Part shown: piece by piece, positions 1 to 64,000 of the stretch
Numbering within the stretch: position 1 is the first letter of the stretch
How the letters are laid out: each line of letters begins with the position of its first letter
Source of the DNA: a bacterium
GTDB lineage: Bacteria > UBA10199 > JADFYH01
DNA length: 64,000 nucleotides
NCBI GenBank assembly: GCA_046346885.1
Contig: JAXMHI010000010.1
Location: 56,632-120,631 of the forward strand
Direction of reading: 5' to 3'
Program-made: the position numbers and the translations under genes
Notes under the pieces: model-generated
The model's input: the letters and a program-made list of their open reading frames with translations, nothing else
Told to the model about the DNA's origin: nothing
The model's database searches: none

Positions 1-513
1 GGCGTAGAGGACGGGAAACTCGATTTGTTTTTCGTCGGCGTCCAGGTCGATGAAAAGGTCGTAAACTTCGTTAAGCACCTGCTGGGGCCGCGCGTCCTTG
101 CGGTCGATCTTGTTGACAAGGACGATGATCTTAAGGTGAGACTCCAACGCCTTGCGGAGAACGAAACGCGTCTGCGGCAAGGGCCCTTCGGAGGCGTCGA
201 CGAGAAGGATCGCCCCATCGACCATCTTGAGGCCCCGCTCCACCTCTCCGCCGAAGTCGGCGTGGCCGGGGGTGTCGATGATGTTGATCTTCACGTCGTT
301 CCAATAGACGGCGCAGTTTTTCGAGGCGATGGTGATGCCCCGCTCCCGCTCCAAGTCCATATTGTCCATCATGCGGTCGGAAGTGGACTGGTTCTCGCGG
401 AAAGTCCCGCTCTGGCGGAGCATGAAATCGACGAGGGTGGTTTTGCCGTGGTCAACGTGGGCGATGATGGCGACGTTGCGGATTTTTTCGTTGCGTGCGG
501 TAATTTTAGTCAT
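1..513 (-). CDS. typA: Translational GTPase TypA/BipA, N-terminal 171 codons (gene continues past the left edge)
   Basis: I translated the minus strand from the ATG at 511-513: [36 protein letters not shown]...[18 protein letters not shown]...LVNKIDR. This shows G1 (AHVDHGKTT), G3 (DTPGH) and G4 (NKID) in TypA context. It is absent from the ORF track because no stop lies inside the window. The tracked 25..561 + ORF is its antisense shadow. Confidence 0.9.
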
Positions 514-575
514 AAAAAAAGGCCGGACCTTGCTTCAAAACAGGCCGAATTGCAACCTTAAAGGTAGCATGTTTC

Positions 576-1472
576 TTAAATCTTTTCCTCTTTTCCGCCT
601 TTTTGATCGGTTTTTCGAAGATGAGAAAGACCTTGAAGAATGTGCCGTATCCCCTTCCAAACACAGCTTTTCATCCGATAAGCCATGGTCGGTGAAATTT
701 CCCGCGGAACTTGAGGTAAAGCTCCCACCTCGCTCAAAACGCCGACGAAAACCTCGCCGTCGGTGAAATACCAATCCCCTTCCCCGTTCCGCCCTCCGAA
801 AGTGGTGCCGATACCGGGGGCTCGGGAAAGCTCACCCAAAGCCCCTGCATGAACGAGATCTCCCACCAACTGATCCCTTTCCCCGTCGATATCGGGAGAA
901 ATATGGTGGAGGATTTGTCCCGTATACCGGCTGAAGCAATAACTCTCGTCGAAAGTGGCCGCTCCCCACCAAACCTCTCTCCCCTTCTCCTCGCCCTTCC
1001 AAAAACGCGCGTGATGGCGCTTGAGCAAAGTGGGGCCGACTTCTTTCTCGAAGGCTAAATCTTGCTTGCGCCCGAACAAATACAAATCGCTCACCGGAGC
1101 GGTGGGGTAAGGATGGTGCGCCAGAAGGCTCTCCGTCATCTTCAACAAGCTATGAAGCTTTAAAGGATCCGCGGGAAGCCAACCGGCCCGTTGAAGCCCG
1201 GCGACCAGGGCTTCCTCCGTACCGAAGAGGGCAAGATTGACCGGATCACCGGGGATGCCCTGCGCGGTGGAGGTCCGCTTCGGCGTCGAGGAAAGTCCGT
1301 GATGGTGCTCATATCTCCGCCACACCCGGGGTAAAAAGAAATAGGAGATCGCCAGATAAAGAATTAAGAAACTTCCCAAAATCCAAAGGACCATTTCATT
1401 CCTTTCCGAAGGCGCAGTGTAACGGTTTTTCGCCCCTCCCGCACCCGTTTCTTTCCCTTGCCCTTCTTCCAT
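576..1472 (-). CDS. LssY-like C-terminal domain membrane protein
   Basis: 298-aa ORF with one TM helix ([19 protein letters not shown]). It continues [67 protein letters not shown], which fits the LssY_C consensus as I remember it. An alternative ATG at 1394 (MVLWIL, AAAGGA upstream) would leave a more realistic divergent promoter gap. Confidence 0.6.
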
Positions 1473-1493
1473 TCCCTGTGTTGAAAAGAACCT

Positions 1494-2666
1494 ATGGACT
1501 TCGACGTGCTCATCTTAGGCGCCGGTGCCGCGGGACTCATGTGCGCCCGGGAAGCGGCAAAACGGGGCAAGACGGTCTGCGTGCTGGAGAAGGCCGAGAG
1601 GGCGGGCAAGAAAATCCTCATTTCCGGCGGCGGCCGATGCAACTTCACCAACCTTTACTCGCGACCGGAGAATTTTCTCTCCGAAAACGACCACTTCTGC
1701 AAATCGGCGCTGGCCCGCTTTACTCCGGCGGATTTCATCTCCCTCGTGGAGAAGCACGGCATCGCCTACTACGAGAAAAAATTGGGCCAACTTTTCTGCG
1801 AAAGCTCCGCGAAGGAAATTACCGGACTTTTGCTGAGGGAATGCGGGGAAGCCGGCGTAAAAATCCGCCTGAAAAGCGAAGTTCTCTCCGTGGAAAAAAA
1901 CTCGGCGTTCGAAATTCGCCTCCCCGCCGAAACCCTAAAGGCACATTCGCTCGTCGTCGCCACGGGCGGCCTCTCCTTTCCCAAGCTGGGCGGCAGCGAC
2001 CTCGGTTACCGCTTAGCCCGCCAATTCGGGCTGAAGGTGACTGAATGCGCGCCGGCCTTGGTACCGTTGACCTGGGGAAAGAAAGACAAGGAATTTTTCT
2101 CGGAGCTCGCCGGAGTCTCCCTTGAAGCAGCCGTCGCTTGCGGAAAGGTCTCCTTCCGCGAAAATATCCTATTCACCCATAAAGGCTTAAGTGGCCCCGC
2201 CGTTTTGCAAATCTCCTCTTATTGGAAGCCGGGAGATCTTTTGACGATCGATCTTTTTCCCGAAAGGGATCTCGCCGAATGGCTTTTGGATAAGAAACTC
2301 CGAAAGGAAAGGGGCGAGCTTAAAAACGTTCTCGCGCAAATCCTGCCCAAGCGTTTTTCCGAGCTTTGGTGCGAACGCCATGCCCCCAGCCGCCCCTTGA
2401 GCGAATACACGGACGCGGCCTTGAGAAAAATCGCCGAAGAGCTTCACCACTGGCGCATTCTCCCCGAAGGAACCGAGGGATATGAAAAGGCGGAGGTAAC
2501 CCGCGGAGGCGTCGACACCTCGGAGCTTTCCTCGAAAACGCTCGAAGCTCACCGCGTCCCCGGGCTCTATTTCGTCGGCGAAGTAATGGACGTCACGGGC
2601 CACTTGGGGGGACACAATTTCCAATGGGCCTGGGCTTCCGGCTTCGCGGCGGGGCAGGCGGTTTAA
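1494..2666 (+). CDS. NAD(P)/FAD-dependent oxidoreductase, HI0933/YhiN (BaiN-like) flavoprotein family
   Basis: 390-aa ORF with dinucleotide-binding motif DVLILGAGAAGLMCA, the family-typical ISGGGRCNFTN, and C-terminal GGHNFQWAWASG. Confidence 0.85.
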   Translation: MDFDVLILGAGAAGLMCAREAAKRGKTVCVLEKAERAGKKILISGGGRCNFTNLYSRPENFLSENDHFCKSALARFTPADFISLVEKHGIAYYEKKLGQLFCESSAKEITGLLLRECGEAGVKIRLKSEVLSVEKNSAFEIRLPAETLKAHSLVVATGGLSFPKLGGSDLGYRLARQFGLKVTECAPALVPLTWGKKDKEFFSELAGVSLEAAVACGKVSFRENILFTHKGLSGPAVLQISSYWKPGDLLTIDLFPERDLAEWLLDKKLRKERGELKNVLAQILPKRFSELWCERHAPSRPLSEYTDAALRKIAEELHHWRILPEGTEGYEKAEVTRGGVDTSELSSKTLEAHRVPGLYFVGEVMDVTGHLGGHNFQWAWASGFAAGQAV

Positions 2667-2667
2667 T

Positions 2668-4416
2668 CTAAGACTTCTCCGATAAAGTTTCAGTAAGGGC
2701 CGCCTGGGCTCGCGAATAGATGCGGAGGAAGGAATTCCAAAACACGACGCCCATTAAACCTAAGAAAATGACGAGACCGGCCACCACTTCCCCCTGCAAG
2801 AAAAGCGTCGAGCTTAAGATCAAAATCCACAAGCCCACCGCGACGATTCCCGTCATGAGGAAGGTGTTGGAGATTAGGGCGCGGATGAGTTTCAAGCGTT
2901 TGCCCTGAATTTTACCGGAAACGGTGGAAGCATCCGCCAAGTGAGCACCCATGCGGAAGAGCTTTCGGAAACTCGCGAGCAAAAACGGAAAGGAAAGAAG
3001 CATCGCGACCGACCAGCAAACCGTATCCAAGCCTCCCCAGCGGATCGGGAAAAAATTCCAGGTACCCCGGTACCATTCACAGATACGATCGGCGACGATG
3101 AAAATGCCGCTGACGAAGGCGAGGTTGAGTAGAATCTGTAAAAAGCCGCGCTGCATCCCGCGCCTTAAGTCGGAGGCGCCGCGGTGAGCCAAATTCCTCA
3201 CCCAAAGGGTATAGAGGTTTAAGCTCGCGACCACCCCTTTTGGCGTAAGCGTCGCAAACCGTTGCAGGAAGCCGTCGGAAGCGCGGATGAGGTAAGGCGT
3301 AAGGAGGGTGGTGATGGAGGAAACGGTCACCGCGATGGGATATAAAAATCCGCTCGTCACCTTAAGACTTAACCCCAAACTCGCGATGATGAAGGAAAAC
3401 TCGCCGATCTGGGCGAGCCCCATGCCTACTTTAAACGAGGTCTTGTAATCGTTGCCCGCCACATAAGTGCCGAAAGAACAGGTGACCACCTTGCCCACGA
3501 TGACCGCGAGCGTGATCACCGTGATGGGCAGCGCATATTGCACGAGCAACTGCGGCTCGATGAGCAGCCCCACCGAAATGAAGAAGATCGCGCTGAAGAG
3601 ATCGCGCACTGGCTCGACGATTTGTTCGATTTCGTGAATCTCCTTCGATTCGGCGATGACCGCGCCGATCAAGAAGGCCCCCAAGGCCTCGCTGTAACCG
3701 AGCTTAATGGCGAGCCAGGAAACACCGAAACAAAGCCCCAGGCAGGTGACGAGCATCATTTCTTTGCTCTTGAATTTGGCGACGTAATGGAGAAAGCGAG
3801 GGACCACCAAAAGCCCCAACACGAGCACGACGGTGAGAAAGATGCCCAAGCGGCCCAGGGTCGCTCCCACTTCCGAGAGCTTCAGCTCTCCGGTCATCGC
3901 GATACCGGAGAGCAGTGCGAGCAAGGCGACGGCCAAGATGTCCTCGACGATGAGGATGCCGAAGATGAGCTTGGCGAACTCGGTGTGCGACTTGCCCAAA
4001 TCTTGAAGGGCCTTCACGATGATCGTGGTGGAGGAAATGGCCAGGATCGCACCTAAGAAAATGCAATCGATCTCGACCCACCCGAAAAAGTTGCCCACCT
4101 CGAAACCGATCCAAATCATGAACAGGATCTCAAGCAAGGCGGCGATCACCGCGGTACCTCCCACCTCCCTCACCTTCTTCAAGTTGAAATGGAGGCCCAA
4201 CGAGAACATGAGCAGGATAATTCCCAAATCGGCCAAAGTCTTGATGTTGTCGAGGTCATGAATAAGGGCGAAAGGCGGCGTGTGGGGGCCGATAATGAGG
4301 CCCGCCATCAGGTAACCTAAAACCACCGGTTGATGGAGGCGCCGAAAAAGGATGGAAACGAAGGCCGCCGTCAAGATGGCGATGGTCAAGTCTTGGATGA
4401 AGAGGGTCCCGTGCAT
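2668..4416 (-). CDS. Cation:proton antiporter (CPA family, no KTN domain)
   Basis: 582-aa polytopic membrane ORF with a Na+/H+-exchanger-type N-terminus (VVLGYLMAGLIIGPHTPPFALI). Its stop lies 1 nt from the stop of the convergent gene ending at 2666. Confidence 0.8.
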   Translation of the reverse strand: MHGTLFIQDLTIAILTAAFVSILFRRLHQPVVLGYLMAGLIIGPHTPPFALIHDLDNIKTLADLGIILLMFSLGLHFNLKKVREVGGTAVIAALLEILFMIWIGFEVGNFFGWVEIDCIFLGAILAISSTTIIVKALQDLGKSHTEFAKLIFGILIVEDILAVALLALLSGIAMTGELKLSEVGATLGRLGIFLTVVLVLGLLVVPRFLHYVAKFKSKEMMLVTCLGLCFGVSWLAIKLGYSEALGAFLIGAVIAESKEIHEIEQIVEPVRDLFSAIFFISVGLLIEPQLLVQYALPITVITLAVIVGKVVTCSFGTYVAGNDYKTSFKVGMGLAQIGEFSFIIASLGLSLKVTSGFLYPIAVTVSSITTLLTPYLIRASDGFLQRFATLTPKGVVASLNLYTLWVRNLAHRGASDLRRGMQRGFLQILLNLAFVSGIFIVADRICEWYRGTWNFFPIRWGGLDTVCWSVAMLLSFPFLLASFRKLFRMGAHLADASTVSGKIQGKRLKLIRALISNTFLMTGIVAVGLWILILSSTLFLQGEVVAGLVIFLGLMGVVFWNSFLRIYSRAQAALTETLSEKS

Positions 4417-4517
4417 GCCTTGCCTTGTTTCTACGGACAGATTGATATAAAGGGGAAGACACTATTTTTACCCGAATCGAGAGAGAGTGAAAACCTTTTT
4501 TAAACGGAGGATTTCAG

Positions 4518-4901
4518 ATGCCTTCTCCTCTTCTTTTTATCAAAAAAGAGGTTCGACTTTCCTATTCCGAGTCCACCCCGACCGCGGGCTGGGTGGAGAT
4601 CCAGCAATGGACGGACCGCCAGCGCTTTATGAACTGCGCCAAGTTGTGGGGGATCTTTTGGTTGGGGGCCGTGGTGGCCGTTTTCCTACCCGTCCTTCAT
4701 TTTTTTTTGGTACCGCTCCTCTTCGTGATCGGCCCCATCGCGGGAATCGTCAAGCTCCAACAGAAGGAAAGGATTTTTAAGGGAGAAGGCATCTGCCCCG
4801 CCTGCCAAGCGCCGCTGAAGATCGAACCGGGCTCCGCCCGCTTCCCCTTAGAAGAGCTTTGCGGCGCCTGCCGCAGAAACATCGCGATTGAATTCGCATA
4901 A
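4518..4901 (+). CDS. Hypothetical membrane protein with C-terminal zinc-ribbon-like CxxC pairs
   Basis: 127-aa ORF with GGAGGA shortly upstream of the ATG. It has two hydrophobic helices followed by CPAC...CGAC. I recognise no family. Confidence 0.5.
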   Translation: MPSPLLFIKKEVRLSYSESTPTAGWVEIQQWTDRQRFMNCAKLWGIFWLGAVVAVFLPVLHFFLVPLLFVIGPIAGIVKLQQKERIFKGEGICPACQAPLKIEPGSARFPLEELCGACRRNIAIEFA

Positions 4902-4911
4902 CCGCCGTTCC

Positions 4912-5169
4912 CTATTTGGAAAGAAGCGCCTCTTTTTCCCTTCGGCTTAAGGCTTTCACTTCCCTCTCCCGCTTCAAGGCGCGGGAGTAGTCGAACCCCG
5001 ACTCTTGATAGATCAACTTCACCGGCAAGCGCACGCGCGTGTACTTAGAGGCAACCCCTTCGTTATGCTTTTGAAGGCGCTGCTCCAAATCTTTGGTGAT
5101 GCCGGTGTAAAAGGTGCCGTCGCGGCATTCGAGGATGTAGAGAAACCAATCGGAAACGGTGGAATCCAT
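4912..5169 (-). CDS. Small GIY-YIG (URI-domain) nuclease family protein
   Basis: WFLYILECRDGTFYTGITKDLEQRLQKHN...REREVK is the GIY-YIG core. I place the start at ATG 5169 (MDSTVSD). The tracked 110-aa ORF (to 5244) reads through the palindromic repeat and yields the typical artefact peptide RESGDP..WIPAFAGMT. Confidence 0.75.
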   Translation of the reverse strand: MDSTVSDWFLYILECRDGTFYTGITKDLEQRLQKHNEGVASKYTRVRLPVKLIYQESGFDYSRALKREREVKALSRREKEALLSK

Positions 5170-5176
5170 ATTCTTT

Positions 5177-5240
5177 GTCATCCCCGCGAAAGCGGGGATC
5201 CATCTTGCGGCAGGGGGATCCCCGCTTTCGCGGGGATGAC
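5177..5240. repeat. REP-like perfect palindrome (GTCATCCCCGCGAAAGCGGGGATCC ... GGATCCCCGCTTTCGCGGGGATGAC)
   Basis: Two 25-nt arms that are exact reverse complements, separated by about 13 nt, read directly from the sequence. Each arm is itself a small hairpin (CCCCGC GAAA GCGGGG). The element lies between the slyD stop and the GIY-YIG start, so it could also act as a terminator for slyD. Confidence 0.85.
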
Positions 5241-5250
5241 GCAAAGAATT

Positions 5251-5724
5251 CTAATGCCCGTGATGCCCGTCCGGGCCATGGGCATGGCCATGGGCCACTT
5301 CCTCGGCGCTGGCTTCGCGAACGTCCACGAGCTCCACGTCGAAGGTGAGATCGACGCCGGCCAGGGGATGATTCGCGTCCAGAGTGGCATGGGTGCTGTT
5401 CACTTCGATGACGGTGAAAGGATGAGATTCGGGATCGCCCCCGGCCATGAATTGATCCCCTACTTTCACGTTTCGGTCGGGCAGTTTTTCAAGGGGTACC
5501 GCCACGATGTATTTTTGCTCCCGCTCTCCGTAGGCGTCTTTCGCGGCCACTTGAATTTTTTTCTTATCGCCCTTCTTCAAGGTCTTCATTTGGCCTTCCA
5601 AACCGGGAATGATCTGCCCCGCCCCTTCCATATAAGTTAAGGGGCCGTGGTCGGCCGAAGCATCGAGGGTTTTACCTTGCGGGTCGGTGAGGGTGTAGTG
5701 GAATGAAATAACTCGTGGATTCAT
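5251..5724 (-). CDS. slyD: FKBP-type peptidyl-prolyl isomerase SlyD with His-rich tail
   Basis: MNPRVISFHYTLTDPQGKTLD...GAGQIIPGLEGQM..NHPLAGVDLTFDVELVDVREA followed by the HGHAHGPDGHHGH tail. The ATG at 5724 has AGGAGA upstream. The longer tracked start (5775) lies in a repeat. Confidence 0.9.
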   Translation of the reverse strand: MNPRVISFHYTLTDPQGKTLDASADHGPLTYMEGAGQIIPGLEGQMKTLKKGDKKKIQVAAKDAYGEREQKYIVAVPLEKLPDRNVKVGDQFMAGGDPESHPFTVIEVNSTHATLDANHPLAGVDLTFDVELVDVREASAEEVAHGHAHGPDGHHGH

Positions 5725-5758
5725 GAATGATTCTCCTAAATTAATTACAGGGTGATGG

Positions 5759-5870
5759 TTCGACAAGCTCACCATGTCCGATTTTAAAAAACAACCGGAA
5801 CATCCTCAGCTTGTCGATAAGCTTATCATGCCTGATTGTAAAACAACCGGGACATCCTGAGCTTGTCGAA
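5759..5870. repeat. Cluster of REP-like units (TTCGACAAGCTCA..ATGTCC core; one inverted and two direct copies)
   Basis: ttcgacaagctcaccatgtcc (about 5759-5779) is the near reverse complement of ggaacatcctcagcttgtcga (about 5799-5818) and gggacatcctgagcttgtcgaa (about 5848-5870). Each direct copy is preceded by att(t/g)taaaa(a)acaacc. Translation gives the common artefact peptides SLSNH / FDKL. Confidence 0.75.
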
Positions 5871-5884
5871 GGATGAATTGCTTT

Positions 5885-7576
5885 TTACTGCCTCTTAAAC
5901 TTCTTATACTTAATTCGATGCACTTGCTCCGCCTCGGCGCCCAAGCGCTTCTTCCGGTCTTCTTCGTACTCGGAGAAGTTGCCGTCGAACCAGGTCACTT
6001 GGCTATCCCCTTCGAAGGCCAAGATATGGGTGGCGACGCGGTCTAAAAACCAGCGATCGTGGCTGATGATGACGGCGCAGCCGACGAAATTCTCAAGGGC
6101 GACTTCCAGGGAACGCAGCGTATTGACGTCCAAATCATTGGTCGGTTCGTCCAAGAGCAAAACGTTTCCGGGATCCCGCAAGGCCATGGCCAGGTGCACA
6201 CGGTTTCTTTCTCCACCGGAGAGCACGGCGATCTGCTTTTGTTGGTCATTGCCCGAGAAGTTAAAACGGGCGCAGTAGGCCCTTGCATTCACTTCTCGGC
6301 TGCCGAGCTTGATCAGGTCATTGCCGCCGGAGATGCATTCGAAGACGGTACGCTTGTCGTCCGGAGCGAAACGGTTTTGGTCCACGTAACCTAATTTTAC
6401 CGTATCGCCCACCTTGAAGGTCCCCGCATCCGGTTTCTCCTGCCCCATGATCATCTTGAACAAGGTCGTCTTCCCCGCCCCGTTGGGCCCGATGATGCCG
6501 ACGATGCCCCCTTGGGGTAATTTAAAATTCAAATTTTCATAAAGGAGATTTTCTCCGAAGGCCTTCGCCACCCCTTGCGCCTCGATGACCACCTCGCCCA
6601 AGCGGGGACCGGGCGGAATGTAAATTTCGATGTCTTCGGCCACCTTCTCGTTCGATTGGGTGAGCATGGTCTCGTAATTGGAGATACGGGCCTTCGATTT
6701 CGCCCGGCGGGCCGAGGGAGACTGACGGATCCATTCCAATTCGCGTTCCAACGTTTTCACGCGCTTCGCTTCCGCTTTTTCCTCGTTCTTGAGCCGCTCC
6801 TCTTTCTGTTGAAGCCAAGACGAGTAATTGCCCTTCCAAGGGATACCGTGCCCTCGATCGAGTTCCAAAATCCAGCCGGCCACGTTATCGAGAAAATAGC
6901 GATCGTGGGTCACGGCGATAACGGTGCCCTTATATTGTTGCAAGTGCCGCTCCAACCAAAAAACCGATTCGGCATCCAAATGGTTGGTTGGTTCGTCTAA
7001 AAGGAGGATATCCGGCTCCTTCAACAGCAATCGGCAAAGGGCCACGCGTCTTTTTTCACCGCCGGAAAGGGTCGACACCTTGGCGTCGTCGGGCGGGCAG
7101 CGCAGGGCATCCATCGCCAGCGAAAGTCGGCTGTCAAGCTCCCAAGCCTGGGCATGATCCAACTTCTCCTGCACCACCGCCTGGCGCTCGAGGAGCTTGT
7201 TCATCTCGTCATCGCTCATGGGGTTGGCAAAGCTGTTGTTGATGGTTTCAAATTCTTTGAGAAGATCGACGATCTCTTGCACGCCCTCTTCCACTACCTG
7301 CCGAACGGTCTTTTCGGGGTCTAAAGAGGGTTCTTGCTCCAAATATCCCACGCTGTAGCCCTTGGCGAAGCTCACCTCGCCCGTATAGCCCTTGTCCACG
7401 CCGGCGATGATCCGAAGGAGACTGCTCTTCCCGGCGCCGTTCAAACCCAACACGCCGATCTTGGCGCCGTAGTAAAAACCCAAATAAATGTCTTTCAATA
7501 CTTCTTTCTTGGGGGGATGGACGCGCCCCACCTTGTTCATGGAGAAAATAACTTTTTCCGGCTCGGTCGCTGCCAT
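5885..7576 (-). CDS. ettA: ABC-F ATPase, energy-dependent translational throttle protein EttA
   Basis: 563-aa ORF that is collinear with E. coli EttA as I remember it (..GAKIGVLGLNGAGKS.., LSGGEKRRVALCRLL, THDRYFLDNVAGWILELDRG.GIPW.GNYSSWL, GPNGAGKTTL, LSGGERNRVHLA, ISHDRWFLDR.ATHIL). Confidence 0.95.
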   Translation of the reverse strand: MAATEPEKVIFSMNKVGRVHPPKKEVLKDIYLGFYYGAKIGVLGLNGAGKSSLLRIIAGVDKGYTGEVSFAKGYSVGYLEQEPSLDPEKTVRQVVEEGVQEIVDLLKEFETINNSFANPMSDDEMNKLLERQAVVQEKLDHAQAWELDSRLSLAMDALRCPPDDAKVSTLSGGEKRRVALCRLLLKEPDILLLDEPTNHLDAESVFWLERHLQQYKGTVIAVTHDRYFLDNVAGWILELDRGHGIPWKGNYSSWLQQKEERLKNEEKAEAKRVKTLERELEWIRQSPSARRAKSKARISNYETMLTQSNEKVAEDIEIYIPPGPRLGEVVIEAQGVAKAFGENLLYENLNFKLPQGGIVGIIGPNGAGKTTLFKMIMGQEKPDAGTFKVGDTVKLGYVDQNRFAPDDKRTVFECISGGNDLIKLGSREVNARAYCARFNFSGNDQQKQIAVLSGGERNRVHLAMALRDPGNVLLLDEPTNDLDVNTLRSLEVALENFVGCAVIISHDRWFLDRVATHILAFEGDSQVTWFDGNFSEYEEDRKKRLGAEAEQVHRIKYKKFKRQ

Positions 7577-7687
7577 AGGTCGATTCCTTTGAAATGATGT
7601 GAAATGCGATGAATGAGCCCATAGCTCTAGCCTAGAGAGCGGGGAAAGATCAATGGGAATGAAATTTATTCAAAAAGGGAATTTCGT

Positions 7688-8203
7688 TCAGGGCTGAATC
7701 TCGATTTCCGTCCCATCCTCCACAAGCCCCCAAATTTCATCCATCTCCTCGTCCGTCACGGCGATGCAGCCGTCGGTCCAATCTACCAGGAGTTGGGTTT
7801 TTCCCAAAACACCGAGTCCGTTGGGAAGGCCGTGGATCATGATCATGCCGCCGGGAGAAACGCCGTCCTTCTTCGCCCGGGCGATTTCACGCAGGTTAGG
7901 GTAAGAGATATGGAGGGATTTATAGAATTTACTGTCGGGGTTCCGCCAGTCGATCACGTAAGTGCCTTCGGGCGTCTTACCATCGCCCTCTTCGCTCTTG
8001 GCGCCGACGGGTTGACGGCCCAAGGAGACGGAATATTTTTTGACGACTTTCTTGCCGTCCATCAGCGAAAGGGTTCGTTTCGACTTCTCCACTAAAATTT
8101 TGCGAACCTTCACCTCTTTCGCTTCCGCCTTCAAAAAAGGGCATATCACGAAGCTTAAAAGCACGAAGAGACTGAGGAGGATTTTGTTAGCGTTTATTTT
8201 CAT
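7688..8203 (-). CDS. L,D-transpeptidase (YkuD) family protein, YafK-like, secreted
   Basis: Signal peptide MKINANKILLSLFVLLSFVICPFLKA. Catalytic region IHG...WTDGCIAVTDEEMDEIW. The ATG at 8203 overlaps the upstream stop as ATGA. The tracked start at 8290 is an extension. Confidence 0.8.
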   Translation of the reverse strand: MKINANKILLSLFVLLSFVICPFLKAEAKEVKVRKILVEKSKRTLSLMDGKKVVKKYSVSLGRQPVGAKSEEGDGKTPEGTYVIDWRNPDSKFYKSLHISYPNLREIARAKKDGVSPGGMIMIHGLPNGLGVLGKTQLLVDWTDGCIAVTDEEMDEIWGLVEDGTEIEIQP

Positions 8204-9462
8204 TCCGTTTTTTGAGGCGGAGAGCGGTAATACTCCACCAACCCTTCCGCCACGGAGGCGGCGTATTCTTCGTAAAGGCTCGTCACCCAACGGTCGCCGA
8301 CGCGTCGAACGCCTTCGTAATCCCCCTCTTGAATGCGGGCCATCACTTCCGGATGATTCATCACGTAAGGCTCCAGATAGATCACCGGCCCCTCATAAAT
8401 ACGGTTCGCCAAGAGATTGCGCGCCCAAACATAAGGGTTGGTTCCCACTTTTTTTACCGAGCCGGCGGGAAAAAAGGCCGGCGGTAAACCCGTATTGCGC
8501 AAGAAGGCCTCCGCCACTTTTTCGGCGACGCCCTCCTCCACCTCCCCCACCCCGCTTAAAAGCTTCAGGAGCATTTCGCGGCGGATGTCGTCGAACGAAA
8601 GTTCTTCCCCGGTGTAGGCCCCGTTCATCAACACGTGAAAATGATTTCGGACGGCGCTTTGCGGATTTTTCGGATCCCCCCAATTTTCGGCGTCGAAATG
8701 CAGGCAAAGAGTCAAGTCGGGCTTGAAACTTTGGTTGATCTTTTGGGCCCTCGCACGAATCTCCGCCGTCCGATAAAAAAGAAGTTCGCTCAGGCGCTTC
8801 GCTTTCTCCGAAGCCGTCTCCCCGTCGCGACCGGAAAACTCCTCGCGTACTAAGGAAGAATCTTTTTGAAGATATTCATCCGCGAGCGGCATCAAAGACT
8901 CGGGACGCCAAGGGGTGAGAGGATCGGAGTTTTGTCGCACCAAATACACCTCGGCGCCCAACTCTTGCAATCGACGCTCCAACCGCTTCGCGACTTGAAG
9001 GGTCAGATCCCCTTCCAAGATGGGCGGTTGAAACTCCATTTGAAACCAACGGCCTTCCATGCGCGCCCACTCGCCTCCCAAGTGGCCCGGGTCGAGGGCG
9101 ATTTTGAGACCCGCCAAGGGAAGTCCCCCCGACACTTTTCGGGTAGCGCTCTCCGTATGGGAAACGGATTTGACGCCGCTGCGGTCCGCCGCAAATCGAA
9201 GTTTGAAAAAATCCTTCGGATCGGAATCGTTTTTACGGATGAGCGCCCATCGGGGAAAAACCGTGATGTATTTTTGGTAGTCTTGGTCTTGGGCGTAGAC
9301 GGTCTGTAAAAGCTTAAGAAAATCCTCGCGAGTGATGGTTTCTTGATAAACCTCGAGCGCCGACCAATGGGGAGCCGCCGCCAAGGCGCTGAGCTTCGGC
9401 TGGGGGTGGTGGCACCCCAGAAGGGAGATAAGCAACAAGAAGGAAATAAAAAACCTAATCAC
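8200..9462 (-). CDS. N-acetylmuramoyl-L-alanine amidase (Amidase_3-like) lipoprotein
   Basis: Lipobox LISLLGC. LKIALDPGHLGGEW and a later LCLHFDAE resemble the zinc-amidase core. 4-nt overlaps with both neighbours. Confidence 0.7.
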   Translation of the reverse strand: MIRFFISFLLLISLLGCHHPQPKLSALAAAPHWSALEVYQETITREDFLKLLQTVYAQDQDYQKYITVFPRWALIRKNDSDPKDFFKLRFAADRSGVKSVSHTESATRKVSGGLPLAGLKIALDPGHLGGEWARMEGRWFQMEFQPPILEGDLTLQVAKRLERRLQELGAEVYLVRQNSDPLTPWRPESLMPLADEYLQKDSSLVREEFSGRDGETASEKAKRLSELLFYRTAEIRARAQKINQSFKPDLTLCLHFDAENWGDPKNPQSAVRNHFHVLMNGAYTGEELSFDDIRREMLLKLLSGVGEVEEGVAEKVAEAFLRNTGLPPAFFPAGSVKKVGTNPYVWARNLLANRIYEGPVIYLEPYVMNHPEVMARIQEGDYEGVRRVGDRWVTSLYEEYAASVAEGLVEYYRSPPQKTE

Positions 9463-10826
9463 TGAAGCATGTTCCTTTGCTCGCGAAGGGAGACTTTCAA
9501 GGGCGAGACGCGATTTAATCGTTCTATACTGCGGGAAATCAAGCCCGAATCCATCTTACCCTTCCCTTCCGCCCGAAGAAGGGCCTCCATCACCTCATAA
9601 TACTGCTCGCCGTCATAGGCCACTAAAAGCAGGTCCACCCCCGCGTTAAGCGCCGTCACCGCCGAAGCGCCGATGCCTCCCGGCCACGAAAAGGTGGGCC
9701 CCATGCATAAATCGTCGGTGATCAGAATGCCGTCGTGATGCCACTCGCCACGGACGATTTCTTGAATGGTTTTCTTAGAAAGGGAAGCGGGATAATCGCG
9801 ATCCACCGAGGGGACCCTCACGTGGCCCAACATGAGGAAGGCCGAGCTCTCTTCGAGGGTTTTCCGGAAAGGGAGCCAATCTTTGCTTTCCAATTCTTCC
9901 CGGCTTTGCGACAGGCTCCCTTCGTATAAATGGGTATCCGTCGTGACGCCCGCCATGCCGGGAAAATGCTTCAAGGTGGGGATGACGCCGTGCTTCTCGA
10001 AAGTTTCGCAATAAAGGGCGGCCACCTCCTCCACCACGCGCGGGTCTTCCGAGATGGCCCGCTCGCGGATCAGGCTGTGGGCGTCGGGAAAAGACACGGG
10101 CGCCGGGTTCTTCAAGTCGACCACCGGGCTAAAGTTGACGTTGACGCCCAGACGGGCAAGCTCTTCCGCCTGCAGGGATGCGTAACGCGTCACAGCCCGT
10201 TTTAAAGATTCCTCCTCCGGGTTTTCCCGCACCACCTTCGCAAGCGGCGGCAAGGGTGTGAGCAAGGGCGACAATTTCGAGATGAGCCCGCCCTCTTGGT
10301 CGGTGGCGATCCATAAGGGCGGCAGGCCCTGGGCCTCTTGTAAGGTTTGGAGATGGGCGATTTTTCCTTTTACTTCCTCGAAACTGAATCCCGCCACGTT
10401 TCGCCGGGTGATGAAAAGCCCGCCCAAGGCGCCCCGGGCGACCAGAGGTTCCACATCTTCCCAATTCTCGAACCCGATCATCAGGTGCCGCCCCCACTTT
10501 TGAAGTTGAAGCGGATCCGCATGGAGAACCGATTGCTTCTTCGAGGAGAAAAGCATCTCTCTCGCCACCGGCACCCCCGAAGCCATGACGAACAAGAAGC
10601 TGAGAGCGGTGACCCTTCTCTTGGCCTTCCCCGAGTAGAGGGTTCTCTTGAAAAACCACAGCACGGCGAAAAAGAAACAAAGAAGGCTTAAGAAGGCCGA
10701 AAGATAGGGCCTTCCCCAATAAAACAAGGGGCTACGGGATTGCCAACCTACGATGACGGCGAAAAGAAGCGTGAGGGTTGAAAGAAGGATGAGTGTTTTT
10801 TTGAAGCGCATATTTTTCCTATTCAT
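9459..10826 (-). CDS. Membrane-anchored glycoside hydrolase family 3 (NagZ-like beta-N-acetylhexosaminidase)
   Basis: Three N-terminal TM helices, then GH3 motifs: IATDQEGG, VNVNFSPVVD, LKHFPGMAGVTTDTH, ILITDDLCMG. An alternative and possibly better start is ATG 10811 (MRFKKT, AGGA upstream). Confidence 0.8.
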   Translation of the reverse strand: MNRKNMRFKKTLILLSTLTLLFAVIVGWQSRSPLFYWGRPYLSAFLSLLCFFFAVLWFFKRTLYSGKAKRRVTALSFLFVMASGVPVAREMLFSSKKQSVLHADPLQLQKWGRHLMIGFENWEDVEPLVARGALGGLFITRRNVAGFSFEEVKGKIAHLQTLQEAQGLPPLWIATDQEGGLISKLSPLLTPLPPLAKVVRENPEEESLKRAVTRYASLQAEELARLGVNVNFSPVVDLKNPAPVSFPDAHSLIRERAISEDPRVVEEVAALYCETFEKHGVIPTLKHFPGMAGVTTDTHLYEGSLSQSREELESKDWLPFRKTLEESSAFLMLGHVRVPSVDRDYPASLSKKTIQEIVRGEWHHDGILITDDLCMGPTFSWPGGIGASAVTALNAGVDLLLVAYDGEQYYEVMEALLRAEGKGKMDSGLISRSIERLNRVSPLKVSLREQRNMLQ

Positions 10827-10927
10827 CCCCCCGCCCTCGACGGGCGGGGGTTAGGGGGCGGGTGATACAATAATAGGTACCTTGTTAGACTACCCTCTCC
10901 CCGGCCCTCTCCCGTCCAGGGAGAGGG
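10827..10927. repeat. GC-only hairpin plus REP-like element
   Basis: cccccgccc tcga cgggcggggg (10827-10850) is a 9-bp G/C stem. ccctctccc gtcca gggagaggg (10905-10927) is a second hairpin with an extra direct ccctctccc at about 10893. Translation gives the familiar artefact peptide SPWTGEGRGEG (tracked ORF 10823..11092). Confidence 0.7.
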
Positions 10928-11019
10928 AGAAATTTTGGAAAGAACTTCCTCGACTTCGCTTAAGGACGGACGGCTTTCCAAACCATCCGCCTTAAGCTCC
11001 ATCGAGGTGCCATGACGGG

Positions 11020-12423
11020 TTAAAGAGTTTGCGTCGCTTCCAGATTTATCGTTTTTGAGGCGGCCGGCACCGCTCTCCCCACCGAATACCAATCCACCTT
11101 GCGGGTGATGAACATGATCGCCGCCAGAATGATGAAGAGACCGACCGATCCCATGAGAAGCGAGAAGTCTTGCAACTGCACCAAGGTATAAAGGTAGGCG
11201 TAGAGCCCGCCCAAAACGAAGCCCATGACGAGCGCGCGCTTGCCGTTATGCAGCACCTTGCTGCTGTAGCCCGTGATGATCGAAATCGTCGCGAGGCTGG
11301 CGACCAAATACGAGCGCCCGAACTCGAGATATTCGGAAAGCGAGAGCAGAAGCAGATAGAAGAGGCAAAGCGCGAAACCCACAAGCAGGTATTGAACGGG
11401 ATGAATGCGCAGCTTGCTGAAAATCTCGAAGAAGAAAAAGGTGACGAAGGTAAGAAGAATGAAAAGGATGCCGTACTTCGCCGAACGCGTGTTCATTTGG
11501 TAGCTCTCCACGGGAAAGAGCAAATCCACCCCGAAAGCGGAGGGGTTGTAATTTTCCGCCTTCACCACGCCGTCCAACCACTGTTGAGGATAGTTGCGGC
11601 CGAGCTGCAGCACTTTCCAGGTGGCGCTGAACCCCTTTTCGCTGATGTCGCGGGTCGTCGGCAGATAGGCGCCGCCGAAGCTGGGATTGTTCCAAGTCGA
11701 ATGCAGGGTCACCTGGGTCTGTTTGCCGAAGGGGAGAAAATCGAGGGATTTGCTTCCCGCCAGTTTCAAGTCGAAGGCGTAGGGATAAGTGTCGCCCGTC
11801 TTTCCTTGCTTCAAGCCGCGAATCGGCACTTGAATGCCCGAAGTAAAAATTCCGCGACCCGCTTCTCCGGGGCCGAATTCGGAAGAGCTGTCCCCCCAGC
11901 TCACCTTCACCGACTCTTGAATGGCGCGCATGTCGGGAATGCCCACGGAGAGGAAGGCATCGTCCCAAAGCACGTCTTTCTCGGGGATATGCCAGGCGGA
12001 AAAATCCGGGCGCGGGAAGCTTCCCTGGAAATTGAGGTCGACCCGATAGAGGAGAATTTTATAGATGCCGCGGTAACGGATTTCCGGATCGACCTTGCCG
12101 ACCACGTTTAAGGTCTCGGGCAAGAAATGGGCGTATTCGGTGCTCGTGTGGACGACGTTCTTCGAATCTTTCGTATAAACGAGATAGGGCACCGTGAGAA
12201 CGGGGCCTCCGAGGGTCTGTTCCTTTCCCCAGGTGCTCGAAACTTCTTGATTGGCGGATTCGAGCCGCTGGTTGCGCTCGTAGATGAGGGATTCGATCAT
12301 GCCCATGGGCAGGTTCATGACGAGAATTAAAAATCCCATGAAGAAAATTTTCCCGATGAACAAAAGCTTGTCCAGCGGGTTCTTTTTATTTTCCGGGGGT
12401 GTTTCGGGATTCGGGGGATTCAT
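11020..12423 (-). CDS. creD: Cell envelope integrity / inner membrane protein CreD
   Basis: 467-aa ORF with the N-terminal TM and IESLIYERNQR motif, a large periplasmic part, and a C-terminal cluster of about 5 TM helices, as in CreD. Confidence 0.85.
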   Translation of the reverse strand: MNPPNPETPPENKKNPLDKLLFIGKIFFMGFLILVMNLPMGMIESLIYERNQRLESANQEVSSTWGKEQTLGGPVLTVPYLVYTKDSKNVVHTSTEYAHFLPETLNVVGKVDPEIRYRGIYKILLYRVDLNFQGSFPRPDFSAWHIPEKDVLWDDAFLSVGIPDMRAIQESVKVSWGDSSSEFGPGEAGRGIFTSGIQVPIRGLKQGKTGDTYPYAFDLKLAGSKSLDFLPFGKQTQVTLHSTWNNPSFGGAYLPTTRDISEKGFSATWKVLQLGRNYPQQWLDGVVKAENYNPSAFGVDLLFPVESYQMNTRSAKYGILFILLTFVTFFFFEIFSKLRIHPVQYLLVGFALCLFYLLLLSLSEYLEFGRSYLVASLATISIITGYSSKVLHNGKRALVMGFVLGGLYAYLYTLVQLQDFSLLMGSVGLFIILAAIMFITRKVDWYSVGRAVPAASKTINLEATQTL

Positions 12424-12686
12424 GGCGTTTGCCTCCTTTTAAAAAAGTGAATGATGATGCCACTTCACCGGAGGGCCATGAAAAGAAGATGAAAGAAGTA
12501 TGAATTGTTGATGAAAAGAGCTTTAAAACCGCCTACCCATTCCCAAAACGTATTCAAACAATCAAGAGTCTATAATAATATTTAATTAACTATATGTTTT
12601 TATTTTAAAAATAGAAACAATCGTGTACCATTTAATAGATAAATTTATTTTTCAACATCTTTCCGAGCTGCCTTTTACCGATCGAA

Positions 12687-13565
12687 ATGGACGAAGAAAA
12701 AATGAAAGACGCCTTTCGAAAACCGAATCTTTTCGATTTCATGGATTACCGGGCTTATCTCAAAAGCTGGTTCGAATCAGCCAAGAAAACGAGTTCGTCC
12801 ATTTCTTTCCGAAAATTTTCCGAAATGGCCGGATTCAAATCGACCAACTTCATCATGCTCGTGCTCCAGGGAAAAAGGAATTTAAGCGAGGAAGCCGTCC
12901 TCAAAACGGCGCGCGCGCTGAAGCTCAACAAACAAGAGACGGAATTTTTCAAAAACTTAGTCCTCTACAACCAAGCCGACTCCCATGAAAAGAAAGACCA
13001 CTTCTACCGGCAACTCTTGCGTTCAAAAAAATATCAGTCGCTTCAACCCATCCTCCCCCACCAATACGAGTACTGTTCCCGTTGGTACCACTCGGCGATC
13101 CGCGAATTGGCGGCCTCCCGCGAGTTCGACGGTACGCCCCGCTGGATCGCGGACCGACTCTTCCCCCCGGTTTCGCCCAGCGAGATCGAGCACTCCTTGT
13201 CCCTCCTCCTGAAATTGGGCTTCCTGACGAAGGACGAAGAAGGACGCTACCAACAATGCCACACCCGGGTTTCCACGGGCGCGGAGACGGCCTCGGTGGC
13301 GGTGTTCAATTACCACTTCAACCTGCTCGACTTGGCGAAAGTGATTTTAGAACGGCTCCCGGCCGAACGCCGCGACATCAGCGCACTCACTTTGGGCGTC
13401 TTGAAATCGAGGGTTCCACAACTGAAGCAAATGATACAGAATTTCAGGCAAGAGGTGTTGAAGCTCGTCGCGGAAGACGACAACCCCGAAGAAGTGGTGC
13501 AGATCAACATACAAATGTTCCCTTTAACGCGCGAAGAAGGGATCCTCACGAAGGAGGAAAAATGA
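12687..13565 (+). CDS. TIGR02147 / DUF4423 family protein (putative HTH regulator-like)
   Basis: DYRAYLKSWFESAKKTSSSISFRKFSEMAGFKSTNFIMLVLQGKRNLSEEAV..ALKLNKQETEFFKNLVLYNQA matches the family N-terminus as I remember it. An AT-rich promoter region lies upstream. Confidence 0.7.
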   Translation: MDEEKMKDAFRKPNLFDFMDYRAYLKSWFESAKKTSSSISFRKFSEMAGFKSTNFIMLVLQGKRNLSEEAVLKTARALKLNKQETEFFKNLVLYNQADSHEKKDHFYRQLLRSKKYQSLQPILPHQYEYCSRWYHSAIRELAASREFDGTPRWIADRLFPPVSPSEIEHSLSLLLKLGFLTKDEEGRYQQCHTRVSTGAETASVAVFNYHFNLLDLAKVILERLPAERRDISALTLGVLKSRVPQLKQMIQNFRQEVLKLVAEDDNPEEVVQINIQMFPLTREEGILTKEEK

Positions 13566-14521
13566 AATCCAACCGTCTTTTCCTTTGGACCTTACTCTTT
13601 CTCCTCTTTTTAGGGACCGTCTCCTGCAGCGGCACCACTTCCTCCCCTCTTCCCGGTTCAGGCCCCGGCACCAATCCCGCTCAAGGAGGTACCGAATTCG
13701 GAAACCCGACGACGGTCTCCGGAACCGTCCAACCTCCCCAAACACCGACCGGCACGACCCCCGTCTTAATCGCTCCTTGCGGGGCGGATACGGCCGTCGC
13801 CGAAAACGCGGAAGGTCAAACGCATCAAGCGGCCATCGCGAAGGACTGCCACTTCTTCCTTTCGCTGCCTCCCCAAGAAGGGTATTCGATCCATTTCGAG
13901 GCAAAAGGGAAGTTCATCGCCAAGCTTTTGGTAAATCCGGCAGATCCCTTCCCGCTTTACAACTTTTTCCTAAGCGCCTCCGGCACCTCGATCGACATGG
14001 GAAAAGTTCAGCTCACGGGAAATTTGGCCGTTCCCAGCCAATCTCCCTTAAGCCAGCTGGACCGCGACCAAGACGGCCTGACGGACGCGAACGACCCCGA
14101 CGACGACAACGACGGCATCGCGGACGCGGACGAGCGCGACTGCGACTTCGACGGATTCATCGACGATGACGACCCCAACTCCTCCTGTTCTCCTCCCGGC
14201 TCAAATCCCTCAGTCTTGTCGGTTTCCCCCTTCAACGGGGAAACGGCGGTGCCGTCTAACGAAAAAGTGCAAGCCCGCTTCAGTTGTCCGATGAATCAGG
14301 CGCTTTTCAACGGAGCCTCTTTCATCGTGAAACCCACGGCCGGCAGCGTTTTCATCCCTTGCGTTTTCTCCTTCTCGTCGGATTCCAGGACCATCACGTG
14401 CGATCATTCCGCCTCGCCCTTCGCGCCCAATACGCCCTACCTCGCGATTCTGGCGCCGCTGGATTGCCAAGACGGGAGCAAAACGCCTAGCCTGACATGG
14501 TCATGGACGACTTCCCCTTGA
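13562..14521 (+). CDS. Lipoprotein with thrombospondin-type-3-like Ca-binding Asp repeats and a C-terminal Ig-like (SbsA/Big_5-like) region
   Basis: ATG at 13562 overlaps the upstream stop (ATGA). Signal and lipobox LFLGTVSCSG. DRDQDGLTDANDPDDDNDGIADADERDCDFDGFIDDDD. The tracked start at 13082 is an in-frame extension over the previous gene. Confidence 0.7.
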   Translation: MKSNRLFLWTLLFLLFLGTVSCSGTTSSPLPGSGPGTNPAQGGTEFGNPTTVSGTVQPPQTPTGTTPVLIAPCGADTAVAENAEGQTHQAAIAKDCHFFLSLPPQEGYSIHFEAKGKFIAKLLVNPADPFPLYNFFLSASGTSIDMGKVQLTGNLAVPSQSPLSQLDRDQDGLTDANDPDDDNDGIADADERDCDFDGFIDDDDPNSSCSPPGSNPSVLSVSPFNGETAVPSNEKVQARFSCPMNQALFNGASFIVKPTAGSVFIPCVFSFSSDSRTITCDHSASPFAPNTPYLAILAPLDCQDGSKTPSLTWSWTTSP

Positions 14522-14533
14522 GAATTTTTTTTG

Positions 14534-14617
14534 TCATCCTCGCCCGGAGTGTTCAGTGAGAAGGAGGATCCGGAGTGCAGGCCCCGCTTCACGGGATCCG
14601 CAGGAAAGCGGATGACG
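14534..14617. repeat. Diverged copy of the GTCATCC...GGATGAC REP family
   Basis: gtcatcctcgcc...ggatccgg...gggatccgcaggaaagcggatgac has the same terminal GTCATCC/GGATGAC and internal GGATCC features as 5177-5240. It lies between convergent genes. Confidence 0.6.
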
Positions 14618-14654
14618 AGGCGGGGGCGGCAAAAGAAAATTTTAGATCTTTTCA

Positions 14655-16085
14655 CTAGGGCAAAACAATCTTCGCCAAGACTCCTCCAGAAGGCCGATTA
14701 TCCACGCTTACTTCACCGCCATGCAGGGTGGCGACTTCCTTCACGAAGCTTAAACCCAATCCGCTACTCTTTCGTCCCGTATCGGGACGTTTCAACGAAT
14801 AGAACTTCTCGAAAACCCGCGAAAGCGCGTAATCGGGGATTCCCGAGCCTTCGTCTTCGACGGCGATAAAAACTTTGTCCCCTTCCCGACGGGCGCTCAG
14901 TTCGATCTTGCCCTTCTCGGGGCTGAAATCGACGGCGTTGAGAAGAAGGTTCAAGACCGCCTCTTCCAACAAAAACCGTTCTCCCTGGACGGACAGGCCC
15001 TCCGGCGCCCGAAGCACCAAGGAGAGTTTCTTTTTATCCAAGAAATGACGGAGACGTCCTTCCAGTTCCTCAAATAGACCCTTCAGCGGAATTTCTTCGA
15101 TCGGCCCCAACTCCTTGCGCGCCTCGAGCGAAGCGAGGGTGAGCATCCGATCGACGACCTGCTGCATGCGGCCCGCTTCGGTGCGGATGTTGGAAAGAAA
15201 ACGCGCCCTCTCGGCGGCGGGCATTTCCTCCTCCAAAAGCTCCGCAGCCCCTTGAATGGCGGAGAGCGGGCTCTTCAGCTCGTGGGTTAAGCTTTGCACG
15301 TAATGTTCCACGTATTTCTTTCCTTCGAGCGCCTCCCGCATCTCTTCGAACGCTTCTCCCATCTCCCCCATTTCGCTGCGCCCCAAGGAAGGCAAGCGCG
15401 GCGTTCGGCCGTCCCGCACCGCTCTCGCGTAGCGGGTGAGGCGCTGAATGGGGCGCGTCACCCAAAGGGAGAAGGCCGTGCCGAGCAAAATGGCGGAAAG
15501 CGCCGCGATGAGGCCGGCGATGATGATCTGGGGACGCGCGGTCTGGATGAAGAAATTGATGCTCGCCGTGGGCTTGCTGACCACCAAAACGCCGACGATT
15601 CTTTTTTCCCAACGGATGGGGGCCGAGACATAGAGGATGGAGCTGGCGGGGTTGCTCGCCTCGTCTCGGCTCGTCCGCGCTCCGTAGGCCCCCCGCAGCG
15701 AGAGGAACACGTCGCGCCATTCGGAGAAGTCTTTGCCCTCTTCCTTTCCTCCGTCCGAATCGAAGAGAACGATCCCCCGCTCGTCCGTCACGTAGACCCT
15801 TTCGTCCACGCCGGTCTTCAAAAGCTTGTAGATCTGGGCGGAAAAGGAACGGCTTTTAAGGTTTTGAAAAGCGACCTTGAGCGCATCGGTGCGGATCTTT
15901 CCCTCCACGAGCGAGGCCTCGACCAAGGCGGCGAGCACGTTGGCCTCGTCCACCATGACCTCCTCGACCGATTCCAAATAACGGGGGCGCAGGTCGTCGA
16001 TGATGTAGTCGACGAGGAAATAAAAACCCACGCCGACGAGCAGGGTGAAACTCAAAATAATGCGGGTTCGGATCTTCACTTCCAA
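14655..16085 (-). CDS. creC: Two-component sensor histidine kinase CreC
   Basis: 476-aa ORF: TM, periplasmic domain, TM, HAMP, then H-box SLTHELKSPLSAIQGAAELL and HATPase (N, G1, G2 boxes). The N-terminal region (DDLRPRYLESVEE) is CreC-like. Confidence 0.85.
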   Translation of the reverse strand: MEVKIRTRIILSFTLLVGVGFYFLVDYIIDDLRPRYLESVEEVMVDEANVLAALVEASLVEGKIRTDALKVAFQNLKSRSFSAQIYKLLKTGVDERVYVTDERGIVLFDSDGGKEEGKDFSEWRDVFLSLRGAYGARTSRDEASNPASSILYVSAPIRWEKRIVGVLVVSKPTASINFFIQTARPQIIIAGLIAALSAILLGTAFSLWVTRPIQRLTRYARAVRDGRTPRLPSLGRSEMGEMGEAFEEMREALEGKKYVEHYVQSLTHELKSPLSAIQGAAELLEEEMPAAERARFLSNIRTEAGRMQQVVDRMLTLASLEARKELGPIEEIPLKGLFEELEGRLRHFLDKKKLSLVLRAPEGLSVQGERFLLEEAVLNLLLNAVDFSPEKGKIELSARREGDKVFIAVEDEGSGIPDYALSRVFEKFYSLKRPDTGRKSSGLGLSFVKEVATLHGGEVSVDNRPSGGVLAKIVLP

Positions 16086-16765
16086 CCTTTAAGGGAATAG
16101 CCCAAGCCCCTGTGCGTTTGGATGGGGTCTTCCTCGGGTTTCACTTTCTTCAGTTTCGCCCGAAGGCTTTTGATGTGGGCGTCCACCGTGCGGTCCATGC
16201 TGGCCTCCGGTTCTTCCCAGGCGAGTTCCATCAGCTGCTCGCGGGAAAGAACGCGCTCGGGCCTTTCTAAAAACACCTTCAATAAGCGGTATTCGTATCG
16301 GGACAAGGCAAGGGCCTCTCCCGCGTAGGAAATAACGAATCGATCTTCGTCCACCTGAAAGGGGCCGTAAGTTCGGGTGGAGGACGGCTCCGAGACGGAA
16401 GGCTTCAGGCGGCGGAGGATCGCCTTCACCCGCGCCGTGAGCTCACGGGGACTGAAGGGCTTCACGAGATAATCGTCAGCGCCGATCTCGAGCCCCACGA
16501 CCCGGTCGATCTCGTCGGAACGGGCGGTGAGAAAAAGGATGGGCACGGAGTTCGTCTTGCGGATGCGCCGACAAAGCTCGAAACCGCTCACGTCGGGCAA
16601 CCCCACGTCTAAAATGATGAGGGAAACGTCCCCTCCCTGCAGATGTTGGTAGCCTTTCTCGCCGGTGGAACTCCACACCGCCTCGAACCCCTCCGTCTTA
16701 AGGGCATAGGTGAGGTTGTCGGCGATGGAAGGCTCGTCTTCGATGATGAGGATTTTCGGCTTCAT
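16076..16765 (-). CDS. creB: OmpR-family response regulator CreB
   Basis: Starts MKPKILIIEDEPSIADNL at ATG 16765. Receiver domain (DVGLPD, LTA) plus winged-helix output (RGLGYSLK). 10-nt overlap with creC. The tracked start at 16864 is an extension. Confidence 0.85.
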   Translation of the reverse strand: MKPKILIIEDEPSIADNLTYALKTEGFEAVWSSTGEKGYQHLQGGDVSLIILDVGLPDVSGFELCRRIRKTNSVPILFLTARSDEIDRVVGLEIGADDYLVKPFSPRELTARVKAILRRLKPSVSEPSSTRTYGPFQVDEDRFVISYAGEALALSRYEYRLLKVFLERPERVLSREQLMELAWEEPEASMDRTVDAHIKSLRAKLKKVKPEEDPIQTHRGLGYSLKGWK

Positions 16766-16882
16766 TCGAGTCCTTTGTTTTATCAGTAGGGAGGAAGGCG
16801 GGTAAAGCTTCAAATGTGGGAGCGGGAAAAGGATAAAATATTTCGTTTTGATTTTTAAAGACACTCAAAGTAGTATTTTCAC

Positions 16883-17266
16883 ATGACCACGACCCTGCAA
16901 CAGGCCCTGCTGAAGGCGGGCCTCGTCAAAAACAAGGAACTTCCCGAGAAGAAACCCGAGAAAAAAGGGATGCTCAAGAAAGGCCCCTCCCCCAAGGCAT
17001 CTTTCAGCGAGGTGCAAAACCCCGTCGGCTTTGTCGAGCGAAAGCATAAACATCATCTGCGCACCGAATGCGACGCCTGCCATAAAAGCGGGCCCGACGT
17101 GGAATATTACGAGCACAAAAACCGCATCCTCGATGCCAAATGGCTTTGCATCAAATGCGCCGACACTTACAACGTTCACGACAATTTCCGCGAAACCATG
17201 CAAAGCCAATTCGCCATGACCGGCCGCTTCATCCGCGGTTGGGGTCCCACCAAGGTTTTTAAGTAA
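16883..17266 (+). CDS. Hypothetical Lys-rich protein with CxxC...CxxC zinc ribbon
   Basis: 127-aa ORF. The N-terminus LQQALLKAGLVKNKE is reminiscent of DUF2058/YaiL. CDAC...CIKC pairs follow, and a strong terminator lies downstream. Confidence 0.5.
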   Translation: MTTTLQQALLKAGLVKNKELPEKKPEKKGMLKKGPSPKASFSEVQNPVGFVERKHKHHLRTECDACHKSGPDVEYYEHKNRILDAKWLCIKCADTYNVHDNFRETMQSQFAMTGRFIRGWGPTKVFK

Positions 17267-17268
17267 AA

Positions 17269-17310
17269 GAACCCGGCCCTTTCAGGCCGGGTTCTTTCAC
17301 GCTTTTTTAT
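17269..17310. terminator. Bidirectional rho-independent terminator
   Basis: gaacccggcc ctttca ggccgggttc is a perfect 10-bp stem (17269-17294). It is flanked by T-rich tracts on both strands and sits between convergent genes. Confidence 0.8.
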
Positions 17311-17323
17311 CGGTTTTCTTACC

Positions 17324-18610
17324 TTATAAACCCAATCTTGCGGTGCTGTTTTCCTTCTCCTTCTTTTTCTCACCGCCCCAACGCCCGTGAATGCCGAAAG
17401 CCATGACGTTGGCCGATGCGCCCACGAAAGAGCCTTTGCCGACAGGGTTTGAACTGCCGTCGTCGGTCACCGTATGCTCGAACTCGTGGATGTAAGCGGC
17501 GTCGAAACCGATGTGCTTGTTGATCTCATAGCTCACGCCTGTGGTCAGGTGGTGCTCGATGACCGTGGGGATCAGGGCGTTTTGAAAAACGGCCCCGGAG
17601 GGAATCGGAGAGCGCCCGTAGTTGTATCCGATGCGGATGGCCGCGGGAAAATCGAAACGGGGATCGAAATTATACTCGAATCCCGTCGCCAGTACGTATT
17701 GGTCGCGCCAGCCCAAGCCTCCCTGGGCGAGCGGCGCTCCGGTGAAGCCGGACCCCCAATTGATCCAGCGAAAATCGGCCAAGAAGGTCGCCCCTTTGAA
17801 AGGCTCCACCGCAAGGCCGACGGCCACTTCTTGGGGAAGATCCAAGCCGGTGAAGAGCAGGTCTTTATACCGATCGAACCTCTGAAAATGCTGCCGCGTC
17901 ACATACATGGCGCCGATCTGCAACCGCTTGATGGGCTTGTAGAGGATGCCGATCCTGCCGCCGATGCCCAGCGCCGAATCGAATCGGGAGCGTCCGGTGG
18001 TTTCGGGAAATCCGAGGTTGAGCGTGGCGCTGTCCGTTTGAAAGAACGCGTAGTTGATGTCGAGCCCCACCCCGATGGAAAGATTGTCGCGAATGCGGAA
18101 GGACGCGGCGGGCTCGATCTTCAAATTGGCGTACTTGCCGGAGGTGTCATACTGGTTTTTGGTGAGCGCGCTGGGGAAGCGGGAGACGGGGAATTCCGCC
18201 TGAAACCCGGCGGAAAGCGCGGTGCCGATGCCTAAGGAAAGGCGGTTGTTCTCCAGAAAACTCATCACGAGGGCGCCGCTGGGCAATAAAACGGGATCTT
18301 CCGTCCCCCCCACGCTCACCGCGCTGGGATTGCCCGCCAGAGCGGCGGAGGTCCCCATTCGGGTGCTCGTGAAGGCGGTGACGATATCGAGGCTTGCTTC
18401 GTTGCCAACGTCGTTCATGCCGGCGGGATTGATGTAGATGGAGTTGGCGCCTTGAGGCTGGGCAACCCCCGCGCCCCCGAGGCCTAAATTTCTGGCGCCG
18501 AAACCAATCACGCGCAAGCCATTGCTGGCATTGGCCGACGGGACCGCACCAAACAGGATGAACCCCAGAGCCACCAAAAGCTTAGACTTTAAGTTTCTCA
18601 TTTTCATCAT
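17324..18610 (-). CDS. Outer-membrane transport protein, OMPP1/FadL/TodX family
   Basis: Signal peptide ending SANA. FGARNLGLGGAGVA..NPAGM N-terminal hatch motif. Beta-strand-rich sequence. Confidence 0.7.
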   Translation of the reverse strand: MMKMRNLKSKLLVALGFILFGAVPSANASNGLRVIGFGARNLGLGGAGVAQPQGANSIYINPAGMNDVGNEASLDIVTAFTSTRMGTSAALAGNPSAVSVGGTEDPVLLPSGALVMSFLENNRLSLGIGTALSAGFQAEFPVSRFPSALTKNQYDTSGKYANLKIEPAASFRIRDNLSIGVGLDINYAFFQTDSATLNLGFPETTGRSRFDSALGIGGRIGILYKPIKRLQIGAMYVTRQHFQRFDRYKDLLFTGLDLPQEVAVGLAVEPFKGATFLADFRWINWGSGFTGAPLAQGGLGWRDQYVLATGFEYNFDPRFDFPAAIRIGYNYGRSPIPSGAVFQNALIPTVIEHHLTTGVSYEINKHIGFDAAYIHEFEHTVTDDGSSNPVGKGSFVGASANVMAFGIHGRWGGEKKKEKENSTARLGL

Positions 18611-18682
18611 AAGATTCCTCCCTTCATACGCTTTCGTTTATACATCAAAAAGAGGCGTAAAGCCAGGCAAAGCCTGATCTTT

Positions 18683-19577
18683 TCAACTCTTTACAACTTT
18701 ATTCACCTTGCTTTTACGGATCAATTTCCGGGCGACGGCATCTTCCGTCAATCCCTTCCACTGGCCAAATCGATATCCCGGAATCCGGCACACCGCCTTC
18801 CGACAGGCCTTGAGCGTTTGTGCGTCGATCAAATCGCCGTCGAACAGGGCAAGCGCCAATTGGTACGCCCCTTTCACGGGCACCAGAATCTTGCCATATT
18901 TCCCAAAGTCCCTGGGCGGCGTCTTCTTCTCCAGGTGAATGTATATTTTTTTCACCCGGCCCCGTTTTCGGGGCAAAGCCTCCGCTTCGTGGAGGAGATT
19001 TTCCCTGTCTTCCTGCGAAACACCCCCTCTCTTGAGAGCTTCTCCCAAGGAAGAAAGGCTTAAATCCCCGTTCACCCAATGGGCATAGAGGGAATAGGCT
19101 TCCGCATCCCGCTCATAGTCGTCGCCGAAGAGATATTCCTGAGAAAAAATCCGGCGGATGCGCCCGCAAAGGAGCGCGGCTATTTTAAAACCCAGTTGAT
19201 CGAAGAAGCGGGAAGGCGAAAACGGCCAAAGAAGGCGGAACCAATCCTTCAGGATAATTCCGTCTTGCTCCACCCCGTCGAGCAGCATCTTTCGTTCTAG
19301 GACGGACCGCAAAAAGGCGGGCTCGCCGAAATGAAGTAAGGGAATGCAACCGCCGTCTTCCTTTCCGCGGCCTGCGGCGAAGCCCCTGCAACACCTCCGG
19401 CATGCCGGAATCGCCTGTTTGTCGACGGCGAACTGACGGGAATCCCTGGCAGCCCCTGCAGGGAAGAGAAACGGGTCGAAAGATCGTCTTGTCGATGTCC
19501 CACACGTATACCCTCCCCGAATAATCGGCGGGCAATTCCCGGTCGTCGCGCTGACTTAAGGGATAAAACGATTTCAT
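18683..19577 (-). pseudogene. HAD-superfamily phosphatase, App1/DUF2183-like (phosphatidate phosphatase family), disrupted by about five 1-nt frame shifts in its first ~100 codons
   Basis: Motifs occur in order but in three frames: VYVWDIDKTI (DxDxT), FSSLQGLPGIPV, FAVDKQAIP, GMPEVLQGL, VAFPYFISASPPF. The intact 209-aa frame then follows: LRSVLERKMLLDGVEQDGIILKDW...LFGDDYERDAEAY. Confidence 0.6.
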
Positions 19578-19583
19578 TCATCC

Positions 19584-20633
19584 TCACGAAGCACGCAAAC
19601 GCACGCGCTCAAAACCTGTGGGTCTCGACATGAGTCGCAACAATTGGGCACGGGGATCGGCCCCTTCGTAGAGAACCGCGTATACGGCCTCCACGAGGGG
19701 CAAATCCAAGTTCAAATCCCGCGCTTGCCGGTGCACGGCGCGCGTCGTCGACACGCCTTCGGCCACTTGGGTGCTCGACTCGATGATTTTCTTAAGCTTC
19801 TCCCCCTGGGACAGGCGACGCCCCACCTGGAAGTTGCGGCTCAAGGACGAATTGCAGGTGGCCATCAGATCGCCGATGCCGGCCAATCCCCCGAAGGTGA
19901 GCATGTCCGCTCCCAGTGCCACTCCGTACTGGGTCATTTCGGAAAGCCCCCGCGTGATGATGAGGGCCTTCGTGTTGTCGCCGAACCCCATCCCGCTGGC
20001 CGCCCCCGAAACGAGGGCCACGATGTTCTTGAAGGCGCCCCCGATCTCGGTGCCGATCACGTCCATGCCCCCGTACAAACGGAGGCTGCCTCCGGCGAAC
20101 AGCTCCTGCGCCTTTCTCACCACTTCGTCGAAGTGGGAAGCGATGAGCGCTCCGGAGGGATCTCCGCGCATCATCTCCCCCGCCAAGTTGGGGCCCGAAA
20201 GAACGCCGATCTTCAGCGCGCAGGTTTCCTCACGCAAGATTTCCGACATACGCTTGAAGCTGTCCGGTTCGATCCCCTTGGTCACGTGCAGCACCACTTG
20301 TTCGCCTGTGAGATGATCCCCGACCCGGCGGGCGATCTCGCGAAAACTCTTGGAGGGAACGGCCAAGATCACGACGGGAGTCCCCGAAACGGCCGACTTC
20401 AAATCGGCGGTGGCCCTTAAAGCCTCTGGCAGCGACTGGTCAGGAAAGTACAGATGGTTCGTGTGACGCCGGTTGATCTCGTTCGCCTGCTCCGTCCGAC
20501 GCACCCACAATAGGACCCTGCGCCCGTTCCTCGCGAGCAGGGAGGCCAAGGCCGTGCCGAAACTGCCCCCTCCGATGACGGCCGCCTCCAAAGCTTGCGA
20601 GCGCGGCACTTTTTTCGCCTGGGAATGCCTCAT
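19584..20633 (-). CDS. gpsA: NAD(P)H-dependent glycerol-3-phosphate dehydrogenase
   Basis: AVIGGGSFGTALASLLA, VPS..FRE, LSGPNLAGE, GAFKNIVA, GLAGIGDL..TC.S..SRN motifs across a 349-aa ORF. Confidence 0.9.
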   Translation of the reverse strand: MRHSQAKKVPRSQALEAAVIGGGSFGTALASLLARNGRRVLLWVRRTEQANEINRRHTNHLYFPDQSLPEALRATADLKSAVSGTPVVILAVPSKSFREIARRVGDHLTGEQVVLHVTKGIEPDSFKRMSEILREETCALKIGVLSGPNLAGEMMRGDPSGALIASHFDEVVRKAQELFAGGSLRLYGGMDVIGTEIGGAFKNIVALVSGAASGMGFGDNTKALIITRGLSEMTQYGVALGADMLTFGGLAGIGDLMATCNSSLSRNFQVGRRLSQGEKLKKIIESSTQVAEGVSTTRAVHRQARDLNLDLPLVEAVYAVLYEGADPRAQLLRLMSRPTGFERVRLRAS

Positions 20634-21940
20634 GCTTCCCTCTCCAAAACCGGCAGGCGGTTTTGATAATAGAAAATCAAGTTCCGGTCCTCGTGGAAGA
20701 GCCGGTCCCCTTTCCTCTCCAAGACGGAATGCAGGTGGTAATTTTGCAAATGGGCGAGCGCTTCGGAAAGAAGACCCACCGTATCCAGCTCGTGCAAAGA
20801 CTCATCGAGCCGAATTCGCCCCGCTTTCTCGATCCCGCGCAAGGTTTCCAACGTGCGGTCGACGGCTTCGTACACCTCCACGAGACGCATGCTGGGCACT
20901 CTTCCTCCCGTGCGAAGCAGACGATAGAGGTCGAGGGCGGGATTGCTCTTTCGAAGCCAATCGAACACCACCCGACAAACCAACTGGACGCTGCTGACCA
21001 CCGTGTCGCGATGGTAAGCCTCGACGATCTTCTCCGAAAGCTCGTGGGTGAACTCATGGTCCCGTTGGCGGTCGAATGCGGCCTCGCCGTTTTTAAGAAC
21101 GTAGCGCCGCCTCTCCACCGGACGGCCGCGGGGATCCCTCGAAATTCCGTTTTCGTCGACGGGATTCCCAAACACGTCCAAGGGGGTCGAAAACACCACG
21201 TGAATACGGGACTGTAGCGAGAAAAGACCGTTCACGAACTGAAAGATGCGGCGCACCTGCGAGAATTCGTCGTCTTCAATGATGTATCGGCTCTTTCCCG
21301 CCTCTTTCAGGTAGTCTTCGATCAAGGTTTCCGCTTCCAGCACCAATTGGTAGTTGAAGGTGCACGGAACGATGAAAATGTCGGGGTCTTTTTTTTGATT
21401 CAGCAGGTTGTGGATGTAGGCGTTCAAGCCCATACCCAACAAACCCAACTTCAATTTGCTTTCCACCGCTCCCGAGCGGCTGCGGGTGCCGCCGGGAAAG
21501 AAGAGGTTATGGTAACCGAGCTCCATCGAATATCCCGCGTAGGTTTTCAAGACCTCCTTGTAGAGGGGCGCCTTCTTCAGGCGGTCCACCTTATAAGCTC
21601 CCAGATGATTCATGAAAAATCCGATGAGCTTGTTGGAGAAGAGATTGAGACCGGCGCCGTAGAGAAACGGGGGCAATCCCAAACGATAGAGCACGTAGCC
21701 GATGAGGACGCTGTCTAAATTGCTGCAATGGGTCGGCACCACCACGAGGGTGCTTTTTTCGGCGAGCACGGGCAAAAGATCGGACGATCCCTCGATGACG
21801 ATCTGGTCGTCCAAGTGGGAGAAACCCGAGGGAATCTCCCGCGCCAGCTTCAAGGGGCTTAAGCTGTTCAGAAGCAGATTGAGCGTCACGGGCACGATCC
21901 GGGTGGCCACCTGGTACATTCCCCCGCTGAAGCTTCCCAA
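20630..21940 (-). CDS. Glycerol-3-phosphate/glycerolipid acyltransferase, PlsB-like (intact C-terminal 436 codons)
   Basis: HCSNLD (Hx4D), GAYKVDR and FFPGGTRSRSG blocks. 4-nt overlap with gpsA. The tracked start is a TTG, and homologous-looking sequence continues upstream out of frame (see next feature). Confidence 0.7.
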   Translation of the reverse strand: MGSFSGGMYQVATRIVPVTLNLLLNSLSPLKLAREIPSGFSHLDDQIVIEGSSDLLPVLAEKSTLVVVPTHCSNLDSVLIGYVLYRLGLPPFLYGAGLNLFSNKLIGFFMNHLGAYKVDRLKKAPLYKEVLKTYAGYSMELGYHNLFFPGGTRSRSGAVESKLKLGLLGMGLNAYIHNLLNQKKDPDIFIVPCTFNYQLVLEAETLIEDYLKEAGKSRYIIEDDEFSQVRRIFQFVNGLFSLQSRIHVVFSTPLDVFGNPVDENGISRDPRGRPVERRRYVLKNGEAAFDRQRDHEFTHELSEKIVEAYHRDTVVSSVQLVCRVVFDWLRKSNPALDLYRLLRTGGRVPSMRLVEVYEAVDRTLETLRGIEKAGRIRLDESLHELDTVGLLSEALAHLQNYHLHSVLERKGDRLFHEDRNLIFYYQNRLPVLEREA

Positions 21941-22278
21941 AATCTCCTCGACGAAGCGTCAGACGATTTTCTCCAAGGCCTTGCGTTTTGCTCCACCCCG
22001 CCCTTCAGCGCCATTTTCTGGATGTGACGATAAGGTGCCAGTTCGGGGCGGCCCTTCTTCGGTCCCTCGCGTTCTCCAAGCGGCGTCGTTCTTCATAGAG
22101 CGTGTCGAGGATGAGTTGTTCCACCGCTTCCGGCTCTTGCGGCCCTTCCTCGAGAACCCGATGCACCACCTCCGACACCACGCGTTTTCGATCCTCTTGC
22201 CTCAAGCAAAATCCTCCCCGACTCGATTCCGCCGTCGCGGGGCCGCGGGCGCTTTTTGCCGCGGCCCTTCTTCCGCAT
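21941..22278 (-). pseudogene. Disrupted 5' part of the PlsB-like gene
   Basis: Upstream of 21940 the same frame reads ..GAKRKALEKIV*RFVEEILGSFSGG, with an in-frame TGA at 21959-21961. Further upstream, plausible protein (RVVSEVVHRVLEEG..LILDTLYEERRRLENA; KKGRPELAPYRHIQKMALKG) lies in two other frames. Confidence 0.5.
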
Positions 22279-22295
22279 GCGCTTAAGAAAACGTC

Positions 22296-23195
22296 TTAAG
22301 GCTTGAGAGTCAAAGTACCGATCACATCCAAGAACGCCTTGGCGATGACGCCGTAGCCGTTGGGATTGGCATGGATATTGGGTCCCTGCGGGGGCGGCAC
22401 GCACATGTAGGTGAGCAGGCAAAGGTTCTTCAGGTTATTGGGCACCTGGGGCGGAAAAGGCGGCGAAGGCAAAGGCGCCGAGGCCACCGGCGTGAAGTCC
22501 GAAATCTGGAACTTGCCCGCCACGTCCGCCACGGGAAAACTGAAAATTTGGTAGACCGGCGCGAGCACCTGTTGGTTGAAGGCCTTGGCGAGCTGGTCCG
22601 AGGCCTGCGCGATATCCGGACGTCCCGCCAAAAAAGCGGCCAAAAAGGTATTGTAATAATTCATTCCGATGACGGGCGTGTCGCGGTCGACGGAACCGAA
22701 AAGCTTGCTCAAGATGAACGAAAGATTGGGACCGAGCTCTTGCAGCGCTTTCTGAATGCAGGCTTGGTCGATCGTGGTCCCTTGAATGCAGCCGGAGCTG
22801 AGCAGGTCGTTCACGCCGATGTCGATCGTCACCAAGATCACTTGATCCTGGTGATCGAGCAAAAATTCCACCGCCTGCTTGATCTGCGAACCGGCGTCAT
22901 AGGGACAAATTCCTCCGTTCGCCATCGAAACGATGGTCTCACCGGGGCAGCCCAGCTTCACCAACTGAAGGTTCGGATGGGTGGCGAGAAGCGCGGCATA
23001 GATCTGGTCGGGATATCCTTGATCGGTCACGTGGTTGACCCCGGAGGCGTCCGGCTGGTAACCGACGGAAAGGGAGTCGCCCAAGGCGACGTAATATTGA
23101 ACGTCGCTGCTGCTCCCGCAGCCGGCGAGCAAAAAAACAGCCACGAAAATCGCGGCGAAAGTTTTCAACATTCTAAAATAAAATCCGTGTTTCAT
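22296..23195 (-). CDS. SGNH/GDSL hydrolase family lipoprotein
   Basis: Lipobox LLAGCGS, block I YVALGDSLSVG, later GVNDL. 299-aa ORF. Confidence 0.8.
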   Translation of the reverse strand: MKHGFYFRMLKTFAAIFVAVFLLAGCGSSSDVQYYVALGDSLSVGYQPDASGVNHVTDQGYPDQIYAALLATHPNLQLVKLGCPGETIVSMANGGICPYDAGSQIKQAVEFLLDHQDQVILVTIDIGVNDLLSSGCIQGTTIDQACIQKALQELGPNLSFILSKLFGSVDRDTPVIGMNYYNTFLAAFLAGRPDIAQASDQLAKAFNQQVLAPVYQIFSFPVADVAGKFQISDFTPVASAPLPSPPFPPQVPNNLKNLCLLTYMCVPPPQGPNIHANPNGYGVIAKAFLDVIGTLTLKP

Positions 23196-23264
23196 ATTTC
23201 CCCCCTAACGTTTACCGGGACTTTTTTTAGCCCCGGCTTTCATGAACTTCGATTTTCTCTCCCT

Positions 23265-23822
23265 TCATTCCCCTAAAAGCCCCTTCTTGAACTCTTCCGA
23301 AGGAAGCTTTGGCCCGATCAACGAGCAAAAAGAGCGTCGGCAAAATCCTTGCCTTCGATCGTCCCCCTTTTCCGCCCCGTTCACCCTGACCTGGGTGCCT
23401 TTCCCGGGGACATACGTGTAAATGTTTTTGCTCCCCTTCTCCATGTCCGCCATGTACTTGCATAAGGTGTCGAACTTGGGCCCCAGCGCGGCGGCGCTGC
23501 CCGGCGAATTGTTTTTCAATCCTTCCTTCCAGGCGTTGCAGATTTTATCCTTTTCCACTTCGCGGACGAACTCCATCACGAGCTTGCGCTCGGTGTCGGA
23601 GCTTAAGATTTTATCGGCGCTTTTTTCCTTCGAGGGAAGATAGAGGCCAGCGACATAAACCTTCACGATGAATTTCTTGCGGAGCCCCATTCCGTTTAAG
23701 ACGAGAGTCTTGCCGTTCACTTGCGCGCTGTCGGGCATATTGACACCTTCAAGAGTCGCCGCCGTCGCCAGCGGCGTCCAAACCCAAACGAGTAGAAAAA
23801 AAAGAACGCTCCTCATACGCAT
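23265..23822 (-). CDS. Chalcone-isomerase-like (Chalcone_3) periplasmic protein, with an internal out-of-frame patch
   Basis: Signal peptide MRMRSVLFFLLVWVWTPLATA (ATG 23822, AAGGAGG upstream). LNGMGLRKKFIVKVYVAGLYL is family-typical. The expected C-terminal TIEGKDFADALFAR is encoded in another frame between about 23322 and 23363. Confidence 0.75.
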   Translation of the reverse strand: MRMRSVLFFLLVWVWTPLATAATLEGVNMPDSAQVNGKTLVLNGMGLRKKFIVKVYVAGLYLPSKEKSADKILSSDTERKLVMEFVREVEKDKICNAWKEGLKNNSPGSAAALGPKFDTLCKYMADMEKGSKNIYTYVPGKGTQVRVNGAEKGDDRRQGFCRRSFCSLIGPKLPSEEFKKGLLGE

Positions 23823-24048
23823 AGAAACCTCCTTCTTTTTGAAATTCGATTGGCAAGCGACCCCCCTATGATCTCGCGAACGACGGGCGTAGTAAATACT
23901 CATTTCGCAAAATCCCGCGGCTTTTCTTGACTTCTCCTCACTTTATTGGACAATTTTTTTACCTCCCCCCGACATCACGAGCGGTTCAAAATAAACGGAA
24001 ACTGCTTTTTTTCAGTCGGCATACCCTGAATCTTTATAAAATAGAGAT

Positions 24049-24585
24049 ATGAAGGACGCGTCCCATGTTTTCAAAAAAATCCCCCTCTTGAAGCAATGGA
24101 TCCTCGATCTCTTGAAAGAAAATGAAAAGCGGGCCCAAAGCCTTGAGAATTTTCGTTTCCTGAGGCTTTATTCGTACTGTTCTCCACGGCTGTTGCAATC
24201 CGTCCGGGTCGTGGTGGTCGAGACTCTCCCCTTGCCCCCCCTCGCTTCGTGGGGAGTCACTGAATTCAAGCCTTTCGAGCGCGAACCCTTTCTCGCCATC
24301 ACCTACGCCGACACAATCTTTCTGCTGAAAAGCGAACTGATGAACGAAGCTGTCGTGTTTCACGAGCTCGTCCACGTGCTGCAGTGGAAACTTCTAGGGG
24401 AAGATCTCTTTTTAAGGCTCTACGTCGAAGGCCTTTTGGAAGAAATGTATTTCACCTGTCCTCTCGAGGTGATGGCGTATAAAGCCCAAGAGGAGTTCGA
24501 GGACAATTCCGCCGTTTACGACTTGGAAAAGAGAGTGAAAGAGGAGATTAAAGCCTTGGAGAAAAACAACCGGGACGCGACTTAA
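24049..24585 (+). CDS. Hypothetical protein with HELxHVxQ zincin-like motif (DUF4157-like)
   Basis: 178-aa ORF with no signal peptide. VVFHELVHVLQW matches the HExxH-containing signature I associate with DUF4157. 4-nt tail-to-tail overlap with the kinase gene. Confidence 0.45.
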   Translation: MKDASHVFKKIPLLKQWILDLLKENEKRAQSLENFRFLRLYSYCSPRLLQSVRVVVVETLPLPPLASWGVTEFKPFEREPFLAITYADTIFLLKSELMNEAVVFHELVHVLQWKLLGEDLFLRLYVEGLLEEMYFTCPLEVMAYKAQEEFEDNSAVYDLEKRVKEEIKALEKNNRDAT

Positions 24586-26747
24586 GAGGCTGGAAAAAAC
24601 ATCCGTACCTCCAAGCCCCCTTGTTCGCGGTTCCGCGCCTCGATGCGCCCCTGCATCGCTTCCACGATCATTTTCGCCATGGCGAGCCCGATACCCGTGC
24701 CTTTGGTGCGCCGCGTGAGTTCGTTCTCGACTCGGTAAAACTTTTCGAAAACCTTTTTCGATTCGGCGGGTGGGATACCGGGGCCCTTGTCTTTCCAAGA
24801 CCAGACGACTTCTTCCTCTTCCTTGAAGAGCGACATCTCGAGGGTTTTCTCAAAGCCGTTGGCGGAAAATTTGAGGCTGTTGTCGAAGAGCACCCAAAGG
24901 ACTTCCTTCACCGCCTCCGGATCGTAGGAAATGGGAGGGAGATCCCTTTCCGCTTGAAACGCGAGCGTGTAGCCTTTTTGTTCGGCGAGCTTGCGGAGCT
25001 CCCCGCCGATTTGCTCGAAGTCGTGAAGGGGCGATTCTTTCTTGAGGTTCAGCTTATAATTGCGCTTTTCCAAGCGGGCCAACTGAAGAACGTTATCGAT
25101 GAGGTGCGAAAGGCGGCCGCTCTCTTGGTGGATGTGGCGGTAATATTCTTGCCTCTTTCCGTCCTCCTTCACCCAGCCGTCTTCCAACATTTCGCTGTAC
25201 ATGCGGATGGAGGTGAGCGGCGTCTTGAGCTCATGCGTCACCGCCGAGACGAAATCCTGCCGCTTCTGCGAAAGCTTCACTTGTGCGGAGACGGAGCGGT
25301 AGATGAGAAAAAGTCCGCCCGTGCCGAGCAGCACGATGATTCCCGTGAAAAGCTTCAGGTAAAACCGCGTGCTGAGCTCGGGCAAGTTTCCCGCATAAAC
25401 GCGCCAGAGAAAGAGATTTAAGGGATACCCGAGAGGCCTCTCGAACAATAAAATCGGTTTCTTTTTATCTTCGACCGAACCGTAACGGATGAGCGAGCTC
25501 CCGCCCAAATCGAGTTCGGTCCAGGCGAAGGAAGTGAGATCCGAATTGGCGAAGGACTGCTCCATCATCCAGCGATAGAAGCGTTTGAGCTCCACCGCGA
25601 ACCCCTGCACGTACATTTTTTGCTCCACCCAAATCTTGCGGTAGAACAAAAGATATTGCCCCGATACCCAGCGGGCCTGGAACGGATCGATCAGGATGGA
25701 AGTCGGCTGGTAATGCTCCGGCTCCTTCTTGGGAGATTCTTCGATAAGGTTGAGGGAAGGTTTAGGAGCCCCTTTTCCCGCAGCGGTTTTTTCCTTCGAT
25801 TTCTTACCCGAAAAAGCGTCCCGCAATCTCTCCAAGCGCCCCTCCTCCGCGGGAGGCGGCGAGGCGGGAGCGACTGGGGCGAGCGAGGCGCCGGAAGCGG
25901 CCTCGGGCATCTCTTCCTTCGAAGGCGCCTTCGGGGCAGGTTTGGCGGGCGGCGGAGGAATTTCCGCCTGTTTCTGTTCCTCGAAAGTTTTAAGCTGCAC
26001 CGTGCTCGGCGCCATTTGGCGGCGGGCCAGCTGCTGAGCGGGGGCTTCTTCGTCCTTCTTTTGGTCGAGAGCATCTTCCGCCGCGCTGTCGCTCTTCTTA
26101 GCCTTGGCCATCATCCCCAGCTTGGGCGACTGAAGGGGGTTGGGATAAACGTTTTGGGCCGATCCCCCGAAAGCGGCGGGTCCGTTGGCCAGAGGAATCG
26201 ACACTACTTTGTCGGCGCTCTTCTTTTCCTTCTCCACTTCCCCCGCGCGCGCCTCGATCTTTTTATTGTCTTGGCTCAAACGGGCGTCCTTCAACACCTC
26301 TTCCCTTAAGGATTGGGTGATTCCTTGAATTTGCTTTTCCCTTTCTTTCCTTTCATTCGAATCGGCGGGCGGAGTTTCGAAAGGCCCGCGGGGAAGATAA
26401 GGCGTGGAGAAAGATCCGTCGGGATCGATTTGGAAATAACCTAAAAGCCCTTTTGTATCCTCTTTCGGCAATTCCAGGGAAAGGGGCGAAACGGTGAGAT
26501 TCGCCACTTTGAAACCCGGCGCGGGAAGCACTTGGTAATATCGATACTCGGTGAAGGAACGGGCATCTTCGCGGGTAAGGAAATCGCTGATCGTCGCCTG
26601 CATCTGGTTGAAGACCTTCTGACTCATGCCTTCCCATAGGCTTTTTTCCTCGATGGCCATCTGGCGATAGGAGTTATGCAGCAAAAAACCCAGGGCCAAG
26701 GCCAGCAGGAAAAAGAAGAGAATGAATTGGAGTTTAAGTTTTTTCAT
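24582..26747 (-). CDS. Sensor histidine kinase with a very large extracytoplasmic region
   Basis: ATG at 26747 (MKKLKLQFILFFFLL, ATGA overlap with the regulator). About 430-aa periplasmic part including a Pro/Ala/Lys-rich segment, a second TM, H-box SAVTHELKTPLTSI, and a HATPase domain. The tracked 817-aa ORF over-extends into the regulator gene. Confidence 0.85.
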   Translation of the reverse strand: MKKLKLQFILFFFLLALALGFLLHNSYRQMAIEEKSLWEGMSQKVFNQMQATISDFLTREDARSFTEYRYYQVLPAPGFKVANLTVSPLSLELPKEDTKGLLGYFQIDPDGSFSTPYLPRGPFETPPADSNERKEREKQIQGITQSLREEVLKDARLSQDNKKIEARAGEVEKEKKSADKVVSIPLANGPAAFGGSAQNVYPNPLQSPKLGMMAKAKKSDSAAEDALDQKKDEEAPAQQLARRQMAPSTVQLKTFEEQKQAEIPPPPAKPAPKAPSKEEMPEAASGASLAPVAPASPPPAEEGRLERLRDAFSGKKSKEKTAAGKGAPKPSLNLIEESPKKEPEHYQPTSILIDPFQARWVSGQYLLFYRKIWVEQKMYVQGFAVELKRFYRWMMEQSFANSDLTSFAWTELDLGGSSLIRYGSVEDKKKPILLFERPLGYPLNLFLWRVYAGNLPELSTRFYLKLFTGIIVLLGTGGLFLIYRSVSAQVKLSQKRQDFVSAVTHELKTPLTSIRMYSEMLEDGWVKEDGKRQEYYRHIHQESGRLSHLIDNVLQLARLEKRNYKLNLKKESPLHDFEQIGGELRKLAEQKGYTLAFQAERDLPPISYDPEAVKEVLWVLFDNSLKFSANGFEKTLEMSLFKEEEEVVWSWKDKGPGIPPAESKKVFEKFYRVENELTRRTKGTGIGLAMAKMIVEAMQGRIEARNREQGGLEVRMFFPAS

Positions 26748-27445
26748 TCGTGGATACGATACCCCTCTCCCCTCACGGTAAGGAGATAAACCGGTTCTTG
26801 GGGATCGGCCTCCACCTTCCGGCGCAACTTGGTCATATGGATATCCACCGTGCGCGTATCCATGTTCGTATTGCCGTAACCCCAAACCTCCTTCAACAGT
26901 TCTTGACGGCTGACGGGCCTCTCCGAATGCTGAATGAGATAACGGAGCAAATCCACCTCGCGTCGGGTGAGTTCGATCGTTTTGCCCTTCAGCCGAAGAT
27001 GCAGGTTTTTGGGGTCGATTTCGAAATCGCCCCACACGATCTTTTCTTTTTCGTAATTCAGCTTGGGACTGCGGCGCAAAACCGCCTCGACGCGGGCCAC
27101 GAGCTCCCTCACGGAGAAAGGCTTGGGGATGTAATCGTCCGCTCCCTGCTTCAATCCTTGGATGATGTCTTCTTCATCTCCCTTCGCCGTGAGCAGGATG
27201 ATCGGCTGGGCGCGGTCGGCCTTGCGGATCTCGTTGCAGACGGAGAGACCGTCCAACCCCGGCAGCATGATGTCTAAAATGACCAGATGATGCTTCCCCG
27301 TGAGGGCTTCCTTAAGCCCCTCTTTGCCGTCGCCCACGGCGTGCACTTCGTAGCCGTTATAAAGGAAGACGTCGCACAGCCCTTTGCGGATGGTTTCTTC
27401 GTCTTCCACGATGAGGATTTTCGGTTTATCGGCGGAATTTTTCAT
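26744..27445 (-). CDS. OmpR/PhoB-family response regulator
   Basis: KILIVEDEETI, LDIMLPGLDG, LTAKG receiver motifs. Winged-helix output ..LLTVRGEGYRI. Confidence 0.9.
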   Translation of the reverse strand: MKNSADKPKILIVEDEETIRKGLCDVFLYNGYEVHAVGDGKEGLKEALTGKHHLVILDIMLPGLDGLSVCNEIRKADRAQPIILLTAKGDEEDIIQGLKQGADDYIPKPFSVRELVARVEAVLRRSPKLNYEKEKIVWGDFEIDPKNLHLRLKGKTIELTRREVDLLRYLIQHSERPVSRQELLKEVWGYGNTNMDTRTVDIHMTKLRRKVEADPQEPVYLLTVRGEGYRIHE

Positions 27446-27668
27446 GGATGATGTTCCTTCCTATTCCTTTCAAACCCCTCCCGCGTTCCCTTGATCCCAA
27501 AGGGAGGGGACTCTCTCAACCTACCGCAATCTCGTGCCACTCGACGTAAAAACTTTGTAAAAACTCCCCCCTTTTCTTTTACAGGGCCGGGCCTTCTGAT
27601 TTTTTTCAGAAAGCATAAAACTTCTTCTTGTGAAGATCACCTTTTTTTCAACTCAAAGGAGACGTTTT

Positions 27669-29129
27669 ATGAAACTGAAATGGCTGACTCGATCCAAAAA
27701 TTTCGCCCGGAGCTGCGCCTGGGCCTCCCTCGTCGTTCTCATCGGTTATGGGCTCATCGCGCGGGCCCACTCGCCCAAACGCACGTCGACGGAAGAACCC
27801 ACCGTTCCCGCCTGGAAATCGGAAGGCAACGTCCGCGTGAAGGCGAGCCTCTCCCAAACCAAGGTAGTTCAGGGCTCCGACGGCTTGGTCTACCTCCAGG
27901 TGGATCTGGAGGCGCCGGAAAAAGCTTCGCGCAACGCCGAAGAAAGAAAACCCACCGACTTCGTCGTCGTGCTCGACCGCAGCGGCAGCATGGGTGATGC
28001 CAAAAAAATGGCCTACGCCCACCGTGCGATCGAATCGCTCATCCGCCAGATGAACGGCAACGACCGTTTCGCGATGGTGACCTTCGACGACAGCGTGGAG
28101 ACGCCCATCGAACTTAGTTACGTATCGAGCCCACAAAAAGAGAATTTAATCGCACGGGTCAACTCGATCACCCCCAGGGGCTCCACCAACTTGGGCGGGG
28201 GCCTCCTCCGCGGCATCCAGCTCGTGGAGGCGAGCCGCCAAGCGGGGCGGGCGGATCGTTTGATCCTCCTCTCCGACGGGCTGGCCAACGTGGGCGTCAC
28301 CGATCCGCAAGAGTTAAACCGCATCGCCTCCCGCGCCGTCTCCGGAGAGTTCGTCATCTCGACGATCGGCGTGGGTCTGGATTTCAATGAAAACCTCATG
28401 GCTTCCCTCGCCGATTACGGCGCGGGCAACTACCATTTCCTCGAAGACTTGGCCTCTCTTGAAAAAGTTCTCTCCCAAGAATTTTACGGGGCGAGCCAGG
28501 TATACGCCCGCAACCTCGATCTGAAACTTTCTTTAAGCGAAGGCGTGGAAGTGATCGACGCCTCGGGCTATCCGATCTCGCGGGAAATGGGCTCGGTCTT
28601 CGTGCGCCCCGGCCTTCTCTACCAAGGGCAGAAAAAAACCTTCTTCGTTACCTTAAAACTGCCCACTCAATATACCTATTATAAACCCTTGGGCGACGCG
28701 ACGATGCGTTACGACGTGGAAGGCAGAACCTATACCGCCTCCCTTTTCTCTCCCGAGTTGAAAGTGGCTTGCGTCTCCACCGAACGGCGGGAAGAAGCGG
28801 TCCACTCCATCGTTCCCGGCGTCTATAACCAAGCCTGGACCCAAAACAACTTCGGCCGCTTCTTGAAGGACAATGCCGAGAAGGTGAACAAAGGCGACGA
28901 AAACGGCGCCCGCGATACGATCCGCGCCTACAAGGCGAAGCTTTCCTCCGCCTATCAGGCCGCCCCCTCTCCCACGATGAAAAAACAGTTGGACGACTTG
29001 GATAAGATGGAATCGCAGGTCTCGGGCGCCTTCAGCAGCCCCGACAAGGAAACGGAGCTTAAACGCCTGGGCAAGACTTATCAATACGAAGGAATCCAAA
29101 AACAAAGGACGCAGTCGAACCAACCTTGA
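27669..29129 (+). CDS. Membrane-anchored von Willebrand factor A (VWA) domain protein
   Basis: ATG at 27669 with AAGGAG upstream. N-terminal TM, then MIDAS motif VVVLDRSGSM, ..TNLGGGL.., LLSDGLAN. The tracked GTG start at 27630 is less likely. Confidence 0.85.
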   Translation: MKLKWLTRSKNFARSCAWASLVVLIGYGLIARAHSPKRTSTEEPTVPAWKSEGNVRVKASLSQTKVVQGSDGLVYLQVDLEAPEKASRNAEERKPTDFVVVLDRSGSMGDAKKMAYAHRAIESLIRQMNGNDRFAMVTFDDSVETPIELSYVSSPQKENLIARVNSITPRGSTNLGGGLLRGIQLVEASRQAGRADRLILLSDGLANVGVTDPQELNRIASRAVSGEFVISTIGVGLDFNENLMASLADYGAGNYHFLEDLASLEKVLSQEFYGASQVYARNLDLKLSLSEGVEVIDASGYPISREMGSVFVRPGLLYQGQKKTFFVTLKLPTQYTYYKPLGDATMRYDVEGRTYTASLFSPELKVACVSTERREEAVHSIVPGVYNQAWTQNNFGRFLKDNAEKVNKGDENGARDTIRAYKAKLSSAYQAAPSPTMKKQLDDLDKMESQVSGAFSSPDKETELKRLGKTYQYEGIQKQRTQSNQP

Positions 29130-29234
29130 ATCATGGCCTCCCCCTCGCCCGTCCGCCCCTCTAGGACCACCGTCACCTCGAGGGAAAAGGACTTCAGGCG
29201 AGGGGGAATTTTAAAACCCGTAAGGAGAAATGAC

Positions 29235-29786
29235 ATGTCACTCCTCTATCGCCTAAAACGCCTCATCAAATCGGATCTCCACGCCTTGGTCGAAGGAATG
29301 GAAGATCAAAAATGGGTCTTGGCCCAAGCCCTGCGCGACATGGAAGAAGAATTGGAACGCCTCTCGCAAACGATCCATGCCGAAAAAACCCGTCAACAGC
29401 GCCTAAACGCCAAGATCGAATCCCTTGCCGCCTCCACCCCCCCCCTCGAGCGGGACATCGACTTCGCCATGGGGGAAAAACGCGAAGAAATCGCGAAGAG
29501 CTTCATCAAGAAGCTTCTGCTCGCCCGGCAAACCTTGGAAAAATTGAAGGAGGAAACAACCCAATTGGCCCGCGATCTGGAAAAAAGAGAGGCGGAGCAC
29601 CAAACGAAGAAGCGATCCTACGAAGAAATCGCCGCACGGTGCGAATCCCTCCATTTGGAACGCTTAAATGACGACGTCTTCGCGAGCGCCTCGAAGCTGA
29701 TCCCAGAGGAAAGCTCGCTCAACCACCAAGTGGAAATCGAATTTCTGAAGCGCCTGCAAAAAAACAAGGAGGTGTCGCATGTCTAA
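29235..29786 (+). CDS. PspA/IM30 family protein
   Basis: ATG at 29235 with AAGGAG upstream. MSLLYRLKRLIKSDLHALVEGMEDQKWVLAQALRDMEEEL is the family N-terminus, followed by long coiled-coil sequence. 183 aa. Confidence 0.75.
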   Translation: MSLLYRLKRLIKSDLHALVEGMEDQKWVLAQALRDMEEELERLSQTIHAEKTRQQRLNAKIESLAASTPPLERDIDFAMGEKREEIAKSFIKKLLLARQTLEKLKEETTQLARDLEKREAEHQTKKRSYEEIAARCESLHLERLNDDVFASASKLIPEESSLNHQVEIEFLKRLQKNKEVSHV

Positions 29787-30315
29787 AGAACCCCGGCTCA
29801 CCCATCTCTTGATGGTGCCGCTCATCACCGCTCTTGTTTGCAACCCCTTCGCCAATTCGCTCTTCGGCCTCTTTTCGTGGGAAGCGGATCTCTACCTTAT
29901 ACACATGGCGGCGGCGATTACCTTTCTTTACGGGATCTATTTGAAACTTTTCCGTTCTCCCCCCAAAACTTCGTGGAAGGTCTTGTGGATCGCCAGCGGC
30001 GCGGCGATCGGTCTCTCCTATCTTCCCTCGGGAGGGCTTTTCACCTTGGCGGGATTCGGCCTCGCCTTCTCCGGCATGCGCGTTTTCCTCTTGGGCGAGC
30101 CGCTGAAAGTCTTGCCGAAAGATTTACTCGCCTTCGGCGCCGGCGTCGTCGTCGCGAGCCTGTTCACCCCCGTGGGCCTCATCGCCTCGGTCGCCGCTTT
30201 TTTGCTCACGCAGCTGATATACGAGATGCGTGGCGGGGAAGCCCAAACCTTTACGCGGGACCGCTTCGACGAAAGCCGTCATACGGCGGAGAAGATCTTA
30301 AAAAATATTTCGTGA
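29779..30315 (+). CDS. Hypothetical 4-TM membrane protein (possible PspA partner)
   Basis: 178-aa ORF overlapping the pspA-like stop by 8 nt. Hydrophobic helices and a charged C-terminal tail. Confidence 0.55.
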   Translation: MSKEPRLTHLLMVPLITALVCNPFANSLFGLFSWEADLYLIHMAAAITFLYGIYLKLFRSPPKTSWKVLWIASGAAIGLSYLPSGGLFTLAGFGLAFSGMRVFLLGEPLKVLPKDLLAFGAGVVVASLFTPVGLIASVAAFLLTQLIYEMRGGEAQTFTRDRFDESRHTAEKILKNIS

Positions 30316-30370
30316 GAAAAGCGGCGGTATTTAAGTTCATTTTTCCGGCGAAATCCTTTATTTTCTAGAA

Positions 30371-31165
30371 ATGCCCTTTTTCCCATTGGTGTTTTCGCTC
30401 GCGCTCCTTGTCTGCTTGATGGTCGACCTCTTCTTAGGTAGCCGCCACGCCCGCTTCAAAGTGGAAACCTTCTCCGAATTCTTAGCCCGAGCCCTGGGCA
30501 GCAACTTTTTTCTTTTTTATTTAATCTATAAGGCCCACGCGCAAATCGAAGGGTACTTGAAAAGCCCCTGGACCTATTCTTGGTTCACCTGGGTGGATTG
30601 GCTCCTCTCCCTTTTCACCTTTTCGCTTTTCATAGGAGCCTACCTGGCGAGGGCCCCCGCCCTTTCGAAGGCCAAGGGGGCGCGCGAAATCATTTTTCCC
30701 CTCTTCTGCGCGGTGCTTCCCTTCGTCGTTTACGAGTCGCACCGCTTGGCCCTCTTTCCATGGATGCAGCCACACCCCGAACTGGTAAAACTTTTCACGC
30801 CCTTCGCCCGCTTCAAAGGCGCCTTGAAATGGATTCCTCGAAGCCTCATCCTCTCGGGGGATCTCTTTATTTTATGGGGAATCGTCTACTTGCGGAAATC
30901 CTTCAGCATCCTGGTGGAAGCCAGGCCGTGGGTAAAGACGGGGCCTTATCGCTTCATCCGCCACCCCCTTTACTTGGGGGAAAGCCTGGCGACCTTAGGG
31001 CTTTTCGGGTTTAGCCTTTCCTACTTCAACGCCGCAGTCGCCTTTCTCTTCTTGGTCTCGCAGCGAATACGGGCTTCTTTCGAGGAAATGAAGATGACGC
31101 GTGCTTTTCCCGATTACGCCGAGTATAAAAAGAAAACAGGAGCCTATCTCCCGAAAATTTTCTGA
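30371..31165 (+). CDS. Isoprenylcysteine carboxyl / phospholipid methyltransferase (ICMT/PEMT) family membrane protein
   Basis: Polytopic ORF with the C-terminal signature TGPYRFIRHPLYLGESL. Confidence 0.65.
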   Translation: MPFFPLVFSLALLVCLMVDLFLGSRHARFKVETFSEFLARALGSNFFLFYLIYKAHAQIEGYLKSPWTYSWFTWVDWLLSLFTFSLFIGAYLARAPALSKAKGAREIIFPLFCAVLPFVVYESHRLALFPWMQPHPELVKLFTPFARFKGALKWIPRSLILSGDLFILWGIVYLRKSFSILVEARPWVKTGPYRFIRHPLYLGESLATLGLFGFSLSYFNAAVAFLFLVSQRIRASFEEMKMTRAFPDYAEYKKKTGAYLPKIF

Positions 31166-31180
31166 CCACGGAACCCCGAC

Positions 31181-31654
31181 ATGAAATCATCTCCCATCGA
31201 TCCACGAAGCCATGATCTCTTTCACCACATAGACCTGCTGCTCAAGAGTTTTAAACATTGGACGGGCCGGGACTTGCTCACTCCCCTGCCCACCCTCCCC
31301 CAAACGGCGCACGCCCGTTTCGAAATTCCCTTCATCGTCCTCTCCCACGGCGCCGAACAGGACCCGATCTTAAACTATGGAAACCGGGCCGCCTTGGAGC
31401 TTTGGGAAATGACGTGGGACAGCTTCATCCACACCCCCTCCCGCCTCACCGCCGAACCCTTAAGCCGCGAGGCCAGGGCCCGCTTCTTGACCGAAGTGAC
31501 CCAAAAGGGTTTCATTGACAATTACGGCGGCGTACGCATCTCCAATACCGGTAAGCGTTTTCAAATCGAGGGGGCCGTCGTTTGGAATATCATTGATGAA
31601 AGGGGCGCTTACCAGGGGCAGGCGGCCACGTTTGAAAAATGGTTTTATTTATAG
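31181..31654 (+). CDS. MEKHLA domain protein
   Basis: 157-aa ORF. LLLKSFKHWTGRDLL...DPILNYGNRAALELWEMTWDSF...G.RISNTGKRF.IEGAVVWN fits MEKHLA as I remember it. Confidence 0.7.
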   Translation: MKSSPIDPRSHDLFHHIDLLLKSFKHWTGRDLLTPLPTLPQTAHARFEIPFIVLSHGAEQDPILNYGNRAALELWEMTWDSFIHTPSRLTAEPLSREARARFLTEVTQKGFIDNYGGVRISNTGKRFQIEGAVVWNIIDERGAYQGQAATFEKWFYL

Positions 31655-31896
31655 TTTCTAATCAGTTATCATAAAGCCCTCATCCAGCAACTATCGGACT
31701 TCGCGCCCGAGGAAACCTCGGGCTTGACCAAAGGGCGAGCACTATGTTGCTCCCCTTTGGAAATCCCATTGTTTAAGGTATTCCCATGGCGGGCTCGGAG
31801 TAAGGCCCCAAACTGGAAAAAAAGCTCGACTTTTAAGACTTAAGTGCGCTAAACACACGCGCCCTTTGAATATTTTGCCACTGTAAGGAGTGCTAA

Positions 31897-33993
31897 ATGC
31901 CAAACATCGAAAAAGTCAGAAACATCGGAATTTCCGCCCACATCGACTCGGGCAAAACCACCCTCTCCGAACGCATCCTCTTCTACACGAAGAAGATTCA
32001 TAAGATTGAAGAAGTGAAAGGAAAGTCCGGCGTCGGCGCCACCATGGACTTCATGGATTTGGAGCGCGAAAAAGGAATCACCATCCAATCGGCCGCCACC
32101 TACGCCACCTGGAAAGGCTTTGAAATCAACCTCATCGATACTCCCGGCCACGTGGACTTCACCATCGAAGTGGAACGCGCCCTTCGCGTATTGGACGGCG
32201 CCATCCTGGTGCTTTGCTCCGTCTCCGGCGTGCAGAGCCAATCGATCACGGTAGACCGTCAAATGACCCGTTACCATGTTCCCCGCATCGCCTTCGTCAA
32301 CAAGATGGACCGGGCCGGGGCCGATCCCATCCGCGTCATGGGTCAACTCCGCGACAAGCTGGGCCACAATGCCCACATGATCGTACTGCCCATCGGCGCC
32401 GAGGATAAATTCCAGGGCATCGTCGACTTGGTCGAAATGAAGGCCAACTACTACGACGGCGACAACGGTGAAAACATCCGAATCGAAGAGATTCCCGAAG
32501 ATCTGAAGCACGAGGCCGAAGAACGCCGCCACGAGCTCATCGCCGCCATGGGCGATTTCGACGACGACGTGGCAGCCCTCTACCTGGAAGATAAGCATGT
32601 CTCCGCCGAAATGCTCCGCAAGGCCATCCGGAAAGCGACCTTGAGCCTCAAGTTCATCCCCGTGATGTGTGGATCGGCCTATAAGAACAAGGGCGTGCAA
32701 CTGCTGCTCGACGCGGTCACCCACTACCTCCCGAATCCCTCGGAGGTCTTAAACGAGGCCCACGACCAGAACAACAACGAAGAGAAAGTGAAATTAGAGT
32801 CGGATCCCGACAAGCCCTTCGTCGGCTTGGCCTTCAAGCTGGAAGACGGCCGCTTCGGCCAGCTGACCTACATGCGTATCTATCAAGGAAAAGTGGGCAA
32901 GGGAGACTGGATCCACAACGCAAAGGACCAAAAGAAGGTGAAAGTTCCCCGGCTGGTCCGCATGCACGCGGATGAAATGCACGACATCGACGCCGGCTAC
33001 GCGGGCGACATCGTCGCCATGTTCGGCGTGGAATGCGCCTCGGGCGACACCTTCACCGACGGCACCATCCGCTATACGATGACCTCCATGCACGTGCCCA
33101 ACGCGGTTATTTCTCTCGCCGTCGCTCCGAAAGACAAAGCGGGCACGGCCAACTTCTCGAAGGCCTTGAACCGCTTTTCGAAGGAAGACCCGACCTTCCG
33201 CGTGCACCGCGACGAAGAGTCGGCTCAAACGATCATCTCCGGAATGGGCGAGTTGCACCTGGAAATCTACATCGAGCGCATGAAGCGCGAATACGGTTGC
33301 GAAGTGATCGCGGGGCAGCCCCAAGTGGCCTACCGCGAAACCATCACCAACCGGACCGACTTCATGTATCAACACAAGAAACAGACCGGCGGTTCCGGCC
33401 AATACGCGAAAATCGCCGGCATCTTCGAGCCGCTCCCGGCCGATGCGGTGCAAACCTACGAATTCGTCGACGAGATCGTGGGCGGAAAAATTCCCCGCGA
33501 ATTCATCCCCTCCTGCGACAAGGGTTTCCAAGAGCAGCTCAAGAAAGGCTTGCTCATCGGTGCCCAAGTAGTGGGTTTTAGGGCCATCATCAACGACGGC
33601 GCGTACCACGCGGTCGACTCTTCCGACATGGCCTTTAAGATCTGCGCCATGACGGCGATTCGCGAGTTCTACGACAAGTGCAAGCCGATCATCTTAGAAC
33701 CCATCATGAAGCTGCAAACGCAGGCACCCGAAGAATTCCAAGGTTCGGTCGTCGGCCAGATCAATCAACGCCGCGGCGTGATCCTCTCCACCGGCACCTC
33801 CTCCAACTACGTGCAGGTGGACGCGGAAGTGCCGCTCTCCGAGATGTTCGGTTACTCCACCGATCTGCGCAGCTGCACCCAAGGCAAGGGCGAATTCACG
33901 ATGGAATTCTTGAAATATGCCCCCGTCCCCCGCAACGTGCAGGAAGAGCTCGTGAAGAAGTACCAAGAAAAACGGGCGGCGGAGAGTAAGTAA
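31897..33993 (+). CDS. fusA: Elongation factor G (stand-alone paralog, not in an str operon)
   Basis: 698-aa ORF: [21 protein letters not shown], and all five EF-G domains recognisable (..GELHLEI..; ..[10 protein letters not shown]..; ..HAVDSS..). AAGGAG precedes the ATG. Confidence 0.95.
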
Positions 33994-34003
33994 ACGAAGA
34001 GAA

Positions 34004-34076
34004 TGTCATTCCGAAAGGAGTGAAGAATCCCCCGAGTGCGCTCTTAAGGGAGCTTTCGCTTTCACTCAGAACGACA
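34004..34076. repeat. REP-like element (TGTCATTCCGA ... TCAGAACGACA family)
   Basis: Imperfect terminal inverted repeats tgtcattccga / tcagaacgaca enclose about 50 nt. Translations resemble the widespread SFRKE/VILSE artefact peptides. Confidence 0.55.
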
Positions 34077-34086
34077 AAGTATAGAA

Positions 34087-34120
34087 GGGAAATCCTTGAA
34101 TAAGGATTTCCCTTTTTTTT
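34087..34120. terminator. Bidirectional rho-independent terminator
   Basis: gggaaatcctt gaat aaggatttccc is an 11-bp perfect stem followed by T8. It sits between convergent fusA and the 34131.. gene. Confidence 0.85.
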
Positions 34121-34130
34121 GCCCCACCCC

Positions 34131-35162
34131 TCACGGCTTCGGCGCGTGTAAAATCAGAAACGTCATCATGCCGTGGAAAAAAGAAAAAAAGACGATGGAA
34201 AAAATCAGGGTGGCCCTGGCATTTCCGCGGATTTTTTTGGAAATCGACGAAGCGGTGCCGGGATAAAGTTCGTTGGGCCTTCCCCCAAACTGAAAGCGGC
34301 CTCGAATGCCCAAGTCGGAGGCCGAATAAATTCCGAAAGCGACGACCGAATCTTCCGGCGCCACCGTTCTTTCCCCCAACTGATAACCCTGAAAAGGCCC
34401 CTCCAAGGCTTCCGCCTCTTCTTCGTCGGTCTCCTCCCCTTCGATCTCTTCTTCTTCGGCCTCTTCGCGGATCGGCCGGGCTTGGGAAACGCTTCCCTTC
34501 TCCCCTTCGGGGGTTTCAAGCTCGGGAATGGGGCCCAATTGCCAATCCTGGCGAAGGGCGCCATCCTCATCGGTCATCACGTTTTCCATTTTGGTGAAAA
34601 GTTGCAGCTTTTTCACTCCCTGCATGGGTTGAAGGGGAGCCGTCTTCAAGTAGGCGAGAAGGTTTTGCCGGAAGGAAAAATTATGGAGTTTTTTCTGCGG
34701 AAACTCCTCCAAAAGCGGAAAGCCCAGCAAGCGCACCTCTCCCTGCATCGTCGCGATTCGACAAGGGGTCATTCCCACGCCCACATAGACGTAGGAGTGG
34801 GCCTGCGAAGATTCGGAAGAGGGCCGGGAGGATCGATGGTAAAGCTCCGTCTCGTATGCCACGCACGGCTTTTGCTGGATGGGACTGAGCAGGGGATCCC
34901 CGTCGGCGCGGATCGACCCAACGGCCGCGATGATCTTGCCCTCTTCGAAGGGACGGCCGTTCAAGGCGTCGCGGATGGCCCCGACTTTTTTGAAGGTGTC
35001 CCAAGAAGTCCGCAAGGCTCCCGCCAAAAGCAGCAAGGAGAGCGAGCCAAAAAAACCTAAAAACCAAACGCCGTCGGATGGAATGAACCGACGTAAAAAG
35101 AGCGAATAAGCCACGGTCAGGGCGATAAGAAAAAGGATAAAGAGCAGGCAAGATTTTTTCAT
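34131..35162 (-). CDS. Membrane protein, possibly GIDE-like domain
   Basis: ATG at 35162 (MKKSCLLFILF; the tracked 35213 start is a TTG). Two N-terminal TM helices and one C-terminal TM helix. DPLLSPIQQKPCVAYETELY resembles the bacterial GIDE pattern. An acidic EEEEIEGEETDEEE insert is present. Confidence 0.4.
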   Translation of the reverse strand: MKKSCLLFILFLIALTVAYSLFLRRFIPSDGVWFLGFFGSLSLLLLAGALRTSWDTFKKVGAIRDALNGRPFEEGKIIAAVGSIRADGDPLLSPIQQKPCVAYETELYHRSSRPSSESSQAHSYVYVGVGMTPCRIATMQGEVRLLGFPLLEEFPQKKLHNFSFRQNLLAYLKTAPLQPMQGVKKLQLFTKMENVMTDEDGALRQDWQLGPIPELETPEGEKGSVSQARPIREEAEEEEIEGEETDEEEAEALEGPFQGYQLGERTVAPEDSVVAFGIYSASDLGIRGRFQFGGRPNELYPGTASSISKKIRGNARATLIFSIVFFSFFHGMMTFLILHAPKP

Positions 35163-35302
35163 AGAGCGAAATTCTTCCTTAAAGAAGGAAAAGATCAAAG
35201 CCCTATTTTTCAAACACTTCCCCCGGACACAGGGGCCATTTTAGTTTCGTACCGCTATATTCTTGTAAAAGCGTTCCCCTTTTTTTATGCCTTAACCAGG
35301 AG

Positions 35303-37123
35303 GTGGGGAAAATGGACACGGGATATCTCTTCAACGTTTTTATCTTTCTCGCCGCCGCCTGTCTGGTGGTTCCCTTGGCGAGCCGCTTTCGTTTGGGCGC
35401 CGTACCGGGATACATCATCGCAGGAATCCTCATCGGGCCCTTCGGCTTCGGTTGGATCGGCGACCCGCAGCGCGTGATGCGCTTCGCAGAATTCGGCGTG
35501 GTAATGATGCTCTTCGTGATCGGCCTGGAGCTGGATGCCGAGCGCCTGTGGCGCATGCGAAAATCCATCTTAGGCTTAGGCAGCCTGCAGGTAATCCTCA
35601 CCGCCGCGGCCTTCGCCGCCTTGGGCGTCTCGCTCGGCTATGGGTGGCGTTTAAGCCTCGCCGTCGGATTGGCCCTCTCCCTTTCCTCCACCGCCTTGGT
35701 TTTGCGGATGCTGCAAGACAAAAACCTTTTGCAAACCGCGCTGGGGGAAACCTCCTTTTCGGTGCTCTTGTTCCAAGACTTGGCCGTCATTCCCATGCTG
35801 GTGGGCATTCCCCTCTTGGCTCCTCGGGGGATCGACCCAGAAACTCCGTCCCACTCCGGCGCCTTCGGCCATCTGCCCGCCGGGTTGCAAGCCCTGATGG
35901 TGGCGGCCGTCATCCTTCTCGTCATCCTGGCGGGGCGCTACCTCTCGCCCCACCTCTTCCGGCTCATCGCGAAGGCAAGATTGCGTGAGGTCTTCACGGC
36001 CAACTCCTTAGCCTTGGTCGTGGGCATCACCTTGCTCATGCAGGCCATCGGCGTCTCCCCGGCCCTGGGCGCCTTCCTGGCGGGCGTTGTGCTCGCCGGT
36101 TCCGAATACCGCCGCACGCTGGAAGCCGACATCGAGCCGTTTAAGGGCCTGCTCTTGGGTCTCTTCTTCATTTCCGTCGGAATGGGGATGGATCTCGGGG
36201 CCTTTCTCCACTCCCCTCTGAAGCTCCTTGCGGGGCTCGCGATCTTAATGGGCTTAAAAGCCCTCCTCTTCTTCGCGCTCGGCCGCCTCTTCGGCCTTTA
36301 CGGCATGCAGACCTCCTACTTCGCCTTGAGCCTCTGCCAAGGCGGCGAGTTCGCCTTCGTCTTGTTTCAATTCGCCGGCGGCCTGCACATCGTTTCTCCC
36401 GAGCAAGTGAAGTTCCTCACCTTGCTCGTCGCCCTTTCCATGGCCTTCACGCCGCTCTTGATGCAACTCTACGGGCGCTTCATCGTACCACGGTACATGA
36501 GCCTGTTGCCGGAACGGGAGTTCGACGCCGTCGACGAAAGAAACCCCGTCATCATCGCCGGCTTCGGACGCTTCGGCCAAGTGGTGGGGCGCTTCCTCTT
36601 GGCCCAAGGCGTGCCGGTAACGCTCTTGGAGAACGATCCGGACCAGATCGACCTAATCCGCAAATTCGGCTTTAAGGGCCATTTCGGAGACGCCACCCGG
36701 TCGGAGCTGCTGCGGAGCGCGGGCGCGGAACAGGCGAGACTCCTCGTGGTAGCCGTGGACGACGCCGATGACGGCCTCGAAATCGTCCGAATGGCCAAGC
36801 AAGAATTCCCCCAACTTAAAATTTTCGCCCGCGCCCGCAACCGCCGCCACGCCTATGAGCTGCACAAGGCGGGCGCGGATGCTTTCAAGCGGGAAACCTT
36901 TGACTCCTCCCTCGCCTTGGGCGAAGAAATCATGATCTTTTTGGGGAAGGACGAAGCGGAAGTAAGGCGCAAAGGTCGGCAGTTTTTGAAGCACGACGAG
37001 GCCACGCTGAAGGAATCCTTCCAATTTTTCGAAAACGAGCCGGAGCTCATCAATTTCGCCCGCCTGCGGCGCGAGGAGTTGAACCAAATCCTGCAGGCGG
37101 ACGTGAAGGAAGGGCAAGGATAG
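35303..37123 (+). CDS. CPA2 K+ efflux antiporter with KTN/TrkA-N domain (KefB/KefC-like)
   Basis: Polytopic N-terminal domain (GYIIAGILIGPFGFGWI) plus VIIAGFGRFGQVVGRFL Rossmann motif of the KTN domain. 606 aa. Confidence 0.9.
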   Translation: MGKMDTGYLFNVFIFLAAACLVVPLASRFRLGAVPGYIIAGILIGPFGFGWIGDPQRVMRFAEFGVVMMLFVIGLELDAERLWRMRKSILGLGSLQVILTAAAFAALGVSLGYGWRLSLAVGLALSLSSTALVLRMLQDKNLLQTALGETSFSVLLFQDLAVIPMLVGIPLLAPRGIDPETPSHSGAFGHLPAGLQALMVAAVILLVILAGRYLSPHLFRLIAKARLREVFTANSLALVVGITLLMQAIGVSPALGAFLAGVVLAGSEYRRTLEADIEPFKGLLLGLFFISVGMGMDLGAFLHSPLKLLAGLAILMGLKALLFFALGRLFGLYGMQTSYFALSLCQGGEFAFVLFQFAGGLHIVSPEQVKFLTLLVALSMAFTPLLMQLYGRFIVPRYMSLLPEREFDAVDERNPVIIAGFGRFGQVVGRFLLAQGVPVTLLENDPDQIDLIRKFGFKGHFGDATRSELLRSAGAEQARLLVVAVDDADDGLEIVRMAKQEFPQLKIFARARNRRHAYELHKAGADAFKRETFDSSLALGEEIMIFLGKDEAEVRRKGRQFLKHDEATLKESFQFFENEPELINFARLRREELNQILQADVKEGQG

Positions 37124-37132
37124 ACCGACCGC

Positions 37133-37996
37133 ATGAAAACGCAAACGATCACCTTAAACGGCCTTCGCCATAAGATTTACTCTTGGGGAAATCCTAAAAA
37201 ACCCAAGCTCTTCCTCATCCACGGTTGGCTCGATACGGGGGCGAGCTTCGATTTCCTCTGCCGGCATCTGCAAGACCGCTTTCATTGCCTCGCGCCCGAC
37301 CTGCGCGGGTACGGCAAGAGCGAGCACACTTCAAATGCCTTAGGTTATTTCTTCTACGAATACGTGGCCGACGTTCACGCCCTCTTTCAGCGTTTCTCTC
37401 CTGAGGAGCCCGTGCGCTTGCTGGGGCATTCTCTGGGAGGGGCCATCTCGGGGTTTTACGCGGGCTCTTTTCCCGAACGCGTCTCCCGCTTCATCAACGT
37501 AGAAGGCTTCGCCTTTCGCGCCCACCCGCCGGAGCGCGGCCCGGAACGCATGCGGGCGTGGATCGAAAACGTCGGCGCCCAGCGTTTCAACACCTTCAAA
37601 AGCTTGAAAGACTTCGCCGATCGCTTGGTGCGCAATAATCCCCGGCTTCCCCCGGAACGGGCCCTCTTCTTGGCCAAGCATCTCGCCAAGAAAGGGAAAG
37701 GCGGGATGACCATGGCCGCGGATCCCAAGCATAAGATCCACGAGCCGGCCCTTTTCACCAAACCCAACGTCTACGCCTTTTGGGAGAAGATCCGGGCCCG
37801 ATGCCTGCTGGTCTCCGCGGACCAAACCAACATGAATGAATGGGTGAAGGCGGAGGATTTCCGCAAAGAAATGGAAGAGCGCTTTCGACATTTCCCCAAG
37901 GATACGAAGCAGGTGGAAATCAAGGATTGCGGCCACATGGTGCATCATGAAAAACCCGAGGTGTTGGCGAAAGCGATTTTGTCTTTTTTAAAATAG
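37133..37996 (+). CDS. Alpha/beta hydrolase
   Basis: LFLIHGWLDTG, nucleophile elbow GHSLGG, C-terminal CGHMVHHE. Confidence 0.85.
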   Translation: MKTQTITLNGLRHKIYSWGNPKKPKLFLIHGWLDTGASFDFLCRHLQDRFHCLAPDLRGYGKSEHTSNALGYFFYEYVADVHALFQRFSPEEPVRLLGHSLGGAISGFYAGSFPERVSRFINVEGFAFRAHPPERGPERMRAWIENVGAQRFNTFKSLKDFADRLVRNNPRLPPERALFLAKHLAKKGKGGMTMAADPKHKIHEPALFTKPNVYAFWEKIRARCLLVSADQTNMNEWVKAEDFRKEMEERFRHFPKDTKQVEIKDCGHMVHHEKPEVLAKAILSFLK

Positions 37997-38010
37997 TCGA
38001 ACGATTTCCC

Positions 38011-38880
38011 ATGAGAACTTCCCGCCCTCCTCATCGATGGCTTTTCAACCTCTTCCTTCTGTGCGGAATCTGCGTTTCTTTCCCTCCGTTCGCGGAGGCG
38101 GACACGACGGCCACCACCGCCCAAGCGCATGCCAGCAAAAGCCACTCGATGAAGCGGCGCCACCCGGGCGAAGGGCGGGCGAACTTTTCTCTAAGCCTGG
38201 AAGTGGACCAAATTAAAGACGGCGGCACCGTGGGCATCTACGAATTCTTCGGGGAATACGCCGTGCACCCCCGTTTTTGGGTGGGCTTCAGCGTGCCTTT
38301 TTGGTCGATTCGGGGAGGGCTCTTACCCTCCAACGACCACCTAGGCGACATCGGGCTTCATTTAAAAGGAGTCATTTGGAAGCATAAACACCCCAAGCTC
38401 GCACTCGATTTCGGCTCCAGTTTTTATTTTCCCACCGGCAACGCGGACGAAAGCCTGGGCGCCGGGGTGACGGTGGCCGATCCCTTTCTCAATCTCTCCT
38501 ACGAATGGAAGCGACTCAGCTTCTATCAATGGGTAGAAGGTTCTTTTCAGATGGCGGAAGTGGTGAACCCCAGTCTCTTATTTGAAACGGGGATGAACGT
38601 GATTTTAATCCGAGGCGCCCTTCCCTTGCACTTTCTCCTTTCGCTGCAAGGCTCCACCTTTTTCGTGAACGATAAATTCCGCGACAAGACCACTCAGCTT
38701 TACATTTTTTCGGGGCTTTCCCTCGACCTCACCCGCCACTGGAGCGCCACCCTCGCCGGAAAGGCGCTCGTGAGCGGCGACCTTTCGCTCAAGCCCAACT
38801 TAGACGCGACGGATACGGCGACGGGCCTTTTGAGCGACGTGAAGGTGGGATTTTTATTCAACTTGGGCTATTCTTTTTAA
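38011..38880 (+). CDS. Putative outer-membrane beta-barrel protein
   Basis: Signal peptide, alternating amphipathic strands, and a C-terminal FNLGYSF ending in Phe. Confidence 0.5.
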   Translation: MRTSRPPHRWLFNLFLLCGICVSFPPFAEADTTATTAQAHASKSHSMKRRHPGEGRANFSLSLEVDQIKDGGTVGIYEFFGEYAVHPRFWVGFSVPFWSIRGGLLPSNDHLGDIGLHLKGVIWKHKHPKLALDFGSSFYFPTGNADESLGAGVTVADPFLNLSYEWKRLSFYQWVEGSFQMAEVVNPSLLFETGMNVILIRGALPLHFLLSLQGSTFFVNDKFRDKTTQLYIFSGLSLDLTRHWSATLAGKALVSGDLSLKPNLDATDTATGLLSDVKVGFLFNLGYSF

Positions 38881-38895
38881 AAAGGAGATTTTTTT

Positions 38896-39387
38896 ATGAA
38901 ACGCTTTCTTTTCGCTCTCGCATTGCTCACCCTGCCCCTCCTCGCCCACGCGGCTCCCTTGAAAAAAGGAGACCCGGCGCCGGATTTCAAGACGGTGGAC
39001 GAGCAAGGCAAGCCGGTCGCCTTAAAAGACTTCCTCGGCAAAGCGGTACTCCTCTACTTCTACCCGAAGGACGACACGCCCGGCTGCACGACGGAGGCCC
39101 AGAGCTTTCGCGACCATTATTCCGAATTTCAAAATTTAGACACGGTGGTGTTGGGGATTAGCTTCGACACGGTCGAATCCCACCAAAAGTTTAAGCAGAA
39201 AAACCAGCTTCCCTTTCCTTTGCTCGTCGATAGTGACCATAAAATCGCCCAGGCTTACGGCGTCACGGGCACCGACCTCGCCTCGCGGGACGTGATTCTG
39301 ATCGACGATAAGGGCAAGATTATGCGGGTAATCCGCTCGGTGAATCCGGCAACGGTGGTAAGCGAACTTCTCAAAAATACTTACTGA
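38896..39387 (+). CDS. bcp: Peroxiredoxin, Bcp-type (secreted form)
   Basis: Signal peptide, then FYPKDDTPGCTTEA active-site motif. Confidence 0.85.
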   Translation: MKRFLFALALLTLPLLAHAAPLKKGDPAPDFKTVDEQGKPVALKDFLGKAVLLYFYPKDDTPGCTTEAQSFRDHYSEFQNLDTVVLGISFDTVESHQKFKQKNQLPFPLLVDSDHKIAQAYGVTGTDLASRDVILIDDKGKIMRVIRSVNPATVVSELLKNTY

Positions 39388-39900
39388 TTAAAACCGCTTC
39401 AAAACCAAATCGGCCAGTTTGAGGAGCTGCCCCTGCGCATTGGGACCGGCGGGAATTCCGAGAACGAAGACCAAGCTCCCCTTCCGCACCACAATCGTGG
39501 CGAAGGGCGGACCACCGGAGACGGCATTCAGAGACCCGCGGGCCTCGTCCGCGCCGGGAACGGCCATGGGGCTCAGTACCGAACTGGATTCTCCGGCGGC
39601 GGTATCTTGCGTCGCCTTCACTTCCGCCGGGTTGGCGCCCGCCGGGTAAAAAACGTCCAATTCGATGCCGCCGGTGGCACTGGATTTTCCGGCGTAAACG
39701 CAATACGCGCTGCTGCCGCCATCCTGCACGTTGGCGGTCGGGTTCGCCCCTTTCGCGATCCCCACTGCTTGCAAATCCGCGACGGTGAGGGCTCCGCACA
39801 GGGCGGCTCCCGACTTGGGTGAAATGGCGGCGGCCCTCCCAGGTTGCGCGCACAAGAAAAGAGCGGCGAGGGCAGAAAAGGCGGCGAATATTTTTTTCAT
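39388..39900 (-). CDS. Secreted hypothetical protein
   Basis: 170-aa ORF with signal peptide (ALAALFLCAQPGRA). I recognise no family. Its stop abuts the bcp stop. Confidence 0.5.
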   Translation of the reverse strand: MKKIFAAFSALAALFLCAQPGRAAAISPKSGAALCGALTVADLQAVGIAKGANPTANVQDGGSSAYCVYAGKSSATGGIELDVFYPAGANPAEVKATQDTAAGESSSVLSPMAVPGADEARGSLNAVSGGPPFATIVVRKGSLVFVLGIPAGPNAQGQLLKLADLVLKRF

Positions 39901-39920
39901 GGTCGATCTCCTTTTATTTT

Positions 39921-40349
39921 TTACCCGGGCGAATATTCGGAGGCCCGGATTCGCTTTTTGATTTTGGTCTTCAGCTCCTTGCCGTTCGGTTTTTTCAGGA
40001 TCATCTTATTGTCGCCCTCGAACCGCACGTCGATGGGGTCGCCAACGATCCAATCCCCCGGCTTGCCGAAGAAGATCGGCGTGTATTCGCCGACGTAAAC
40101 CAAATCTCCCGATTGCACGGTGATGAAATAATGCTTCTGCTCGTTGGTTTGCGGCGTCGTCACGGAGCGGTCGCCCTCTTTATGGGTGACGTAGGAGGTG
40201 GTTTTTTCTTTCTCTTCGCGGATGTCGAGAAGTTTACCCTGCTCATAGGCGGGAGGCGCCTTATCCTTGGCGTGGGCGAAGGAAAGCACCCCTGGAACGC
40301 CGACGAAGATGAAGAAGAATAAAACCCACCGACCCAAATTTCGCCGCAT
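39921..40349 (-). CDS. Secreted hypothetical protein
   Basis: 142-aa ORF with signal peptide ending SFAHA. Lys-rich with no recognised domain. Confidence 0.5.
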   Translation of the reverse strand: MRRNLGRWVLFFFIFVGVPGVLSFAHAKDKAPPAYEQGKLLDIREEKEKTTSYVTHKEGDRSVTTPQTNEQKHYFITVQSGDLVYVGEYTPIFFGKPGDWIVGDPIDVRFEGDNKMILKKPNGKELKTKIKKRIRASEYSPG

Positions 40350-40594
40350 CGAAACCTCCCGTTTTTAGCCACCTTCTTTTATCATTGCGACCGCAAAAAA
40401 ACAACGAAGGTTCGGGCATTCAGGAAAATTTCCTTTGGGCTATAAAAACCCCATCGATTCGGCATGCGGGCATAAATTTTATGGAGCAAATTGCCGGCAC
40501 CCTCAAATTCTCCTTGTGGATTTCCCCAACCTCGATAACCTTGACCGCATCCCCTTCTCCTCAATAGATCGCGATCAAAACGGGACTAAAGAGC

Positions 40595-41815
40595 ATGGAC
40601 GCCGTCGAAAAAACCACCCTCTTGATCATTTTAGTCGTGGGCGTGCTCGCCCCCCTGCTCTCCCATTTGACGCCGCGGGTGCGGCTGCCGGTGATCGTGC
40701 TGGAAATCGCGCTGGGGATTGTCGTGGGCCCCCAGGGTTTCCATTGGGGCGAAGTGGGGCCGGTGATCCACAGTTTAAGCCGCTTCGGCCTCGCCTTCCT
40801 CTTTTTCCTCGCGGGGTTCGAGATCAACTTCAACGTCATTCGCGGAAAACCCTTGAGGCTGGCCGGCGTCGGTTGGCTCTTCTCGCTCGCCCTCGCCCTC
40901 TCCTTGGGCAAGGTGTTGCAACTCACCCACCTCGTCTTCTCGGATATCGTCACTTCGGTGGTCCTCACCACCACGGCGCTCGGCGTCTTGCTCCCCATCT
41001 TGAAGGACGAGGGAGAAATGACCACCCGCCTTGGTGCTTACGCGGTCGCCACCGCCACGATGGGCGAATTCGGCCCCATCGTGATGATCTCGCTCCTCCT
41101 CACGAAGGAGGAAGGAGGCGGTTTCGAGACCCTCTCGTTCATGGCCCTCTTCACGTTGATCGTCATCGTCGCCGCCTTCTTGGCGGCCCGTTTGCGTCCC
41201 CCGGCCCTCATCGAATTTCTCCGCAAGAAAATGAACTCCAGCTCGGCCCTGCCCCTGCGCCTCTCGATCCTCATCTTGGCGATCCTGGTCACCCTCACCC
41301 AACAGTTCGGGCTCGAATCCATCCTCGGCGCCGTCGCGGCGGGAGTCGTCGTTTCGCTGGCCGCCGAAGGCGAAGGCCGAGCCCTCTTGCAGCAAAAATT
41401 CGAGGCCATCGGCTACGGTTTTCTCATCCCCATCTTCTTCATCGCCACGGGGATGACGTACGACTTAAACTCTCTCATCTCTTCCCCCGAAGGCCTGCTC
41501 CGCGTCCCCCTCTTCCTCCTCCTTTTCCTCATCGTGCGCGGGGTACCCGTTCTCCTTTACAAGGAGCTCCCCAAAAAAGACCTGATGCCCTTAGCCTTCT
41601 TTTCCGCCACGGCCCTTCCCTTAGTGGTCGCCATCACAGAGATCGGCGTGCAAACCCACCGAATGCGCCCCGAAAACGCGGCGGCGCTTGTGGGGGCGGG
41701 GATGATTTCGGTGTTTTGTTTTCCGGCGGTGGCGTTGGGTTTGAGGCGACGGGCGGGGGTTCTGAGGGAGAACAAGGGGAAAGGACTTTCTCGGGTGGAT
41801 TCATTGATTCCTTAG
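40595..41815 (+). CDS. Cation:proton antiporter (Na+/H+ exchanger family)
   Basis: 406-aa polytopic ORF (PVIVLEIALGIVVGPQGF.., FLFFLAGFEI). The 488-aa ORF at 40435..41901 is an out-of-frame Pro/Arg-rich shadow. Confidence 0.8.
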   Translation: MDAVEKTTLLIILVVGVLAPLLSHLTPRVRLPVIVLEIALGIVVGPQGFHWGEVGPVIHSLSRFGLAFLFFLAGFEINFNVIRGKPLRLAGVGWLFSLALALSLGKVLQLTHLVFSDIVTSVVLTTTALGVLLPILKDEGEMTTRLGAYAVATATMGEFGPIVMISLLLTKEEGGGFETLSFMALFTLIVIVAAFLAARLRPPALIEFLRKKMNSSSALPLRLSILILAILVTLTQQFGLESILGAVAAGVVVSLAAEGEGRALLQQKFEAIGYGFLIPIFFIATGMTYDLNSLISSPEGLLRVPLFLLLFLIVRGVPVLLYKELPKKDLMPLAFFSATALPLVVAITEIGVQTHRMRPENAAALVGAGMISVFCFPAVALGLRRRAGVLRENKGKGLSRVDSLIP

Positions 41816-41954
41816 CGAGCAGTCATGCCGGGCATCGGAAGAAATCAAAAGCCGCCAACTTCGATTACAACACAAGTTGTAAATTCAAGATAAAAAGGTA
41901 AATGATTATTTTATGGAGGGTTGGATATGTACCCGGCACTAGGTGTTAAAAAAT

Positions 41955-41989
41955 AAAAAAGCCTAAGTGAATTCACTTAGGCTTTTTTT
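41955..41989. terminator. Bidirectional rho-independent terminator
   Basis: A6 gcctaagtgaattcacttaggc T7 is a perfect 11-bp palindrome centred on GAATTC. Confidence 0.85.
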
Positions 41990-42011
41990 ACGAGCTTCAT
42001 TTCTTAATTAT

Positions 42012-42665
42012 TTATTTACATGAAGTTTGAACAAGGTCTTTTACTCCCTGTTCACTCAATAAATCCGCGGCGGACTTTTGGTTGAAATCACAGGCGGTTT
42101 GGACGTTTGTTTCTGACAAAACCAATGTGCTCGTACTAAAGCTTGTTGGGGTATAATTAAATCCATTTTTTATTTGGATGCTCGTGCAATCAGCGGGAAT
42201 GTCTTTTTCCGTTACATTGAGATTAAATGAAGCGGAAAATGTATTATTCAGGTTGTCCGCGGCCTGCCAATCACCAGACAAAGTATAGACATGGGTGTCA
42301 GTGGCAATGACGAAATCCTGCATGGTAAAATTTGCTCCTGTCCCCTGTGTTTTGGTCACGCTTATTTTCCCATTTAAGGTTTGACCGTAAAATACACAAT
42401 TTGAGAAATCCTGATCAACACCGACATCGTTGGTTCGTGTTCCACTTGAACAATTTACCGGTCTTCCGCCGACCGTGAGCGTCTGTGATGCAAATAAGGT
42501 CATCAAAGATTGGGCAAGATCTAAATTAAGATTGGAAAGATCTGAATTAGTCAAATTCGGACAGTTTGAATTTCCCGATCCACCGCCACAGCCAAGACTA
42601 GCCCAGTGGCCAAAAACCATCGTTAAGCATAGAAGTTTAAATAGAACAACACGACATCCTTTCAT
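42012..42665 (-). CDS. Lipoprotein, hypothetical (AT-rich islet)
   Basis: Lipobox ASLGCGGG. Asn/Thr/Ser-rich with 8 Cys. One hand-counted line inside the gene is 24/60 GC, lower than the surrounding genes. Confidence 0.55.
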   Translation of the reverse strand: MKGCRVVLFKLLCLTMVFGHWASLGCGGGSGNSNCPNLTNSDLSNLNLDLAQSLMTLFASQTLTVGGRPVNCSSGTRTNDVGVDQDFSNCVFYGQTLNGKISVTKTQGTGANFTMQDFVIATDTHVYTLSGDWQAADNLNNTFSASFNLNVTEKDIPADCTSIQIKNGFNYTPTSFSTSTLVLSETNVQTACDFNQKSAADLLSEQGVKDLVQTSCK

Positions 42666-42907
42666 GGGGGCTCCTTTTGAAGAAGGTTAATAATGTTTTA
42701 GATTCAATATTCAAAAAAGCGATATAAAAAATAAAAAAGTGCTGAAGTAAGAAAAAAAATTGTTTAGATTTTTTTATAGTAAACCGGTCGATTTGTGGCG
42801 GTTACTAATTTAGTATTTTCAACACTAAAAATTAGGCTTGGCAATCCGTGAGGCGCAACTTTCTCTACCCCTTGAGAAAACCCGCAAGCGAATGCTAATT
42901 TTCAATC

Positions 42908-43543
42908 ATGATCTTCATCGGCCAATACGATTCCCCCTTCGTCCGCAGAGTCGCCATCGCCATGCGCCGTTATGGGCTTGCCTGGGAGCATCGCCCCTGG
43001 TCGGTGGGCGGCAACGCGGAGGAAATCGCCGCCTTTAATCCCCTTCGCCGGGTTCCCGTGTTGGTGCTAGATTCGGGGGAGTGCCTGGTGGAAAGCTCCG
43101 CCATTCTCGATTATTTGGATGAACTCGTCGGCCCCGAGCGGGCCTTGCTTCCGCGAAGCGGCCCCGCGCGTCGCGCCGGGTTGCGCGTTTGCGCCCTGGC
43201 GACGGGGTTGGCGGATAAGGCGGTGAGTCTCGTGTACGAGCGGGCCCTTCGGGCGGGGCATGAAAGCCCCGTGTGGGTGGCCCGCTGCAAAACCCAAATT
43301 GAAGGCGCCTTGGCGTTTTTGGAAAAAGAACGGGCGGCCTCGCCGGGCGAATGGTGGTTGAAGGAAGGCTTCAGCCACGCGGATATCGCCGTGGGTTGCG
43401 CCCTCACCTTTCTCGCCCAAGCCCACCCGGATTTATTCGTCGCGGACCAACGGCCCGCGCTGGCGGCGCACGTTCAACGATGCGAGGCGCTGGCGGAGTT
43501 TAGGGAAATCAATCAACCGCTTATCGTGAGCATGAAAAAATAA
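42908..43543 (+). CDS. Glutathione S-transferase family protein
   Basis: N-terminal thioredoxin-like part (SPFVRRV..NPLRRVPVLV..ESSAILDYLDE) and a helical C-domain. Confidence 0.8.
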   Translation: MIFIGQYDSPFVRRVAIAMRRYGLAWEHRPWSVGGNAEEIAAFNPLRRVPVLVLDSGECLVESSAILDYLDELVGPERALLPRSGPARRAGLRVCALATGLADKAVSLVYERALRAGHESPVWVARCKTQIEGALAFLEKERAASPGEWWLKEGFSHADIAVGCALTFLAQAHPDLFVADQRPALAAHVQRCEALAEFREINQPLIVSMKK

Positions 43544-43656
43544 AAAGCGCCTCTTCCCCCAGGATAAGGCCCAAATTGCTCAGGCTTTTTTGCACTTCCT
43601 TGATTACCCCTACCCGTAGTTCTATATAGATTGAAGACATCGGTATCAAAACCAAG

Positions 43657-45456
43657 ATGCCCAAACAAAAAAACAAAATTCTCTCCGCCTTCCGCGAAAG
43701 CCTCGTTCAGTTACGCCGCACGCTCCTGCTCGCTTGGGAAGGCTCGCCAAAAGCCTTCCTTGGAATTCTTGCGCTCACCTTGATCTCCGCGATTTTACCG
43801 CTCGGCATCGCCTATGCGGGAAAACGCATTGTCGATGCCGTGGTGGCTCGGTCTTTCGAGCAGACTCTTCATTGGGTGTTGGGCGAATTGGCGCTGGTCT
43901 CCGCGCAGGCCGTGGTGCAACGCGGTCTGTTTTTGATGCGGTCGCTTTTGGGGGCGCGCTTGGGGCTCGACGTCAACGTGCGGATCTTGGAGAAAGCGCT
44001 GGGCCTGGAGCTGCCGCAGTTTGAGGATTCCGAATTTTACGACCGCCTCACCCGCGCCCGGCGGGAAGCCTCTTCGAGGCCGGTGGCGATGGTGAATGAC
44101 TCCCTGCAACTTCTGCAAAATGCCTTGACCCTTTTGGGATACATCGGCCTTTTGGTGTCTTACAGCCCTTGGCTGACGCTGGCCCTGGTCTTCGCCGCCC
44201 TCCCCGCGACGCTCGTGGAGATGCGTTTTTCGAACGTGGCCTTCCGCCTGCGCAACTGGCGATCCCCGGATTCGCGCCGCTTAAACTACATCGAATACGT
44301 GCTCGCCAACGACGAGAACGTGAAAGAAGTGAAACTTTTCCGCCTGGGAACGCCTCTTTTGAAGCGCTATCGCGAACTGGGAGAACGCTTTTATCGCGAA
44401 GACAAAGACCTTTCGATCCGCCGCTCGGCCTGGGCCTACCTGCTTTCCATCCTGGCCACCGCCGTTTTCTACGCCGGTTACGGATTACTGGCCGTCGCCG
44501 CGGCGGCCGGGCGGCTGACCTTGGGCAATCTCACGCTTTACGTCGTCGCCTTCCGGCAGGGGCAACAGGCGTTTCAATCTTGCCTCACCGCGATCGGCAG
44601 CATGTACGAGCACAACCTCTACATGTCGAACCTCTTCGAGTTTCTCTCCATCCCGCAACGCTCGCACTCCAAGGGGACGGAAACCCAAGGCAGAGGAGAG
44701 AAGGAAGGCATTCGTTTCGAGGGAGTCGGTTTTCGCTACCCCGGCAGCGAAGAATGGGCCTTGCGCGACATTACCTTGGCGATCCCGCCGCGCCAAAGCC
44801 TGGCGTTGGTCGGGCATAACGGAGCGGGAAAAACCACGTTGATCAAACTCTTGTGCGGCTTCTACGCGCCCACGGAAGGGCGAATCCTCCTCGACGGCGT
44901 CGATCTTCAGGAGTGGGACGAAGATAAATTGCGCCGAAGGATCAGCGCCGTTTTCCAAGATTTCAACCAATACCAGTTTACGTTGAGGGAAAACATCGCC
45001 TTCGGGGATTTCGATTACGCGGGGGATGACGCCCACGTGAAGCGAGCGGTCGCGCGCGGAGGGGCGGAAGAGATCGTGACGGGCTTGCCTCAAGGGCTGG
45101 AAACCCAGCTCGGGCGTTGGTTTATCGACGGGGCGGAGCTCTCGGGCGGCCAGTGGCAGAAGGTCGCCCTCGCCCGGGCCTTCATGCGTGAAGAAGCGGA
45201 CATCCTCATCCTTGATGAGCCGACCGCCGCGCTAGACGCGGAAGCGGAGAAGATGGTCTTCGACCGCTTCCGGGAGCTGGCCCGCGATAGGACCTCGCTC
45301 CTCATCTCCCATCGCTTTCCCACCGTGCGCTTGGCGGACCGAATCGTGGTGATCGAACACGGCCGAATCCTCGAACAAGGCAACCACGCCTCTCTCGTTG
45401 CGGCCAAAGGCCGCTATGCGCAGCTCTTCGCCTTGCAAGCGGAGGGATATAGCTGA
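43657..45456 (+). CDS. ABC exporter, fused permease/ATPase
   Basis: Six-TM domain, then Walker A GHNGAGKTTL, signature LSGGQWQKVALARA, Walker B ILILDEPTAALD. Confidence 0.9.
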   Translation: MPKQKNKILSAFRESLVQLRRTLLLAWEGSPKAFLGILALTLISAILPLGIAYAGKRIVDAVVARSFEQTLHWVLGELALVSAQAVVQRGLFLMRSLLGARLGLDVNVRILEKALGLELPQFEDSEFYDRLTRARREASSRPVAMVNDSLQLLQNALTLLGYIGLLVSYSPWLTLALVFAALPATLVEMRFSNVAFRLRNWRSPDSRRLNYIEYVLANDENVKEVKLFRLGTPLLKRYRELGERFYREDKDLSIRRSAWAYLLSILATAVFYAGYGLLAVAAAAGRLTLGNLTLYVVAFRQGQQAFQSCLTAIGSMYEHNLYMSNLFEFLSIPQRSHSKGTETQGRGEKEGIRFEGVGFRYPGSEEWALRDITLAIPPRQSLALVGHNGAGKTTLIKLLCGFYAPTEGRILLDGVDLQEWDEDKLRRRISAVFQDFNQYQFTLRENIAFGDFDYAGDDAHVKRAVARGGAEEIVTGLPQGLETQLGRWFIDGAELSGGQWQKVALARAFMREEADILILDEPTAALDAEAEKMVFDRFRELARDRTSLLISHRFPTVRLADRIVVIEHGRILEQGNHASLVAAKGRYAQLFALQAEGYS

Positions 45457-45484
45457 GGGAAGAAACGAAGGGGGAAGGAATAAT

Positions 45485-46756
45485 CTAAGGACTCACCCCC
45501 AACGAAAACACCGTCCCATACTGATACACCATCGACGGATCATTCTGCCCGCCCGCTTGCGTCAGCCCGTAAAGCGTCTTCCCGTCCGCGCTCACCGTGA
45601 CGTTGTCGATGGGGTACGCCCCGCTCGTCTTGGCGTGAAAAGAAGCAAGGCGCTGATAGCCGCCGCCGTCCGTCTTGATTTGAAAGACCGTGCCTTCGTC
45701 GTGCGTCCCGCCTTTTCGAGTCATGCCGTAGAGCCAATTTCCGGAGAGGGTAAGAGAGCCATAAGGTTCTTCCCCGTCGTTCGCGGAATCGGGGAAGCTA
45801 TGCAAAAGCTTGAATCCGCTCCCGTCCGCGTTGAGTTGAAAGATCACGCCCTTGTCTTGGGCGCCGCCGTTCGTCGTCATGCCGTAGAGCACGCCGTTCA
45901 CGTCGAGAAGAAAACCGTGGTCGCTGGTGGCGCCGTCTTGGCTGCCTCCCGTGAAGGAATGCAGCACTTGGTAATGACCGGAAGCGAGATCGTAGCTGAA
46001 CACCACGCCGAAATCGGAAGCACCTCCCTTGCGGGTGATACCGAACAACTTGTCGCCGCCGTCGCTTAAGGTCAGTCGCCCGTGGGGCTGGCTTCCGCTG
46101 GCCTTGGCGAAGGAGTACAAAACCTGAAACCCGCCGCCGTTCGGATTCATCTTATAAATCGTCCCCTCGTTGTTGGCTCCGCCTAACGCGGTCATTCCGT
46201 AGAGAGCTCCGCCCGCCGACGCGAAGCAGCTGTGGGATTGGGAACCGTCCCCCACCCCGCCCGAAAAGGCGTGCAAGGCGCTGTAGCTTCCGCCCCCGGC
46301 GGGAAGGCTGAATAAAACGCCGTTGCCGTTGGAGGCGGAATTGTCGGTATTCCCCCCTTGAAGGGCCGCGCCGTAAAGCGTTCCCGAATCGAAGAGCATG
46401 GCGTCATGGTGGGGCTGATTGCCGGCGCCGTTTGCCGCACCGGGGGTGAAGGAATAAAGGACCTGAAAAGCGGAACCGTCGGTATTGAGCTGAAAGACCG
46501 CCCCGTTATTCGCCGCTCCGCCGAGCGCGGTTCGACCGTAGAGCACGGTCCCGTTCGGATCCAAGGTAAGAGAGCCCTTGGCGGTGGCGCCGTCTTGTCC
46601 CGAAAAATTGTGCAGCACTTGAACGCTGCCGTCCTCGTCGCTGCGGCCGGAACTACAGGCGTAAAACGCCGCAAACGCGACCGCCACCCACAAGAATAAA
46701 CCCCATCGCTTTCCAAAATGCGGCGGTCGTTCACGCTTAGGATCCGTCATCATCAT
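45485..46756 (-). CDS. Secreted repeat protein, choice-of-anchor GloVer-type tandem repeats
   Basis: About 8 repeats of the pattern LYG.T..GG....G..F.....G..(Y/F)..L(H/Y)SF (for example LYGMTALGGANNEGTIYKMNPNGGGFQVLYSF). Confidence 0.65.
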   Translation of the reverse strand: MMMTDPKRERPPHFGKRWGLFLWVAVAFAAFYACSSGRSDEDGSVQVLHNFSGQDGATAKGSLTLDPNGTVLYGRTALGGAANNGAVFQLNTDGSAFQVLYSFTPGAANGAGNQPHHDAMLFDSGTLYGAALQGGNTDNSASNGNGVLFSLPAGGGSYSALHAFSGGVGDGSQSHSCFASAGGALYGMTALGGANNEGTIYKMNPNGGGFQVLYSFAKASGSQPHGRLTLSDGGDKLFGITRKGGASDFGVVFSYDLASGHYQVLHSFTGGSQDGATSDHGFLLDVNGVLYGMTTNGGAQDKGVIFQLNADGSGFKLLHSFPDSANDGEEPYGSLTLSGNWLYGMTRKGGTHDEGTVFQIKTDGGGYQRLASFHAKTSGAYPIDNVTVSADGKTLYGLTQAGGQNDPSMVYQYGTVFSLGVSP

Positions 46757-46891
46757 AATGGCTCCTTTCGGCTTGAAAATTTCGGGAGGAAGATTGCGTC
46801 ATTGTAGGGCGACTCGGAGGCGAGACAAAGAGAAAAGAATCCATTAAAGCTGGAAGGAAAAATAAAACGGGAACTCGCCCCTCAAGCCATT

Positions 46892-48436
46892 TTATTGAAT
46901 CTCTTTTACCATCCACCATAACTCGTCGCCGCGAATAGCCAAATAACCCACTTTCTTGCCGTCCGGGCTGAATTGCGGAAGCGTCTGCGGCATGATCCAA
47001 TCTTTCTCGTCACTCAAGAGTTTTCCTTTTACTGCGAGATAAGAGGCGGGATCGGAGCAAGTCATCCCCTTGTAGGGCTCAGGGCAAGCGAAATCACGGT
47101 CGGATCGGGTCCAATAGACGATATTTTTGCTATCGGGAGTGAAAAAAGGCACGATCAGGGTGGAGTTGTCGAAAGGAGGAGTGGGATTTTCCTTCCCGTC
47201 CTCCACGACGAGTATCGGTTTCAATTCGTGCCCCTTGGGTTTCTCGTCGCGAGCCATGTAGACATATCGGCGGCTATCGGGACTGAAAGAAAATCGGTCG
47301 GAAACGTATTCGTGTGCTTTCTCCTCTTTCCCGTCCACAACGTAAAAATGCTTATCGTTCAGCTTGCGGGAGGCTTTGAAGGCGAATCGATTGCCGTCGG
47401 GGCTTAAAATCATCTCGCCGACGAAAAAGTAAGGACCGTATTCTTTCCCGTTCACGCGGTAATAATATTTCCCATCGACTTTTTTACTCCGAAGTTCTCG
47501 GATCGATCCGGTTTTCTCGACGGAAAGATCTTCCGAGAAATCCTGGTCCACTTTCCAAGAAGAGGCCGAAGGGGAAGAAACCTGCGGCGTGACTTCCCGC
47601 TCCGCCCCGTTCTCGTAAACCCATGGCTTTCCTTCCCGAGTGCCCGCGCAACGGAGGATATTGGTCATGCGGAACTTCAAGGCATCGCAGGAAACGTTCG
47701 AAAAAGGCTTCCCGACCGCCTTTCCGTCGACGACCAAGACGTAAGGGCCTATTCCCCCGTGCTCGTTCCAATCCCGCTCTTCTAAGATAAAATAATAACC
47801 CTTATTGTCGGCGCCGAACCCGCTCTCATGAAGCCTCGGGCTTTTGATCTTCGCCAAGGAAGCCAAAGAAATCACCTCGTCCTTTTGGGCATCTCCCAAC
47901 ACTATTTCGCATTTCGTGAAAGACGGAAGAGGATAGGAGGTTCCCGGCTTGAAATAGCAAGGCTCATAAAGGATTCTGCGGCCATCCGGACTCATCGCTT
48001 CCCTCATCCTCGAAGGATCCAGCTTCTCGAGTTCCCAATAATCGAAGAAGGGACCCTCCCGCCCGTTGATGACGAGGGAGTAGCGCTTGCCTTTCTGGCC
48101 GATGTAGAAAAGGGTTTCTGTTTTTTCGTCGAAAAGCAAGTGGCTGAAGGTGTCGAAGCGGTCGAAGGAAAGAGGCGCGAGGTCTTTGAGAAAAAGGCCA
48201 CTCCCTGAATAATAAATAAAGACCGGCTTACCCAAATCGGACTCTTTCGGGCCGAAAAAATAGTAATCGTCTCCCCTCGAGGAAGAATGAAGATGGATCT
48301 CCTTCACCCACTCATGGTTCACTTCCCCGATTTTTTTGGATTCAGGAAACGTATTTAAATTGATGGGTTCCGCGTAAAGGTTCGAAAGGAAGGAAAAGAA
48401 AAAAAGAACCGCCCACCCCGCCCGACTGAAACTCAT
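46892..48436 (-). CDS. PD40 / TolB-like beta-propeller repeat protein, secreted
   Basis: ATG at 48436 (MSFSRAGWAVLFFFSFLSNLYA). Repeated SPDG..(I/F/V)(A/L/V)(F/Y) blades (SPDGRRILY, SPDGNRFAF, SPDSRRYVY, TPDSKNIVY, SPDGKKVGY). Confidence 0.65.
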   Translation of the reverse strand: MSFSRAGWAVLFFFSFLSNLYAEPINLNTFPESKKIGEVNHEWVKEIHLHSSSRGDDYYFFGPKESDLGKPVFIYYSGSGLFLKDLAPLSFDRFDTFSHLLFDEKTETLFYIGQKGKRYSLVINGREGPFFDYWELEKLDPSRMREAMSPDGRRILYEPCYFKPGTSYPLPSFTKCEIVLGDAQKDEVISLASLAKIKSPRLHESGFGADNKGYYFILEERDWNEHGGIGPYVLVVDGKAVGKPFSNVSCDALKFRMTNILRCAGTREGKPWVYENGAEREVTPQVSSPSASSWKVDQDFSEDLSVEKTGSIRELRSKKVDGKYYYRVNGKEYGPYFFVGEMILSPDGNRFAFKASRKLNDKHFYVVDGKEEKAHEYVSDRFSFSPDSRRYVYMARDEKPKGHELKPILVVEDGKENPTPPFDNSTLIVPFFTPDSKNIVYWTRSDRDFACPEPYKGMTCSDPASYLAVKGKLLSDEKDWIMPQTLPQFSPDGKKVGYLAIRGDELWWMVKEIQ

Positions 48437-48509
48437 GGAGCCTCCGCAAAAAGGTTGGCCCTCTCTCTCCTTCTTTATAGGAAAAAGCGGGGGCACCTTC
48501 AATCTTATT

Positions 48510-48842
48510 TCACCGTCGGCGGAACAAGAGCACCCCAAGCGCCAAAACGGCGAAACTTGCCGCCGAATACACCAGCAGGCAAACGAAAGATGTCTTCCAA
48601 CTTACTTCGCGCCCGTCAGGACAAAAGAAATGGCGCGTGGTGGCGTATTGCCCGGGAGACGGGTGATAATGGGACGATTGCACCTGAAGCTCTCCCACGC
48701 AAAGGAAAGGGCCGGCCACCTTGCCGACGGCGGGAAACAAGGCGAGCCCGGCGGTGGCCGCCATGAAGCCGACGAAGAGGGCGACGAGGATCGCCGTCCT
48801 CCAACCGAAGTTGTCGCGAATATACTGAAGGTTAGGGTTCAT
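48510..48842 (-). CDS. Hypothetical 2-TM membrane protein
   Basis: 110-aa ORF directly following the stop of the upstream gene (48843). It has two hydrophobic helices. Confidence 0.45.
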   Translation of the reverse strand: MNPNLQYIRDNFGWRTAILVALFVGFMAATAGLALFPAVGKVAGPFLCVGELQVQSSHYHPSPGQYATTRHFFCPDGREVSWKTSFVCLLVYSAASFAVLALGVLLFRRR

Positions 48843-49718
48843 TTAAGGCAGCCAGAACTGCACTCGCTCGACAAGCTTTCCCGTCCAGGCATTGACGTCG
48901 CCGCCGCAATGGCTGTTGCACGCGGGATCGGTGAAGAAGCCGCTGTCGGCTTTGATCTTCGGGTCTCCGATGCGGTCGATCAGTGCCTTGCCGTTGTAGT
49001 CTCCTTCGGGGTTGCCCGAGCAGTTGAGGCTGAAGATGGGAATCTTTAAATTCTTTGCATCGTAATCGCCCGTCGCGCCGCAGGCGGCAAGAAGGCCTCG
49101 GGTGTCGGCGAGCGTTCTGCTGAAACCGACGTTGGTGAGCAGCGAATAGGAAGCGTAAGAAACGCCGCCCGTCAGGGTCTTGGCGCGGCTTAAGCCGTTG
49201 CCATAGGTCGCGATGATTGCGTTGGCCACGTTGCTCATGTCGGCGGCCAGCATTTCACTGTTGTCGTTCCAAGATTTGCCGTTGTCGTTGGGTACGAGCG
49301 GCGGCTGATCTCGGTAAGCGACGATGGCGGCCACATAGCCCAGCTTGGCTAATTCGTTCGCCAGGTTATTTTCGAGGGGATCGTCCAAGCTGCCGGGGGT
49401 AGGATCGTTCTCGTCGTTTCCGCTTCCGAGCAGGATGAGGCCCTTGCGGTTGGTGCCGTTGGCGTCTTGTTGGAGGTAAATCTTGTAGGAAATCGTGCCC
49501 GCCTTTTCCACCCGATTGACGACACCTCCCGACGCGGAAGGAGTATTTCCCTGAGGAGAAGAATTATTCGGATTATTGTTGTTTGTTTGCGGGGCTCCCC
49601 CCGTATTGGCTCCCCCGCCCGTCGTATCGGAGGTTTTATCGGAAGAACTGCACGCGGCGAGCAGGAAGAAGGTTAAAAAAACAGATCCAAGGAAAAAGGG
49701 ATGAAATGCTTTTTTCAT
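48843..49718 (-). CDS. Hypothetical lipoprotein (possibly hydrolase-like)
   Basis: ATG at 49718 (MKKAFHPFFLGSVFLTFFLLAACSS). Low-complexity Gly/Asn linker, then a globular domain. Family uncertain. Confidence 0.5.
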   Translation of the reverse strand: MKKAFHPFFLGSVFLTFFLLAACSSSDKTSDTTGGGANTGGAPQTNNNNPNNSSPQGNTPSASGGVVNRVEKAGTISYKIYLQQDANGTNRKGLILLGSGNDENDPTPGSLDDPLENNLANELAKLGYVAAIVAYRDQPPLVPNDNGKSWNDNSEMLAADMSNVANAIIATYGNGLSRAKTLTGGVSYASYSLLTNVGFSRTLADTRGLLAACGATGDYDAKNLKIPIFSLNCSGNPEGDYNGKALIDRIGDPKIKADSGFFTDPACNSHCGGDVNAWTGKLVERVQFWLP

Positions 49719-49853
49719 AATACCTAGCATTATAAACTTAAGCACAAAATAATGCGATACTAGAATTTTAGCCTTTTCACCTTAAAAGGCGGAGATTTCG
49801 GGGATTATCTTCTGTTCATACAGATTCAGGACGTTTTCTTGGTTCATCCCTCA

Positions 49854-50900
49854 TTAGAAAGATTGTACGTCCCGAATAAAAGGATTCAAGAAATCTCTTA
49901 GCCTCCATGTGGGGGTCTCCCGGATCATGCTCCCGGGAAGGGCATCATCCCCTAGATGGTCGCGCATCTCCCTCAAACTTTGCTGGTACTCGGGGCTGGC
50001 CGTCTCTCCCGAAGCGTCGTCTTCTCGGATGATCCTCAAAAGACTCCCCACGACGCGGTTTCGATGGAGGTCGAAACGCATCCGCAACACTTCGTTTTCC
50101 GGGCCTAAACTCGACGCGATCTGGGCGAGATAGTGCAAGTGTTCCATTTTTTGGAGGATATCAAAGGGGCGTCCCGCACCTCTCACAATGCTCCGCTCTA
50201 CTGAAAGAGAAGTCTCGGGATGGCTCTGCTGTTCATCCCACAATTCCACGTTATGCACGATCTCTTGCGCCGCAAAACTCTGCGTCCTCTCCTCGACGGC
50301 GGCCCGATCGTAGGGAATGGACTCTCTGTCCATCCAAGTCTCCAGCGTTTGAATTTCAGAAAAGTGGCGAACGGCTTTGGCGGCGTGGCTATAAAGACTT
50401 AGGCAACCGCACAACCCCATCAAAAAACGATTGAAGGACAGCTGAACGGGAATACCGGCCAAGCGCGCTTGCTCCAGCGCAGGCTGAAGGTAGGAAATCA
50501 TCGACTCGCCTTGCCCTTCGGCCAGCAGATCGGGGTCCGGCGCTTGAAGAAGGGCGTGAAACGCCGCTTCGTCGTGCATGTTCAGGGGCTGTCTTAATTT
50601 CTCCCGCGGATCGAGATGGGCGCGAGACGTGGCCTTCTGCAAAAGGCGGGAAAACTCCGCCGCGGGACCTAAATTGCGTATCATGCCTAGGGATTTTACA
50701 CCTAAATTCGCCGATAAAATTTTGAGAGCCGGGTCACTGGGGTCGATCACCGTGGAACTCGCCGGCGTCGGGGAAGCCGAGGGCCCATGCGCCAAGGTTT
50801 CCAAACGAAGCCCATCGCCCTCGTTAAAACGATGGTCTTCGTTTCGATCTTCGACGACCACGCTTGATAAACTGGATAATTGAAATCGATATTCGGTCAT
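49854..50900 (-). CDS. Hypothetical cytoplasmic protein (orphan)
   Basis: 348-aa ORF with no signal peptide or TM helix and no motif I recognise. Confidence 0.5.
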   Translation of the reverse strand: MTEYRFQLSSLSSVVVEDRNEDHRFNEGDGLRLETLAHGPSASPTPASSTVIDPSDPALKILSANLGVKSLGMIRNLGPAAEFSRLLQKATSRAHLDPREKLRQPLNMHDEAAFHALLQAPDPDLLAEGQGESMISYLQPALEQARLAGIPVQLSFNRFLMGLCGCLSLYSHAAKAVRHFSEIQTLETWMDRESIPYDRAAVEERTQSFAAQEIVHNVELWDEQQSHPETSLSVERSIVRGAGRPFDILQKMEHLHYLAQIASSLGPENEVLRMRFDLHRNRVVGSLLRIIREDDASGETASPEYQQSLREMRDHLGDDALPGSMIRETPTWRLRDFLNPFIRDVQSF

Positions 50901-51282
50901 CTCCCCTCCTTGCGCTTTTACTTCAGCAAAGAGGGTGCCAGAAAAACTTCAACTAACTATTTAAGTTATCTATTGTTTTTAAACCGATTCTTTTTAAGGG
51001 GTTCCCTTTTAATTTTATATACATATTTTTTTATCATTTTCTAAAATTGGACTTCTCGAAATAAATTATAAAAGACCCAACCACTTCGAGAGAGGTTCCA
51101 CAAATAGCAAAACCCATTCTTGATTAGTCCTTCACTCGCTCCCCACTCGGCTGCGCACTCTGTCCTCTTTTGCCCCTGACTCACTCGAGGTGAAAGCGTT
51201 AAGGCTCCCGCCCTTGGGAGGCTGCTTTCTCTCGCGTACACTCGCTTGAAAAAGAGACAGGCGCACCCCGGCGTTTCTTGGG

Positions 51283-51315
51283 TTACTTTCTTTTTGCTGA
51301 AGAAAAGAAAGTGAC
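51283..51315. repeat. Hairpin inside a ~240-nt non-coding repeat-like tract
   Basis: gttactttctttt tgctgaag aaaagaaagtgac is a 13-bp stem with one G-T pair. The surrounding 51100-51345 translates to the artefact-like peptide FSKKKVTQETPG... (tracked ORF 51041..51343). Confidence 0.5.
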
Positions 51316-51382
51316 CCCGCCGCCCGGGCAGGGCAAATTTCAATAAAAATTGAACGAGGAAGAACTCCGAGAAAAGAAAAAC

Positions 51383-52030
51383 CTACCCCGGAAACAAATG
51401 AAAATAAGGCTGCGCCTCTTGAAGCACGCGGGCAAAGGAAGGCCGAGCTTTCAACCGCTCAAGATAAGATGCGACATTCGGATAAGGCTTGCCGAGCGGC
51501 ACAAATTTATCCGCATAAAACAACGCCGGTGCCGCCGCACAATCGGCCAGGGTGAACGCCTCCCCCATTACCCAAGTCTTGCCGTTCATATGCCGCTCGA
51601 TCATTCCCAGCGCCGTCTCGAGCCGCGCCTTGGCTTGCTGCACGCCGAGCGCATCTTTCTGCCCTTCCGGCCTCATCTTATCGAACACCATCTTCTGCAT
51701 GGGCTCGTGCACGTACAAATCGTAGAAGCGGTCATGAAAGCGCGTTTGCCGGCAAACATCGGGGTCGGAAGGTAAAAACCGCACCTTACCCGGATAGTGC
51801 TGATCTAAATACTCGAGGATGATGCTCGACTCGGGCACCATCGCGTCTCTCATCTCGTCGCGCAATACGGGGAATTTCCCCAACGGCCAAATTTGCAAGA
51901 AAGCTTTTCTGGATTTTTCTTCCATTAGGTCGACAAGTTGAGGCTCGAAGGGGGTTTGGTTTTCGTAAAGGGCGATGAGGACCTTCCAGCAATAGGAGGA
52001 TAGAGGGTGATAGTAGAGTTTAAGGGACAT
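51383..52030 (-). CDS. Glutathione S-transferase family protein
   Basis: ATG at 52030 (MSLKLYYHPLSSYCWKV, AAGGAAG upstream). FPVL..ESS.ILEYLD. Helical C-domain. Confidence 0.8.
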   Translation of the reverse strand: MSLKLYYHPLSSYCWKVLIALYENQTPFEPQLVDLMEEKSRKAFLQIWPLGKFPVLRDEMRDAMVPESSIILEYLDQHYPGKVRFLPSDPDVCRQTRFHDRFYDLYVHEPMQKMVFDKMRPEGQKDALGVQQAKARLETALGMIERHMNGKTWVMGEAFTLADCAAAPALFYADKFVPLGKPYPNVASYLERLKARPSFARVLQEAQPYFHLFPG

Positions 52031-52112
52031 GGATTCTTCCTTTCTCAAGTGCGCCAAGGCAAGTTGACTTCCATTGATAGAATTGCGGCCGCCTTCCCCG
52101 GCGCCGACTTTC

Positions 52113-52877
52113 TTACTCCACGTTGATTCCCGCCAGGTTTTTCAAGAACGATTTCGCCAACTCCCTCGCCTGCTTTTGAGCCGCCGGGTCATTTTGCATC
52201 CCGCCTTTCGTATAAATGGCATCCATTGAGGCGGCGGTGAGAATGAGAGATTCGCTCAAAATCTGTTTTTGCCGCTCCGGATAACTCCTGAACTGCGGCG
52301 AGTTTGCCAAGGTGTTGTTGTAGTAGTTCACCAGCGAGGCGATTTCATCCCCCGAAACCGGCCGCCCGCCGACGATCTGCTGGCTCGTCGCGACGATGAA
52401 GGCGAAGGAGTTGGCGAGGTTGTTTTTGCGGAACTTCGTTTCCACCACCGCCAAGGTTTGATTATACATGTTTCGGATGGCTTCTTTCTGGTCCGGCGGC
52501 AAATTGGGCATTCCCTCCACGAGTTGATCCGGCACGATGCGATTGGGAGAAGGAGTAAAATCCGTCGCCGTAATCGGATATTGCGGGGGGAGCGGCGGCG
52601 GGGCCATCGTTCCCGTATTGGGCGGAGGATAAGAGGGATTATAAGAAGGCGTACTCGAAGAATGGGCCGGGCCGGAACCTAATTTTTGTCCTCGATGCAA
52701 GGTGTCGTAATAACTATTCTGACTGATCGAAAGACTTTTGCTGGCGAAACTAATCGTATTATACATGTTGCCCAAGGAGCCGGCGTATTGAGCGATCGCA
52801 CCGGGGGCCCATGCCAGCACTGCCATGAGGCTTGCCCATCCCAGTAAGAGTTGGGGAGTGAGATATCGCTTTTTCAT
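52113..52877 (-). CDS. Secreted hypothetical protein with Pro-rich linker
   Basis: 254-aa ORF with signal peptide ending AIAQ and a PSYNPSYPPPNTGTMAPPPLPPQYP linker. Confidence 0.5.
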   Translation of the reverse strand: MKKRYLTPQLLLGWASLMAVLAWAPGAIAQYAGSLGNMYNTISFASKSLSISQNSYYDTLHRGQKLGSGPAHSSSTPSYNPSYPPPNTGTMAPPPLPPQYPITATDFTPSPNRIVPDQLVEGMPNLPPDQKEAIRNMYNQTLAVVETKFRKNNLANSFAFIVATSQQIVGGRPVSGDEIASLVNYYNNTLANSPQFRSYPERQKQILSESLILTAASMDAIYTKGGMQNDPAAQKQARELAKSFLKNLAGINVE

Positions 52878-53079
52878 AACCCCTCCTTATTTATTTTCGG
52901 GCCATTTTAACTCCTCCTCATTTCTCTTACCAGCCAATCCTACATTTACTTTTTAGACGGATTCAGGCACACCCCGACGCGAACGAACGCCCTCTTATCG
53001 ATCTTCTTCGCTTCTAGATATGGCACTTCTTCCGTGTTTGAGCGTTCAACTTTTAAAGCGCGACGCTCCCGTTCGAAAA

Positions 53080-53487
53080 TTAATTGGGAAGGGCCAGGCG
53101 GCATGAAACGTGGTCATCCGAGGAGAAATCGACGAAATAAGGGCCCGCGGTGGCGTTCAAAGCGCCGGAAACGGTGAGGAGGTATCGATCCGGATTGTTC
53201 ATGGCGAGCAAGGCGGCCTTTTCACAGAACTCCACGATCGACCGATGGTTGGGATTGGAAAGGTTCATCTTCTTGAAGATGACGGCGATGGGGCCGTCCT
53301 TGGATTTTCCGTTGATGGTCATCTCGTAACTTCCCGTTCCGGTGGGGTCATTTTCATGCAATACAAAGTTGACCGAGCTGAAATACAAGGGGCCCGACGG
53401 GCTTTGCACCGCGAAAGAGGAGCTTGCCCCCAACACGCAGGCGGCGAAAACTAATTTCAGAAGAAATCGACGAAAAAACGAATGCAT
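53080..53487 (-). CDS. Secreted hypothetical protein
   Basis: 135-aa ORF with signal peptide ending SSFA. Confidence 0.5.
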   Translation of the reverse strand: MHSFFRRFLLKLVFAACVLGASSSFAVQSPSGPLYFSSVNFVLHENDPTGTGSYEMTINGKSKDGPIAVIFKKMNLSNPNHRSIVEFCEKAALLAMNNPDRYLLTVSGALNATAGPYFVDFSSDDHVSCRLALPN

Positions 53488-53496
53488 GCTTCCTCC

Positions 53497-53850
53497 TTAA
53501 TTCGTAATCAACCAAAAGGAAAGATCCTCATTCCCCACCATAGGCCTCGCAACGGCCGGACTTTGAAGGACCCCACTCACACTTACCTTCGCCAATCCAT
53601 TTTTCCCACCCTCCTCCGCTTCTTGTGCGGGTTTATTTCCGTTTTCTTCCTCCGCGGGTAAATTCGGCTCCTCTACGCTTTTAGTCGGTTGAAGATTTTG
53701 ATTTTGATTTTGATTTTGGATTTGAACCTGGGCTTGAGTGTGAACCTCGGCGGGAGCTTCACTTTCAGAATCCGAACGATTCTGTTGAGTGCAGGCAAGA
53801 ACCCCCAAGAGAAGAAAGCCGGACATGATCCAAGAGAAATAGCGCCCCAT
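53497..53850 (-). CDS. Hypothetical lipoprotein with (QN)n repeat
   Basis: Lipobox LGVLACT. QIQNQNQNQNLQ is encoded by a hexanucleotide tandem repeat. Confidence 0.5.
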   Translation of the reverse strand: MGRYFSWIMSGFLLLGVLACTQQNRSDSESEAPAEVHTQAQVQIQNQNQNQNLQPTKSVEEPNLPAEEENGNKPAQEAEEGGKNGLAKVSVSGVLQSPAVARPMVGNEDLSFWLITN

Positions 53851-53958
53851 ACTTTAGAAATGATAAATCAATTTTCAAAAGAAGAAAACGCTTACCTGAG
53901 GTTTATTCATTTAATTATTTAAAACTAATGAAAAAAATGAAAAACCTGAAAGCGACAA

Positions 53959-54972
53959 TTACTCCCATATCCGAAACAAGCGTTCGAAAAACCAAAAGGC
54001 CGAAAGGGATCCGATGAAATAGGCGGGAAAGACCGTTTTCTTCAAAAACAGCGGCAAGGGGATGTTTCGCGCTAGCCTTTTCGCCGTCAAAAGAACTCCG
54101 ATAAAGAGTAATTGGCCGCATTCGATGCCCAGGTTGAAGGAAAAGAGCGACCAGGGAATCTCCCCCGCCGGCAATCCCACCTGCGCCAAGGCGCCGGCGA
54201 AACCCAATCCGTGCAATAGACCGAAAGAAGCGGCCATGCCCCAGGGATAGCGGCGGAAAAAATCGGCTTTTTTCTCGGGGGATCGGATGAGCTCCACCGC
54301 CAACACGAGAATGCTCAAGGCAATCAAGGCTTCCACCGCCGCGGGGGAAACGGCAACCCACCCCAAAGCGGCGAGCGAAAGGGTGACGCTGTGCCCCAGC
54401 GTGAAGGCGGTGATCGTCCCCAGCAACCTTCTCCCTCCCCCCACGAGCAGAACCAATCCCATCACGAACAAGAGGTGATCCCAACCGGTCAAGATGTGCT
54501 CAACGCCTAAGCGCCAATAATTTTGAAACACCGCCCCCGCGCGTTCGCGCTCCGGCACCACGAAGAAGGGTTGCTCGCTTCCCAACACCCGTTGATACTT
54601 TCGGCCGTCCGCCAAGACGACGCGAAGGATGACGTCGGCCTTGCTGCCGGAAATGCCCGAGACCCCCACCCGGCTTCCCACAAGCGGCGCATCACAAGAA
54701 ATTTTCCAGCGCTCCAAACGGGCGGAGTCGAAATTACGGCTCTCCGTTTCGCCCGTGGCGAGGCATCCCGAGGGAAGCTCAACGCGAAGGGCTTCCCCGG
54801 GTATTTTCATCAGCGGCGTTTTCCATAACACTTCGGCATTGCCCGGGGTTTTCTCGATGATTTCCAACAACGAAGGCGCGAGCGGATGCGCCTCGCCCCG
54901 ACTCCCCGCAAAAAGAAGGAGAAGCGGAAAAAATAAATACCATCGGCACCGTCTCTTCTTTCGCTCCCTCAT
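53959..54972 (-). CDS. HupE/UreJ family metal transporter-like membrane protein with N-terminal periplasmic domain
   Basis: GWDHLLFVMGLVLL, TAFTLGHSVTLSLA, GLLHGLGFAGAL and NLGIECGQL blocks typical of HupE/UreJ. Confidence 0.7.
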   Translation of the reverse strand: MRERKKRRCRWYLFFPLLLLFAGSRGEAHPLAPSLLEIIEKTPGNAEVLWKTPLMKIPGEALRVELPSGCLATGETESRNFDSARLERWKISCDAPLVGSRVGVSGISGSKADVILRVVLADGRKYQRVLGSEQPFFVVPERERAGAVFQNYWRLGVEHILTGWDHLLFVMGLVLLVGGGRRLLGTITAFTLGHSVTLSLAALGWVAVSPAAVEALIALSILVLAVELIRSPEKKADFFRRYPWGMAASFGLLHGLGFAGALAQVGLPAGEIPWSLFSFNLGIECGQLLFIGVLLTAKRLARNIPLPLFLKKTVFPAYFIGSLSAFWFFERLFRIWE

Positions 54973-55988
54973 GTGCCCCCTCTCAAGCTCGTTCGATTTT
55001 CCGCATTTTCATCGCTCTCCACTCGAATGACGTATTTAGAGCGCAATTGCGCGAGGGTTTCCTTCAAACGGGCCGCTTCTCTCTCCTGCAGGAGAATTCC
55101 CCGAATTTGGTTGGCCACCGCCTCCAAAGGCTCCACCCGGGGGGGAGTGATTTGCTCCACCCACACCAAGTGCCAACCATAGCTCGAAGCCACGGGCCCC
55201 GCCCATTGGCGGGGTTTCAGATGAGACACTTCTTGAGCGAAGGAAGGGCCGAACAAACGGGATAAGGCGGAAGAGGAAAAAGCGGAAAAGCGATTTCCCT
55301 CCATGAAGGAATCCCCCCCGCCGACCGCCTGCGCGAGCGTCGTTTCCCCTTTTTCCAACTTTCTCAAAAGCTCTTTCGCCTCCTCCTCCCCTTTCGAACC
55401 GCGCCGATCGCGGCTGAAATAAATCTGGGTAAAGCTGAGTTCCGGAGCTTTCGTAAAATTTTCGGGATGCCGATCGAGATACGTTTGAAGTTCTTCCCCC
55501 GTCACCCGCGCCGGTTGATTGGGCGTGGGAACCTTGCGGGCGATGAGGGCCATGGTGGCGATCAAGTGGCGCCTCACCACGCGGTCGCTGCGGTTCAGCC
55601 CCCACTCGAGAGCCTTCCGGTATAAGACGGCATCGGAGGCCTTGGGATCTTCGCCGACAAATTTCGCCAATTGAATGAGGCGCCGTTTAACGCTGGGGTT
55701 GTTCCGGTCCAAATGCAGGTTCAGCGCCTCCCGGTAAAGAACTTCGTCGTCGATGGCCCCTTCGATCGCCGCCGCCGTTTGCGCGGGGACGGGGGGCACG
55801 CCCGTTTGAGAGAAAATATCCTTTTTTAATTCCTCGATCTGCGCCCTTCCGATGACGATCTCTTCCGGGGGCGCGGGGTGCCGCCACCGCTCGAAGCGCT
55901 CCCACGCGCGATTCGCGCCGAACAAGGCGGCGCCCATCAACAAAAAATGAAGAAGAGGCGATTTAAGAATCTTCGAAAAGGGTTTCAT
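54969..55988 (-). CDS. PpiC-type (parvulin) peptidyl-prolyl isomerase, periplasmic
   Basis: N-terminal TM/signal sequence and a helical chaperone-like region. The rotamase core ends ..GPVASSYGWHLVWV. 4-nt overlap with the HupE-like gene. Confidence 0.65.
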   Translation of the reverse strand: MKPFSKILKSPLLHFLLMGAALFGANRAWERFERWRHPAPPEEIVIGRAQIEELKKDIFSQTGVPPVPAQTAAAIEGAIDDEVLYREALNLHLDRNNPSVKRRLIQLAKFVGEDPKASDAVLYRKALEWGLNRSDRVVRRHLIATMALIARKVPTPNQPARVTGEELQTYLDRHPENFTKAPELSFTQIYFSRDRRGSKGEEEAKELLRKLEKGETTLAQAVGGGDSFMEGNRFSAFSSSALSRLFGPSFAQEVSHLKPRQWAGPVASSYGWHLVWVEQITPPRVEPLEAVANQIRGILLQEREAARLKETLAQLRSKYVIRVESDENAENRTSLRGGT

Positions 55989-55991
55989 GGC

Positions 55992-58082
55992 TCATTCGGA
56001 CGGCACGAACCAGATGGGAGAGGTCCAGGCCCTCTCTTGAATGGTTCTGGAAATAAAGGGAGAATTCGTCTCGTTGATGCAGCAATTGTCGAAAGGCGTT
56101 TCGCCGCTTTGAATCTCGCCTCTCGCCAAGGCCTGCGCGTTGGCGGCGGCGGCCTTCGCATGGCAATCGCTTTCCCCCAAATAAGGATCTACGCCAGCCG
56201 CTTTGCAGGCGAAGGTGCTCCACCGGCAGGTCAGGGTTTTCGAGAACCCGGGCGTAATAAAAGGCGGGCGGGCGGGATCGAAATTCTTATCCTCCCAAAC
56301 CGCGCATAATTCGTTGAATCCCGCGCTTAAGTTGGGCTCGCAGGTGTCGGTGTTAAGCTCGTTACCGGCGCTCGTCGTATTTCCGATCACGTCCGCCACC
56401 TCTTCGTGGGTTTGTCCGGCGGCATCCACCCATCCCTTGATGATTTGAATCCGCTGCAGCGGCGTGCCGGGGAGCGCTTCGCTTCCCGCGTCTTTCAAGG
56501 CGGAAACCAAAAAGCGGGGAGCGTCTCCCCTTCTCGGAGACGGAAGATCGGACCCCATGGGAACCCCTTGCGCATAGCCCACCGCCACGCGGTTGGGCAG
56601 GGAGCAAAGCCGATCGTCGGGAATGCCGAAGTTCCAGCCCCCGAAGAAACGCACGATGGGCCGCGTGCCGCTGGTGCCGTAGGTCTCTTTGCGGCGCATG
56701 GCGGAGAAAATGGAATCGCGGGAATTTTCCTCCGCCCACACCACGGCCAGACCGCCGGGGTTTAAGTTGATGCTGTCGATGCGGCGGGCGAAGGAGCCGT
56801 CGTCGGTGCCCGTGCCCCAGCCGGTGTCTTCGCGGGTGTTTCCGGGGTGCCGTTGTGGCTGTCCGTGCTGCCGGCGATCCCGTACTTGAAGGGGTTGACC
56901 CCGCCGTATTTGGGGGCCAGAGCCATGCCGTCTTTCAGGGCGTTTCGGATCATGTTGCGGGAGGAAATTCGTCGATGGGCACCGACGGGGAGCTGGGGTC
57001 TAAAATCGCCTTGGGGGATTGCTCGAAGGTGCAGAGCTCATCCACCGTTTGCACTCCCTTCTGCGCCAAGCGGTCGAAGCGGCATTCGAACCCGCTTTGT
57101 GCTGGAGGATCTCCACCAAAGGCTCGAAGGCGGCGCGGGTCTTCGCTTCGTTCTGGTCCTTCGGGTCGGGAAACATGCGGCCCGCGGGATCTTCGGGGTA
57201 GAGCCGAAGGTTGGCGTTGTGGGGGATGGTGAGCACGTCGCAACCGTTGCCCGCGTTCAGGCATTGGTCGGTCAACATTTGCCACAACACCGGCGGAAAA
57301 GGCCCTCCCGTCTCGATGTTCGAAATGGGGGCTTTCGCCACGCGGTCGTTTCGAAAAATCACGTTGCGGTGCAGATTGTCGAATTGCGGTTGGGGGGTAT
57401 ACTCGTAGGCGACGAAGGTGGTGAAGTTGCACGCCGAACTGCGGTCGTAATTCGCTTCGGCCGCCTCCTGCACCGTTTGCCAAATCGAAACGGCGGCGCC
57501 GTCGCAATCCACCCCCGGCGCGGCGCAAAACGGCAGGTGACCGGCGCCGTCGGGCCGCAAAGTGGGATTGAGGGCCCAAATTCCCGCGACCGTCAAAGGA
57601 TCCACCTCTCCCCCGGGGCCGGGATTGGGTTGTTCGGTCAACATCTGTTGGCAGGCGAGCGAATTGCTCCCCGGCGTGCCCGCGGCGGAACGGGTGCAAA
57701 TCTGCATTTCCCCGAAAAGCTCGGCGTGGTCGGTGACCGCGGTAAAATCCAAGGGCTTGTTGATTTGGGCGACCCGGCTTTGGGGTTCTCCCCCCACGGC
57801 CAAGGGCCCCGGCAAGGGCACCGCTTCCCCTTTGGCGAAACGATACGCCGCGAAGGGATCGTTGCGGGTGGAGAGCACGTACGCATCGAAAGAAAAAGAA
57901 GTGTGCACGTGGGTTTCGCCGAAGAAGGGCTGACGCAGGGGCTGGTAATTGCTGCAGGCCTCCCGCTGCTCGGTAACGGTGAAAGGCGGACTGGACGAAT
58001 GGTTACAGGCCGAAACGAAAAAAGGCGAAACCAGAAAAAAGAATAGAAACCTCCCCCTTACCCCTTTCCCCCGTCTTCTCAC
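55992..58082 (-). pseudogene. DUF3604 domain lipoprotein, split by three 1-nt frame shifts
   Basis: Likely GTG start at 58082 (VRRRGKGVRGRFLFFFLVSPFFVSAC). FFGETHVHTSFSFDAY is the family motif. Collinear continuation needs shifts near 57086-57090 (HKAGS|ECRFDRL), 56965-56970 (PIDE|..RNMIRNALKDG) and 56842-56848 (HNGTP|GNTREDTGWG..GGLAVVWAEENSRDSIF). Confidence 0.7.
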
Positions 58083-58171
58083 GCTCCCCCCTTTTTTTGG
58101 TGTGAAGATAGATTTTAAGGAGTGAGCACGGGGGCGGTAAAGCAAAATTTCATCCGAGTGCGGCCATCCGC

Positions 58172-58582
58172 TCACTCGTCTTCCGGAAAGGCGAACCCCA
58201 AGCCGCACCCCGGGCAAGTCTCTTCTTGAAGATTCCGCGGCGCCCCGCAGGCGGGGCAATGCCCCAAATCGTCCAGGGCCGCCATCTGCTCGGGCGTTGT
58301 TCCCGGAACTTGTTCTAAATACACTTCGCGATCGGCGGCTTGAGCGCGGGCGAAATCTTCTTCTCTCACGTACAGCTCGCACTTAACCCGTTGGCCGCGA
58401 TAACGGGTCGAGATGAGCCCGCCTTCTTCGGGAATTTCTTCGATTTGAAAGGGAATGTTTTGTTCCGTCAACTTCCGGGCGAGAATTTCGATCCAGTCCG
58501 TATCTTGAACGCAAAGGAGCTTAAGATTTTGGAGGTTATCATCCATACCGTTTATTCTACCTTCATTTCCATTGTCGTCCAT
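58172..58582 (-). CDS. Hypothetical protein, DUF2007-like N-domain plus C-terminal zinc ribbon
   Basis: 136-aa ORF. CPACG...CPGCG. The N-terminal fold assignment is only a guess. An alternative ATG lies at 58546. Confidence 0.4.
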   Translation of the reverse strand: MDDNGNEGRINGMDDNLQNLKLLCVQDTDWIEILARKLTEQNIPFQIEEIPEEGGLISTRYRGQRVKCELYVREEDFARAQAADREVYLEQVPGTTPEQMAALDDLGHCPACGAPRNLQEETCPGCGLGFAFPEDE

Positions 58583-58615
58583 GTTTACTTTCCCTTCCTT
58601 CGGGTTAGGCTTCCC

Positions 58616-59221
58616 CTAATCCTTACAAACCTCTTTTCCATGCCGATCGAAGGTGGCGAGTGGCTTCACTTCACCGTCTTTACCGACATGATAAAGCCCA
58701 TACGACTCTTCGATATCCGAACAACCGAAGGGCCGGACGCGGGGCAAATGCACGGCGAAGCCGTCCGGCACTTTCGCGACCTGGGCCGAGAGCTTAGCCC
58801 CTTCTCCTCTGGCCACTTCTTGCGTCACCGCCACCCACGAAACGGCGGCCTCTTCGTCTTTTACGGGAGCCGCGATCTTTTGAAGCTGATCGAAACGGTC
58901 CAGGCGCTCGGTTTTTCCGTCACGATGAATTTCCAACCACGTGCTGTAATTGCATTTACCCCCTTCTTGTTTCAAATAAACCGCCGAAGTTTTTTCGTAA
59001 TGGGCGCACTCGCCTTTGATTTCGGGTTTTAAGGACGAAGGAAAACCTTGAAGGGACGACATCGAAAGGGTTTTCCAAGAAAGGTTTAAATAGGTTTGCG
59101 CATCGCCCGAATTTTTCCAGGCATATTTTTTCAAACTCTGGGGAAAGCCCTCTTGTGCATGAGAAGACGGGATAAAAACAAAAAGGAAAAAGATAAAAAA
59201 GCAGGCACGGTAAATTCGCAT
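58616..59221 (-). CDS. Secreted hypothetical protein
   Basis: 201-aa ORF with signal peptide ending SSHA. Confidence 0.5.
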   Translation of the reverse strand: MRIYRACFFIFFLFVFIPSSHAQEGFPQSLKKYAWKNSGDAQTYLNLSWKTLSMSSLQGFPSSLKPEIKGECAHYEKTSAVYLKQEGGKCNYSTWLEIHRDGKTERLDRFDQLQKIAAPVKDEEAAVSWVAVTQEVARGEGAKLSAQVAKVPDGFAVHLPRVRPFGCSDIEESYGLYHVGKDGEVKPLATFDRHGKEVCKD

Positions 59222-59251
59222 AACGTTTAGGCGACCTCCAATTTAAATCCC

Positions 59252-59533
59252 TTAGTTTTTAAACTCTCCGCTTTCTTCTTCCTTTTCCTCGCCTTCCCCA
59301 AAACGCGACGAAGGCGGGGAGGAAAGAGCCAGAAAGAAAATAGGCCCCAAGAGCGGAAGCAAGAGAATGATCGACCACAGCAGTTTTGCGGAAATTTTAT
59401 TTTTGCGGACGAACCAGAGATGAATCAAACAAAAGAAACTAAGGCTTAAAACTAAAAACCAAAACAGCGGGGAACCGGGGATATAGGGGATCCATTCTGG
59501 ATATCTTTGGCTAGAGCCGTAAATGGAGTTCAT
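59252..59533 (-). CDS. Small membrane protein (PLDc_N-like)
   Basis: 93-aa ORF with two TM helices. KLLWSIILLLPLLGPIFFL resembles the PLD N-terminal membrane motif. Confidence 0.4.
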   Translation of the reverse strand: MNSIYGSSQRYPEWIPYIPGSPLFWFLVLSLSFFCLIHLWFVRKNKISAKLLWSIILLLPLLGPIFFLALSSPPSSRFGEGEEKEEESGEFKN

Positions 59534-59635
59534 ACCTTTAAGAGAAATGCTTTTCGCCGATCCCGCCCCCTAGCGGATCGACTTGGTTTAAATGGCGCAT
59601 TTGGCGAGGGAACCCGTGTCGAAAAAAGGGAAACC

Positions 59636-60010
59636 TCATTTCAAACGCGTCAGCGTTTCCGTCCCCAAATCGTTGGGATTCTTGGCCACGAACCAGGTGC
59701 CCTTCATGTTGCCATCCGGCTGCACGGTATAAGTCACGGTCCCCACGTTTTGGGATTGATTGCCCCATTCCACGGCGAAGGTGTTGCCGTTCAACTTACC
59801 GACTCCATCATAGACGCTGCCCACCTGCCAATGCACCCGATAGACATCCCCGCTCTTCACGATGGTCGCGGTGCCGCGATACGAGCCGGCATTCTTGGGA
59901 TTCGTCCCGAGCACCCCGTAAGTGCCCTCAATATTCGCACTTTGCGCGGCGGCCGGAGCGGCCCAAATGATCACGATCGCGAGGCAACAGAGAGATAGCC
60001 ATTTTCTCAT
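59636..60010 (-). CDS. Secreted hypothetical protein
   Basis: ATG at 60010 (MRKWLSLCCLAIVIIWAAPAAA) with AAGGAG upstream. The tracked longer start is unlikely. Confidence 0.5.
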   Translation of the reverse strand: MRKWLSLCCLAIVIIWAAPAAAQSANIEGTYGVLGTNPKNAGSYRGTATIVKSGDVYRVHWQVGSVYDGVGKLNGNTFAVEWGNQSQNVGTVTYTVQPDGNMKGTWFVAKNPNDLGTETLTRLK

Positions 60011-60057
60011 TTTTTCTCCTTTTTTTAAGAATTCAATCCTCTTCAAATTCATATTTC

Positions 60058-60402
60058 TCATTTACTAGGTTGGTTTGCGCATTCTTGAGGCGGCGGAACA
60101 TTTCTCTCCGCCAAATACTGCTTAAAATCCTTCAACCCTTTCACGCAATCCACGGGAGGCGTCGCCACCGACAATTGGCACATGAGCATCGCACTCGACT
60201 CCTTCTTTCCCGCCGCCTCGCAGCATCGCGCCAAATTCTCGCAGCCGGGGCCTTTCGGGGGCCAAACGTTTTTACCGTCGGAAAGCACAACGGTGTTTCC
60301 GTTGGAGGAAGGGGCGATGGTGGTTTCGGCGTGGGGTTGGGGGAGGAAGGAAAGGAAGGTGAAGAATAAAAAAATAAGGGAGAGGTGTTTGTCGCATTTC
60401 AT
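60058..60402 (-). CDS. Secreted Cys-rich hypothetical protein
   Basis: ATG at 60402 (MKCDKHLSLIFLFFTFLSFLPQPHA). Six further Cys residues. Confidence 0.5.
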   Translation of the reverse strand: MKCDKHLSLIFLFFTFLSFLPQPHAETTIAPSSNGNTVVLSDGKNVWPPKGPGCENLARCCEAAGKKESSAMLMCQLSVATPPVDCVKGLKDFKQYLAERNVPPPQECANQPSK

Positions 60403-60430
60403 GGATAAGTCCTTTATGCGCAAAATGTAG

Positions 60431-60877
60431 TTATTTTCGAAAAAGAACAAAATGAGGAAGCGATTTTAACTGCGTATATCTAAACATTTTATAATCGGCT
60501 CTTACGGCTTTTTTAGAAAGTTGATACTTCTTTAAAGTTGTTTTTGGAATGAACGGATAAAACCGAATTTCTTGTCGTTTTTTAGACTTTTCCAGCCAAC
60601 AAAAATTTACAATTAGCGGTGGAACAATAAATCCCGATTTCAAAACCTTCTCGATTACAGTCCATCCGGCACCGAGAATCTGGTTACTGGGTTTTCGATT
60701 CACCGACTTTACTTGAGTTCTAAAAGAACAGCCAGAACATTGCAGATCGTATAATGGGTAGTTTTTCGGCAAACAAAGTAGTTTCTTTAAACAGTTAGGA
60801 CAATTTATAAGCCTGACAACTTCGCGTTCTCCCTTACCACCGGTAATTTGGTTCAATGTTAGGGCTGCCTTTTTCAA
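60431..60877 (-). CDS. DpnI/Dam-replacing-family-like PD-(D/E)xK nuclease domain with Cys4 zinc site; catalytic-domain-only, with Q in place of the E of ExK
   Basis: INCPNCLKKLLCLPKNYPLYDLQCSGCSFRTQVKS aligns by eye to DpnI YCPNCGNNPLNHFENNRPVADFYCNHCSEEFELKS. Later GAGWTVIEKV aligns with DGAYATMMKRV. The protein is 148 aa versus about 254 aa for DpnI, so there is no winged-helix domain. TTG start overlaps the hsdM stop (TTGA). One hand-counted line is 21/60 GC. Confidence 0.45.
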   Translation of the reverse strand: MKKAALTLNQITGGKGEREVVRLINCPNCLKKLLCLPKNYPLYDLQCSGCSFRTQVKSVNRKPSNQILGAGWTVIEKVLKSGFIVPPLIVNFCWLEKSKKRQEIRFYPFIPKTTLKKYQLSKKAVRADYKMFRYTQLKSLPHFVLFRK

Positions 60878-62331
60878 CGCTTCAGATCCTCCGCAATCGT
60901 CGCGAACTGCTCCAACGCCGCCTCTAAATCCTCCATAATTTCTCGGGCAATGATTTCCGGGGCAGGCAGATTGGCGGATTCTTCGAGGCTTTCGTCTTTA
61001 AGCCAGAAGATATCGAGGTTCACTTTGTCGCGCTTGACGAGTTCCTCATAGGCGAAGCCCTTGAAGCGTTCGCTCTCCTTGCGAGAGTGCCGGTTCTTGA
61101 AGTTGTAGCAGGCGACAAAGTCATCCAGATCCGATCGTTTGAGGGGATTTTCCTTCAGGGTGAAGTGCATGTTGGTGCGGAGGTCGTAGATCCAGAGCTT
61201 TTGCGTCCAGGGGGTTTCCCTCGCCTCTTTGCGGTCGAAGAAGAGGACGTTCGCCTTCACCCCTTGGGCGTAGAAGAGGCCCGTGGGCAGGCGCAGGAGG
61301 GTGTGCACATCGCATTCGTGGAGGAGTTTCCGGCGGATCGTCTCCCCCGCCCCGCCTTCGAAGAGCACGTTGTCGGGCACCACCACCGCGGCGCGGCCGT
61401 TGATCTTGAGGAGGGATTTGACGTGTTGGAGGAAGTTGAGTTGCTTATTGGAAGTGGTCGCCCAAAAGTCTTGCCGTTCGTAGGTCTCTTTCTCTTTTGA
61501 GACCTTTCCCTCTTCCCCCACGATCGTGATACTGCTCTTCTTCCCGAAGGGAGGATTCGTCAGCACGATCTCGAAACGCTCGCTCGGTTCCGCGGCGAGG
61601 GAATCAGCCACCACTATCGGTTCAGATTCTTGGTTCCCGATTCCGTGAAGCAGCATATTCATGGCGCAAAGCCGTGCCACCCCTTGCACCAGCTCGAACC
61701 CCTTGAAGGTGTTCTCCTTCAGCTTCTTCCTTTCCGCCTTCGACATGTGGGGGTAATGGCCCACCATGTAGTCATGGGCGGCCAGGATGAACCCTCCCGT
61801 GCCGCAGGCGGGATCGGAGATGCCCTCTCCCGGCCGCGGTTGGATTACCTCCACGATCGCCTGAATGAGCGGCCGCGGCGTGAAGTATTGCCCTGCCCCC
61901 GATTTGGTATCCTGCGCGTTCTTCTCCAAGAGCCCTTCGTAGGCCTCCCCTTTCACGTCGGCGGCCATGTTCGACCAATTCTCTTTGTCGATCAGATCCA
62001 CGATCAAGCGCCTCAGCTTCGCGGGGTCTTGAATCTTATTCTGCGCCTTGTTGAAGATCAGCCCGAGCAGCCCCTTCTCATTGCCCAAGCTTTCCAAGGT
62101 ATGGCGATAATGATCGAAAAGATCATCGCCGTCCTTCTTCAAAAGCGAAGCCCAATTGAACTTTGCCGGGATGGGGCTCGGGTGATTGTAAGGGGCCTTG
62201 GATCTTTCATCGGCCATCTTGAGGAAGAGGAGGTAGGTGAGTTGTTCGACGTAATCGCCGTAGGAGAGGCCGTCGTCGCGGAGGGTGTTGCAGTAGTTCC
62301 AGAGTTTTTGAGTAATATGTTGGGCGTTCAT
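60874..62331 (-). CDS. hsdM: Type I restriction-modification N6-adenine DNA methyltransferase subunit HsdM (EcoKI-like)
   Basis: MNAQHITQKLWNYCNTLRDDGLSYGDYVEQLTYLLFLKM parallels the EcoKI HsdM N-terminus. Motif I DPACGTGGF and motif IV NPPFG are present. I prefer ATG 62331 over the tracked TTG at 62373. One hand-counted line is 36/60 GC. Confidence 0.88.
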   Translation of the reverse strand: MNAQHITQKLWNYCNTLRDDGLSYGDYVEQLTYLLFLKMADERSKAPYNHPSPIPAKFNWASLLKKDGDDLFDHYRHTLESLGNEKGLLGLIFNKAQNKIQDPAKLRRLIVDLIDKENWSNMAADVKGEAYEGLLEKNAQDTKSGAGQYFTPRPLIQAIVEVIQPRPGEGISDPACGTGGFILAAHDYMVGHYPHMSKAERKKLKENTFKGFELVQGVARLCAMNMLLHGIGNQESEPIVVADSLAAEPSERFEIVLTNPPFGKKSSITIVGEEGKVSKEKETYERQDFWATTSNKQLNFLQHVKSLLKINGRAAVVVPDNVLFEGGAGETIRRKLLHECDVHTLLRLPTGLFYAQGVKANVLFFDRKEARETPWTQKLWIYDLRTNMHFTLKENPLKRSDLDDFVACYNFKNRHSRKESERFKGFAYEELVKRDKVNLDIFWLKDESLEESANLPAPEIIAREIMEDLEAALEQFATIAEDLKR

Positions 62332-62344
62332 TCTATCAGAAACC

Positions 62345-63673
62345 CTATTGTTTCCCTTTTCCATAGTATGCAATTATGAGGTTCCTTGTTGCGGATAAGA
62401 TGCGGTTTTCATTTTTGGAAAGGGAAGCTTCGACTAGCTGTTTAATTGTTTTATCCTGCAAAATTATATCGCTCGGAAATACGTCAGCAGCAAACGTTAA
62501 CCATTGCTCACGAGGCTTGCTATCCATTAACTTCTCAAGAATCCTTGTTTCTCCAATCAAAATCTTGTCTAAGTAATAACTCCAGCGTTCTGCACTTTGT
62601 TTTTTTAGAAGACGATCAGCAATTGGACGAGCACTCCAACTTGTTCCATAAGAATTTCCGAGCCTGACGCAAAGCAGAGCAGTGAAGCAAGGGCCGATAG
62701 CAGGGGCAGGGATAACAGTCCCCAGTTTTTCAAGATTTAATGTAGGTGTCTCCTCATGATAGAAATTGTTCATGCCTTCGTGAGCATGAATAATAGCTTC
62801 GGCAGCTTTAGTGAAAGTTTGAGAGCGCAAATTTTCGGGTACGTAGTCAAATCCACGAACCTTAAGTAATGCTTGCTTGAGACCGACAGTTTGCATTTGG
62901 AGCCCATCGGCATAAACTTGTGCATAAGTAAACCCCACTTGCCATCTCTCTGGCTCTCGCGTTGTAGGCCACAGTAGAGGAAGTAATAAATTTAAATTGG
63001 ATAGACAGTGCTCAAGTTTTGCCCCTGTATGGGATCGAATGCCAGATAGCAATACAGCAATAGCTAAACGACGGAAGAAGTATGGCGAAGCGACTAAGGT
63101 GTCGCAACGTGAGTCCCCTTGCTGAAATGTCTCGGCTTCTAAATCCTTGCGAAAATCGGCAAATCGTTTTGCGACCTGAATGCTCGGTTTTGCAAGTACG
63201 CTTTTTACACAACTCAATAGAACGTTAACGGCTTCGTTTACTTCCATAGAATCATCGCCTTCGCCAGGATCGCGCTGCGCAAAGTGTGCGACAAGCTCTT
63301 GAGAATGACGCAAACGCATTGCTTCCGTCCGCGAAACTATTCCGAGTTCTTCCGCTAACTTAATGGCTTCCTTTTCGGTAATCGCATCTAAAACATTATC
63401 ATTTTCGGATATGTCAGTTCGCCCAAGCAATTCAGCTAAAAAGGTTACACCTAATGTTCCCAGTTCCCTTTTTAGGGCAGCCATTGCCCGACCCCAAACA
63501 AATGATGTAGCCATTTCGTAACTGCCGTTCTTGTACGCAGTTACTACTTGAGTTTTTTCACGCGCTGAAAGTTGCTTGGCGAATTCTGCAATCTCGCCAG
63601 GTTGAGAGAGATTTGCGGGAACAAGGCTTTGGGTAGGCTGATCCCATAATACAATCTCGTTTGTCTTACTCAT
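62345..63673 (-). CDS. Hypothetical 442-aa protein, apparently all-alpha, no recognised family
   Basis: Long uninterrupted ORF. ATG overlaps the upstream stop (ATGA) and its stop lies 13 nt before the hsdM ATG. No TM helix or signal peptide. One hand-counted line is 27/60 GC. Confidence 0.6.
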   Translation of the reverse strand: MSKTNEIVLWDQPTQSLVPANLSQPGEIAEFAKQLSAREKTQVVTAYKNGSYEMATSFVWGRAMAALKRELGTLGVTFLAELLGRTDISENDNVLDAITEKEAIKLAEELGIVSRTEAMRLRHSQELVAHFAQRDPGEGDDSMEVNEAVNVLLSCVKSVLAKPSIQVAKRFADFRKDLEAETFQQGDSRCDTLVASPYFFRRLAIAVLLSGIRSHTGAKLEHCLSNLNLLLPLLWPTTREPERWQVGFTYAQVYADGLQMQTVGLKQALLKVRGFDYVPENLRSQTFTKAAEAIIHAHEGMNNFYHEETPTLNLEKLGTVIPAPAIGPCFTALLCVRLGNSYGTSWSARPIADRLLKKQSAERWSYYLDKILIGETRILEKLMDSKPREQWLTFAADVFPSDIILQDKTIKQLVEASLSKNENRILSATRNLIIAYYGKGKQ

Positions 63674-64000
63674 AGTTTTCTCCGAAGGTCATTCTCGCCA
63701 TCTTGTGATTGAAAAAAAGCTGCTTTAAGACCTTTGCCTACTTTACCACATAGTGCTTCGTATGCTCTTCGCCGAGCACCACCAGCTATATTTGATCCCT
63801 TTAGTTTGATAAAAGCATTGTAGGCTATTGCATTTGCTCTCGTATCGAAAACTACAATTCCGTCACAACGAAACATTCCACAAATTACATTTTCAAGCGC
63901 ATAAAGGTGGGGTATGGCACTCGGTTCACGGAGCACAGCATTAACAACATTACTCAAATTAATTGGTGGGTTAATGTTGGTACAATCGTTTAAAAATGCA
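63670..64000 (-). CDS. C-terminal 110 codons of a protein with a diadenylate-cyclase (DAC/DisA_N)-like domain; N-terminus lies beyond the window
   Basis: The frame is open to the window edge (my translation upstream of the tracked TTG: AFLNDCTNINPPIN...). FRCDGIVVFDTRANAIAYNAFIKLKG..IAGGARRRAYEALCG....KAAFFQSQDGE aligns by eye to the DAC pattern HDGAVI..(I)AA..LPLS..LGTRHRAA.G....DA..IVVSEETG. Confidence 0.4.
   Translation of the reverse strand, partial: AFLNDCTNINPPINLSNVVNAVLREPSAIPHLYALENVICGMFRCDGIVVFDTRANAIAYNAFIKLKGSNIAGGARRRAYEALCGKVGKGLKAAFFQSQDGENDLRRKL

What the first reader, a model, noticed from the sequence alone, without database searches (positions are those of the whole stretch)
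60431..64000. Candidate novel defence/conflict operon: DAC-like protein, 442-aa unknown, solitary HsdM, truncated DpnI-like nuclease
Four minus-strand genes are packed with an ATGA overlap (63670-63673), a 13-nt gap (62332-62344) and a TTGA overlap (60874-60877). This implies one transcript and translational coupling. The methyltransferase is a clear type I HsdM. However, no HsdS and no HsdR lie downstream, and none lies in the 1.7 kb visible upstream. In their place are (i) a Cys4 PD-(D/E)xK domain related to the methyl-directed enzyme DpnI, (ii) a large helical protein with no recognisable family, and (iii) the C-terminus of a protein whose last ~80 residues align to the diadenylate-cyclase fold. 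A nucleotide-second-messenger-type domain, a modification enzyme and a nuclease in one operon fits the logic of sensor-signal-effector defence systems. I am not aware of a described system with this composition.
Basis: inference. Interest (0 to 1): 0.8.

Follow-up and report, generated by a model that had tools for sequence, protein, structure and literature searches.

The report
DAC-like two-gene cassette inside type I R-M
The four genes are not one new system: they are an ordinary type I restriction-modification operon carrying an undescribed, widely conserved two-gene cassette (a diadenylate-cyclase-like protein plus a helical partner) that looks like a candidate anti-phage module.

Summary
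The four tightly packed minus-strand genes are real. The cut-off upstream protein has a diadenylate-cyclase (DAC) fold, and the 442-aa protein has no known family.

The "solitary HsdM, one four-gene system" reading does not hold. An identical contig that runs past the window end shows yhcG-hsdS-A(337 aa)-B(442 aa)-hsdM. A syntenic relative shows hsdR-...-yhcG-hsdS-A-B-hsdM.

A and B form an autonomous pair with overlapping stop and start codons:
- A sits directly upstream of B in 77 of 81 loci, across many phyla.
- Only about 10% of loci are embedded in type I R-M or placed beside BREX.
- Neighbours elsewhere often include other defence genes.
- No third gene is conserved. A subset adds a SLATT or other membrane protein.
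- The B domain also occurs fused to caspase, metallophosphoesterase and kinase domains.

A and B match no model in Pfam, NCBIfam or PADLOC. They fit neither of the two DAC defence classes in the papers I read.

The "truncated DpnI" is a full-length member of a conserved ~143-aa mini-DpnI family. Two of three sampled relatives also sit at the 3' end of type I loci.

Codon-position GC (GC3) marks hsdS-A-B and mini-DpnI as foreign inserts.

Defence function and cyclase activity are inferred, not shown.

The parts
63670..64000 (-). 3' end of gene A: the last 109 of 337 codons, which is the second half of the DAC-like domain with the DGI, GGARRR and SQDG motifs. The rest lies beyond the window and is recovered from identical contig L001 (2110-3123).
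   Evidence: P0121 is 100% identical. AF2 model pLDDT 88.8. Foldseek top 50 hits are all DAC enzymes. Profile hits in PDB are only DAC proteins. Invariant residues.
62345..63673 (-). Gene B: a 442-aa all-helical protein of an undescribed family and the obligate partner of A. Its start overlaps A's stop (ATGA).
   Evidence: At least 797 homologues, none named or with a Pfam domain. 600 representatives at 50% identity. AF2 pLDDT 85. No significant PDB or BFVD structural match. A lies immediately upstream in 77 of 81 loci.
60874..62331 (-). hsdM, the type I R-M methyltransferase subunit. It looks intact, with the GTGGF and NPPF motifs, and has host-like GC3 of 0.76.
   Evidence: GC3.
60431..60877 (-). 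Mini-DpnI-family gene (148 aa): Cys4 zinc site plus a PD...QxK core and no winged-helix domain. TTG start overlaps the hsdM stop. GC is low (0.365; GC3 0.32).
   Evidence: Alignment to DpnI 4esj. Family of at least 485 clusters of ~143 aa. Invariant D44, Q55, K57 and cysteines. Contexts. GC.
62332..62344 (-). 13-nt junction between the stop of B and the hsdM start. In related loci, B is followed directly by a full or relic hsdM 5' end.
   Evidence: tblastn of HsdM against related loci.

Best explanation
The locus is a composite. Its backbone is a type I R-M operon, transcribed as (hsdR, inferred)-yhcG-hsdS-A-B-hsdM-miniDpnI. A horizontally acquired low-GC block carrying hsdS and the two-gene cassette A-B sits just upstream of hsdM.

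A-B is an autonomous module with conserved stop/start overlap.
- A has an N-terminal alpha/beta domain of unknown family and a highly divergent diadenylate-cyclase-fold domain. That domain keeps the acidic and arginine positions of the DAC active site.
- B is a helical protein. Homologues of B are fused to caspase, metallophosphoesterase or kinase domains.

Proposed mechanism (inferred):
1. B is the sensing or regulatory scaffold.
2. A is the enzymatic output. It either makes a nucleotide signal or consumes ATP.
3. Some relatives add a SLATT or other membrane protein downstream. That protein would be the signal-gated effector.
4. In the two-gene form seen here, the killing or arrest step is unidentified.

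The cassette would act alongside the type I system, not through HsdM. The mini-DpnI gene is a separate add-on found at the 3' end of type I loci.
For: Shown:
- Contig L001 is identical to the window end and reads yhcG-hsdS-A-B-hsdM.
- Relative L089 reads hsdR-lactamaseB-yhcG-hsdS-A-B-hsdM. Roseibacillus, L010 and L012 read hsdR-hsdS-A-B-...-hsdM.
- L087 places A-B right after BREX brxL.
- A lies directly upstream of B in 77 of 81 loci, and no third gene is conserved. Stop/start overlaps of 4 or 8 nt occur in every locus with gene calls.
- GC3: hsdM 0.76 and yhcG 0.67, against hsdS 0.42, A 0.30, B 0.37 and mini-DpnI 0.32.
- DAC fold. Invariant D274, G275, G301, G302, A303, R304, R306, S326, D328 and G329. 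This parallels the invariant D, G, G, R of immune PanS DACs (PMC13640721).
- Neighbours include DRT RT-SLATT, CBASS patatin, pAgo with SIR2, Dsr2, TIR, Schlafen and integrases.
- SLATT genes lie directly downstream of B in Pantoea, Craterilacuibacter, Colwellia and Marinobacter.
- The B domain is fused to Peptidase_C14, Metallophos and Pkinase domains.
- 'Guilt by embedding' has precedent: Payne 2024 and TgvAB.
Against: - There is no experimental evidence for defence or for any enzymatic activity.
- Pfam's DAC model does not reach significance for this protein. The middle His of RHR is not conserved, and DGA is DG(I/V).
- The two-gene form, including this window, has no recognisable effector.
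- Many neighbours are housekeeping genes, and defence enrichment was not measured against a background.
- Solo B-like genes without A exist on Bacillus and Rhodococcus plasmids. B may therefore be the functional core rather than a sensor.
- hsdR was not seen for this contig itself.
Confidence: 0.6

Rival explanations
1. The DAC-like protein, the 442-aa protein, a solitary HsdM and a truncated DpnI-like nuclease form one integrated sensor-signal-effector system. HsdM and the nuclease work without HsdS or HsdR.
For: The four genes are tightly packed, with overlaps, on one strand. No hsdS or hsdR lies inside the window.
Against: - hsdS lies directly upstream of A on the identical contig L001.
- hsdR is present in syntenic L089 and in L003, L010 and L012.
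- A-B lacks any nearby HsdM-like gene in about 90% of loci.
- The mini-DpnI gene was absent from the other A-B loci fetched by then.
- Mini-DpnI is a full-length, independent family.
- The GC3 mosaic points to separate origins.
Confidence: 0.04
2. A-B is a defence module, but A's DAC-like domain is catalytically dead. It acts as a nucleotide- or DNA-binding sensor or regulator. B, or A's N-terminal domain, is the actual effector.
For: - The RHR histidine is lost and DGA is altered, and the Pfam DAC model scores below threshold.
- A is basic, with pI 9.3.
- Solo B-like proteins exist without A.
- B has many invariant polar residues.
Against: - The metal and phosphate-binding positions (D274, R304, R306, D328) are invariant across phyla.
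- Experimentally active immune DACs are also divergent and keep only part of these motifs (PMC13640721).
- SLATT partners, which a cited paper describes as nucleotide-associated effectors and which I recall as such, occur downstream in some loci.
- B has no recognisable catalytic fold.
Confidence: 0.2
3. A-B is not an immune system. It is an accessory stress-signalling, regulatory or addiction module that hitchhikes in variable regions, and type I R-M loci are merely recombination landing pads.
For: - Neighbours are heterogeneous and include housekeeping genes.
- Relic hsdM 5' fragments show that type I loci collect many kinds of cassette by recombination.
- There was no hit in PADLOC.
- There is no functional data.
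Against: - A-B is repeatedly embedded in or abuts type I R-M and BREX loci.
- It lies next to CBASS, pAgo, Dsr2, DRT and TIR genes.
- It has low GC relative to the host.
- The B domain is fused to caspase, kinase and phosphoesterase domains, as in conflict systems.
- It associates with SLATT genes.
- Its distribution across phyla is patchy.
Confidence: 0.15
4. Guard logic as in Panoptes and Panoptoo. A constitutively makes a decoy nucleotide that keeps an effector (SLATT where present, otherwise B) switched off. Phage sponges or nucleases that remove the signal release the effector.
For: Minimal DACs work this way with 2TM effectors. Membrane or SLATT partners occur downstream of some A-B pairs.
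Against: - A is 337 aa with an extra conserved N-terminal domain.
- A always has the large partner B, which Panoptoo lacks.
- Most A-B loci have no membrane effector.
- No toxicity data exist.
Confidence: 0.1

Closest known systems
Panoptoo / PanDA (minimal DAC PanS plus a 2TM-beta effector PanE)
   Same: A DAC-fold protein sits in a small operon found in defence contexts. The conserved core is D-G ... G-x-R ... S. Some A-B loci are followed by a small membrane protein.
   Different: - PanS is ~150 aa and contains only the DAC domain, which Pfam DisA_N recognises.
- A is 337 aa, has an extra N-terminal domain, and scores below Pfam's threshold.
- The obligate partner of A is a 442-aa soluble helical protein, not a 2TM-beta barrel.
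- No membrane effector is present in the window.
CBASS-DAC / DS-2 (CdaG-type ~550-575-aa DAC with DACNG and DACNH domains beside a CD-NTase and an effector)
   Same: It is a defence-associated DAC-domain protein that carries extra N-terminal domains.
   Different: A has no DACNG or DACNH hits. No CD-NTase or patatin gene lies in the operon. Size and partner both differ.
Type I R-M-embedded defence cassettes (TgvAB in Vibrio cholerae VPI-2, PrrC, Rlo genes, PADLOC PDC candidates)
   Same: A two-gene cassette of unknown function interrupts a type I R-M operon on the same strand and also occurs elsewhere on its own. Another embedded gene, yhcG (PDC-S02), sits next to it.
   Different: There is no homology to GmrSD, DUF262, PrrC or any PADLOC v2 model. 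The domain content differs: a DAC-like protein plus a helical protein.
Canonical diadenylate cyclases (DisA, CdaA, CdaM)
   Same: The fold matches (Foldseek probability 1.0, TM-score against the target 0.45-0.52). Equivalents of the hGALI, DG, GxRxR and S-acidic-G motifs are present.
   Different: Sequence identity is about 12-17%. The His of RHR is not conserved and DGA is DG(I/V). There are no TM, HhH or other known regulatory domains. Many hosts are Proteobacteria.
DpnI (type IIM methyl-directed endonuclease)
   Same: The 148-aa protein shares the Cys4 zinc site and the PD...xK catalytic-domain scaffold, and passes the Pfam DpnI threshold.
   Different: It has no C-terminal winged-helix domain. 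The catalytic Glu is replaced by an invariant Gln. It belongs to a distinct ~143-aa family.

Membership tests
Diadenylate cyclase (DAC / DisA_N, PF02457): protein A | DAC alpha/beta fold | tested here: met
   The AF2 model has pLDDT 88.8. All of Foldseek's top 50 PDB hits are DisA, CdaA, CdaM or DacA, with E about 8e-4 to 7e-3 and probability 0.99-1.0.
Diadenylate cyclase (DAC / DisA_N, PF02457): protein A | Significant match to the family's sequence profile | tested here: not met
   P0121 has no Pfam hit at E<=1. Only 3 of 30 relatives hit DAC, best E 0.0023. Reverse profile searches hit only DAC proteins, but weakly: 2fb5 at E 0.019 and 0.007, DisA at 0.14.
Diadenylate cyclase (DAC / DisA_N, PF02457): protein A | DGA and RHR active-site motifs | tested here: inconclusive
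   D274, G275, R304 and R306 are invariant. The third DGA position is I, V or L, and the RHR His is variable. S326, D328 and G329 are invariant.
Diadenylate cyclase (DAC / DisA_N, PF02457): protein A | Synthesis of c-di-AMP or a related cyclic dinucleotide | not testable with these tools
   This needs biochemistry.
Type I restriction-modification system | HsdM methyltransferase subunit | tested here: met
   N6_Mtase 2e-71, HsdM_N 3e-13 and PADLOC MTase_I 2.6e-201 over the full length.
Type I restriction-modification system | HsdS specificity subunit in the same locus | tested here: met
   L001 772-2100 encodes a 442-aa protein with Methylase_S 5e-18 and PADLOC Specificity_I 4e-56. It lies one gene upstream of A on the identical contig.
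Type I restriction-modification system | HsdR restriction subunit in the same locus | tested here: inconclusive
   None is in the window. L001 ends inside yhcG. hsdR is present upstream in syntenic L089 and in L003, L010 and L012.
DpnI family (PF06044): 148-aa protein | Match to the DpnI catalytic-domain profile above the curated cut-off | tested here: met
   33.9 bits against a cut-off of 26.7, E 3e-8. PADLOC mREase_II 1.4e-6.
DpnI family (PF06044): 148-aa protein | PD-(D/E)xK catalytic triad | tested here: not met
   The Asp and Lys are conserved, but the Glu position is an invariant Gln (TQVK against ELK) in all 24 aligned family members.
DpnI family (PF06044): 148-aa protein | C-terminal winged-helix methyl-DNA-binding domain | tested here: not met
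   The protein ends at profile position 151 of 183. The family is ~143 aa against 254-257 aa for DpnI.
Panoptoo / PanDA | Minimal ~150-aa DAC paired with a 2TM-beta effector | tested here: not met
   A is 337 aa with two domains. Its partner B is soluble and helical, with a maximum 19-residue Kyte-Doolittle hydropathy of 1.66. No membrane gene lies in the window.
CBASS-DAC (DS-2) | DACNG and DACNH domains plus an adjacent CD-NTase and effector | tested here: not met
   A has no such Pfam or PADLOC hits. The operon content differs.
Any system in PADLOC-DB v2.0.0, including the PDC embedded candidates | HMM match of A or B | tested here: not met
   A and B have no hit at E<=1. The neighbouring yhcG does match PDC-S02.

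The most novel reading that the evidence does not exclude
A-B is a new anti-phage system. A previously unrecognised helical sensor module (B) is also deployed fused to caspase, kinase and phosphoesterase effectors. Here it controls a third, highly divergent class of immune DAC-fold enzyme (A). That enzyme makes a nucleotide signal, possibly a non-canonical one. The signal gates SLATT pores where these are present and an unknown target elsewhere.
Probability: 0.3. Interest if true: 0.8.

Novelty: new variant of a known kind. Interest (0 to 1): 0.62.

Why it matters
DAC enzymes were shown to act in phage defence only in 2025-2026, and the papers I read describe two classes: CBASS-DAC/DS-2 and Panoptoo/PanDA.

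A third class would extend that repertoire. It is invisible to Pfam, has a new partner protein, and is spread over many phyla.

It would also give a handle on a new modular domain (B) that pairs with caspase, kinase and phosphoesterase domains.

The locus also illustrates how type I R-M operons collect cassettes. In related loci, relic hsdM 5' fragments follow embedded genes, which points to recombination at the hsdM 5' end.

Finally, it flags a conserved mini-DpnI family linked to type I loci, for which I found no described function in what I read.

Tried and rejected
- Internal duplication in A. The N- and C-terminal halves have a similar order of secondary-structure elements, but hhalign gives probability 0.2%, so this is rejected at the sequence level.
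- Fold of A's N-terminal domain. The profile found nothing in PDB.
- B as a membrane or pore protein. Only marginal hydrophobic segments exist, and they sit in the well-packed core of the model.
- B as a HEPN nuclease. A solo Bacillus homologue has an RNxxxxxH-like stretch, but the Arg is not conserved in the B family. Not supported.
- Structural relatives of B. PDB gave only weak ARM/HEAT-type matches (best E 0.04), and BFVD gave nothing.
- Sequence-profile relatives of B in PDB: none.
- Phage-encoded A or B: none among 50,697 phage records.
- A-B in E. coli complete genomes: none, using the Pantoea DNA as query.
- A alternative partner replacing A in L030 and in Streptomyces. Neither partner shows similarity to A.
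- Recovering the 121.8-kb source contig to see hsdR. Only the 5.4-kb Logan contig is indexed.
- The Galperin 2023 catalogue of DAC architectures could not be read.
- Internal promoters or terminators: nothing above chance.

Full report
**Observation**

The four minus-strand ORFs and their junctions are exactly as described.
- Mini-DpnI-like gene: 60431-60877, TTG start overlapping the hsdM stop (TTGA).
- hsdM: 60874-62331.
- A 13-nt gap follows, at 62332-62344.
- The 442-aa gene, called B here: 62345-63673.
- An ATGA overlap leads into a frame that stays open to the window edge. This gene is called A here.

HsdM is unambiguous: N6_Mtase 2e-71, HsdM_N, and PADLOC MTase_I 2.6e-201. The 148-aa protein passes Pfam's DpnI cut-off. 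B and the A fragment hit nothing in Pfam, PADLOC or NCBIfam.

**What lies beyond the window**

A Logan contig, L001, is identical to the window end and continues upstream. In the direction of transcription it reads yhcG (DUF1016 PDDEXK nuclease; PADLOC PDC-S02), hsdS (442 aa), A (337 aa, full length), B, then hsdM. HsdM is therefore not solitary.

No hsdR or hsdS occurs anywhere in the 64-kb window, and L001 ends inside yhcG. The closest long relative, L089 (B 69% identical), reads hsdR-lactamaseB-yhcG-hsdS-A-B-hsdM-(NucS-like). Roseibacillus, L010 and L012 read hsdR-hsdS-A-B-...-hsdM. I infer, but did not see, an hsdR upstream of yhcG in this contig.

**A-B is an autonomous two-gene module**

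B has at least 797 homologues in 90%-identity clusters, all unnamed. It has 600 representatives at 50% identity among 1.84 billion proteins.

A scan of one genome per species returned 80 loci. They span Acidobacteriota, Ignavibacteriota, Pseudomonadota, Verrucomicrobiota, Planctomycetota, Bacteroidota, Cyanobacteria, Bacillota, Actinomycetota, Armatimonadota and others.
- In 77 of 81 distinct loci, an A homologue lies immediately upstream on the same strand.
- No third gene family is conserved.
- The exceptions are an insertion between A and B (L018), a different upstream gene (L030), and contig edges.
- Every locus with gene calls shows a 4- or 8-nt overlap between A and B.

Only about one locus in ten carries an HsdM-like gene within 10 kb. 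The mini-DpnI gene is in none of the other A-B loci fetched by then. The four-gene combination therefore does not recur, but the two-gene core does, very consistently.

**Mosaic origin**

GC3 separates the genes into two groups (profile).
- Host-like: hsdM 0.76 and yhcG 0.67.
- Foreign-looking: hsdS 0.42, A 0.30, B 0.37 and mini-DpnI 0.32.

In related loci, B is followed directly by a relic hsdM 5' fragment, then other embedded genes, each again followed by such a fragment, before the intact hsdM (L003, L010, L012, L086). This suggests that cassettes enter by recombination in the conserved hsdM 5' end. That step is an inference.

**Protein A**

The AlphaFold2 model is confident (pLDDT 88.8, pTM 0.82) and shows two alpha/beta domains.

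Evidence for a DAC fold in the C-terminal domain:
- All 50 top Foldseek hits in PDB are DisA, CdaA, CdaM or DacA (probability 0.99-1.0, TM-score against the target 0.45-0.52).
- Family profiles hit only DAC proteins in PDB: 2fb5 at E 0.019 and 0.007, and DisA at 0.14.
- Pfam DAC is hit weakly by 3 of 30 relatives, but not by this protein.
- The HMMER alignments pair DGI with DGA and GGARRRA with GTRHRAA.
- Invariant residues are D274, G275, G301, G302, A303, R304, R306, S326, D328 and G329. The His of RHR is variable.

This resembles immune PanS DACs, in which D, G, G and R are the fully conserved residues (PMC13640721).

The N-terminal domain (invariant E45, E46, W100, G114; K90 nearly invariant) has no detectable relatives. 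It is not detectably a duplicate of the DAC domain.

**Protein B**

The model is all-helical (pLDDT 85) and soluble. It has no significant match in PDB or BFVD. The best matches are weak ARM/HEAT-like solenoids at E 0.04.

Three observations bear on its role.
1. In the exhaustive search, full-length B domains form the C-terminal part of longer proteins. The N-termini of these are Peptidase_C14 caspases (four representatives), a calcineurin-like metallophosphoesterase, or Ser/Thr kinases.
2. Distant solo B-like genes occur on Bacillus and Rhodococcus plasmids without A, and on a Streptomyces plasmid behind a partner unrelated to A.
3. In a proteobacterial subset, a small membrane protein follows B directly. 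In Pantoea, Craterilacuibacter, Colwellia and Marinobacter, NCBI names it "SLATT domain-containing protein". Vibrio has a different 204-aa protein with hydrophobic segments.

**Genomic company**

- A-B follows brxL at the end of a BREX locus.
- It sits beside a patatin-plus-nucleotidyltransferase pair of the CBASS type on an Agrobacterium plasmid.
- It sits beside a type II R-M system on a Vibrio plasmid.
- Across about 75 loci, the two nearest genes on each side include type I R-M parts, RT-SLATT, patatin, pAgo with SIR2, Dsr2, TIR, Schlafen, PIN, Fic, integrases and IS200. Many housekeeping genes are also present.

I could not compute an enrichment against a background.

A and B are absent from 50,697 phage records. 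A DNA search with the Pantoea A-B region found nothing in complete E. coli genomes.

**Mechanism**

Shown: a conserved pair with overlapping stop and start codons, a DAC fold with the key acidic and arginine positions kept, modular fusions of B, and repeated embedding in defence loci.

Inferred:
- B is the sensing or regulatory scaffold. It occupies the position that, in the fusion proteins, follows a variable enzymatic head.
- A is that enzymatic head, encoded as a separate polypeptide. It makes a nucleotide signal or consumes ATP.
- SLATT or other membrane proteins, where present, are the gated effectors.
- In the two-gene form seen in this window, the effector step is unknown.

Alternatives are a dead DAC acting as a sensor, Panoptes-like decoy logic, and a non-immune accessory module. 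I give the defence reading about 0.6 and active nucleotide synthesis about 0.4.

**Mini-DpnI**

The 148-aa protein is not truncated. It belongs to a family of at least 485 clusters of ~143-aa proteins, with mean identity 70% among 24 aligned members. Named members include many Patescibacteria and one Woesearchaeota archaeon.

The family keeps the Cys4 site and has invariant D44, Q55 and K57. The Glu of DpnI's ExK is a conserved Gln, and there is no winged-helix domain.

Two of three sampled relatives also sit at the 3' end of type I R-M operons: HsdM-x-miniDpnI and HsdS-HsdR-YgjP-miniDpnI. I treat it as a separate add-on of unknown activity linked to type I loci.

**Comparison with what is known**

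The papers I read describe two DAC classes in defence.
- CBASS-DAC/DS-2 (CdaG): about 550-575 aa, with DACNG and DACNH domains.
- PanS: about 150 aa, paired with 2TM-beta effectors (Panoptoo/PanDA).

A-B fits neither. PADLOC v2, which contains the "guilt-by-embedding" PDC candidates, has no model that matches A or B. The closest organisational precedent is TgvAB, a two-gene system embedded in the Vibrio cholerae type I R-M operon.

**Verdict**

- The four-gene interpretation is rejected in favour of a type I R-M operon with an embedded cassette.
- The DAC-like and unknown-family calls are upheld.
- The cassette is a candidate new variant of nucleotide-signalling-type defence. It is worth experimental follow-up, but its function is unproven.

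Noticed in passing
L086 2520-6556; L003 11358-11513; L010 11341-11700; L012 11311-11676: Relic hsdM 5' fragments (HsdM residues about 1-50 to 1-110) follow B directly, and in L086 also follow each further embedded gene ahead of the intact hsdM. This looks like a footprint of repeated cassette insertion by recombination at the hsdM 5' end.
   Followed up: partly
window 60431-60877; L093 5001-5435; L095 5001-5432; L097 5001-5435: A highly conserved ~143-aa mini-DpnI family (Cys4 plus D...QxK, no winged helix). Named members include many Patescibacteria (CPR) and one Woesearchaeota (DPANN) archaeon. Two of three sampled relatives, and the window copy, sit at the 3' end of type I R-M operons.
   Followed up: partly
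P0351, P0368, P0369, P0371, P0360, P0381, P0446: Full-length B-like domains are fused to N-terminal caspase (Peptidase_C14), calcineurin-like phosphoesterase or Ser/Thr kinase domains. B therefore behaves as a modular domain typical of conflict systems.
   Followed up: partly
L068 11392-11913; L078 11402-12037; L083 8892-9491; L002 11377-12099; L026 and L032 11317-11931; L092 3225-3839: In a gamma/beta-proteobacterial subset, a SLATT-domain gene follows B on the same strand within about 85 nt. In Vibrio, a distinct 204-aa protein with hydrophobic segments does so.
   Followed up: partly
L001 2-775 (just beyond the window end): A YhcG/DUF1016 PDDEXK nuclease gene (PADLOC candidate PDC-S02) lies upstream of hsdS in the same operon. 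This type I locus therefore carries at least two embedded cassettes plus the 3' mini-DpnI gene.
   Followed up: partly
window 54000-64000: There is a sharp compositional mosaic. Flanking DNA is 56-65% GC and hsdM is 56% (GC3 0.76). The A-B cassette is 40-44% and the mini-DpnI gene is 36.5%.
   Followed up: yes
L090 5797-7215; L098 4911-6239; L091 5791-7236: Distant B-like genes (22-24% identity; hhalign probability 99.3 for the Bacillus one) lie on Bacillus, Rhodococcus and Streptomyces plasmids without any A partner. The Streptomyces copy is preceded by an unrelated 484-aa protein.
   Followed up: partly
L087 1-11323: A-B, preceded by a 64-aa ORF, sits immediately after brxL at the end of a BREX-type locus (PglX ... 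PglZ, BrxL). An integrase and recombinases follow.
   Followed up: no
window 58172-60450: Several small minus-strand ORFs with signal-peptide-like or hydrophobic N-termini (130-201 aa) lie directly downstream of the operon. They are not part of the R-M locus.
   Followed up: no
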